A stretch of 55,653 nucleotides of DNA, counting the filler, from Catajapyx aquilonaris (lineage: Eukaryota), in the NCBI GenBank assembly GCA_000934665.2. It is 2 parts of 2 records of this genome, joined end to end, with 100 filler letters (N's around TTAATTAATTAA, not from the genome) between each part and the next. Parts side by side here need not be neighbours in the genome. Positions count along the whole stretch, not along the records: positions 27,965 to 55,653 come from JYFJ02005010.1; 1 more part is not named here. One strand, 5' to 3'. Below are positions 1 through 55,653 of the stretch, one piece after another. The notes under the pieces were generated by a model. It did not search any database, was not told the DNA's origin, and was given only the letters and a program-made list of their open reading frames with translations. Numbering within the stretch: the first letter of the stretch is position 1; each line of letters begins with the position of its first letter. The position numbers and the translations under genes were made by a program.

Positions 1-830
1 AAAAAAAAAAAAAAAAAACATGGGTGAGATCATGGTGCGATGGACCGAAATGGGGCGAATATGTGTTGATAGGAGTAGTCAACCAGTTTTATGTGCTCCT
101 AGTCAGGTCGACAGAGGTAGCTTACCCACAGGGTTGTGGGTGTCGTGGTAACGTATCTAAAATGCGAAATGTGAGAACGTGTAAATTTGGCACACTGCAA
201 TTTTTACAGCATGTTTCGATTGTAATGTAATGGTTTGCAATCATTAGGCACTTGGGTGGGTTGTATGAACAGGAGTTAAGCAGCTAACTTCGTAGTTAAC
301 TCATACGGCCCTAAGCTGCGTATTAGTAAAGAGTTTAGGAGTTATCAGCACAGTAGAATATGGATATAACAAGACTTAAAGGGACCGCGGAAAAAGGTTG
401 TTGTAACCGAGGTTTGCTATAACCAAATTTTCTGCTTTCCATACGCCTATAAATCACACTACTAAATGCTGAATAAACTAGCTCATCAGAAAATTATGCG
501 GAACCAAAAAAGAGAAACAACTCTGGCCGTCTCCACGTTGCCAAATATACCAGAAAAAGAACGATTTCGAGTTTTTCGGCAAGTGTAAAGGAGCGCCTAG
601 ATCAGTGACAGATGGGAAAATCACCCCTGCTCCAGTATGCAGTGCTTTCCTCGTGTGGGAAAGGAAGCATTGTAATCGAAAACGGCACATTTTCCCACCG
701 AGAGGCCAAGAAATAGTCTGCTATACCCTAGCTGTGGTGACAAATGAGTATGTTATATCAGGAGTAAAAATACACAGTGCGCCTTATGGAAGTACACCGG
801 GACCGGCCTTTCGAGTCTGTTATAGCCGAG

Positions 831-1182
831 GCTGGTATATCCAGATCAGCCCCCCGCAACTCCCTCTCTTTTCGCGTGGGCTTAGCAAGTCCCCTATCTC
901 CGGATGTGGAGCCCTGTACCAAATCGCATTCGGGTGGCTGGTCCTGTGGATCTGCAAACTGGAACTGAATGGAATTTGACGCTTTAGGTAAGTCCAGTAC
1001 GGTTCAGAAGTCGTCCGCCCGAATGCGATTTGGAACAGGGCTCCACATCCGGGTATGCGGGATTCCACATCCTGGGATAGGGGATTTGCTAAGCGCACGG
1101 CATTCCCCATATGGCTAGATAGGGAGTTGCGNGGGGGGGGGGGGGGGGGGGGGGGGGCTGATCCAGATTCAACTATACTAGC
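831..1182. mobile_element. Foldback/MITE-like inverted repeat element
   Basis: Arms ~831-935 and ~1018-1182 are reverse complements (cttagcaagtcccctatc...ggatgtggagccctgtaccaaatcgcattcggg versus cccgaatgcgatttggaacagggctccacatcc...gataggggatttgctaag). No target-site duplication (TSD) identified. Confidence 0.65.
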
Positions 1183-1691
1183 TGCTCGTATGAAGAATAG
1201 AGAAACAATTGGACGGTGTTATGCAATAATGAGTCAACACATGAGAACAGTTTTGAGAAAAGGGGCTTTGAAGGTCATCCGTGTGAAATTAATTAAGTGT
1301 TCTTTTCGGTCATTTATGGCAGAAGTATGCAGATTTCGCCACCTTGGTTTTAACTTAATGAATTATTACTATCCTTGGGGTGTATGTTCCTGGGTTTAAC
1401 TCAAATTTGACATTTTTGTGGGTTGACCTATTATTTCATAACACCGTCCAATTCAGTTATGATTTTCCGAGCTGAATACATTATAAGTGACCTTTTATGG
1501 CTCCCAGGCACCTCAGGTCAACGGTTTGACCCTCTTGCTGTAGTTTAAAAGATCGATGATGCAACTATTCGACCTAATATTAGCTTATATTAGCCATAAC
1601 CTGTAAAAGTAGCTGTTCGAAAATACGTTATCTGCGTACTAATAAATAGCTTAGTGCCAAGCAATATATTGCAATAGGAACACATTGCGTA

Positions 1692-2438
1692 CAGGGTGAA
1701 CCAACTGAACCGTCCGCTTTCAGTTATCGATTTGTTGGCGCAGCTACTTATTTTTACTTTTACTTAGTAGCAGTTACTTTTAGAGGTTATATGAAAAGTA
1801 TTGGTTCTAATGTTAGGTTGAGTGGACCCAGCCTTTTAGAAGCCTGCAAATGATTCAGTCCACGGTTCAGCCATTGACTTGCGATGCCAATTGTTCCAAT
1901 AGGATATTTATAATCGGAAATTTATTACAATTCATAGGTTGGATCATTCAATTAGGCCTACTATTAGCGGCTAATACTTATGATAACCACTAAATAAACT
2001 ACAGTGAGCTCCCGATTATCCGCGCTAATGAATGCACGGGCGTGCCCGGAAAATCGGAAAACGCGGATAATCCGAAAATGGGCCTAGATACCGTAAAATG
2101 AGCTCTTCAGAGGTTTAAAATTTACAACTGTACATACTGTATGTTACTTTAAATAAGGTTCAATGAAAATAATCAAACTTACCATAGATTTTTTGTGTCC
2201 TGGGAAAAAAGTATATTATATTTATTTGTTTGCGAGACATATCGACAATAAATCTTTCGGACTTTTATTTACGACTAGGGGCTTTTTTAGCGATGCACGG
2301 ATAACCCGCAACACGGATAATCAGGCTCCGGATAATAGGGAGTACAGTAAATGTCAAAGTAATAGCTTAAAATAAGCAGCTTACTTGTTAATTCAAAAAA
2401 TTCCTAACTGAAACAGACAATTCAGTTGCATCACCCTG
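1692..2438. mobile_element. Tc1/mariner-type MITE
   Basis: Flanked by TA; imperfect ~35-bp terminal inverted repeats (TIRs) CAGGGTGAACCAACTGAA... and ...TTCAGTTGCATCACCCTG. Confidence 0.75.
2002..2347. mobile_element. pogo/Tigger-like MITE nested in the 1692-2438 element
   Basis: ta-CAGTGAGCTCCCGATTATCCG ... CGGATAATAGGGAGTACAG-ta, with repeated subterminal CGGATAA motifs. Confidence 0.55.
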
Positions 2439-2999
2439 TATTCACACAACGTTGTCATTAATGAGATTTTTCGTCCTTTATTTGTCCAACGCATAATGTA
2501 CATACAGTGTACCAAATTAAAATACTCGTTAAAATCCACTTATGCACGGTCCTTTGCTGTCAATTAAACTGTTAGCTAACCTTTGTGACATTCTCTGTTA
2601 GGAAAAAAAGGAGCGTTTAACAAACGTTTTCAAACGGCGACTTTTGGGTTCGAGAGCGACGTTGCCGGATGGAGATATGTCGCATTGGCCGTCGACAATA
2701 CCAGTATTACCAATAATGGAAACGGTATCTGTTGGCCTGCTGTTCATCCCCCACGGAGGTGACGTCCATGTTTGGTCCATCGCGTCCGTCCACCCTTGCC
2801 GCCTTTTTATTTGAGCTGAATTTTTGGCAGCTGTCATCTGGATAGTCGGATTCTTCGGATGAACCACTGCATTTGCGATTACGCAGGTCCGCATTACTAC
2901 AGCCCCTTACTCATGGTGATTACAACGCAAGGTCGATTGCCGCAGTTCCAGGTGATAAGTGACATTGTCCGCGCCTTTCAACACCCGAGTGACAAAAAA

Positions 3000-5450
3000 A
3001 AATTGTCCCGACCCATTAGCTATAAAAAAATAATAGTTAGAAGCAGCCGTGACGCTACTTTTATCCCGTAATCAGGAAGCAGCCGCATCGGCAACGCAGC
3101 GTGACGTCACTGCGATTTCGTCACAGCTCAAGGCTTTCGGGTCGTGGCACCGGTGAGGTTGCCAGATTGTGCGGTGGGAGCCAAGTCCTCCTAGGGAAAG
3201 GGGAAACACGGCAACACCCCCAGAATCGGGATAGGGAGAGAAAAAGGGGAGAGCCAAGCAAGCAAGCAGGCAGGCAGGCAATGCGAAGAGTTGTAGTGAG
3301 GGGGGTGGCCTTGGCGCCAAGTAGGGCGCAGGAGAAAGCAAGGAAAAAGAAATTGGCCGCCGCCCGAGAGACTGCTCCGAAGCAGGCTTCCCATCCATGA
3401 ATCGATGCCCCCATGGTAGCACCACCACCACCGGCGTAGAGCCATGGACGGTACACAGGCCAGGGAAAGGAATGCAGGTTGTCCCGACTAACCGGGGGTG
3501 GGCAGTCGGGGTGGGAAAAACGGAATATACAAGGGGAAGAGAGCGCGACGGTGGCGCCAACTGCCGGCGAGGGGGAATTGGGGTTGAGGGTAAAATGGGG
3601 GGAGTCGGGGGAGGGTTGAGAGAGGGGGTGCTGCTCAGGCCAGTGCGGGACTACAGCCAGCCAGCCAAGGCAACCAGCCAGCCAGCAAGCGACTGTTGGG
3701 TGTTGCGAGCGGGGACGGCCACACTGCGATACTGAATATTCTCAGGATATGGCGACGGCTAAGGACGCCGCGGGTTGTTGGCGGGCCTAGGATGGCCTCG
3801 CTTCTGCAGGTAATGTACGGACCCATTTTACTTGCAAGCTTGTCTGGGGTTATTGGTATACCACACAGAGACGATTGGCACGCTCCAACTCGGACAAACA
3901 CACACGGGACACTTGGATGATGACCTTACCTGTTGCGTGGATTTCGGACGGCCCGCTCTCCCNCAGGCCTGTACCGTCGTTGCAGCCAAGTTGCAGCCTC
4001 CAGGAGAGATCGACTTGAAGGGCTTTTTACATGATATACCGCTTAGGTGACAGGTGTTTGTACAGTCGCGAGCATAAAGATGTGGACGGTACCGTCCACA
4101 TCTTTATGCTCGCGATTGTACCGCATATTTTGGCACAAATGTGGGAGATTCGACCGAATTTTTGGCATACCACTAGTAATCTGCAAAGGGGTGGGTTGTA
4201 CTAAAATAGTGCGACAGTGCTGGGTTTGCTTGAGGATATCGACTTATTTTTTGCGGGTAATCAACTCTGGAAATATTGCTGGGCGACACCCCCCAAAATA
4301 TTTCGCGGGAGATAGTTCGGATTCGGCGAAATAGATAGGAAGCAAGGGGGTGAAAGGGGGATATGCAGTCCAGTGGTGTAGGACACCCGCCGAGGTTCGA
4401 TCCGGTTCTGCGCGGGAAACCCAATTGGCTATAATACGGTATTTAAATACGGTATTACATTTAGTGGTTAATGTGTTAAATTTTTTGGGGGTAAAGCATG
4501 GGGTTTGTTTTTGTTTTGGTCGTGCTTCGGCCACTAAACCCGTTGGTGCTGGAAAGGAGAGAGACGGGAGAAAAAACGGGCGGGGTTGCCAAATCAACAA
4601 TGGTCGAGGCTGGCAGAGGTCGCGGGAAAAAAAAGAGCTGAGGCCATGTGAGCTTCGGGAGATGTTTAAATAGCCGCCACATATTTCTTCACGCGCGCAC
4701 ACATACACACACACACACATGCAGGAGCATGTGGGTGGGGTGGGTGGCAGGCAGGCAGAAACGGGAGGGGAGAGTGCGAATTTTCCCGCCGTATAGTTTG
4801 GCGCGAAAAAGTAGGGATTAAAACCCGTCCCCCACTGGAGTTTAGAGTGTAGGACATGTGGGCGTCGCTGGCGTCGTTTCTAGAGGCGCCCGCCAACTTC
4901 CACTAAAAACCAATAAACATGGCAACGCGGCGTCGGCGGGACTTTCAGAGAAAAATATGGGGAGGGGGGGAAGGGAGAGGGCGCGATGACGCAAGCGCAC
5001 TTCTTTTTTATAACATTTTGAGGGAGGGAAGAGTGGGGTTTCCGGCGACGCTGCCGACGCCGACGACGCCAGCCAGTCCCCCACCCGAAAGACCACCCTC
5101 CCTTCTCTTGTTGGCATCGGGCCAGGTGCGGGGTTGCCAGCATGGGCTTGCAAACAAAGCCGTGGCGGAAGAGCTGGGGTGGAAGTTTGGCAACGCTGGG
5201 GAGTGGGTGGCCGGGTGGAACGGGGTACGGGGCAGGGTTAGGAGGGTCGAGGGGGCGGGTGGNTGCACCTGAGAAGTAGGACAGGCGCAGCTTTGGAAAT
5301 AGGTGGAGGTTGGAAATATGGTGTGGGAGGGGGATTGACGCAAGCGCGCGTTTACGAAATGATTTATGGCATTGTTGGACACCTGGTTTTTGCTGGGTAG
5401 CTGGCGGTGGTCTTGGGGGCATTGTTGCGAGTAGGGATTGATGATTGTGC
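3000..5450. promoter_or_regulatory. GC/CpG-rich putative promoter or 5' regulatory region of the taranis homologue
   Basis: GC- and CpG-rich relative to its flanks. Perfect CRE TGACGTCA at 3102-3109; E2F-type sites at 4301, 4410, 4621, 4781 and 4797. No credible long ORF. Confidence 0.45.
4063..4118. mobile_element. TIR-only mini-MITE (Tc1/mariner-like palindrome)
   Basis: ta-CAGTCGCGAGCATAAAGATGTGGACGGT|ACCGTCCACATCTTTATGCTCGCGATTG-ta; palindrome with one mismatch. Confidence 0.7.
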
Positions 5451-5644
5451 GGGATACATGCAAGAATGTACGGGAGGTCCGGTCATACGAGTCGCATGAC
5501 ACATTGTTCAGAAAAGATGATGCACAACACTTATCGTATACCATGGGAGAATGAGCATGAATCAATAAGCACACACTAACATACGTACGAGAAATGTAGT
5601 TAACTTGAGTTTTTAAAACGCAAGCTATTAAATTAAATACTTAA

Positions 5645-5928
5645 CCCTGGAACCGTGCTGTGGGGTCTTTTTGGACCCCAAGGAAAAAAATGCATTAAAA
5701 TGATCATTACAATGAACTTTCGCCATTTTTTGCAGTAAAAAACAGGCAGTGGAGGTTTATTTTAATTAGCTATCATTTTAGGCATTGTTCAAAGAATGAT
5801 TGTATAATTATAGTCAATACATGGAAAAGTATTATATACTAATTAATTAAAATAAAAATATGGTGGGGTCCGAAAAGACCCCACGGAACGGTTGCCGTAA
5901 TACTCGTAGGCACGGCACGGTTCCAGGG
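5645..5928. mobile_element. piggyBac-type MITE
   Basis: TTAA on both sides (5641-5644, 5929-5932); TIR CCCTGGAACCGTGC / GCACGGTTCCAGGG; subterminal GGGGTC..GACCCC palindromes at both ends. Confidence 0.85.
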
Positions 5929-6315
5929 TTAAATGATGAAAGAGATGCATAAGAAGAGCCCCAGTCGTACAAGCATAAGTACATCAGGTGGTAATTTTTG
6001 TAATAAAAAAAACAGAAAATAATGTGCCACCAATAAACTTGTAACGACAGCTGGTTAGCTGCAAGGGCAGCTTGACCTCTGACCTACAGGTGCCAGGGGA
6101 TGGATGATGTCCACACTGTATTTATAATTTGAGGCAACTTCTATTACATAGGAAAAACTACTCATGATACAGGACGAGTACCAGTTGGATGACTTCAATT
6201 TGTATGTGCACCTCCTAACCTTGACCTTGTAATGTCATTGGTCAATCACTGAAGAACAAAAGAGTGGAGTGGTACTACTTAATATGCCGATCATTTGGGC
6301 ATTATGCTTAATGTT

Positions 6316-6594
6316 GGATAGAGTATGCCTTACTGGCGTGAGGGAGGGTAGTAGTCGGTGGGGGCAGCGGGCTGTGTCGCAAAGGCAGAGATAAAGGATA
6401 GGTGTGTATCCGCTGAAGATAGGTCTGTATCCGCAAGGAAGGAACGTTAGGCTTGGTTAGGTTAGGTTGGTACAGCATACCCGTTCCAAAATCCAAAAAA
6501 TCAATCCTTGCATCCTTGCCTTTGCAATACAGCCCAGCTGCCCCCAGCCACCACTCACCCTGCCGCCCGCACGCCAGTAAGGCCTACTCTTCCC
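6316..6594. mobile_element. MITE with long imperfect TIRs and a 7-bp TSD
   Basis: TIRs GGATAGAGTATGCCTTACTGGCGTG... and ...CACGCCAGTAAGGCCTACTCTTCCC; TAATGTT repeated directly at 6309-6315 and 6595-6601; internal (GGTTA)n. Confidence 0.7.
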
Positions 6595-7110
6595 TAATGT
6601 TCACTATAACTTCACGCCTTCACCTGTTAAAAGTTTTAAAATATATTTTTACAATATCTCGACTTTATTATTGCCTTGATCTGGTTTCGAAAGACAAACA
6701 AATGTAATCAGCGTTTCAATAATCTTGGCCTTACCCTGTACTACATGGGAAAGTGATGCAGCAGATATAAGCATGAGGAGTGGTAGCTCTTTACAGGGAC
6801 AAATAAAAGAATCACTTATTAGCCAGTCTTGAATGTATTACTGTAAAAGGAAAATCACAGTCCACCTGGATGATTTTATATGTGCGGGATTGACATCCCG
6901 AAAAACACCACTGTAATTTTATGGCGTGCCATAATGCTGTTCAGTGACAGCGCAGCAGCAGCATTCACGTCAGCATTGGTAGGCAGTAATCAGAACTAGA
7001 TAAGTAGTGACAGATTAGGGGGGGCGGGGGAAAGGGGGGAGAAACTGACATTGTAACTCTTTGGACACAAACCAAAAGTATGGTGTTGAACATTATAGTT
7101 GTCCAGTGAA

Positions 7111-10100
7111 ATGGGAGTGAGAGCAGCAGCGGCCAAAAGGCCGCTGAGAGAGGTGTTGGCAGCTCCATCGCCCAGCAAAATGGCAAGGCGGGATGAGGAG
7201 GAAGATGATGAAGAAGAAGAGGATGATGCTGAAGTAGAAGAAGACGAGGACGAGGAATGTAGGAGTCCCTCAACGCAATCAACGTCACTTCTGACCTTTC
7301 CAGATGAGGACTGGGCAGGGTCAATCCTGGCCAGGACGCTTTTGTCCGGTTCTTCCTCACCAGGTCTGTTGCTCTACATGTGACATACCCTTGGTAGAAG
7401 ACTGTTAGCTAAATTTTATAAAATTTGTACCTAGGGCATCTTCCCATAAGCACGGCTTCCTCGGGGGCTGGCTGCTGGGACACCCCCCAGACCGTACGCT
7501 GTGCGGAGACAGGAAAATCTTACTTCCAACTGGGCGTCGGGCTTGGTACTTCCAGGTACCGGCAGCAGAGGCTAGCAGTGCTTAGACTATCTGTCGTCAA
7601 GCTGCATCGCTGTCGGCAAGGAGCAGACCCACGCCTTCGCAGGTACATTATTACAATAAACAGTTGGTATGGTAATACATGGCTTGTGTACTTCAGTCCA
7701 TCCAGTTGCATGTACTAAGCAGAGTCTTGCTGACCAGTTACTTAGTACCCACTACTAATTGGTAACTGCTAAGTGCATGACTCAGAGTGGTCAAATATCT
7801 AGCCAGCAAGTGTTGAATAATGGAAGTGAGAAGTATGGTGTGCGAGGCTAACAGAAATGGCAAATGTGCTTTTTTTTGAGCGATATAGTACATTAATTTC
7901 ATGTAAATGGTATATGTGGTGAATCTGGCTGCTCCTGATGGTTGCATTAGCTGTAAGCAAATGATAGTACAAAATATACAAGATATTGACACCAGCCAAT
8001 GTCACACTTCCACGTTCAAGTTAATATTTATTTCTATGTTTTTGTGTAATTGCATTTTGCTATGCCTAAATTTTGTGGCATGAAAAGTGTTCATATATAC
8101 AATAAACAGTAGGCTACATACTTGGGTGTAGTCGTGGGGAATATGAAGGTACTTGTGTATATTCAGTTTGGAGAGAGTTTGGATTAAAGTTTGGAAACCT
8201 CTAGATCCGCTACATTTTAGGTTCACATGTGCAGGTATGTTCATATATACAGGCGCCTTATAGTGACTCTGATAATAGACATTGCAGAACATGCCAATGC
8301 TTCCAGAATGGTCAATTAAAGCATTTCATAAAGTAGTGGCATGCCAATGTATAACTAGCTTGATATCGGGAATATGGATATAATTAGCATGCCAATCATG
8401 AGTTTTTTTTGCATAAATTATTTATTCCCGTCGTATGCACGATAAATGTTACTAAATACTATTGCTAAAAATGGCTGATGGGCACAAAGTGTAATCAAGT
8501 TCAGTTTGTGAAAGTGCCCTTTATTTATCGGACATCTGCATGACCAATACTGATCTTCTGAGGTGAATCCCTTATGAATAATAAAGGAGCGACTCTTCTG
8601 AGGCATGCACAAGCCTTGCTACCTAGTGCAAGTGAGTGTTGTGACAATCAATCAATTAATATATATATTTTTTTTAAATTGGCTAATTGTATGTTCAGAA
8701 AGATGGCTAATAGCCAGGGCGGTGGAAATTGCACATCATAGCCATTGTGCTACCAGTTTTTAAGATTTGATCTAGTTAGCTTTTATCGCACAGCACTTTG
8801 TGAAGTAAAACACTGTAGTGCAACAACATTGAAGAAAAGGGTATGGATGTGGGCTCAGTACTAAAAGGCTTGGAATCAAGCAACAATGTGTATCATGTGA
8901 TACGAGAAGAATGTGTGGAATGAGAGAGGGGGAGAGGGGGAGGGAGAGGGAGATGCCTTTATCTTAGCATGCTTGTAGTACACGAGAGAATTTCTGAATT
9001 CTCCCTAGATTACCTGTATCATAATCTACTCTGAGCTCTCCAAGAAATAAATAAAAAATTCTGGGATTTCAAGACTTGTGCACGCCCCATGGCATCGCCC
9101 ATATTTTCCTGACTGGAATGATAATTTATTATGTAGCCTTATTCAGTATTAGTAGTGACTTCTGCGAAAGCATCACTGATGAATTAAGGTCCATTCACAT
9201 ATCCATGATTTGGATCTAAAAGCAAGTGATTTGCTAAGTAGGAGTTGCAATGGAGCAATACTAGTTACAACACTTTTTTAATTGTGAATTGTACCGTATT
9301 CAGCATATACTGCATACATTGTTCAACTTCATAAGGGATCTCTGCCCCATATACAGTATGTGCAGGAACTGCCTTATGAAGCTGATTTTGGTGTTTAACA
9401 GTGACAATGGCTTTTGTGACATTTTATGCCTCTACCTAATTGTATGATTTTTTTTCAGGGGGTATCTCCCACCTTCAACAACAATGTTGCATGACACCAC
9501 AATTTTTTGCATCACTATACATATTCTTCATGTTTGTTGTCATGGTGTCACCTTTGTTGCATGCTACATTTTGTCTTCATTCTATGGTGGGACAGGGAAC
9601 TGGAATCAATGGCATTATTTCTGACTGTAATTGATTTTCTGGTAGTTCGTGCTCCATATTAGATTAGCATCTGGGAATATAATGAAGTCTGTTGGAGCTA
9701 ATCATAACAAAATGTTAACCACAATACCAGGCCTATAAATATTACTGTGTCTCAAAATTAAGTACCATTTGGTTGTAAAATTTATTTCAAGAACTTCTTC
9801 CAAAATTCAACATGGCCACAAGGCAGCATAGGTCTTTGATGCAAACAGCATGTCAGTCGAAGCATTTTTCAAATCATGGTACTATATTCTGTAAGCCTAT
9901 GTTGGGCATTCTCCTCCAAGCCTTTTCTTTCACATTTTGGTCACTCCTTATGGGCTGTTACTTGCCAAAATGTTCTGGGAGATGGCAAAACATGTGTTGA
10001 TCACTCAGTCCAGGGTATAGCCATGGTCCTGACTGTTGTTCATTGACGTCCCACTTGAACTGTTTGAGAAGAGTCTTTGCATAGACACTACTCAAAGTCT

Positions 10101-11022
10101 CAGACATTTCCAGTGGTGCACCTTTGAGTGTACAGACCATGGTCCAGACACTGGACCATGTATCACATGTTTTGCCATCAGTGAGATCATTTTGACAGGC
10201 AAAAGCCTATGGAGTGACCAAGCGATGAAGGAATAGGCTTAGGAATAGGTTTGCAAAATCTGCTATGGTGGTTCTAAAAATGCTTTTATGGACATGGGCT
10301 ATGTGTGCTGTATTAGGTGAAGATCTGTGCCATTTTGTGGCTATGTTGATTTTTGGGAGAGGCCAGATTGTACTTACTTGTGGGGCATGGCAATAATATC
10401 CATGTTTCCTCTCTTCAGCCTACTCCACCTACATCACATCATCAAATTCATGGATGCATCATGGACAGAAGTAATGCACCCATAACAGTTCTTCCATTAT
10501 GTTATGTTGTACAGTGCTCATGTGTCGAGAGTAATGCAGTGTAAATAATTACTCGAGACCTATATATTAGTAAACTGCAACCAAGTTGCTTATACTTCCA
10601 GGTCAGTCCTTATCTGCAATACCTTGAGGCGGCTGGAACGGGAGATGGCCCGGGAGTCTAACTCCGTGCCCCCTACCACCCCCCCTTCTCCACCTCCAAC
10701 CCCAGTGCAGCAGGCTCTAAGGGAATGTGCTAACCCTTCAAGGGCCACCCCCTGTCCATCCCCAGAACCACCCACTGCTTACAACCCCAACCCTCACAAT
10801 CACCAATCAACAACCTCCGTTCCAGGGTCTGCCCCTGGACCAACTCCTCCACCTCCACCCTCAGTCCCTCCAGACACAATCAACTGGGGATCAGTGTTAG
10901 GCCTGGAGCTGGACTCGCTCAACAATAACAGCAGCAGTAGTGGGGTCTCCACTTGGCGGCTGCACGACTCCTCTGATGTGGACGACCTCGATTGTGTCAT
11001 GCGTGTCCTTGTTGGTACCTAG
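7111..11022 (+). CDS. tara: SERTA-domain transcriptional co-regulator (taranis/SERTAD/CDCA4 homologue)
   Basis: Exons 7111-7363, 7435-7642 and 10602-11022 join in frame with GT-AG sites. SERTA motif YRQQRLAVLRLSVVKLHRCRQGADPRLRR|SVLICNTLRRLEREM spans intron 2; RCAETGKSYFQLG motif; C-terminus DDLDCVMRVLVGT is typical of the family. An upstream exon is possible. Confidence 0.9.
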
Positions 11023-11233
11023 CCCCCTCCCCCATATGCGCCCCTTGACCTCTGGAAAAAGATACACAAAATTGCTTTTTAATTTCCTCCCTTTCTCCAC
11101 CCAGTGATGAGGAATGAAAGAAAGGAAGAAAAAAAAAGCCAAAGACTCTCTTTCGTACAAAGGGAGGGATTTATTTTTTAATTTTTACTTGTACAGCAGC
11201 AATAAAAAGTGCTTATACGGAATCCCAATTCTT

Positions 11234-12735
11234 TTAGAGCTCCTCAAAAGATGTCACACATGGAAAAGAAGTCGATTCTGGTGAGAGTGGAGCATTCCCT
11301 GGGCGGATAAGCAGTACTGTCATGCACCCTGCTTTTTCAGCAGCTGCAGCCTCTGCATGTAATGGAAAATGTTTTTAGGCTCCATTTATATCAGACAGTA
11401 GTAAACTACTGTAAAACCTGCCTTGTGACACAGCAAGCAGGGCTCATGCAGGCACAGGTGAAACCATACACAAGTGCGAGTTGATCCATGCATGCTTCCC
11501 TAGCTCCTTGGCACTGCTTGCAGGGTTACAGGGCAGTTTTTTCCAGTAGTGTCGTAATGTTACAGAAGATAAGTGAAAATACCATTAGAAATGTTTTGGA
11601 ATTCATCCAAGTAAAGGCAGTACTATCGGACTGCATGCATACAATGCATATAAAAATTATTTCCAAGTTCTGTGCAACGAACACCAAAAATTTTTGTGCA
11701 TCGTACAATTCATTATGGCCACCAAGCCTATTCTTGACACTTAAAACTATGATGTGTGAAGCATCTGAAAAATATCTCACCTTCTAGCACATCAGTGAGA
11801 AACAAAATTGAATCAGTTTTAACTCCCAGAGCTTTTGCTATGTCCATATAGCTCTGTGGCACACGTTTTGGCCCAATTCGTGTGTCGAAATATGCCTCCA
11901 ACATATGAGTCAAATTTCCAGCAGTCGTATGAGCAAACAAGAGTTTCTGAGCTTCAGTGCTTCCAGATGAATAAATCGCGATCTGCTTTCCCGATGCAGA
12001 CCAGCGTGATATGGTTAACGCAACATCATCAAAAATGCTAGTGAAAAACAGTGTCAGTAATGGCTTGTAATGCCAAAATACATCATATTACCCTGTTATT
12101 ATTTGTATTGACTCAAACAAAGACTTACTGGCTCACCAGCCGAGCTTCATTATAACCATCTTTCCAGATGCGACCCTGAAGTTCCTTCAGGGCTGTAGTC
12201 TTGCTGTCCTTGTCCATCAACCAAAAGACAAAGGACATTACTCCCTGGATAACATCTTCACGACTGTTTTCTGCTGAAGGAATGGATGGTGCTCCGGTCT
12301 TGCTTTCCTCTTCAGCCTTTCAATAAATAGCATGTAATGTACTGTCATTTTAAAAAGGTTGTTCGTGTGAAATAATGGGGCTTACTTGTCAACACACAAG
12401 CAAAAATGATACTGGTACTTACTTCAGATCGTAATATGGCCACAAGTTCTTGCAGACTGTTGTCCTTCCAGTTTGCCTTCAGGTATGTTTCTATATTGTC
12501 TCGTGCATATGGGAAGAGGGTATCCTACGGGACACTTATGCATTTAATATATAAATAATAAGAATATATATAATCAGACTATATATATAAATAAAATAAA
12601 TACTGTAGCCTACTGGTACTGGCTTACTTTGACGAAAGATATGGAAGTGGTGGTTCCTTCGATATCTAGGAGAACCACTTTCGCTAAATTCAAAAGCCCC
12701 TTAACTTCTGGTGAATTCATCTTGGAGGAAGCCAT
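11234..12735 (-). CDS. ENOPH1: Enolase-phosphatase E1 (methionine salvage, HAD family)
   Basis: Exons 12735-12628, 12524-12423, 12316-12129, 12037-11781 and 11352-11234. Motifs LLDIEGTTTSISFVKDTLFPYA, TALKELQGRIWKDGY, IYSSGSTEAQKLLF, FDTRIGPK, ILFLTD and RPGNAPL. Confidence 0.95.
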
Positions 12736-12954
12736 GGAGAACTATCTATTCCTCTTTTCCTACGAAGCAGAGTCCTGCACGATTCCTGTTACACACGTGC
12801 CCACTGCCCAGGTGGCCCAGGTGCTGACGGCGGCCATCAAGGACTCGCGCACTCTATCGGATTCGTACGGAATGTTAGCATAAGGTTAGCACTGTCACAC
12901 TAGATGGCAGTCGGATAGAACTATTGATTTCAATAATTGCATGTTGTACATGTA

Positions 12955-13343
12955 CAGTCACTTCCAGGAGTAAGGTAGCGGACCTGGAGTCTAAAATAGC
13001 CTCCAAGTTCCAAGAGAAGTAATCCTCCCTCTTCATCACCACTAGTGTACCAAGTGACCGGGACTAGTAGTCCCGGGTTCGATCCCCACCCGGGGTTCCC
13101 ACCTTTATCCGTACAGAGTTGGGCCATCTCTGGCTTCATTTCGGGTGGCAATTTCCGACGATTAGAGACATTGCACTTCGCACATCCCCTCCTACCTACC
13201 CTTGGAACAAACTAAATACTATCTTAGCATACCGGTTCCACCCAGATGGTGGTATTCCACCCCCCTAAAGGAGATGTAACTCCCAATGGGGTAATGCAAA
13301 AAAAAAAAAAACAGGTCCGCTACCTTACTCCTGAAAGTGACTG
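12955..13343. mobile_element. TA-flanked MITE (32-bp TIRs) containing a SINE-like insert
   Basis: TIR CAGTCACTTCCAGGAGTAAGGTAGCGGACCTG and its reverse complement at 13312-13343 (one mismatch); internal B-box GGTTCGATCC near 13076 and poly-A at 13298-13311. Confidence 0.8.
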
Positions 13344-13613
13344 TACAGTGTTGTTGGCCTACAGTATAGGGAGAAAACTTTATATTTGATAGCTAATAAC
13401 ATCGCGGCAATGGTTATATGAACGCCATTATGATTATGTCTGATTATTATCTAATGCGACCTGCACTATAGCTCAATTTGATATATTTTTATTTATTTAT
13501 TTATGTTATTTTTTAAAATACCCCGTGATAGGGTGGAGCTCTCTTAGGGGGGAAGGGGAGGTTCCCATGGGAGGGCGCTGTAATTTTAGTAATTTCTGAC
13601 TTTGTGAAATACA

Positions 13614-13790
13614 CCAGACCTTTTCTCCTGGCCCTGGGCAGAGTAGGGAGTGCAATTCTGCCCCGGAATGTCGGGTGAAAAGCGGNNNNNNNNNNNNNAA
13701 CCCGGCCAAGTAGAGGTGACGGGGACGGGATTTGAACCCCGGCCTCCCGCTTGGCTGGCCAGTGGCGTAACCACTAGACCTGCCACCATG
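13614..13790 (-). mobile_element. tRNA-derived SINE
   Basis: On the minus strand: A-box TGGCAGGTCTAGTGG (13785-13771) and B-box GGTTCAAATCC (13738-13728). The body matches a second copy at ~42695-42772. Confidence 0.7.
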
Positions 13791-14320
13791 CCTCCCTTTT
13801 CACGTTGATATTTTAAATGCATTTTTATATTATATCGATATAAATGTTGATTCCAATCACATTCGTTTTGAAATGACAGAAACACATTGTTATTTGTACT
13901 TGACAACTTTATTATTTGGCACAACAATCTTAATGATAGCACAAATTACCACGTGCAAATCTACAGCTTACGTACTGTATGCCACGCAGGAGGAAGCCCA
14001 TATAATTATGATGCAAAAGTAATGATTGTGGAATAAGAAAACGTGTGATAAATGCAATATAGTGTCTTCTACGCGCCAAGTCCGGGATAAAAGATTAGCA
14101 ATACGGTTTTTCATGGTTGAGATATCTGCGACATGATGCTCATATTTGTCAAAAAATTTCATTTATGCATTTTTAAATATTCAAACATACCTCAGTTGAA
14201 CCTGATTACAGTTCCGATTAAAGACACTTGGTTTCAATCACTACGACTAATAAGAAAGCAAAATGGATTTGTTGTTGACACTATTTACCAAGGCACTTTA
14301 CAGAGCAAACTTTCTAGATC

Positions 14321-14321
<1 letters not shown>

Positions 14322-14382
<61 letters not shown>

Positions 14383-14413
14383 GAGAGAGGGAGAGAGAGG
14401 GAGGGAGGGAGAG
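14322..14413. repeat. (GA)n microsatellite
   Basis: Direct reading of the sequence. Confidence 0.95.
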
Positions 14414-14687
14414 ATCGGATTTTCATCTATCATTTTCAGAATTCAATTTTTCCCTTATTATTATTATTTTACAAAAATGCTTGGGATATTATGGGTCAAA
14501 CAATTCAGGTTTGATTTTGAATATAATTTTCGGTAAAATTTACAAGATATCCCAAAGTGCTTGTAAAATGATAAATGATAATTTCTTTACATCACTGTAT
14601 ATGCTATCTTTATCCCTTTAGTGCTAATCACAATATCAATTTTCTCTTTCCGATCCGAATGGACAAGAAACCTCAGCTCATGTGGGG

Positions 14688-16568
14688 CTAAGGTCGAATG
14701 GTGTCCAAAATCCATTGCATATATGATCCTACATTAGTAAACAACGCAGGATTCCCCAATATGCATATTTCACTTCTCATTCCACCCAGATATGTAAACC
14801 ACTTGGTCTGGATTTCCCTTACAAAGATAAGTGCATCTCCAATACAAGGATTAGTTCCAAGTGCACTCTGTACACAAACATGTCCTCCTCCTATGTTACC
14901 TTGTTCATGATGGGCCTCTGCGCATGCTCCAGGTGATACAGTCTTGACATACAGATGCTCTAAACTTCCGACCCTTTCTGTGAATTTATAATATTTAAAA
15001 ATTAAAAATTATATTTAAAATTTTAAATTAAATTAAGACTCACCAGACTTGTAAAAATTTGCACCACTCCATCCGACAATTAACATGCCCTCGTGATTGT
15101 CATCCAAGTGCTCTAGTCTGTCAAGGCAAATCGGCTGGATATGTCCTAGAATACGCAAATGTTTGTCTTAATGACTGATACGAGATTTTTTGATTGTTTT
15201 TTTTAGCAAGGTTGCAAAGGACATCTCTAAACACACTGGCCCTGTGACATATATAGGAGCACACGACACTTACTGGAGAAAGTAACAGGCGAGGACAGTC
15301 GGACAAGAGCAAGGTCGTGCCAAAGATAGGGCTGATTGTACCAGGGTTGCAGGTTGATTTCTTCAATCCTTATATCGACTGGAAGGGGCAAACATGTGTC
15401 GGATACACAGTCTTGCCCTTCGTTAGACAGGTCGTGCTCTCCCAGTCTGACCTTCCACCTGACACGAATATGATAATTAACTGGTGTATTTGAAACAACA
15501 ATATACAGTATGATACTTACAAACGATAGTCGACTGACTTATTAAGAACGCAATGAGCAGATGTGAGTACATATCGTTTAGATATCACTGTTCCTTCGCA
15601 CACCCATATCATCTTCCCATTTTCATCTGCATATGCAAAACATTTTGGTTATTACCATGAAAATTATAATGAGATATTCAATGCCTGCCTGGATATCCAA
15701 TCAGAGTAATCCAAGGTGCAGTAGTGTAGATGTTGTTAATGTTTGCTGCTGGGACACATTCTCCAAGAATGTGACGATTAGGGTGTGTTTTAGAAGTGCT
15801 GCTGAAAGTAGTTGGCGGCACTTCCGGTACCCTTGCCGATTCTTCTTTGACATCTTCAGGGTAGTAAGTGTCTTGAGGCAAGGGACAGCAAACCTACCAT
15901 GATATAAAAATAGATATATTTTTTAAATTTGTATATACACCACATAAGTCGTCTGCATAGTTTCCTCTTTTTAATGTGATGTTTTAAACGCATGGTAAAA
16001 AAAAGCAAAACAAGGACCTGTGATTGGTGTAACCGGTCCTGTTTTACTGGAGCCGGATTAGGCGGCTTGAGGCACTATTTTATTCTGGCTGTCTTAACTG
16101 TCAAGTGCAAGTCTGGTTGAACAAGAATAGTAGTCCATCGTGTGTAAGGACGACCTATACACGAAACTCTTGCAATTTCTACTCACGACTGTACATACCA
16201 GATTGCACTGGATAGCTCAAAATTACCTTTGGGTTTTTTCCTTCAAAACCACACCCAGAATTTTGAAGGAACTCGCTGTCTTGCGGACTGACTGGTTTGT
16301 TGGACAGTATTTCTAGCAGCGAAGGGCAGTGAAGAATATTAACACAGTTTCCTCTGTGGTTTTCAGGTGTTCTGCATGAACCGTCATCGGGAAGAACGCT
16401 TTCTTGAACCGCAGGATTTAAAAAAAAAAAAGATAAGCCAAGGTTAAAGTGTCATCACAGGAATTAAACGAATTCATATGCAAATTGATGTATCGCGTAT
16501 AACTTACGTGCATTGGTCACAGCCCCAATGACCAATATGGATACAAACGCGAATTTAAGACTGTTCAT
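14688..16568 (-). CDS. CLIP-domain serine protease homologue (non-catalytic SPH)
   Basis: Exons 16568-16508, 16402-16227, 15893-15689, 15626-15521, 15458-15274, 15145-15044 and 14977-14688. Signal peptide, six-Cys clip domain, TSAHC and HDLALVRL are present. GDSGGP is replaced by CIGDALIF and IVGG is absent. The exon 3 donor is GC. Confidence 0.85.
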
Positions 16569-17612
16569 TATGCACTGATTGGTCCCCTGAAGGAGATGGT
16601 CACTTGGTCACAGATGCTCACAAACTGAGCCAATTACAGGAGGACTGGCTCTCCTTCCGAATCAAGCAGCATTGCAACTGCGCAAATGTATTCTGCTTTG
16701 AAGTCACGGCTAGACCAGCGGAAAAACCCCCCTGTTCTAGCTTCTGAACATTGAGTGACGTCATTGCATACTGTAACCTGCAACTGTAAATTGAAGGTGC
16801 CAAACTCTTCATGCGAAAATCCGGATTTCGCAACTTTTTTTCCATGGGAAAGATCTTGCGTCATGTCATGGCCACCACTTCTTTCTATCCCGGTAATGTT
16901 ACATGGAATATAAACGAGTCTGAAAATTTCCACAGAATGATTTGACTATTTGACTATTAGATCAGTAAATGTTATTGCGGAAGTGGTCTGTGTGTGTGTG
17001 TGTGTGTGTGTGATAGCCTGCTGAAGGCATGTGTTTTGTGGTCGGATAAGGATTTTCCATATGCATTCCACTGCATCCGTGTAGAGTGGATTCTATGAAC
17101 TGTCATTGTGTGGGTTTTTACACTACGCACATTTTGCCCACGATACAAATTACTAATTAGTGACACCAAAATTCTTGGACCTATTAATCAAAAATCAAGG
17201 AGTTGGACAGATTACACAGCACATGTGAGATAAAATTAGGCTTAAAAATTTATTTATAAAACTACCATAAGAGTTCTACAGTATTAAATGTTAATCTTAA
17301 ATTCTTCTTGAAGACAATGCAATTGCATAGTCATAGCGTATTCAAGTCTAATAGAGCATAATTATCTAAAAATGAATATGCACACTGATGTTTTTGCTAT
17401 ACAATTTCTAACCATCGAAGGACTTCGCTTAAATTTGAAAAGGGAAATTAATATATAACTTGGACTAATGGACTACCCATGAGCCAGGGTTAGGCGTGAT
17501 TTGAGCGAAGAGGAAAAATAATGACATAATTGTGTGCGTGTATGCGTATTTTGCCTGCATGCGTGCTGGTGTTTCTGAAGGTTGTACTGTCCACTCTCAG
17601 CATAAATTTTCA

Positions 17613-17912
17613 TCTATATCTTTAAAATCCTTGCGTTACTGATTGGTCCGCCGCATATTGTTGTTACCGCACGCTTCCTAGTGGGCCACATCTATTGTTA
17701 CTGCGACGTATTGTTACCACCACCTTTCTGATTGGCCCCCGTTCCGAACATGCGCAATGGGGGGAGGAACCTCAGTTGTCAGCTGACTGCCGATGAGGTA
17801 ACACGGGTCGTCTCTCCCGTCAACCGCAACAGTACCCTTGTTCCATCCACACCCGTCCGCCCCGAGGGTCGTATGCGCGGATGTAGAAATGTATGGTCTT
17901 TCGAATGTTAGT
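17613..17912 (+). mobile_element. Possible degenerate non-autonomous Helitron-like element
   Basis: A^TCTATATCTTTAAAA start, GC-rich body with TGTTAC repeats, and a 3' end GTTAGT resembling CTAGT. Confidence 0.3.
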
Positions 17913-19055
17913 GTACGAATAGTATTTTTTTGTGTAAATATGCTATCTTAAAATAGCTTTATTGTAATATTATTGGATATCATGTGATCATCCCTTAGAT
18001 TATTATCTTAGCAGTAGCCAACATCACGGCATAGAAGCACGCAGCAGCCTATGCGGATGATGGCTTCGGAAGGTGTAATTCAACGTCATAATATGATAGT
18101 TCACTAACTTTTTGCAACTATGAAATAATAGCTTACATTCACAAGCAAGATAATTATTTATTTTGCTCGCCTCTTCTCACAGTATATTATCAATTAGCTG
18201 CTCCATAACCCTGAAACATTAACTACAACTTACCGAAGTTTTTATTAGACGGTTTTGATGATTACTGATGACATCATAATTATATTTGTTATGGAAAATT
18301 TTCTTTCCCCTTTTAATATCACAATACAGTGACAAAGAAGGAAATAATATTCCAAATGCCTTGGGGCAGATTTGGTTATGAGTAAAAGTAGACAACTAGA
18401 TTCTTACGTGCTTTGCCGACCTTGCAGAGTGCAGTGGAGTATGATGGTATTCGAATGACAACTTACAGACCTTGATTTACAGTGTCAATGTCTAGCGGTT
18501 GCCACATAAAAATGAAAGTTGTTTTTTAAAGTCCTAATCGTATGCCATCTTCAGCCTCCTGTGTCGCACTACATCATTCTGTAGCCTTTGCAGTATCGAA
18601 GATATTTGAGGTATCGGATAGGAAACATCGAGAGTGTAACACTTATGGGTAAATATTTATTGCTTGTCTGAAGAAAATGCACGCGGCCTTTATATAAAGG
18701 TTGTTGCACTCAAATCAATAATTTCGCTTCAATAATATATCATTGTCCACATTACCGACAGTGAGTAATGGCACTATAGAGTTGGTGGTGCCATATAATT
18801 ACTCAAGGTCGAGATTACACGCAGGACCATAACCTATTTTTGTCTACAATATCTTCCTCACTTTTATGAGCCTCATAATTTACAACTTCCTCTCTATCAA
18901 TCAGTAAATGCACAACATTTTGATTGTCAAAGAGTAGGCAATGCACAGTCAAAATGTCATCCTCTCTAGTCACTTCCATAAAGTCCACCAGTAGCAGCAC
19001 AAGCTAGCAAGCCTGTGCGTGCATCACGTTGACTATGGTATTGATGTAGACGAAA

Positions 19056-21014
19056 TTAAGGATTGACAGTGTCCAGAATCCATTGCAGGTATGCTCCAAC
19101 TCGAGCATGGACAACAGGCACGTTCGTATCTGTGCAGTTGTCTTGACCTCGAGAAACTACGCCAACTACTTGGAATCTGTTGTTTGGCTCGGCCAGCATC
19201 AGGGTAGCACCTGAATCAGCACCACATCGCCCCTGACCTGGTACTCCTCCAGTACACACTTGGAGAGAACCCAATTGGACTCGGTTTCCATACAGGTTGG
19301 CACAATTGCTGATGGGCACTACGGACACCCGGGTACTACGCAATACGTCACTGGTAGTGGCTGAAAAGTATTGTTTTTCTCACATTGTTGGGCCAGTAGA
19401 GATTATTTGCATATATGATAAGCTCACCATTTGGAAATCCCAGACTTCCCCATCCTGTCATGTAGATGACCTGTTGCGTATTGTCGATATCATCTGGTGT
19501 GTTTGGATCTTTGTCGAAAGGCAAGCAGATTGGTCTGACTGAATCTAGAATGATATTGAGAATTATCGTAGCTGTAACTAGCAGCAATTTCAAAGTAGAG
19601 GAGTGTCATAGATTAGTACCTGAAAATATTACAGGATTTCTGAGCCTGATCAAAGCTATGTCATTGATAATTCCAACAGTCATATTGTAGCTAGGATGCG
19701 GTGGGGCAGATGCCACGTCGTAATCCTGAGGAAGAGGTAGGCATGTGTCGCCAACGCAATCTAAGCCTCCATTCGAGATAACGTGCTCTCCCAGACGTAC
19801 TCGAACCCTGTAATTGTACGAGTAGTAGTAAATATATATAAAACTTCATAAGAATATGAAATGTAAATAAATAAGACACCTTACAGGGGTAGGCGTCCTG
19901 TTGGTCCGGTAACGCAGTGAGCTGCTGTCAGTACGTAACGATTCGATATCAAAGTTCCACCACACCTCCAGTTAAATTGCTCATCCCTACCTGTGTAGAA
20001 AAACAAGATTATGACACCATTTTTCAACAATACTGTGTGTTGTTCGCAGTTTTAAAATATTTTTTTTGCTTACTTGTGTATCCGAGGAGAGCACTCCATG
20101 GGTACTGTCCAGGCTGCGGATTTTCTCCAGCAGTTGGGTTCTGAATTGGTATGTTAGACCTGCCACACAGAGGATAGCTAGGGAATAGTCGTCTATTGCG
20201 ATGGCCCTCAAACGTACCCCCTCTGGTTGGAGATGAAGTAGGACAGCATACCTGGCAAAGGCATGGCATTTGAAAATAATCGGTAAACTATAACTTTTAG
20301 AGGCATTTTAATAATTTCTGAATTTGTATAGAGATCATTATGCAGTTACCAAAGGATTGCTTCCCTCAAACCCGCAAGTTGACTGTTGCAGTAATATAGT
20401 GTTTTCCGGGCTGACAGGTTTTTTTGATACCAAGTCCATCAATAGAGGACATTGTGTGATGTCGATACAATTTCCAGGACTACCATTTGGGGTACGACAC
20501 TCATCACCCACGTCACCAATAGATGGGAATGACAGATCTAAAAAGATGATGACAATCTGTATTATTTTGTCGATTGAATCAGTAGAAGCAACAGAAAGTG
20601 ACGCTTTGTTATGATTAGGAACGTGAGAATTCTACGCTACACTGATTAACATATACGCACGTGTACTGTATACTCGATTTACCACTAGTAATAAAGTGTA
20701 AAATTGCAGAGAGCCTGAATTGGCAACACTGGGCCCTTTCAATTGCGCGGTAGGTGCTTCGGTACGAGCAATTATTTTTATATTGATATATTGCAATAAT
20801 TTGTTCACTACTACAGACACTTGATGCTTTAATAAAGACGTGAATCAAAGTAAGCCAGTGTATAATTACATAACAAAATAATGTCATTTCATTCACCTAA
20901 ACGTGTTACTAAATTTTGTAACATAATACTTAAAGCAATAACTAAACATTAGGGATATTACATACCTGCATAGACCAATCCAAATAAGGCGAGGAAGAGC
21001 GCAATGGATTTCAT
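19056..21014 (-). CDS. CLIP-domain serine protease, atypical active site
   Basis: Exons 21014-20966, 20537-20350, 20251-20074, 19990-19885, 19807-19620, 19544-19428 and 19360-19056. Clip domain, TAAHC and NDIALIRL are present; the Ser motif reads GRCGADSGAT; no IVGG. Confidence 0.9.
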
Positions 21015-21857
21015 GGCTGCTATCTGGATGACTCCTGAATGAAAATGAACTGTGTCTAAGCAGTGGTTCCCCCTATGCACGCTGCTTCTAAGAAATCCTA
21101 CAAAACCTGTTCTCTCTCACTACCTGTAATTTCGCACGATATTATATACGCAAATGTCATGGTGAAGGTCATCCCACTCACTTTTCCCTTATTGATTTTT
21201 TTGGGGTCTTATTTCAAAGACTCATTGTGTCATTCTATGTGAAGTCGTAAACTATATAAGCAAATAGCATTAATGACATAACTTCGATATCAACAACGTA
21301 TTTAGAAACTGGAAGGTGTTTTATGGGGATTCCTAAACATATTTTGATTATGGTCCTAATAATTGCCATATCACAGGCAATAATTTATCAGGATAATTGT
21401 TTTTCTGGCAAAAATTTACACATGACTTCAATATTCAGTTTTTTTGACATTTTTCCTGGAGATCTTTCTACAATTTGTAAATGAGTCAAGTTCCCAAAAT
21501 ACTGACATACACATACATAAATATTATGACACTAGAAACTAGAGTAAGTTTTGAGCAGGTATTATTGCCCTCACCATTTATAAATAATTTTCATATTAAT
21601 TTTGTTAACGTCACCAATAATAATATTTTGCTTGTTCACCCCTGGGTTCATATAAATTGGTATAAGCTATTGCTATTTAGCCCTTCTGTTACCTTTTACA
21701 CTTGATGTTGCCAGTAGAGGTATCAGATGAATATCTACAGTAGAGTTGTCACGTCGAACTACTGTACATCAGTTTCCACCCAGAAACAGCCCCATAACAG
21801 GACAGGAATTGAGGCAAGCCAATTCACACACCCCACTTTTTCTACAACCCATATCCG

Positions 21858-21970
21858 GGGGATAACGATAGGAAGGAAGGAAGCGGTTGTGAACTTAACA
21901 GTTATTCCGGAACAGTTCTGGACTAACATCGGGAAACCACAAGATGGATGGCTTGGAATTCAAACCCAGA
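21858..21970 (-). mobile_element. Degenerate SINE fragment related to 26834-27168
   Basis: gataggaaggaaggaagcggttgtg...gggaaaccaca...ggaattcaaaccca parallels the 26990-27115 copy. Confidence 0.45.
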
Positions 21971-22052
21971 CATTTATTTAGAAAACCTTCGAGTAAAAAA
22001 CACAATGTTGGTATGTTCCTCATGATGGTATACCGTGCAATGTTTGGTGTAT

Positions 22053-24309
22053 TTAAGGTGCGATATTATCGAGAATCCAAGTGAGATAGGCGCCAACTCT
22101 TGTGTATATCCCTGCCAGCCCACTTTCACCGCAGCGTTCGGGTCCTATTGAAACAACACCTGCAGCATAGAAGCACACTTTAGGTCCATCTGCATCGACC
22201 AGCATGAGAGGTCCTCCTGAATCTCCGCGGCACGAGTCTTCGCCTTTCACTCCTCCTGCGCAGATTTGTTGGGAACCCAGCTCTAACTGTGTTTTGTAGT
22301 CACTGCTGCATTTTCGTAGGGGTACAATAGGTACGTAAAGTTTTTGAAGGATATCAGTGCCAGAAGCTGAAAACAAGCAGGAGATTAAGCGAACTAAAGC
22401 GATCCACACCACTTGAAACACCCTGTATAAGAGCAATTTTTTCATATGATCATATTTTTAGGACAGTAAAGACTAACAGCAATTTGTGTAGCCCGCCCAT
22501 ACACTCTATACGAATTAACTGCCACTTGGTAATACTTTTCCTAACTTAAATGTCACTAAAGAAATTGGAAGTATGAAAATTATGTCATACTTACGATTAG
22601 AAAAGTTAGTGCGTCCCCATCCAGCAACAAAAGCGGCATATTGCAAGCGATCTAAGTTTTCTAGATTACTTGTGGCTAACTCGTTGAAAGGTAGACATAT
22701 GGGTTGGATGAATTCTGCAATGACATTGCTTCATGACGTCTTCATATTATATTTACACTGAATGAATATCAGTAAGGGACTAGACTTCTTACCAGTAAAC
22801 GTGACCCTCTTTCTGAGTCGCACTAGAGCTATGTCATTCCTGTATCGGGGAGTGTCATATTGATTATGTACAATAGTAGATTCCACTTGCACATCTTGTA
22901 TAGGAGGAGCACAGTATCCTTTCTCGCAATCTGGATCTTCAGATATAGTGCGTTCTCCCAGTCGTGCTCGTGATCTTTAAAGTATGGTATGAATAGTAAC
23001 ACCAACTAAAAACCAACCCAGGTATACTACGGCGTAGAATTTGTATCTTTTACTTACAAAGTTGCACCTTGGACATTGATGCAGTGGGCGGCAGTGAGAA
23101 CGTACTTCTCTGAGATCAAACTTCCACCGCACAGCCATCGAATCTGACCCCATGAATCTGAAAAATTAAAAACATGTTTTACAAACCATGATATGAAACT
23201 CCAGTTAATGCTGTCAGAGCACACATGTCACATACTTGTATACCCTAAGAGTGCTGTCCAGGGGAATTCGCCAACTAGAGCATTTTCTCCTCCGACGATC
23301 CTCTCAAAGTAAACAGAGACTCCGCATTTGGGGTAGTCGGGAAAAAATCGACGATTACGATGGTTTTGATATGAATTCCTTGGTCTCCCTTGAGGTCTTG
23401 GAGAGACTGCGGATGTCACCGACGGCCTGCGTCCTGGAGATACACTAGGTGTGCGATCTGATGAACTCGTAGATTCAGGGCAGCATACCTGTATGAAGGA
23501 AGAATATATTTACATGCTTCCATTCCTATAAAATACTAGCTGCGGCACCCGGCGTTGCCCGAGAAGAAATGAATGAAGGGAAAACACCTATACCTGTAGT
23601 GTAGCCCGTCAAAATTTTCACGCAGGAGAGCGGCCATGACACTTTTAGGAAGGCCGGGTCGGAAGGACGGGAGAGGTTTGAGGTGTATGAGGCTGACTAC
23701 AGATGGCAGGCGAACAGTCCCGGACGGACAGACAGACAGACAGAATCACATCCGTCTTTATTTATATATAATCTTATGTGCATTTAACGAGAATAATGTG
23801 ATATGAAAGTTATAATTTTCTGCTCCTAAAGTAACTAATGAATCAGTTTAGTTGCACCCTCCATATAGGTGCTTCGGTCACCTTACACTGGTAGCAAAAT
23901 CATCATACTCTATTTGTCAATGTAATCCTGTCAGGAGGTGTACATGTGACCTTCATGTAGCTGCTAAAGCAGACCTTCGTATTTGCCTCGTACGACTAGG
24001 TAGAATAATGAAAAGTATATTACCTTGGGAATGTTACCTTCAAAACCACATTGAGAGTTTTGCAAAAACTGAGTTGTTTGGGTGCTAAGCGGTTTCTGAG
24101 AGAATAGGCGAAGAAGAGGTCGACAGCTTCGAATATTTATGCAGATTCCAGGGCGATAATCAGGAGTTTCACACCTGCTGCTTCTTTCTGTCAGTCAGGA
24201 AATATAATGATACTTTGAGTCATAAAGCTTATAAAAAAGTATCCTTACGTGCATGAAGTGTAGCAATCATCCAAAATATGGTCAACGTGATAAAAACAAA
24301 CGTCTTCAT
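22053..24309 (-). CDS. CLIP-domain serine protease (CLIPB-like; easter/prophenoloxidase-activating type)
   Basis: Exons 24309-24249, 24187-24024, 23488-23236, 23157-23058, 22974-22793, 22714-22595 and 22366-22053. Signal peptide, clip domain, ER^IVGG activation site, TAAHC, NDIAL and DSCRGDSGGP. Confidence 0.95.
23535..23770 (-). mobile_element. Non-autonomous Helitron-like element in a CLIP intron
   Basis: ACTAG followed by hairpin ACCCGGCGTTGCCCG (reverse of a CTAGT 3' end), an (ACAG)n microsatellite, and a TTTATATATA end. Confidence 0.6.
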
Positions 24310-24907
24310 GTCCACCTACTGAATGACTTCTCAGGTGCGCTTAAGACTTGGAAACCAGCTGCTACGCAATTATGACGAAAACAACGACTGGGGAGAATAT
24401 CCGAGGACGAGCATATATATTTTTTTACTGCCAGAACTGTTAGTCACAACCGGCTAGTTGTATATAACGCATGCGTGTCACTTCCATATAGGATGGGGGA
24501 AACCCAGAGTTTGATTTCCTTGGTGTTTTCTAGAAGCTGACATGGGATAATCAATTTCGCAGAACCATAACCTTTAGCTACATTTAGGAGTTTTTTGAAC
24601 TCTTCGCGTCAGCAATTTTTTCCCCCACTGACTTGTGCTTCGAAGGACTACAGGTAGGCTATATGAATAATGGATTTGTTGTCTCTGCTGAAATGCTAGA
24701 TGAGTTGCTTGAGGACACCAGCGAATTTTTGTGGCATAAACCAAGTAGTATCATTGGAGTTTGAAAATAATTTTATTACATAAACGTACATTTTCTGCCT
24801 TTGAAAAATTCTGCCGTACAATGTGATTGTTACAGAGAATACTAAATGTGACCTGGTTTATTTGCAAAAAATATATATAATTTAAAGGGTGAAAACAGTC
24901 TCATAGA

Positions 24908-26830
24908 CTATGGCTTAACATTGTCAAGAACCCATTGGACATAAGCTCCCACTCGAGTATATATTCCAGCATAACCTCCTTCTCCACATAAAGTAGGGCC
25001 AACTGACACTATTCCAGCAATATAGAAACAAGTTTGACGTCCACCTTCGATGAGCATTAGAGCTCCTCCGGAGTCACCACTGCAAGAATCTTGGCCTTTG
25101 ATTCCTCCTGCGCAAAGCTGCTCCCTTCCCAACTGCAGTTGGTTCCTGTATGCATTTATGCATGTCCGAAGGGGCACGATAGGAACCTTCAGTTTCTGCA
25201 GGATGTTACTGCCTGTGGCTGAGATATTATTAGAAAGAGAGAATGGCATGGATTAGTTAAGTTTTTGTAATCTAGTGAATTGTATAGATTAAGGAAGGCT
25301 CGTGTGATCGGTGATAAACCCAGAACAAGTGGTTGATTCATCATTGATTTATCACTTGTTATGCATTTACCATCGATCACGCAACTATACCAGGGGTGGG
25401 CAAACTATACGGTCCGAGAAGACAATTTGCGCGGCCCGCGCAAAAATTTCGGTATAGTATTCCTGAAAATGTTGAAAAATTAAATTTGCAAAAGTTTATA
25501 CCCTGCCTTTCTTTTTAATTATTTTAAATTCACAAAAATATTGTCTTTTATTTATATGGGCCATTTTCATTGATATATTTAGTTAATTTTATAGATTTTC
25601 AGAGAATTTAATGATAATTTATGCAATTAATGGAAGTTCATTTAAAACGATGGGTATATAATATTGTAAACTTTTTTATAAGTTGAAATTTCTTTTGTTA
25701 GATGCGGCCCGTCAATTTAAAAAAAATCTCTATGCGGCCCATGGAGAAAAAAGTTTGCCCACCCCTACGGTCTTATTAGTTGTGTAAAAGTGGGAGGCTC
25801 AAATGTTATCAATAGTTAACTGATTTGCTTTCTTCTTGCGAGATAAATCAGACAGTAGGGACACTTTTTTGGCACATACAAACTTTTTGCAAAACCCGTC
25901 ACTGTATTCGTTTAGTCGCATATACCAAGTTATGAGTCACTAGCAAGAATAATGGCTGTAATATTGTAATGTTACTAAACGACCACTTGTTGCATTTTCG
26001 TGAACGATACTGAATAATGTGATATTGGATGTCACATATCCCATCTTTATAACCTTCAGTAAACAGCACATGTAATAAAATAGAATTGAGGCGTTTTCAG
26101 TATCTTTCAGAAAAAAATTACCATTGAAGCGGAACATAAATGAATGTAAATGAAGCGGCACACTTCGTTCCGGGGGTGCCATTTCAAATTAATTAACAAA
26201 TAATTCTTTAATAAATGATGGGTTCTGCATAAATTACTAATATACCGTATTATCTTAGATTAATTTTTAAGGATACATACGAATTGAATAGTTTGTGCGG
26301 CCCCAACCAGCAACAAAGGTACTGTGTTGTAGAGGATCCAAATTCTCCAAGTTGTTGGACGACAGTTCATTGAAAGGGATGCATATGGGGTGGATATAAT
26401 CTGTAATTGAGAGGAAACCCAAATGAATTCCAGAAGTTGTTGCATTATTTGTTACGTGCATAAGACTTTTTTGTCAAATGTTACTTCTAAATACACTTAC
26501 GATACGAAAACTGTATACAAAATATAGATTTTGGAAAGTCCGTAAAGCCTATTTTTTTGCCAGTGCCTTCATTTGCTCATAATCATTCATTTATTATTAA
26601 TCATGACATTTTCCCCAATTAGGGTAGTCAGCTCAAAAGCAAATAAATGGATTTACCATACAAGACGTAAGACATTCGTATTGAAATAATCGTGAAGAAC
26701 TAAGTTATGCCAAAATTTCAGATTTTTTTAAAAAAACACGAAAGTTACTTATGCTGTGTACGTAAAACAAGAGTGAAAAATAATGTCAATTTTTGCAATA
26801 CCGACAGCATGAAATACTGTGTTTTAAAAT

Positions 26831-26893
<63 letters not shown>

Positions 26894-27864
26894 TCATACC
26901 CCGTTATCAGCCGGCGGCTCATTAGGGGGGAATTTTTGTTTTGTCTGGAACTCATTACTTTCATTTTTACGTATTGCTCTTTGGGAGAGGATAGGAAAGG
27001 AAGGGGGCGGCTGTGGCCTGTTTATTAGGAAACAACTCCGGAATTCTCCTGGAGAAACCGTGGGAAACCACAGAAAACCGCGGTTAGAGTTGCCGGCACC
27101 GGGATTCGAACCCAGGACCTTCCGATTAGCAGTCGGACGCCTTATCCACTATGCCAACCTGCTTCGGTGAGTGTTTTAAAATATTATCATCCTATCACTT
27201 CATCTCTATATCACTGCCTCATTCTTAAAATATCCCAAAAATCACTCTTCTAATGTATGTAATCCTAACATTTTTCGAAAACCCAAATGACAACATTCAC
27301 ATGATTGTAAACCGTAACCCTTTCATCAAGATATTCAGCAATTTTCCTGTCGACCCTCATTCGTCACTGGATTATAATCAGAGGATGTAGGTTATTGTAG
27401 GCTATACATTGCAATACCGTACATGTACACTTCTTCATTTATTTTTCCAAGATTCAGTGCAATTTACGTTCCATATACCTAGCTCATCGAAATGTAAAGC
27501 TATTTACTCTGTTTCAGATCCCACATAAACTTACCAGAAAGCGTTACAGGAGTTTTCAGCCTGATAAGACCAATGTCATGCTTGAATCTGGGTTTACCAT
27601 ACTGCGAGTGAGTCGATGTTAACTCAACATCAAAATCTTGAACATGAGGAGCACAATACCCATCGCCACAATCTCTCTCACTGTTGATTGTATGCTCTCC
27701 CAATCGCACTCGAGTCCTGCAAATAATACAAAGACAAGTAAACAATAATAATATTTTTGAGAGCTGAGATGATGACTCACAGAGTTATGCCCGGAACTTT
27801 GATACAATGGGCTGCAGTAAGGACATATCTCTTGTTAATCAAACTTCCTCCGCATCTCCAACTG
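24908..27864 (-). CDS. Serine protease paralogue of the CLIP cluster, 5' part lost in the assembly gap
   Basis: Exons 27864-27781 (WRCGGSLINKRYVLTAAHC), 27716-27535 (HDIGLIRL), 26400-26281 and 25218-24908 (DSCSGDSGGA). Exon sizes of 182 and 120 nt match the neighbouring paralogue. Confidence 0.9.
25391..25767. mobile_element. hAT (Charlie-like) MITE in an intron
   Basis: TIRs CAGGGGTGGGCAAAC and GTTTGCCCACCCCTA; subterminal GCGGCCC repeats; no 8-bp TSD recognised. Confidence 0.75.
26834..27168 (-). mobile_element. tRNA-derived SINE with (ATT)n tail
   Basis: Minus-strand A-box TGGCATAGTGG and B-box GGTTCGAATCC; tail seen as (AAT)n at 26834-26893. Confidence 0.8.
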
Positions 27865-27963
27865 NNNNNNNNNNNNNNNNNNNNNNNNNNNNNNNNNNNN
27901 NNNNNNNNTTAATTAATTAANNNNNNNNNNNNNNNNNNNNNNNNNNNNNNNNNNNNNNNNNNN
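27865..27963. other. Assembly gap with artificial TTAATTAATTAA stop-codon spacer
   Basis: Two N runs flank TTAATTAATTAA, which gives stops in all six frames. Confidence 0.9.
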
Positions 27964-28303
27964 NCAAAAACGTGAAAGGAGGCGGCGGCCATTTTGGATT
28001 CAAGATGGCGGCCAAACGCCAAGATTACAAAAATGGCTCCCACGCTAAATTTCATCCTTAGAATGTCAAAAATGATCTGCGATCATTAAAAAAAGGTCCC
28101 CTCCAAAAAACGCACAGGTTTCGGTTCCTCGACCGGACTATTTAGTCTGTTTATATTTTCTATAGTCTTACTTCCATGTGTTTGCGTTTTTCTCACACTT
28201 ATCATGTTTTTGAAGATAGTACAGCTCCAACGTTAAATGTGAAAAATTACATTAATTACATTACAATAATTATAATTGCGAAAATAAAATGTTGAAATAA
28301 GTG

Positions 28304-28650
28304 TCAGTTTGCCTGACTGGACCAATCCTTCCTCTCCATATGTATCACCAATACTCGTACACGCCCAGTACCAATGGACTCAAACATTCTCCCAGGAACG
28401 TGGATACTACTCAAAATGACAGCTCGGATCATGCTAAAATTACGTAGAGAAGGAAATAGTTCTTGAGAATTTGAAGGAGAAGAAACTGTCATCTTTGGGG
28501 TTCCTTCAGAAAATGACAATGATGGATGCTTATGCGTTATTAAAAGTAGCTGTGATTAGACCGACTGCTACTCCGCAGTAGAGGTTACTATGGATTGGAT
28601 TACCTGCGGAAACCACGTAAATACCTCGTGCAATGCATATAGATACGTAT
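28304..28650 (-). pseudogene. Possible divergent ionotropic receptor relic
   Basis: Broken frames give EVFTWFPQ, LYCG and ELFPSLRNFSM, resembling the TWFP..C..LFP..NF stretch before the S1 domain of divergent IRs. Confidence 0.25.
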
Positions 28651-29019
28651 ATGTGGAGAGTGTCGGGATGACATTCCCTTCAAGCTAAGCAATAACACAC
28701 ATAGAAAAATCACAAGGTCGACACATATGCTATATAGCAGACTAAGACGTACTCTGGGTTGCATTACGGAATTACCATGAATAATTTCGCCTAAACAAGC
28801 CCTACCCCTGTCACTCGCACACGAGCACGTGCATTTTAAACGGGGTTCAAACCCAGTCCCCATCAGCTTATTGGAAACGACTACTTAAATTGTTAATATC
28901 ACACGAATATTTTATTAGGTAATTTGTCTTAATTCAGACCTTATTGTACGCACCTCCTTCGGGGAGAGCACATTGTGCCAGTATATCGTATGAAAAGATA
29001 TGTTTGGGCGCCGGTATAT

Positions 29020-29650
29020 GTTGCTAACTAAAGGATTGTGGCCGTGGCCACCGTTGCGGGATGCACATCCTTGCAAAGGGAAGAGTCACAAGAAGAAGAA
29101 ACCTTGGCTCATTTGGTCCGAACATTGCTCCAGAGACGGGACATGCAGAGATGCGCCCTGGTGGTGTCCACTGATCGTCTCAGATTGTCCTCACCCGTGG
29201 AGAGAGGCTACTGGTTGACCACCAGGGAATGCACCTGCCTGTAATGTACGTCTTGATGACATCGAAGTTGTCGCCTTACATGACACCTTCCCCCGACATG
29301 ACAATAACGTATGGTCTGGCCTGCCCTGCTCGACCCACCTGCTCCTGCCCTCGACCCCGTCCATTCTAGGTCATCTGGTGGTCACCCACTTGTCCTCGGT
29401 GGTCAGGGTGTCTCCAGAGGAAGACAGATTCATCATCCATTTGCGATCGACACCAGAAGTGCTGCTCACTCAACCACCGCACCGGTCAACTCCTTAAGAC
29501 TCAAGGTGGTCTCTACCTTCAGATCAGGTCGAATCCGGATGGTCACGTCTGCCACTTTTGCGCTGCCGGAAGACAACGTATAGCCTCGGTTGGTACGACC
29601 CTCACAGTGGTGTACGGACCAGCCCATGGACACTTCTATCCCAGCGCAAT
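29020..29650 (+). pseudogene. Possible frameshifted N-terminal fragment of a divergent ionotropic receptor
   Basis: EETLAHLVRTLLQRRDMQRCALVVSTD ... VCHFCAAGRQRIASVG / GWYDP; several frameshifts and stops; resembles the ORF at 55446. Confidence 0.35.
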
Positions 29651-30400
29651 AGAAAAGGCCGATCCGTTATTCCTTCCCGCAGCGGCGCTAGTAAAACAAT
29701 GGAATCTCGCTGTGCGTGTCGTTCATTCGCCATAACAACTAGCGACCCTCCTCCCGATTACTAGGTTTATCAGCGACCCCCCTCCCGATTACTACCGATC
29801 ACGGTCTTAGCTACCGATAGCGTATACCAAGATGGCCGCAATATGGAGATGTTCACGATCCAGGTCACATCATGGCCACCTCCAGTCAGCGCCACGGCGC
29901 GGCGGGAATGAGTAACGGAACGCAAAATGGCGGCGAGTTTCCCGACCTCTCCTTCTAAGACCGTGGTACGGACAGAGTGGACCACCTCTTCGGACTAGGT
30001 CACCAACGCCAATGGAAAGGAGGTACGGATAGGCGTCTTCGAGAGTGGAAACATTGACCTTGTAAAAGCGCGACATATAAAAAAGGAACTGTGAGAACCC
30101 TGATGTGAACCTGTAATAATTATGTTTCTTACCATTATGTTAGTAATGATAATAATCTGTTTATATAAAGATACCAGGGCTTTAGGAACATTAGCCTGTG
30201 CAATGTACAGATGGGAGTTTCATTTCAAGTGGCGCATTTTAATTGATTAGCATATTGGAAGACCCGGTATCTAATCTCTCGACGATGCGATGGAGCGAAT
30301 CAAGATGCATTATCGTAATTGGGGCTGGGTCTCTACAGTGATAAATCGAAACTAGGTGCGGAGAAAGAAGGCCTTTTGTCTGCTGACACTCGCGTTCAGG

Positions 30401-31941
30401 ATGACATTTTGGAAGCGTGTGGTCAGCTGCCTCCTCAAAAGGGACGTGGGTTCGACCCCAGACGAACCCGACGATGGCGCAGGAGGAAATACCCGGGTGC
30501 TGTGGACGACACTCCGGGTGAGCAAAGTGTTCGGGTGTTTCCCAGCCAAGAACTTGTTTCTGAACCGGAAAAGGCCTCTCAGGATGCCGTGGATGTCGTG
30601 GGAGGTCGTGTGGAGCTTATCTCTACTGGTGTTCATCACTTATTTCATCTACCAGTCCCAGGAGGCGTACATCACAGTCGGTACAGGCCTGTTCGGAAAC
30701 TACTCGACGAATGCTTTCTTGGGGATTATGGCAGCTGCAGTCAGCACCGCGCACATCTGGATCAATTTTTTCAACATGATGATCTACTGCGCCCAGTTGT
30801 GCGCCCTCGTCCATGACCTGACCCTACTCGACCGCAGGCTTCGACACATTGGGGTCAGACTACCCAACGGGGTCAGGGAGGAAATGACCCGTCCGATGTG
30901 GGCGTACTCCGGTTTGCTGGCAATGCACTTTGTCAGCAACTCGGTCTTTCTGACTCTGAATTCCGGTTTATGGCAAGACAAGTCCACGGTCGTGTACCTC
31001 CTTCTCGTTTCATTCCTGGAAGGATTGTTTCATGGCTTACCAGCGTTCACCATATATTCGATGGCTCAGGTCTTGGACACCAGATTTGCGATGGTCAAAA
31101 AACACCTGCAGGACCAGTCACAGGTCAGTGCATCAGAGACTGACCTAGTCGGAAAGGAAGAGCTGGAGTCCTGCTTTGCTGTGTACATGGACCTGCGCAA
31201 GATGGTCAGGTCTCTCAGCAGGATATTCGGCGCGTACTTGGTGGTCATGTACGGGCTGTTCGTCTTCATGATTGTGGTCTTCACTTTCTGGACCATCCAG
31301 CTGTTCGGAAGCGAAAACATGAGTGGACACCTGGACTTCGCTTTCACCATGCTGTGTTCCACCGTACTCATAATCATACATATGCTCGTTTTCACCATTG
31401 GTCTGAGCGACATACCGCATCAGGTGAGGGGATGCAATCAGTTTGAATAATTATTATGGCATGCTCAGGTTCTACTTATTTTCAGGCTGAGGAATTGCGT
31501 GATTCCCTAGTCAAGATGAAACTGTTGCAGAACCAGGATCCAATCAAGACTAGGGTGAGTACTGCAGCAGAAATTTATGAACCAGTCATTACTCGTTGAA
31601 ATTATTTCAGGCGGAAGTATTGCTGGACTCGATGTACACTTCGCCTGTGGAAATCACAGCTGCTGACTTCTTCTCCATCAACAGACGACTTGTGACTAAC
31701 GTACGTCATCGGTGCACGAGCCAGGCCAAGGTTTCAACGGCATCTTTTTCATCGGAATCAAACTTGTCTCTTATTTCAGATCACTGGCGCAGTCACTACC
31801 TACCTGGTGGTCGTAATGCAGTTCCGTGTTGGTGAATCAGGACGAGACAGCGCTGGACATAGCCAGTACAACGACACGGATCACACCTCACACGTGCCTG
31901 TGACGTTGGCCTACGCAACTGCAAATCAGAACATGCTATAA
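30401..31941 (+). CDS. Gustatory receptor (7tm_7 family)
   Basis: Exons 30401-31423, 31486-31554, 31611-31700 and 31780-31941, with three phase-0 C-terminal introns. Multiple TM segments, ITAADFFSINR and the TM7 motif TTYLVVVMQF. Confidence 0.93.
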
Positions 31942-33540
31942 ATGTCTTAAAAATCATACCAATAATGCGCTGCTATAGATGATCAATATAAGAACGACAA
32001 CTATATCAGAGCAATGAATTGATTTGCCATGTTTGTACTCGATATTAATTACCGCATAGAACAGTGCGTGTAGCATTGAGTTGCCTAATATTACTGGGCG
32101 TCTCTTGTAATGTTGTTTAATGTAGGCTATTGAATTTGAGGGCAATTAAACTGGCATACTTGTAATTTTAAAATAACTCATTGTACCGACTGTCTCTCCC
32201 CAACAAGCACAAGAGAAACTCAAATAATTTAAGAGCGGCCAACAAAATCAACACGTTTCATTAATTTCATTTTTTTTGCCAGTTGGAACTACTTCTGACT
32301 TGATTTCCGCCCAATGTTTGTGACTTGAGCAGGTTCAGAATATTTAGCGTTGATGGTATAGGTGTCTGTATGAACTGGGAGATAAGCATATGAAGGTAAC
32401 AAGGTTTTGATGTTCCCCGTCGCGTCGTTATCAAACCAGATGCGACGCTTTGTCAACCATGAATTATCCACCACAATCATGCTGCAGCAGCTATACTTAC
32501 CATCTCATTGCGTTCCTTTTGTCAGGACACTTCCGGATTGTCTGGGAAGACCTCTAAGCTGTTGAGGAACGCAGGTTTTTGATTGTGAAGCAACCAAGTG
32601 TTAAGGGGATAAACCACGTCATTATTGGCTTTAATTATACAAAAATATGGGGAGTAACCCCCCAAACACCAGAACAATGCCAGCCAAAATCTTAAAAGAC
32701 TTGGTTACAATGAATCAGTAAGTAGTGGAATAATAATCACGAGGGCGGATGCTTGGCTATGATGGCAAGTTGTCCATCCTTGGGCTTCGGCAGCCAGTGC
32801 AGATCGTCCGGACACAAGTGCTGGGCATCTCTGTCATCACACAAGACAAAATTAATGACCGAATATTTTAGAAAATGGGGGGTTGGTAGGGGGGCGGTAA
32901 TTGTTGCTTTAGTTGTTGGCATTGTTGAAGGCATTGTGACGTTACTGAATTTACGTGACTGCAACAGCCGTAATTGGCGCAGCACTTTTAATATACAGTC
33001 CACATCAAAATCGCATACAAACTATTGGTTAACTTTAATGCGCTACTTTTATATATGTTAAAATTCATGAGAAATTATGCTCATAAAAGGAAATCAGTTA
33101 ATATGCCATGATTACCTTATCTACGACGCCACTCAACCGTCTTCATCGCCAGAATCACACGTGCGCTGTGCGATTGAGGTGAGTTCATCCTGGAAGTCAT
33201 CTGTCTGTGAGAGCAAGAAGAGAGATGGTATGGTATAGCAATCCAGTGTCAGGATAACCGGCCCTTTCGGACCTGGGACGGCCGCTACTCCCCCAGGAGA
33301 CAGGCACTTTTGCAGCCCCGGTTCGCCCTCCGTGGTATTCTGTTTGATCGAGCTCTTAGTCACCCTAGACCGGAGAGAGGAGGACCCGAAGGTACATCCC
33401 GTCCCCAGCCAAGGGCGTCCAGCGGTCGCCACGAGGAGGCGTCTCAACCTATAACTTTGACCTGATCAACTGGGGCAGCCCCCAGCAGTCTATAACTCCC
33501 GCAGGAGAGTCATTCAGTCATAGTTACTCCCGCCGGGAAA

Positions 33541-33590
33541 GAAGGAAGGAAGGAAGGAAGGAAGGAAGGAAGGAAGGAAGGAAGGAAGGA
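33541..33590. repeat. (GGAA)n microsatellite
   Basis: Direct reading of the sequence. Confidence 0.95.
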
Positions 33591-35294
33591 GGGGGCTAGG
33601 GGTGCTTTGGAAAGAATTGTGAACTGCGCTGCAAAGCGACAGATCGACCGACAGCCTGGTGAATGATGAAAGCCCAACTGATCCTGTTGGAGGTATCTCT
33701 CTGCTGGGAGAAGGCCTTGCATTATTAAAATTAGCCTCAACAGTGGGAACTTGGGCTGCAGGACCTATTGGGTCCATCCTTATCCTCTTCGAAGTACAGG
33801 TGTGGTCTTCTCTCTTCTGCCCCAGTCACTCTACAAGGCATCGGCCCGCCCAAACCGAAATGGGCGTCCGACTCGACGAGGCCAATAATACACCGCACAT
33901 TCCCGAAAATTAAAATTGGGACAATGTAACAAAAGGCGTCACAGATCACTCAGCTCATCACCATTCTTCATATTGTGGTAATAAAGCTGATATGAAAAAG
34001 CGATATACGCATCAGCCCAACCACTCGCCCTATTCCGACCTGTCCTATCTTTAGCCAAGTATTTTTTGGGGAAATTAACATACATTATGATATGCAATGA
34101 CTGTTGATAATTATGAACCATGGTCTAATGTTACGCCGTGCTAGTTGCTGTTTCAACATGTGGTTGTTTCAGTTTACCATATACTGTATATAAGCCTGAA
34201 AAAAATAGGTTCGAGCCAAGGATTCGCGCAGGTTACCAATAGCCAGAAACCGGATGTTTCCAAGAAGCATTGTGGATAACCATGCTCGATTTTCAGTTTC
34301 ACCATTCGAGATGAGTTGTGTAGTAGACCTTATCCATAGGATATAATTATGTTATGGGGACGATACCATGTTTGACCTTTTCGCAGGTTAAGAGTGTGGA
34401 AGGTAGTGGCAGAGAACGTCGAAAAAACCAGTACCATATCAGGCAAAATGGCTTTGCCTGTCACAAGCATTCATCGAAAATATATTCACACCTTAGAGAT
34501 AAATGGTGGGAAATCAACCTCAGCAGATGGTTACATTATCCGCTATGACACTCACCTTTGACCTGTTCGTAAGCAACCTGTGCCATATGCGGTCAACCAT
34601 TTAAATACCATTTCACTCATAAGGACGTGGCCTTATTACAACCAAAAATGTCAACCACATGCCAAGAAACCGTGCCTAATAGGCAGATACTCTGAGAGAA
34701 TAAAATGAACATGAATTGAGAATAAGACAGTCATTGCATTTACCACAGCAGTGTAAGTGAACTGCATTGTAACATTAACTTGGCTTCCTAACTATAACCC
34801 AACCTGCAGAGTTAAATGTAGCACATTTCTGTTTCAATATGACTGAATAGGAATCATTCAAAAATATATGGCCCAAGGAGAAAATATTATTACGGGAACA
34901 AAGTGTTTAAAATTAATAATTAAGATTCCTTATTCAATGTTACAGTTTATTGGTGCAAAAATGTATCTTTGAGCCATTTGAATTGCAAATTGTAAACTCC
35001 CTTGTAAAATATTCCAAATAAAATAGTTCTGCCTAAAGGGCATTAATAAAAACTCTAAGCTGCATGATCACTCTCTTTGAATGTTGCCAAAGAAAAAAAT
35101 TCACAACTCACCAATCCTCTTGCACACTGAAAGTCTTAAAAAATGTCTACATATTATATTCGCCTAATCTGGTGTCTAGCTGGGATTGTGGCCTGCCAAG
35201 AAAAATAAACTGATTTATACGGTGATGAGCTGAGTCTGTTGTTCGTGTGTCAGGTTGACTGATGTACAGCATGCGACATACTCACATGACCTGT

Positions 35295-35370
35295 GCGTAT
35301 GGCCTTAGCTGCGTATGACCTGAGCTGAGTATGACCTTAGTTGTGTATTACCTTAGTTGCTTATAACTTA
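35295..35370. repeat. 16-bp minisatellite, ~4.5 degenerate copies
   Basis: GCGTATGACCTTAGCT-like units start at 35295, 35311, 35327, 35343 and 35359. Confidence 0.75.
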
Positions 35371-35680
35371 AAATACGGTACCCAACGGCCTACACATGAC
35401 CTACACACAGTACGGCCCAGGAGATACGCGCATTGCTGTCATCCGTCACCTTTTGTCAATTTTCAAAAATACACTGAAGGCGATCCTGATGAGACGATGG
35501 CGCCTCAGGGTGACACTCCATTAAGGGAAGTGGCATCTACTTCTTGCGGTGCTTCCTTCCTCCACCAGGCGGCATGGCAGGACGATCAGAGGCACACCCC
35601 AACGGTTTGAAGGCCAGAGCCACATCTGATCCAGAGGGATGAGGGGGAAATGGGGAGAAAGGGGAATATGGTGATTGCAA

Positions 35681-37060
35681 CTTATAATTGCTTGTTCATG
35701 GGATCATGAAGATCATTGGACTTTTTACCTGTTCATGATGTGATCATGAACAGTCAGCTTAAATATTCTTTGTGATCATGAAATTCAGCCACCTTATAAT
35801 TACTTGTTCATGGGATCATGAAGATCATTGGACTTTTTTACCTGTTCATGTGATCATGAACAGTCAGCTTAAATATTCTGTGATCATGAAATTCAGCCAC
35901 CTTATAATTACTTGTTCATGTGATCATGAAGATCATTGGACTTTTTTTTCCTGTTGATGTGATCATGAACAGTCAGCTTAAATATTCTTTGTGATCATGA
36001 AATTCAGCCACCTTATAATTACTTGTTCATGGGATCATGAAGATCATTGGACTTTTTTACCTGTTCATGTGATCATGAACAGTCAGCTTAAATATTCTTT
36101 GTGATCATGAAATTCAGCCACCTTATAATTACTTGTTCATGGGATCATGAAGATCATTGGACTTTTTTACCTGTTCATGTGATCATGAACAGTCAGCTTA
36201 AATATTCTTTGTGATCATGAAATTCAGCCACCTTATAATTACTTGTTCATGGGATCATGAAGCTCATTGGACTTTTTTACCTGTTCATGTGATCATGAAC
36301 AGTCACCTTAAATATTCTTTGTGATCATGAAATTCAGCCACCTTATAATTACTTGTTCATGGGATCATGAAGATCATTGGACTTTTTTACCTGTTCATGT
36401 GATCATGAACAGTCAGCTTAAATATTCTTTGTGATCATGAAATTCAGCCACCTTATAATTACTTGTTCATGGGATCATGAAGATCATTGGACTTTTTTAC
36501 CTGTTCATGTGATCATGAACAGTCAGCTTAAATATTCTTTGTGATCATGAAATTCAGCCACCTTATAATTACTTGTTCATGGGATCATGAGGATCATTGG
36601 ACTTTTTTACCTGTTGATGTGATCATGAACAGTCAGCTTAAATATTCTTTGTGATCATGAAATTCAGCCACCTTATAATTACTTGTTCATGGGATCATGA
36701 AGATCATTGGACTTTTTCACCTGTTAATGTGATCATGAAATTCAGCCACCTTATAATTACTTGTTCATGTGATCATGAAGATCATTGGACTTTTTACCTG
36801 TTCATGATGTGATCATGAACAGTCAGCTTAAATATTCTTTGTGATCATGAAATTCAGCCACCTTATAATTACTTGTTCATGGGATCATGAAGATCATTGG
36901 ACTTTTTTACCTGTTCATGTGATCATGAACAGTCAGCTTAAATATTCTTTGTGATCATGAAATTCAGCCACCTTATAATTACTTGTTCATGGGATCATGA
37001 GGATCATTATTTTAATTAATGATTATTAACCTATTCATGTGATCATGAATATATCAGCCA
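35681..37060. repeat. 110-bp tandem satellite, ~12 copies
   Basis: CCTTATAATT recurs at 36011, 36121, 36231 and onward; each unit carries three GATCATGAA cores spaced 38, 32 and 40 bp. Confidence 0.97.
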
Positions 37061-40000
37061 ACTGAAATAATATTACTGCATTTTCGATCATTTTACTGGT
37101 TCATAATTGGCCCATCATTGCAGGGACCCAATCAGAGGAATTATTCATCTAATATTGACCATAAGTCAGTAACAACCTGAATGACACGTTTACTTCATGC
37201 TATTTGACCATGAGCGTCATACCGTAATTACCCTGTAGTTCATCTTAATTAGGATCCAACCGAAATTAAATTCAACTTAATATTATTTTATTCTGTGTAA
37301 CTGTGACCGTCGACTTCAACATTAATTCATCCGATCACGGGATCTATCCTGATTGCATGATCACTTAAATCAATTTCTTTTCACCTGATGCGACTATGTG
37401 ACAGTCAAGGTCAGGAAAGTCGCCCCCTTCTCCCCAGCCATCAACCCCCCCCCCCCCCTTCCGACGCCCTCGTATACAGGCGTATGCTGTCAGTTTTTAG
37501 TAAACCAAGTTTATACTCAAGCAAACAAGATTTTAGATACAACAATATCAGGTTGCATGGAATGGCGCAATTACAAGTCAGGGGTGATAGTATGCAGGAA
37601 TCACGTGGAAATAATTTTGTGGTTATGGGTAATCGCGCAGGATTCATTAGCCGGGGCCCTATGGGAAAAAAATGAAATACACAGTCTGCATTACACACCG
37701 TTTCTCAACTTATAAATAAAATGAATGTATACGACACCCATCTAACCTCCCATCTAACACCTCAAAGAAAGGCCAGCTGATAGCCAAAAATCGATGATAA
37801 AAAATGCATCCATTTCAGTGGAATGCACCGCGTAATGGAAAAACCTACTGCTAACTATGCAAATTTGCGATTCGACTACCAACAAGGATCATTGGATTTG
37901 TCAGCAAATAGGGGCACATTACTTCAGTATGACGCCAGTAGCCTTCAAATTACATTACCGACATTATGAAAGGTCACTGTTACCATTTTTAATTCAGTCC
38001 ACATTTTATTCCACAATGCTTGCATGGGATGCCAAAATGACGTATGTTAAATGCGGCAATAACTGGTTTTGGTTGAAATGCGCATTATCGTACACTGAAG
38101 GTCACAGTGAAATGTTTTTTTTAAGTGGACGCAGCTGTTTTAAAATTCAAAATTCATCATGGAGGCAACATAATATCTGAACATGAACTCTAAAGTATCT
38201 TAACAGCAATTGATTGCCAGTGGAAAAGCGGCAGATCATTCTCATAAAATAATAAACAACCAGAACAGGAAAATCGTTACAAAATTTCACTTTCAAATGA
38301 GCCTGTCGTATGCCCCATAAATACGTAGGCCTACAGCCTCTTCAGTGTTACTGTAAATACGAGTAATTCCAAACTATTTTCCTTTTAAGAGTTTTCTCAA
38401 ACTTTAATTATGTGAAAAAGTTGCACACTTGAAAAAAAAATAAAACTGCTAAATTTGAAGTTGCCCCATCCCTCTCCGCATTGCCTGCAACCAAGTCTTT
38501 TTTATTTGACCCTCAGGAATATTCTTCACTTAAACTCACAGCTCGTCAAATCACATTTTAGTAAATAAAAACCAGCTGCGCAAATATTGCCATGGCATGA
38601 TCCTCAAATTATTGCACAATGTACAGAAATTAATGATCAAGGGTCAAATGGGACAACTCTATATCCGCCGACTGATACGTATGCCTATACTGAATATCGT
38701 GTAGATTCCATTTGACTTGGCCATCTAAACCGCTAGCTGTAATTATGCTTCTAATTGTAATTGTACCACTTGGTTAATTTTAAAAATTTGGACTACAGAA
38801 TAAAAAATCGTCATTAAAACTTGATGCAGATGAAAATGGTCCAACAATGTTTTGCCATAAGGCCTCAGCCTCCACCTTTGTCTCTAATTAATCGTCGCAC
38901 TTAATCCTGTCTTTTAATTACGCCTGGGGAAAAGCGTACCTTATTATGATGAGGTGTGCCGCACTTGACGCCGATGCGATGGAGGCCTCTCACACACGAA
39001 GTTCACTCAACGATTCGTCGCGATAATCTGAGACGTACTATACACAGATCAAAAAAAAAAAAAAAACTATTCTTTGTGCAGGTCGAGTCAGGGGGGGAAA
39101 AAGATAAGGTGCGACATTGTCAATTTCATTCATGGCTCAGTATTTGGCTTCCTATAATATGTCTTCAAATTAGTTACAGATAACAGGTCTCTCAATATCT
39201 CTCTTTACAAAGTGATGGGTAAATGGCTAAACCGCTGCACTGACAGACACTGTAGAGAGTCGCGTTCAGTTTCATCATAATAACACTACAAAGTGATTGC
39301 AACGTGTTCCGATAGAAACATGTTACTCATTTCTCCGCACTAAGCTAAACTTTCTCAAAAGGTTACTATTACATGTTATGTTAAAAATGGCAACTGTTAA
39401 CATAACGTTGCTTATGCCTGATTGCACCAACGAAATTACCGATTTGATACACTCCTAACAGATCGCTAGCACCAGGCTTCAAACATTTCGAGCCTGCCTA
39501 TAACCACTGTGTTAGAGAATAATAAGGAGGCATGAAACTGGAACATTTCATTTCAAAATATTTGTAGTTTCTTAACTTTTTTTTTTTTTTGAAAACCTTT
39601 CCCTCCGTTAAATTTTTAAAATTATTTGAAGAAACAAAGCCAACTCTCTTCCAGGTATATAGGAAGAACTACTCTTGACTCTTGAGTTAATACCATGGTG
39701 TTATGATCATGACGCGCCGTCAATTTGCGTGCCAAACGAGAACAACCACTCCTAAGTTATACATACACCCGATTCATCAAGCTTCAAGGTTACCTCATAA
39801 CTCAAGCACGAAGCACCATCTGAATAATTCTCCAGAGCATCGATTGAGGACAAATCAATGCATATACCGGACCTGTATTCCTCTGATGTCTCATTAATTT
39901 GATGGCTTGCAGTACTGTCTCCAGCTAATAATAGACACGAGTTGTCGCACGTGCGAATGAGCATGGACATTAATCTTTTAGTACACACAGCGGGCTCTAT

Positions 40001-40249
40001 ATAATAATTGGTGGACAATATATGGGTACAGTTTGCTAAGCGGTTAGCTAGTGTGAATGCTCTGAAGCATCAAAAATGCCACTGGATCAGGGTGGAGCTG
40101 TTACCAAATCGAAGAAGGTTTGACTGACTTGAGGCGCCCAAATAAGTCTCTCTTGGGCGTGAACCGCACGCAAGGAAATCACGCCAACCACATCGACCAG
40201 CCCAGTCTGTACGAAAGACTCGGCGGATTCAGTCCAGAACAAAACAGCA

Positions 40250-41995
40250 ATGCTGCAAGTGAGGAGAACAAAAGTGACCAGGTTCCTCTCAACGGTTATC
40301 CCTGATGCGTCCAAGGATGTCCAAGAAGTCTCATCAGAGAACATGTGGACTGTCCAACAAGCCTTCCGTCCTCTGGCTGTCCTGGCCAAATTGGTGGGTT
40401 GCTTCCCAACGACCAGGATCTGGAACGGACCCTACGGAACTCGAGAATGGATCACTCCTGTCATCTTCTTATCTGCTACCATCGCAGTGATAGTCTTCAA
40501 TTTGTGGGATTACACTGAAGATGATGGCTACGACGACGCCCCTGCAGAAGGGGGCACTAGAAAAGTCGTGGCCTTTATTTTCGACCTGTTTATGTTCACG
40601 GTTCTGATGCAGTACATCCTTCTGCTGGTCAACTTCAAAAAGATATGCTTGATTTTCAACAAACTGGTGGAGTTTGATGGGAAGTTGGAGAACAAGGTGA
40701 ACAAGTCCTTGTTCTTTGAAGCGTTGGGAATGCTGCTTTGTGCTTTAGTGCTGCAAGTGGCTTATAGCATCCCGGTTTGGATAGCAGCTGTTGGAAGAGC
40801 AGAATCCGCACTATGGAACTCTTACTTGGTCTTGCGGATATACACTGGCTTCTTCGATAGAATCGGCACGTTCATGGCCATTTTCCTGTCCGAATGTGCG
40901 AGGAAGCGCTTCTCTGTGGTAAGCTCCTCTATTGAATCCGCCATTCAGCTTCTGCCTGTCACTTACCCATTCTCCGAGACTGAAAGAAAAACAATGTCCA
41001 TCAAAGATTGCACCCCAAAACATCTGGCAAATGGCAAGCACAAGGCCCTGCTAGACCTGCACGGCTTGTTTCAATACCTGTGCATGACAGTGGATGCAAT
41101 TAGTGATGCCTTCGGATGGATCCTGCTCCTCGAGTACCTCCGATGCATTGTCGCCATCGTGGGTTCAGGAGCCTTCCTCATTTTTAGTGAGTGGATAGAT
41201 GAATACGAAGAGCCAAAGTTTTGCTTCATCTTGGAGGTCATCTCAGCGTCTGTGATGCTTGTGGTCATGACAGTGATTCCAGCCGGAATTGAAGTACAGG
41301 TGAGGTAGATAGTGGGGCTCACCAGTCCCATTTGTACAAAACTGGGATTCAATGAAAATATATTAATGAATCTCGCCACAAATATTAATCCATTTTTTAA
41401 ATTTTATGACAGGCAACTTCGTCACTGCCTAGATTAGACTGCATCAGTTTGCACGACCTTGACTCTGAATGCAAGCAACAGGTAAACACAAATGTATCAT
41501 TACAACATGTGCAAACTAATACAGTGGATTTCAAATTGGTACAACCAGATAGAGAGGCTGACCAACAGAATGACACGACCTCCTCGAATATCAGCTGCAG
41601 GTTTCTTCTCCATCGAAAGAGGCCTCCTTCCTGCGGTGAGTTTCCACACACATGGATAATATGGTGTACTATCTGAGATGCAAACTTCAGACCATTTGGA
41701 TATACGATAAGTCTTTCATATTCAGCTGCTACAATGTGCCAAGTAAATTAATGCTGTTAAGCATAGCCTGAAGACCCAACTTGATTAATATAATCAGATG
41801 AGAATGAATGGGTGTCCTGACCTTGATCAACTAGACAGAAGCTAACCCATTCATGTATCTTCCTTACAGGTGGCAGCATCAATAGTGACATACCTTGTCA
41901 TCATCGCACAGTTCAAAGGGTCAGAAAAGGCACCTAAACATGATAATGCCACAGGCAATCGTAGGTCCAATTTAAATGATTCTTGGACTGAATGA
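40250..41995 (+). CDS. Gustatory receptor (7tm_7 family)
   Basis: Exons 40250-41299, 41413-41481, 41549-41635 and 41870-41995, all joined by phase-0 introns. ISAAGFFSIER and the TM7 motif VTYLVIIAQF. Start codon uncertain. Confidence 0.93.
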
Positions 41996-42694
41996 GCGTT
42001 CAAGAGGCCAAACATGTTAAAATGTGACAATTTTCATGTGACATGTAAAGTTCACATGCTAAATGCTGCTGTCAGTGTGTGTCCACTTTTTCACTTACCA
42101 GGTGACCTTGAAAGAGAATAGTGCAAGCGTGCATTATTTCAACACTGTTATCACTAGAAAAATGCTTTTTCATTAATATATTTTAAAATACAATAGTATT
42201 GTTCTCGTTGCCAATGTGAGCATCCCACTACAGCCTAATATAAGAAGTGATGTTTAATGCATAATTAAAATTCCTTCACACACAGGGATTTTCTTACTGG
42301 GGATGTAAAAATGCTATCCACTTCTGCTATGGGGAACAAAAATACATAGTAATTTATATTTTTCTGCAGGTATTACACAATATTTTCCACTAAAGGCAGG
42401 TATCATTATACTATTTGATGTAAAACAATGTAAATACAACTGATTTTTAGAAAAATTCGTGACAAGTGTCTTGACCTCTATTCCCTTGGAACAGCAAGTT
42501 TTCAACTTATCAAGTCATCTACACCTGCACACATGTCGGAATATATGTTTTTTAAATATTATTTCTCACAATATATTGACATCGTACCCGTAGTCATGCT
42601 GTAATGAGAAAAGAAAAAAAAATGCATCCTTGTTTTCTTCTTGTTCCTGAGTTTGTCCCAGGCACTGGGATGTTTGTTACATACTGCCAACTCT

Positions 42695-42772
42695 TGGGTG
42701 GCATTTTCACCCGACATGTCCGAGCAGAATAATTGCACTCCCTTCTCTGCCCAGGGCCAAGAGAAAAGGTCT
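42695..42772 (+). mobile_element. SINE body fragment (same family as 13614-13790)
   Basis: ttttcacccgacat..ccgagcagaa..ttgcactccct.ctctgcccagggcca.gagaaaaggtctg is shared with the reverse complement of 13614-13682. Confidence 0.6.
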
Positions 42773-43509
42773 GCAATTATTTTAAGAGAGGTTATTTTCA
42801 TGAGAAAATATATCAGGATTTTTCCATTTGATATGGTGTCTTTAAGTGTTTGTCCAACAATCCTGTTAAGCCAAGGGACAGATGTGCATTTTATGATTAC
42901 AAAAATTCCAACAAATGAAATACATGAATGAAGTTTATTTCACGCTATTACTTACAAAATAGATGTAGAAAGGGCCATAAGCCTGATTCTAAAGAGTTCT
43001 TAACAACTACAAAAGTAAGGAAAGACAACCATTTTTACACCAACATGTCACATAAAGAAAATGGATGGAATTTTCGTTCCACTGATAGTTTACTGCTAAC
43101 TTCGCAGTACCAGTGTTGGCAATGGCACTGCTAAGTTAGCAGTAACTATCAGTGGGACGAAAATTCCACCCAGTATTAAACTTGCCTGTCCTATTCAAAC
43201 AGGGTAGGAGGCTCCAAATATTTTTTTGGCTCAATAATGTTGCAATTTACAGAATCCTAAACCAACACCATGTAACTGACGCGCTACCTTGTTACCAGGT
43301 GGAACGCTTTCCCTCTGTGCTCAGAAACAAATTCCTGAGGATACATACAACCTTGCAAATGCTTTCCAAGAAGTTGTGGATTAGCTCATGATTTGTTGAA
43401 ATGGTGTCCTTGGAAAGTAACAAATTACTGATACACCTATGTTTAACAACACTTTCACTCAATTTCACACGCAATGAAAATTGGAAATAAAAATTTGATA
43501 GGTCACCAA

Positions 43510-45097
43510 TTATGAATCAAAGTCTCCCGTGGGAGCATTTGGCTGATATTCTTCCCTGTTTTCAGCAGGAGTGTGCCCCAGTGGGTCGTCCGCATGTTCC
43601 AAGTCTGCTGTCTTGATGGCTATGCTCTCTTCATCTTCTTCCTCTTTACTGACCTCATGTCTCGAGTATTCTGCATTGTTTTGGTCATCATCCAAGCACA
43701 GAGGGTCTTCATCATCTTCCCCCTCCTCTTTCTCCGCTGGCAATGATGTGGTCCTAGAAATTACAACCAATCATTTTAAATAATGTCCAGTAATTAGTAT
43801 GAAAATTCATCCATCTCCACTAGTTATGTCAGGTAATTCTGAAATAGAGTTAGATATATATTGCAGAATAATTACTTGGAATAATCGCCACAGATTTCTC
43901 TTTCGGCATCGTGGAGGATCACAGCAATTTTGTGCCTTGTTGTGCACTGTAGCCTTGCTGGTAGGCGATCTAGTACACAGGTCACATAGGCACCAAAACA
44001 CTGGGTAAGAGTACTGTTCCTAGCAGTTGCGCTAACAATGCTATCTGTCGTTGCCCTCAATGCCTTCAAAAGCTCCTCGTCTATTTCCCTGTCCATATCT
44101 CTGCTCCGCTTCTTTGGATGTTGCCTCCTGTTGTCCTCTGGCAGTCTGGTGGTAGCGAAAGATGGCACAGGCGGAGGCTGCGGAGGTGCCATAGTCAGTA
44201 GTCCAGAGCAGCTGGGCTGATTGGCAATCTGTGGTGACACATCCCCTTCCATATCTTCAGCGGAATTCTTCTCAGCTGCGCTCTGCTGCCTAACGTCCTC
44301 TCTAACGCCTTCAGCTGAATCCTCCTGAATTAAAATCTGTGGTTTGACATCCTCTTCCATACCTTCAGCATAATTATTCTGAATTGGAATCATCATCTCC
44401 TCTTCCATGCCTTCACCAGAATTTTCCTCTGTGGAGCCCTCCATCATGTAAAGAGCATCACTCTGGTTGGCATCATAGTCCTGACGAGATCGCCTTGTCC
44501 TGCATGAATGAGAACTCTGATAAAATCACCAATCATCTTGGCCAGTTGCACACTAGCCGCATACGAACAAGGAGAAATTAATTGTTGGCTACCATCACTC
44601 TGCTAGCATTCAGAGAGGATCATTTATCCCAACGTAACTGACTGGTATTTCTCTGAGAAGTTGCTTATAAAAATGCTTGCATAGAAATGTCGATACCTCC
44701 TGTGCGTAATGACCTCATCCAGGAAACTCAGGCAGCGATACACTGGCCACCTATCCGCTGGGATGTAGTCGATGTCGGTGGGCCTGGTCTTCACCGTGCG
44801 TTTGTACCGCACGTACTTATCCCTGATGGTCTTCCATCTGCTCTCGCAGTCCTCGACTGTAAAACGGAGCAGATGAAGCGTTACTCTGCAACTGTTCCAC
44901 CGCAGTTTGCCCTGGTGCGACCAGGACGTGCAGTAAGTACCTTTCCTGCCCAGCGCTGCGGCCACCATGTTCCACGCAGTCCACTTGAGCTGGTTGTTCC
45001 TGTACTCCTTCAGCTTGGTGTTGTACAGGATGACATACTTCTGCACCTCTGCGGCCAGGATCTGGTCCAGCCTGTCCTCCACCGTCCATGTCGCCAT
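43510..45097 (-). CDS. MADF-BESS transcription factor (Adf-1-like)
   Basis: Exons 45097-44941, 44856-44697, 44499-43876 and 43753-43510 join in frame. MADF domain (LAAEVQKYVILYN...KWTAWNMVA...CESRWKTIRDKY...WPVYRCLSFL); BESS-like FGAYVTCVLDRLPARLQCTTRHKIAVIL; acidic tail. An alternative stop at 43872 is possible. Confidence 0.88.
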
Positions 45098-45935
45098 GGC
45101 CCTTCCCTTGCTCCGGTCCTCCTCGACCAGTGCCTCGACCAGCGACCGGATTCAAGGGAGACCCAAGCGGGGAGAGAATCGGGCTGGAAGTTCCCGCAGA
45201 AGAAAACGAGACAAAAAGAAAAGAACGCTACCGGGCAGCCATCTTGGGTGCGTTCATACTCTCGTTCGTGCTCGGAGTCGCGGGTCGAATTAGCGTAGCA
45301 GATCTGCGATATATCGCAAGAGCGACTGCTACTTTCGAGTAACCGCTAATTGCGCAGTCGCTATTCAGCTATGTAAATGTATATTGAGACGTTAATTAGG
45401 TTTAGAGCCTACTACTGCACATAATGTATGATGTTTTAAATTAGTTTTAATCGCAATAATAAAACTTTACACATATTCTTAGTTTGTCTTCTATAAAATG
45501 TATGTTTTTTATATAAAAAAATGGCGAGACATGGCTTGTTGGAAACCTACGAAACAGGAGCTTGGAATGACAGGTGTCAGATGGACGTCGGATCCTACCA
45601 GAATTATGCAGTCCGTGACCTAACTACCATTGTGAGCACAGAGTGAGACAACCGATAGCCTGAATAAAGAATCTTAGGTACCGATACGTTCTTTAAAAAC
45701 ATTGCGTAAAAGTCATTATTCTATTCCGACTACAAGAATTTCATTTATTAGTATTTTTCATCATGTAGACGAGGTTGATATTTTCATAATTATTATACAA
45801 GGTGAAATGTACGGCTCTAATACGATTGTTTAAAAAATAATGTGAAGTAGCACACAAAACGAAAGTGTAAATGGAGTACAAACAGATCCTTGTATTACTA
45901 CATCAGGACAGGCAGGTCACTCGGGCCATCCTCAC

Positions 45936-46920
45936 CTAATGAAGGCCTGTATCTTCCTCATGTGGAGTTGTTTCCATGGGAGGTCGAAGAACTGATTTCA
46001 CTGCAGAAATACGGGGGAAGTACTTTGTGATTCGCATGATTTGCGTGATTTCTATTAAGAAACACACGCATGTTACCACCCATGAAGCAACGATGAGAAC
46101 AAAAGGACCGTACAGCTTCCTTACAGTGAGGGGCCTACTCTCCTCCTCATCCTCGCTCCCCATCCCTTCCTCAGCCTCTTCTTCTTCATCATCACTCTTG
46201 GACCACTGGCGACGCTGGACCTCCTTCAGGGACTTAAGAAACACACGGTAGAGTTCGACTTGCTGCAGATATGACATCAATCCAGATTCAAATTCCCAAA
46301 GCGCCGGTCTAGTTACGTATGGCAATAAGGGAATGTCCTTGAGAGTTGAAGAGCTGGTGTAAAAGCTGAGAGTAGGTTCGGTGTTGTCTCTCACACGAAG
46401 GTTTCCATTGCTGTCCACCACTTCATATTATTATTTTAGCCAGGTTCATGACGTAACTAAGTCCGATGCAACTGTGTGATGGTCCTCTTCAGCTGTTTTT
46501 CAATGCATTCTGTGTAGCTGCTCATCATCTTCAATTTTTGAGCAATCTCGTGGTAGTAGGTGTGGCCTTCCACTTTGCTGGCCAACATGTTGTATAGACC
46601 ACAACCATTTCCAAATGGGCTCCGACTTCGAAATCCGAGTTGCTGAGTTCCTCCAGTGTGGTTGGCAGAATCTCCTTCTCAGGGACTGCCACAAAAGCGA
46701 AAACCATTTCTTGGTAACCACACGACAGGATCATGGCCACGAAAAACCAAAACAATACAAAGATTCTCGCTGCATGAGCCCTTGGAAACTCTTCGTTGGG
46801 CAAATGCTCAATCAAGGCACGGCCACCACAAGAGTGAATTAGTTACCCCGTTTCAGGGCAGGGCCCTCTTGGGGGGACACAACTCTCAGATACAGATCAT
46901 CACCCAATATGGCAGTACCC
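45936..46920 (-). pseudogene. Divergent ionotropic receptor pseudogene (pore, TM2, S2, TM3)
   Basis: ALIEH..ARIFVLFWFFVAMILSCGYQEMVFAFVAVP..PTTLEEL, EFESGLM and RPLTVRKLYGPF..FLIEI; several frameshifts at 46420-46610; 5' part missing at the LINE junction. Confidence 0.8.
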
Positions 46921-46924
46921 TTAA

Positions 46925-47547
46925 AAATAAATCCTTTTCCCCACATTATCAAAAAAAAATTAAATAGACGGTATGCCACCTCTTTTGGCAGGTTCCCAAA
47001 CAAAAGGTGGGTCTTATCGGCTGAAAACACCCTCAGATCTGACACAAAATTCTTCCTGGGCGTAATGAAGAAAGGTCAATTGTACAAGTCATGATGCAAT
47101 GAGAAAGTCTCGTGAGAGTTACACCAAGTACAGGGAAGTGTATCATCGAAAACAATTTTCCGGCCGCGTATATATTGAGGGGGATTGGTTTCTGAGGCTG
47201 GCCATCAGCCTTGTGATAGGCAGTGGTAAACAAAAGGCCAAATACCAAGGCGGAGATGATTCCGGGACTATAGATCCCGATAATGAACATATCGGGTTGA
47301 ACGAGTTAGTGCCAGGTGACTAGCACTTAAAAATACGTTCCTCATAAACTTGAATGCCCGCACCCAATGAGAGTTCCAGTAATTCCAAGTCATCACAGCC
47401 CACTTCCGATAACTCTCGGTATATACCCTACTGTACCAGTTCAGGCTTGGGGATGTAGCCGCCGCCTGGTTTTTGGAACTAAGGTATGCCAGTTTCTGGA
47501 GCCGGGAGGTAGGAAGGTTGGTCAGCTTTATCAGTTGTTTGCCTATC
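46925..47547 (-). mobile_element. Non-LTR retrotransposon (LINE) ORF2 3' fragment, part 2
   Basis: Continues part 1 across the TSD: IGKQLIKLTNLPTSRLQKLAY...NWYSRV..., ending GNLPKEVAYRLFNFFLIMW; degenerate. Confidence 0.65.
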
Positions 47548-47884
47548 TGTAACAGGGTGTGAAAGATGTGAGGATATTTTTTTGTGTGTGTGATGTAATC
47601 CTGCATTCTATTCGAGGGACAATTTGACTGACAAAGGTAATATATATATGGGAGAGGGGCTCCAGAGGAGGACTCCCAGGGTGGTGGTTGAGGGGAGCGG
47701 TTGCGATCGCCCTTTTCGGATACGGGGTAGTGTGTTGTACGCCCCATCCTCACAGTGTAATAAGTTTGAAGGAAGCTGTACTCAAAAGAGGAATAAGATA
47801 CATATGAGAAGACACCCTGGAGTTTATTCAGCAGATCCAAATCCATTACGTTTGACCTTGCGATTTGACGGACACGAGGTTACA
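47548..47884 (+). repeat. 5' LTR (337 bp)
   Basis: TGTAACAGGG...GAGGTTACA; near-identical to 52095-52434. Confidence 0.97.
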
Positions 47885-47886
47885 AG

Positions 47887-47897
47887 TGGTAGCAGTG
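47887..47897 (+). promoter_or_regulatory. Primer-binding site, initiator tRNA-Met-like
   Basis: TGGTAGCAG begins 2 nt after the 5' LTR and is complementary to the CUGCUACCA 3' end of eukaryotic tRNAi-Met. Confidence 0.8.
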
Positions 47898-47993
47898 CCA
47901 CGGTGACGGTTCGAGGCGTTGTGCTTACGGACGGTGTCGGTACGGTGACCTGGGGGTGTCCGGGTGCATTGGATTTGTGTGCGTGGTGGTGCG

Positions 47994-50900
47994 ATGGCCG
48001 ATGCGTTCGCCGCACAGTTAGCCCAGGCGATGCAGGCGCTGTTGAACTCGCAGCAGCAGTTGGTGCAGACCATAGCGGGTCAGACTCAGGCACGTCATTT
48101 CGCGACACCGAGGGTGGCCTCGTTTGACGGTACGCAGGCTGTTGGCGTGCGTGCGTGGATCTTCCAGTTGGAGGCGGGCTTTGCGGCGTCCGGAATACCG
48201 GACGATTCGCGGTTGGTACATGTGCCGGTCCTGCTGTCCGACGGGGCATTGCAGTGGTATGTACACCGTACCACGGCGGGCGGTACGTTTCGGGACTTTG
48301 CCGAGTTCAAGACGGCCATAACCGAGGCGTTTGAGCCTGCGCATTTTCAGGCCAATTTGAGGCGTGAATTGGCGGGTCTGCAACAGGATTCCGCTGGCGT
48401 ACAATGCTATGTGCGGGAGTTCCTGAAGCTCATTAACCAATGCGATGAGATGTGCGAGTTGGATAAAGTTCATTTTTTTTTGGAGGGACTACGCCGTCGC
48501 ACGCGCGCGGAGATGATCTTCCGCGCCCCTACTACATTGGCGGAGGCGATTGGGATGGCCACACAATTAGAAGAGGCCCACCAGCAGCGGCAGCAGGGTC
48601 CGTTGGCTAGGCGCCCGGACCTAGGGGATGATCATCCCTCTGGAAGGAGTGCCGCCACGTTCGGCGGAGGGGGTTTCCGGCGTGGATTTCACGGCGGTTG
48701 GAGGCGCCCTTTTCGAGCTCAGCGAGGTAGAGGTGACATGGTGGCTCCTGCGTCGGCGGGTCAACGTGGCCACGCCGTTGCTCCGAGTTATGGGGAGCCG
48801 ATGGATGTCTCACATGTCACCAGGACGAGCCGGGACGCCATGGTGTGTTTCACGTGCCGTGGAACGGGGCATGGAGCCCGTGAATGTCCAAGTAAGAAGT
48901 CGCCACGACGTGCCAGAGGTGCTGACAACTCGTCGGTGGCCAAGATCAGGAACTGCGACGGGGGAGACAGCGAGTCCGGACTACAGTCGGGATTCCTCGT
49001 CGTCGTGGGTGACGTTGGTGGTGTATCAGTGAAGTGTTTATACGACAGCGGCTCTTCGGACTGCTTCATCAGTGCGGATTGTGCCACACGTCTGCAGCTG
49101 GGACAGGAGCATGGTGCAGGTGGTCAGAAGATGCCCGTGGCGATGGCGGATGGAACAATCCGTTATAGCACACAAGCTGTAAAAGTTGATGATGTCGATT
49201 TTGGGGGTTGGAAGTGTTCCTTTACAGCTCATGTTTTACACTTGGAGAAGCATGATATCATTTTGGGGTTGCCGTGGATTCGTAGGTTCAATCCTAGTAT
49301 TGACTGGGATGCAAATAGTATGGAGGTGAAGACTGGGAATAGGTGGGTGAAATTGCCCGTCGTTACCAGCGAAGTTCCGGTGACATCTATGATGCTAAAT
49401 CACATGGCATTTGAGAAGGAAATTGAAACTGCGACAGAGGGGGAATTGTTTGTGATTATTCAGAAAAATGTCGTGGGAGAAAATCAAAGTGGCAATGATA
49501 AATGTATGGAAGGTATTTTGAGGGAATATGGGGATGTTTTCCCTGAGGATTTGCCCGATGGATTACCACCCCAGAGGAATGTTGAGCATAGGATAGAGTT
49601 GGTACAGGATGCGACACCAAGTTGGTGTCCCGCATATAAAATGACAAGAGATGAGTTGGTGGAACTGAAGAAGCAACTGACAGAATTGTTAAAAAAAGGT
49701 TTCATTATACCCAGCGGATCGAATTTTGGATCTCCGGTTTTGTTTGTCAAAAAGCATAACGGGGAGTTGAGGCTTTGTGCAGATTATAGGAAGGTGAATG
49801 CGTTGACAAAAAAAGAGAAGTATACTCTTCCTAATATCGAAGAATCATTAGATCAGTTGGATGGGGCAAAGTGGTTCAGCCGTATTGATTTGAAATCCGG
49901 ATACCATCAGGTACGTGTCAGGCCAGAAGATACGCATATCCCCGCGATTAACACCAGATATGGCACATTTGAATATCTGGTCATGCCTTTTGGACTTTGC
50001 AATGCAACTTTCACTTTCACTAAGCTGATGAACCAAGTGTTCTTGCCGGTCTTGGATGATTGCGTGTTGGTGTATTTGGACGACTTATTGGTGTACAGCA
50101 AAAACAAGGAAGAACCACGTGAGACATCTGCAACAGGTTTTTCAGATTATGCGTAAGCACAAGTTATACGGCAGGTTTGATAAATGTGAGTTCTTCCGAG
50201 ATGAGTTGGAGTTTCTGGGCTTCAAGGTTTCGGGTGAAGGTATTGCGGTAGTAGGAAAGAAAATAGAGGTCATCAGGGACTGGCCAGTGCCGACAAATGT
50301 GCGTGAGGTGAGGTCTTTCTTGGGGATGGCGAATTTTTACAGGAAGTATGTCAAAGGGTTCGCCGGTATCACAGGACCTATTTCGCATTTGCTCAGAGAT
50401 GATGTAACATTCATATGGGGTTTAGAGCAGCAAGATGCTTTTGACAAGGTCAAGCATTTTCTCACGTCCGCTCCCATACTCAAGGTCTTCGACCCCAATG
50501 GGGCAGCGATAGTGAGAGTGGATGCGTCGGGGAAATCCATAGGCGCGGTGTTAGCTCAGGTGGATGTGGGAGGCTTGGAATGTGTCGTCGCTTATGAGTC
50601 GAGGAAGCTGACGAGGACCGAGGAGGGTTGGTCAGTTTATGAATTGGAATTGCTAAGTGTAGTACATGCTTTACGCATTTGGAGGAGGTATCTCATGGGG
50701 CGTCATTTCATACTTGAAACGGACAACAAGGCCGTGAGCATGCTGAAGTCTCAACAACAGGTTTTTGTATACCCAAAGGTGTGTTGAGGGGTAGACTTTT
50801 GAATGAGTATCACACGGCACCATCTAGTGGTCATTTTGGGTACGATAAAACTTATGCGGCATTAGCTTCTCATTATTTTTGGCCGGGTCTTTGGACGGAT

Positions 50901-52078
50901 GTCACCAAATTTGTCAGGTCATGCGACACGTGTAGTCGGGTCAAGTTTCCGACCACAAAACAGTCTGGTTTGCTGCAACCTTTGGACATTCCAAGTAGAA
51001 ATTGGGAGAGTATATCAATGGATTTGGTGACAGGGTTACCGGTTACTGGAAAGGGTTGTGATACTATTGTGGTATTTGTGGATAGGTTATCGAAGATGTG
51101 TCATTTAGCTGTTTGTAAGAGCTCGGTCACTGCGGTGCAGCTGGCTGAAATATTTTTCAACACTGTATATAAGTTGCATGGTATGCCCGTTTCTATTGTG
51201 AGTGATCGGGATGCCAAGTTTACTAGTGCTTTTTGGAGGGCTTTGTTCAAGAGATTGCAGTCTCGACTTTTGATGTCCAGTAGTTTACATCCACAGACGG
51301 ATGGACAAACGGAGAAAGAAATCCAGGTGTTGACAACTACGCTCAAGGCGTTTGCTTTGGAGCTGCCCACTTCATGGGATAAGAATGTGGGTTATGTAGA
51401 GTTTGCCATTAACAATTCTATGCATTTGTCGACGAAGGTGTCGCCATTCTTTGCAAATTATGGATTTAATCCCATTACACCTGGGGTTTTGCTGGGGAAG
51501 TCACAGGTGCATGAGCAGGTGCAAGCGACCGGTACTATGTTGGAAACTGTGAGGATGATAAATGTACGGATCAAAGACTGTATGCGTCAGGCGCAGGAGA
51601 AAAATGTGGTACACTATGATGCTAAACACAGGCCAGTGCAGTTCCAGGTGGGAGATGCAGTCCTGTTGGACATGAAGGCGGTGCGTTATGGGAATGTGCG
51701 GGGGAGTAGAAAGCTTCGCCCACGTTATGAAGGTCCTTTTGTAGTAACTGCTGTCATATCTGATGTGTGCTATAAATTAGATCTACCTGTATCTATGCGA
51801 ATACATGATGTGGTACATGTGTCAAAGTTAAAGTTGTATGTTGAGAGGGTAAGAGAGTGGCAGGATAGCTCAGCACGGCCGCCACCCCTACACGTCGATG
51901 GCCAGAGTCCCACGTATGTGGTACAGAAATTGCTTGCGAAAAAGAGGGTCCATGGCAAAGTGTTTTTTTGGTGAAATGGAAAGGCTACCCTGTCGGTGAA
52001 GCCACATGGGAGCCACATGCCAGTGTGAAACATTTGCATCGTTTGATACATCAATTAGCCTCGAGGACGATGCCTTGA
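47994..52078 (+). pseudogene. Disrupted gag-pol polyprotein
   Basis: Gag with PMDVS and CCHC knuckle CFTCRGTGHGAREC; protease LYDSGS; RT LCADYRKVN and YLDD; RNase H VDASG and ETDNKA; integrase GHFG..CDTC, SMDLV, SDRD and GQTE; chromodomain YVVQKLL..VKWKGY..ATWEP. Frameshifts at ~50117 and 51963-51969, and an apparent deletion at ~50760-50785. Confidence 0.93.
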
Positions 52079-52094
52079 TTTTGGTGTGGGAGTT

Positions 52095-52434
52095 TGTAAC
52101 AGGGTGTGAAAGATGTGAGGATATTTTTTTTGTGTGTGATGTAATCCTGCATTCTATTCGAGGGACAATTTGACTGACAAAGGTAATATATATATGGGAG
52201 AGGGGCTCCAGAGGAGGACTCCCAGGGTGGTGGTTGAGGGGAGCGGTTGCGATCGCCCTTTTCGGATACGGGGTAGTGTGTTTTACGCCCCATCCTCACA
52301 GTGTAATAAGTTTGAAGGAAGCTGTACTCAAAAGAGGAATAAGATACATAATTATGAGAAGACACCCTGGAGTTTATTCAGCAAATCCAAATCCATTACG
52401 TTTGACCTTGCGATTTGACGGACACAAGGTCACA
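52095..52434 (+). repeat. 3' LTR (340 bp)
   Basis: TGTAACAGGG...AAGGTCACA, preceded by a weak purine tract GGTGTGGGAG. Confidence 0.97.
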
Positions 52435-52439
52435 CTATC

Positions 52440-52885
52440 CATCTCAGGGCTCTTCCAGAAAGTGGTCTATAAATGCCTAGTTCCAGCCTTAGAAAATAAT
52501 TTGCCGTGTTGGATGGGAGCTGGAGAAACCTCTTCAAGAAATAATTTTGAACCTGATCAAAGATCTGTAAGTGCGCAATTCCCCAGACCTGGGCTCCGTA
52601 TATGGAATTATGGGAGCAATTTGGGCGTCAAACAGCCTAAGTGCTACCTGAACGTCACGGCCTTTCAGGCGTAGCATTGTATTCCACAGGCTATTGATTG
52701 CCACTTTGGCCTTCTTTTTAAGACATTCCGCCGCCAACGTAAAGTTTCCCGTGAAAAAAACGGTATACCAATCAAGATAGGTATAATTATGTGGAGGTCC
52801 AGTTAAGCGCCATTTTGTGTTATTTATTCTCATCGCCGAACTCCCGCGCGCCCTCTCGGGAAAACGACCAGAACTATTATCAAAT
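52440..52885 (-). mobile_element. Non-LTR retrotransposon (LINE) ORF2 fragment, part 1 (post-RT thumb region)
   Basis: IVLVVF..NG..YTYL..GNFTLAAECLKKKAKVAINSLW..ALRLFDAQIAPII-YGAQVWG..QNYFLKRFLQLPSNTANYFLRLELG; degenerate. Confidence 0.8.
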
Positions 52886-53782
52886 ATGAGCCAACGCCCT
52901 CTTTTTTTTTCCTCTGCACCCTAAAGAGTCTCTCGATGTGCCATAAAAATATTTGGCCGCGCTATGTTAAATGGGAGCCGAGATTTAATTCGGGCTTCGA
53001 ACCTAATGACTGCACCTAATTGTATGTAACGTGGATTTAAACAAGCTTTCTAACGATACATACCATTATTTTTGGGAGGGATAATTTGCCTGGGAGTTGT
53101 TTAGAGTCAAACACAGGGCTGTAGGCTATATTAATTAAACGGATAGTAGGTCCACTTGATTCGGAAAGACCCCTAGTAAACCGTTCCAAATTTTAAAACG
53201 ATATAATATCTAAAAAACTGTACGTAATGGAGCCATTCATACTTCAGATCTGCATTCAACACACCTTAATCTATATAGGCCTAGTGCACCTGCTTTCATC
53301 CAAAAGAGGATTTTGCTGCAGAACAGTGTAATAATATTGAAGGATAACAGTTCCTGGAAGAAAATGTACTAGTAGGCCCTAATAATGGTAATAAATATTT
53401 GGAGGTAACACCATTCTGGGAAATGATGTACTAGTAATAATGGTAATAAATATTTGGAGGTAATAGTTCCTGGAAAATAAACAGCAGCATCAAATGTTAA
53501 GTATTTCAACAATTTGCCACACAACAATAGGGTGATTCATTTCCAGCATCTACGTACATGTCATAGTGGGAAACAGGAAACTACACAACGAGTTATGGGC
53601 GTCTCCTAAACCAGCCATCCTTAACGAAATTCGCGCCCTGACATTTAAGTTTAGCCCAGGAAAGCGTTCTGGCCTCTTTAGAAAGAGCATTTCGGGGTGT
53701 GGCCGCTTCATTAAAACGCCCATTCCGCAGAATTGGTGGTTTGGCATAATTATAGAGCATTCTGTAGTATGTACGTTATATA

Positions 53783-54344
53783 CAGGTTGTTTATTGTAAC
53801 TCTGCAAAGACGTTCAGGGGTAATAGAGGGGACCAAGACAAGTATTTTTGACATAGGAACCCGTGTCCGGAAACGCCATCTAGAGGGGGTTCATAGACAA
53901 GGAACGGGCGCGCTCAGACGCGTCAGGCGAGAGGCGCTAGTCGAGCGGACTGTTTTGTTGATAAATGGCGCTCGGATAGTAAACACCGACGCGATGTGTC
54001 ATAACCTGGCAACAGCAGAGCCATCTAGCAACTAAAGTACGCCTCCTAGGAGACGCGCGGATAGTCAACAGCGGATTTGTTGTTGCCAGGTTATGGCGTA
54101 TCGAGTTGTTGTTTACTTACAACGACGCGATACGCCATAACCTGGCAACAACTGCTCGCCATCTATCAACAAAACAGTCTGCTCGACTAGTGCCTCTCGC
54201 GTGACGCGTCTGAGCTCACCCGTTCCTTGTCTATGAACCCCCTCTAGATGACGTTTCCGGACACGGGTTCCTATGTCAAAAATACTTGTCTTGGTCCCCT
54301 CTATTACCCCTGAAATTCTTTGCAGAGTTACAATAAACACCCTG
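53783..54344. mobile_element. Tc1/mariner-type foldback MITE with ~187-bp arms
   Basis: TA flanks at 53781-82 and 54345-46; arms 53783-53969 and ~54157-54344 are near-perfect reverse complements. Confidence 0.9.
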
Positions 54345-55445
54345 TAAGTTACAGTATAATTATATAGCAAATAATATAATTATGTAGTCGACTATATATG
54401 TTCGGTTTTTTTTGATTTGTTGTGCGAGATCTAATTTTTCAAAACAGTTGATTCAAATGCCTAACCCAGCCTAACCACATTTTAAATCAACCATGGCCGA
54501 CCCATGGAACTTGCCTTTTCTTCTCTTTCCATTCAATGTATACCACACTATACCTATAATGCATCCTTTCCATGCAGTTTTTTTTTAAATAAATGATCCA
54601 GATCATCATCGTAGCATTTTAATTAGCATGTTGCACCTTGCGCACTTGCTCGTATTTCTTCACTTCTGAGGGCAGATTCAAGCTATCCCGCGCTTTGCAT
54701 GCCTGTCAGATCAATATCTGCCTGATCAATATTTCACATGCCGGGTGAATCACAACACCGGCGAAGAGCCCGTGGCCCTCCAAGTCCACGTGTGACTCCT
54801 TGCTTAAAATAACTTATATGTAAGTAGGACCCGAAAATAAACACATACAGGCCACGAAAAATACTTTGGAGGAAGCAAAACGGGGTCAGCTTATAAGCTA
54901 CGATTTCGTAACCTAGTTGATCGAAATAAGTGGGATTCACATTGATGATGCGGGGGACACATGTCCATATTCTCAAAAGGAAAATCATATGGCGATATGA
55001 CAGCTAGATGTAAATGACCTTGAGCAACCCTTTCTGTATACACAAATTAGCCACTTCATATGGCTGCAAATCGCTCAGAATTGGTTTACTTGCACCGAAA
55101 AGCTGGACCTAACCGATTGTTTGGGGCAATCACTGCTCTTTTTTATTACTAACATATGACATGGTATGACATGTGTTCAAGAGGAGGGGAGAGAGGAAGG
55201 GCAATAATTTTCTCCCTTTTACGAGGAGATAATAAATTGGCGAAAATCCTTCAGCGTTGTTGGCCAGAGATTCGTCACACCTCGAATCAATGATAGGTTC
55301 ATTAGGAATGCAGTAAGGAATTTATCTCACCCGTGGTTACGACTGGAAGTGAAGTACATCCAGAATTAAGAGAATTTTTGACTGCCACTTTGTTTGACGG
55401 AGGACATAAAAAGGTCCCGTTGAGCACTGGGGAGGTCTAGTCGCG

Positions 55446-55653
55446 ATGGAGCTTGATACATTGCTTGTCCTGCTCATGTTGGTGGTGGGGAAGTGGGGAG
55501 AGGAGACGAAGGTGACCCTTGACCTTCGAGCATCAGAGGACAGTGAGTTGTTTCGGGTGACTGAGTTAGTCCATTTGGTCAGCCGGATGTACCCTTCTTG
55601 CCTTTTGGTGCCTGCCACGGACCAAGGAAGAAGGTTCAACGGGCCTGAACTAT
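55446..55653 (+). CDS. 5' end of a secreted or membrane protein, possibly a divergent ionotropic receptor
   Basis: ATG ORF open to the window end: MELDTLLVLLMLVVGKWGEE...LVHLVSRMYPSCLLVPATDQ; hydrophobic N-terminus; TATA-like CATAAAAA at 55405. Confidence 0.45.
   Translation, partial: MELDTLLVLLMLVVGKWGEETKVTLDLRASEDSELFRVTELVHLVSRMYPSCLLVPATDQGRRFNGPEL

Follow-up and report, generated by a model that had tools for sequence, protein, structure and literature searches.

Most known chromoviruses come from plants, algae, fungi and vertebrates. According to the available part of a 2009 synthesis, they are missing from protostomes, and the question was posed whether they had been lost there or had instead been transferred into vertebrates (PMC2774666). 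More recently, env-bearing Ty3/gypsy elements with a chromodomain have been described from Cnidaria, Mollusca, Annelida and other groups, in a position basal to the known chromoviruses; in the accessible portion of this 2026 list of env-bearing elements, a chromodomain is given for 0 of the 56 arthropod entries (PMC13524379). As for the function of the domain, excerpts of a bioRxiv survey state that the MAGGY chromodomain targets H3K9me regions, and the available text of another paper refers to heterochromatin targeting (PMC6673714). A literature search made outside Repbase and Dfam returned no report of arthropod chromoviruses.

The element considered here lies in a stretch of 55,653 nucleotides of Catajapyx aquilonaris DNA (the window), for which a preliminary description had proposed a young chromovirus-like Gypsy element with an intact chromodomain. 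Its parts are collected in Table 1. The TG...CA LTRs, the target-site duplication and the order PR-RT-RH-IN are those of Ty3/Gypsy elements (Metaviridae), while pol ends 16 nt upstream of the 3' LTR and is not followed by an env gene, the feature by which an Errantivirus-like element would be recognised. The near-identical LTRs (4 substitutions and 2 indels, K2P 0.012), the 5-bp duplication at both ends and the PMDVS motif of gag, all previously claimed, were found again. The same is true of the primer-binding site, described as tRNAi-Met-like, which fits the tRNAi-Met end of the host itself; a tRNAi-Met site is present in 7 of 7 5' LTR junctions examined, and one copy carries a 20-nt complement of the host tRNAi-Met, which points to replication in this host. 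The idea that the twelfth base of the site is a relic of a plant tRNA was dropped, because the host tRNA has the identical base and a crustacean Copia element shares the site (PMC3587641).

Table 1. Features of the window copy and its flanks (positions along the window)
Feature	Position	Strand	Remarks
Host LINE fragment, downstream part	46839..47547	-	left of insertion
Target-site duplication, left	47543..47547	+	CTATC, 5 bp
5' LTR	47548..47884	+	337 nt, TG...CA
Primer-binding site	47887..47898	+	11/12 nt complementary to 3' end of host tRNAi-Met
gag	47994..48900	+	Ty3-type capsid (PF19259/PF03732), RG-rich linker, PMDVS, CCHC knuckle; in frame with pol
PMDVS motif	48798-48812	+	within gag
Aspartic protease	49008..49277	+	LYDSGS
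Reverse transcriptase and RNase H	49746..50760	+	YLDD; frameshift near 50109; stops at deletion point 50760
Integrase	50772..51845	+	H2C2 finger, rve core, Tf2-1-like SH3 (GPY/F module, YEGPF)
Type I chromodomain coding stretch	51915..52078	+	frameshifted at T run 51963-51969 in the window copy
Polypurine-tract-like stretch	52080..52094	+	G-rich, 5' of 3' LTR; similar in sister families
3' LTR	52095..52434	+	340 nt
Target-site duplication, right	52435..52439	+	CTATC, 5 bp
Host LINE fragment, upstream part	52435..52812	-	right of insertion; RT frame end, RVT_1

The window copy is a dead, recently inserted one. It carries three breaks, two of which were absent from the preliminary description: the frameshift in the reverse transcriptase, which in 3 of 3 runs is present in a contig without any difference from the window, and a loss of about 0.32 kb that takes out the end of RNase H and the linker to the integrase. 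The third is the frameshift in the chromodomain, at a run of seven T's that is present as described; the contigs listed over this run depart from the window sequence by a single gap, and the break may therefore be real or an assembly slip. Since it falls inside the chromodomain, which is split over two frames, the word "intact" is wrong for the window copy, although it is right for natural sister copies. One of these carries a single open frame of 1468 amino acids running gag-PR-RT-RH-IN-chromodomain, with all catalytic motifs and the Y/W/Y cage.

Three sister families (A, B and C) are present in the genome, 57–62% identical to one another in RT-RH and saturated at synonymous sites. They are under purifying selection (dN/dS 0.07–0.24 in most within-family pairs), with within-family dS of up to 0.54. 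Each low-copy family has young members (LTR K2P 0.006–0.012), and in families A and C solo LTRs with target-site duplications range from 100% down to about 70% identity; in family C the duplications are perfect at 8 of 20 LTR loci examined, down to 69%. "Young" thus describes the insertion and not the lineage, and the saturated divergence of three families, together with the old solo LTRs, excludes a recent transfer: this is a chromovirus clade long resident in the host genome. Among the listed sequencing runs, no RNA run held the element. A run from a second study gave a single piece of 105 nt, which shows 4 differences and a depth of 3; this is a hint only.

The place of this clade was examined in LG+G4 trees of 30–36 chosen rows, with near-duplicates and short-coverage rows left out (as was one long-branched Cordylochernes row in the 31-row tree); the reference rows, database proteins rather than GyDB/REXdb types, take their clade labels from host names and Pfam content, and the mixture-model tree is a quick search only. 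The host clade is supported at 100/100 (RT-RH), 99/99 (IN) and 100/100 (RT-IN), and is nested at 100/99–100 in the chromovirus branch, where in both RT-RH and IN it falls among the chromodomain elements of plants, algae, fungi and vertebrates and away from the remaining Gypsy lineages. This bears out the chromovirus membership that had been proposed, and the AU test rejects a grouping with each of five arthropod non-chromodomain lineages (p ≤ 2e-4). Sisterhood with fish and frog elements is also rejected (p 3e-4, with two vertebrate proteins in the test). Not rejected are a position as sister to the fungal and vertebrate cluster (p 0.14), as sister to two land-plant elements (p 0.20) and as the earliest-diverging chromovirus lineage (p 0.14 and 0.11). 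The RT-RH tree joins the clade with Haematococcus proteins at 94/96, a grouping without support in the IN and RT-IN trees. No mollusc, annelid or cnidarian chromodomain Gypsy element was identified among the rows of the trees.

Outside the host, the best single-domain matches reach 51–52% in RT-RH, the named ones being from the green alga Haematococcus, and 43–44% in IN for algal proteins; the host families resemble one another more closely than any of the matches listed resembles them, and no relative of at least 55% identity is among the matches listed from sets of 5.8 billion proteins and of 1.8 billion representatives. Looking up the clusters of 30 proteins yielded few names. A scan of metagenome contigs gave 26 loci, the best at 42% and no close relative among them, and a scan of viral contigs gave no match; a transfer donor was found neither in the protein nor in the metagenome-contig matches.

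An old transfer is the likeliest, if putative, origin. On a narrow balance we consider it probable that the locus belongs to a long-resident, three-family chromovirus clade, one that likely goes back to an ancient transfer out of a non-animal eukaryote and is predicted to tether its integration to methyl-H3K9 chromatin. The fuller scenario is put forward tentatively, at clearly less than even probability: an algal or other non-animal chromovirus would have entered an arthropod ancestor long ago, adopted the host initiator tRNA and given rise to an undescribed, still recently active clade that lands in H3K9-methylated chromatin by means of its HP1/Rhino-like chromodomain.

The strongest rival is that of vertical descent, according to which the clade derives from early-animal chromoviruses that were lost in most arthropods and survived unnoticed in poorly sampled lineages. 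The deep divergence of the three families agrees with it, as do the deepest-branch and fungal/vertebrate-sister positions left by the AU test, the chromodomain Gypsy elements now known from several invertebrate phyla, and the fact that protein sets often mask repeat proteins; the bioRxiv survey, in its excerpted text, calls the Gypsy-Chromo fusion "widely distributed in animals". We nevertheless regard it as rather unlikely, given the rejected sisterhood with vertebrate elements, the best topology, which lies away from the opisthokont cluster in every tree, and the lack of a relative of at least 55% among the listed matches. The Cordylochernes proteins likewise fall outside the chromovirus branch (5 of 5 in the first RT-RH tree, and three more just outside it).

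Less probable still, to the point of being doubtful, are several separate or fairly recent transfers, in which the families would have diverged in an unsampled donor (a food organism, symbiont or parasite) and entered singly. The presence of only three discrete low-copy families, each with young members, and the many environmental sequences among the nearest database matches speak for such a history; against it stand the identity range of the duplication-flanked solo LTRs (families A and C), the within-family dS and the distance of the best metagenome contig. The GC-rich gag, once taken as a sign of transfer, does not serve as one: gag has 60% GC, which does not look foreign given pol at 44–49%, host coding genes in the window at 49–55% (GC3 0.60–0.76) and the upstream regions of six other host Gypsy elements at 47–63%, bulk host DNA having 42%.

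That the element is integrated in the arthropod genome is supported. As had been claimed, it sits inside a LINE: one host LINE is split, and the two flanks are adjacent, with a 5-bp overlap, in every one of eight further copies of it examined. The joint 47542-52435 was seen in contigs of three runs of one sample. Contamination or an assembly chimera with algal, fungal or plant DNA would find some comfort in the algal names of the nearest proteins, in the host-LTR junctions, none of which is bridged among the contigs listed, and in the full holders of the element, which among the listed runs all come from one sample, but is scarcely credible beside the split LINE with its duplication, the gustatory receptor, ionotropic receptor and MADF genes on the same contig, duplication-flanked LTRs on contigs up to 141 kb and the host-matching primer site.

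The three cage aromatics (Y/W/Y) are encoded as described, by codons at 51915, 51977 and 51986. The downstream part of the window-copy domain scores 34 bits against PF00385, two natural sister copies 39.8 and 40.0 (cut-off 25.1), and all three families have natural open frames with the domain above the Pfam cut-off, after the GPY/F module at the integrase C-terminus. The cage occurs in every family and aligns to Rhino and Oxpecker; W and the second Y are kept in 8 of 8 aligned copies, the first Y in 7 of 8. A model of the domain (mean pLDDT 71) has the HP1/Rhino/MPP8 fold (rmsd 1.3–1.5 Å). In these two respects, three aromatic cage residues and an HP1-like fold, it is of Type I. The capture of a host HP1-like chromodomain by an ordinary arthropod Gypsy lineage, suggested by Drosophila Oxpecker and Rhino as best solved-structure matches, although no retroelement chromodomain was among those listed to compete with them, is largely refuted and most improbable: the chromovirus branch is where RT-RH places the clade and where IN places it too, the AU test rejects a union with each of the arthropod lineages, and the SH3-then-chromodomain order is that of plant, algal and fungal elements.

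From the cage and the fold it is reasonable to infer that integration may be steered to H3K9me chromatin through the integrase chromodomain. Flanking repeats, a proxy, cover more than 10% at 11 of 14 insertion sites, the corresponding counts being 10 of 45 for window tiles (p 6e-5) and 8 of 17 for other loci (p 0.15), a pattern that selection against genic insertions would mimic. A receptor gene stands about 0.7 kb away from the window copy, a point against the predicted targeting. The replication cycle would, by analogy with known LTR elements, involve cleavage of the polyprotein by its own protease, minus-strand priming by the host tRNAi-Met and insertion of the cDNA by an integrase with SH3 and chromodomain; the latter might bind H3K9me2/3, with heterochromatin preferred.

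A selected, multi-family arthropod clade that is not kin to the vertebrate elements shows that chromoviruses are able to maintain themselves in this phylum, and genomes already available allow the question of loss or transfer to be tested. The clade is also a naturally occurring example of a transposon with an H3K9me-type reader, in animals whose own silencing employs such readers. An algal or other non-animal origin, if true, would mean that a chromovirus crossed between kingdoms into a phylum believed to be without them.

The architecture and the likely mechanism being already known, the novelty lies in the lineage and the host. Among the closest counterparts is Chlamyvir, an algal group of REXdb, which in the available text shares the order gag-PR-RT-RH-IN-SH3-chromodomain, the 5-bp duplication and the aromatic cage, kept in 59% of Chlamyvir (PMC6317226); its stand-ins here, Gypsy proteins of Haematococcus, Closterium and Nannochloris, are not themselves classed as Chlamyvir. 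The host clade differs in its arthropod host, evident from genes and LINE flanks, and in forming its own long-branched clade, the algal grouping being supported in RT-RH alone. With the Tf1/Sushi group (the vertebrate V-clade with Sushi-ichi and Amn-ichi, and the fungal MAGGY and Tcn1) it shares, judging from the portions available, an integrase that ends in a Type I chromodomain (PMC2774666, PMC6317226, PMC2864245). Tf1, Sushi and Tcn1 are mostly self-priming in the sections at hand, whereas the host clade uses a tRNAi-Met site and in this resembles plant and algal clades (PMC6317226); from the V-clade and Sushi it is further set apart by the AU result on vertebrate elements. The invertebrate Gypsy elements of PMC13524379, as partly accessible, also have a chromodomain after the integrase, but the host element is without env. 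Finally, CopiaMBD of arthropods is, in the available description, likewise an LTR element whose reader domain has been proposed to direct it into silent repeats; it belongs to the Copia superfamily and carries a host-derived methyl-CpG domain (PMC6673714), whereas the chromodomain of the host clade is inherited.

The insertion studied here belongs to a chromovirus clade that is resident in the genome of an arthropod, Catajapyx aquilonaris, and the copy in the window is a dead member of that clade. In LG+G4 trees, the three host families (A, which includes the window copy, B and C) form one clade (RT-RH 100/100, IN 99/99, RT-IN 100/100). This clade sits in one branch (100/99-100) with the chromodomain elements of plants, algae, fungi and vertebrates; the other Gypsy elements of the host fall outside that branch, as do the Cordylochernes proteins. 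Placement was also examined in larger FastTree runs and a quick mixture tree, the reference rows being database proteins labelled by host and Pfam content. Joining the clade to any of five arthropod lineages was rejected each time by the AU test, and the chromovirus affiliation proposed in the preliminary description is supported. Under the same test a union with fish and frog elements is rejected; placements next to the fungal and vertebrate cluster, next to two land-plant elements and as the deepest lineage of the branch are not.

Family A has four genome matches to its IN-chromodomain stretch and 11 to its LTR. The copy on contig C6662 has one uninterrupted 1468-aa frame that runs from gag through the chromodomain and keeps its protease, YLDD, RNase H and DDE motifs, and the frame of the C2212 copy is likewise open across the chromodomain. 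Families B and C, found by RT and Chromo searches of the genome, share 62% and 57% RT-RH identity with A, and 45-49% IN identity. All three families carry the chromodomain; all eight aligned copies have the cage W and the second Y, and seven have the first Y. Within families, dN/dS is 0.07-0.24 for most pairs (0.33 for one close pair), a range that also holds for the chromodomain stretches, though on small counts there; dS between families is saturated. The family C LTR has 24 genome matches at 68-100% identity. Perfect TSDs were found at 8/20 family C LTR loci examined (the others are element ends, split, or have ends not located), at all four testable loci of family A, and in family B once, beside one of 4-of-5. 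Therefore, given the within-family dN/dS, the saturated between-family dS and the diverged LTRs with TSDs, the clade has long been resident in this genome and some of its members are young. A non-autonomous family B element, whose two LTRs are 99.4% identical, retains gag and the chromodomain but little of IN and neither RT nor RH; a decayed remnant elsewhere perhaps represents a fourth family.

Coordinates of the window copy, its relatives and nearby features
Feature	Contig	Position	Remarks
Whole element (family A)	window	47548-52434	LTRs and CTATC duplication either side
RT frameshift	window	near 50109	break 1
Deletion	window	50760	break 2; ~0.32 kb
T run	window	51963-51969	break 3; frameshift within chromodomain
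Receptor sites near element	window	30356-31450, 40163-41308, 45936-46842	two gustatory-receptor genes, one ionotropic receptor
Tandem repeat	window	35678-37092	110-bp unit, ~13 copies
Family A deletion derivative	G000:C15826	L010:229-798	
PBS with T at position 6 (one of two in family C)	G000:C1344	L054:3820-3831	
Family B	C8765, C5947, C5045		
Non-autonomous family B element	G000:C5045	L120:2528-4477	1.95 kb
SH3-plus-chromodomain remnant	G000:C7171	L122:4783-5027	decayed
Family C	C8989, C4672, C1344, C3802, C12979, C2413, C10239		
Family C solo LTR	G000:C4295	L169:1501-1790	within short TTAGG-like repeat

The Pfam domains of the window copy follow the Gypsy order (capsid, CCHC, protease, RT, RNase H, integrase, Tf2-1-like SH3, Chromo). 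Its near-identical LTRs and 5-bp TSD had been described correctly: the LTRs, of 337 and 340 nt, differ by four substitutions and two indels (K2P 0.012). Its chromodomain, earlier called intact, is not, because of the T-run frameshift. This break may stem from a slip in assembly, and with or without it the copy is dead; the RT frameshift is present in a difference-free contig in 3/3 runs of one sample.

The tRNAi-Met-like PBS reported earlier was seen at 7/7 of the 5' junctions examined. Next to its 5' LTR, the family A deletion derivative has 20 nt that complement the end of the host tRNAi-Met without mismatch and join pol (RNase H end) via an 8-nt microhomology. This is probably a reverse-transcription product for which the host's own tRNA served as primer, and it resembles a plus-strand strong-stop product that jumped wrongly. 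The T in one family C PBS is the form of land-plant initiator tRNA, and a single substitution accounts for it equally well.

The insertion does lie inside a LINE: its flanks are the two halves of a single LINE, in 8/8 other copies examined the two flanks abut and share a single 5-bp site, and sequencing-run contigs reproduce the joint of the halves. No junction-bridging contig appears among the run contigs listed. The window genes (two gustatory receptors, an ionotropic receptor, a MADF gene and a trypsin-type protease) fit an arthropod host, and the element is close to receptor genes, yet within the LINE. Odorant receptors are almost missing from the genome (one weak match among 15 candidates; G000:C453), so that a typical winged insect is an unlikely host.

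As for origin, no single-domain RT-RH hit above ~52% occurs among the matches listed (5.8 billion proteins, 1.8 billion representatives, whose 50% clusters may hide relatives), in protein searches bounded by word index and length. The best named RT-RH matches among those listed are Haematococcus proteins, which group with the host clade at 94/96 in RT-RH only, and the Atlas places the integrase next to chromodomain clusters of Basidiomycota, Streptophyta, Chordata, Rhodophyta and Oomycota. We lean towards acquisition long ago, by transfer, from a eukaryote outside the animals, a reading that fits the algal best matches, the tRNA priming, the rejected union with vertebrate elements and the lack of near relatives among animals. 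The GC-rich gag, once offered as an argument for transfer, does not support it. Descent as a vertical relic is a serious, if less likely, alternative. Chromoviruses are said to vanish from protostomes in PMC2774666. One Gypsy-Chromo fusion is called "widely distributed" among animals in bioRxiv 2021.11.30.470311. Repeated imports into this genome are a weaker, improbable reading, and contamination and independent domain capture are both very improbable.

Env-bearing elements with chromodomains are recorded from cnidarians, molluscs, annelids, hemichordates, nemerteans and rotifers (PMC13524379 and its supplementary file 5, parts 2-3), and in our count of those parts none of 56 arthropod entries has a chromodomain. 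No arthropod chromovirus is mentioned in the available portions of PMC2864245, PMC4202319, PMC12440569, PMC7998251, PMC10257491, PMC6338049, PMC3587641 and PMC5408684. In the open literature searched, the clade appears previously unnoticed.

The chromodomain has a predicted HP1/Rhino/CBX1/MPP8-like fold, and an acidic residue (E or D), five positions past the start of the second Y-motif of the cage, is conserved in A, B and C. The equivalent residue of HP1 has a role in methyl-lysine contact. Elsewhere in the genome, three HP1-like paralogues (L062, L063, L065; DNA 87-97% identical) are a recent HP1 expansion; the chromodomains of L073 and L076 precede frames that resemble Polinton/adintovirus genes; and L081, L086, L087, L090 and L091 form an expanded family with a chromodomain and a conserved C-terminal region, apparently exon-split. 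In the clade, we infer chromodomain-guided insertion into methylated chromatin: the integrase chromodomain would tether the integration complex to methylated nucleosomes, which would bias insertion towards repeats. Repeats cover over 10% of the flanks at 11/14 insertion sites of the clade, against 10/45 window tiles (p = 6e-5) and 8/17 other loci (p = 0.15), a pattern that selection against insertion into genes would produce as well. Binding to methyl-H3K9 is described for cage-bearing type I chromodomains (PMC6317226), and the MAGGY chromodomain targets H3K9me regions (bioRxiv 2021.11.30.470311; PMC6673714).
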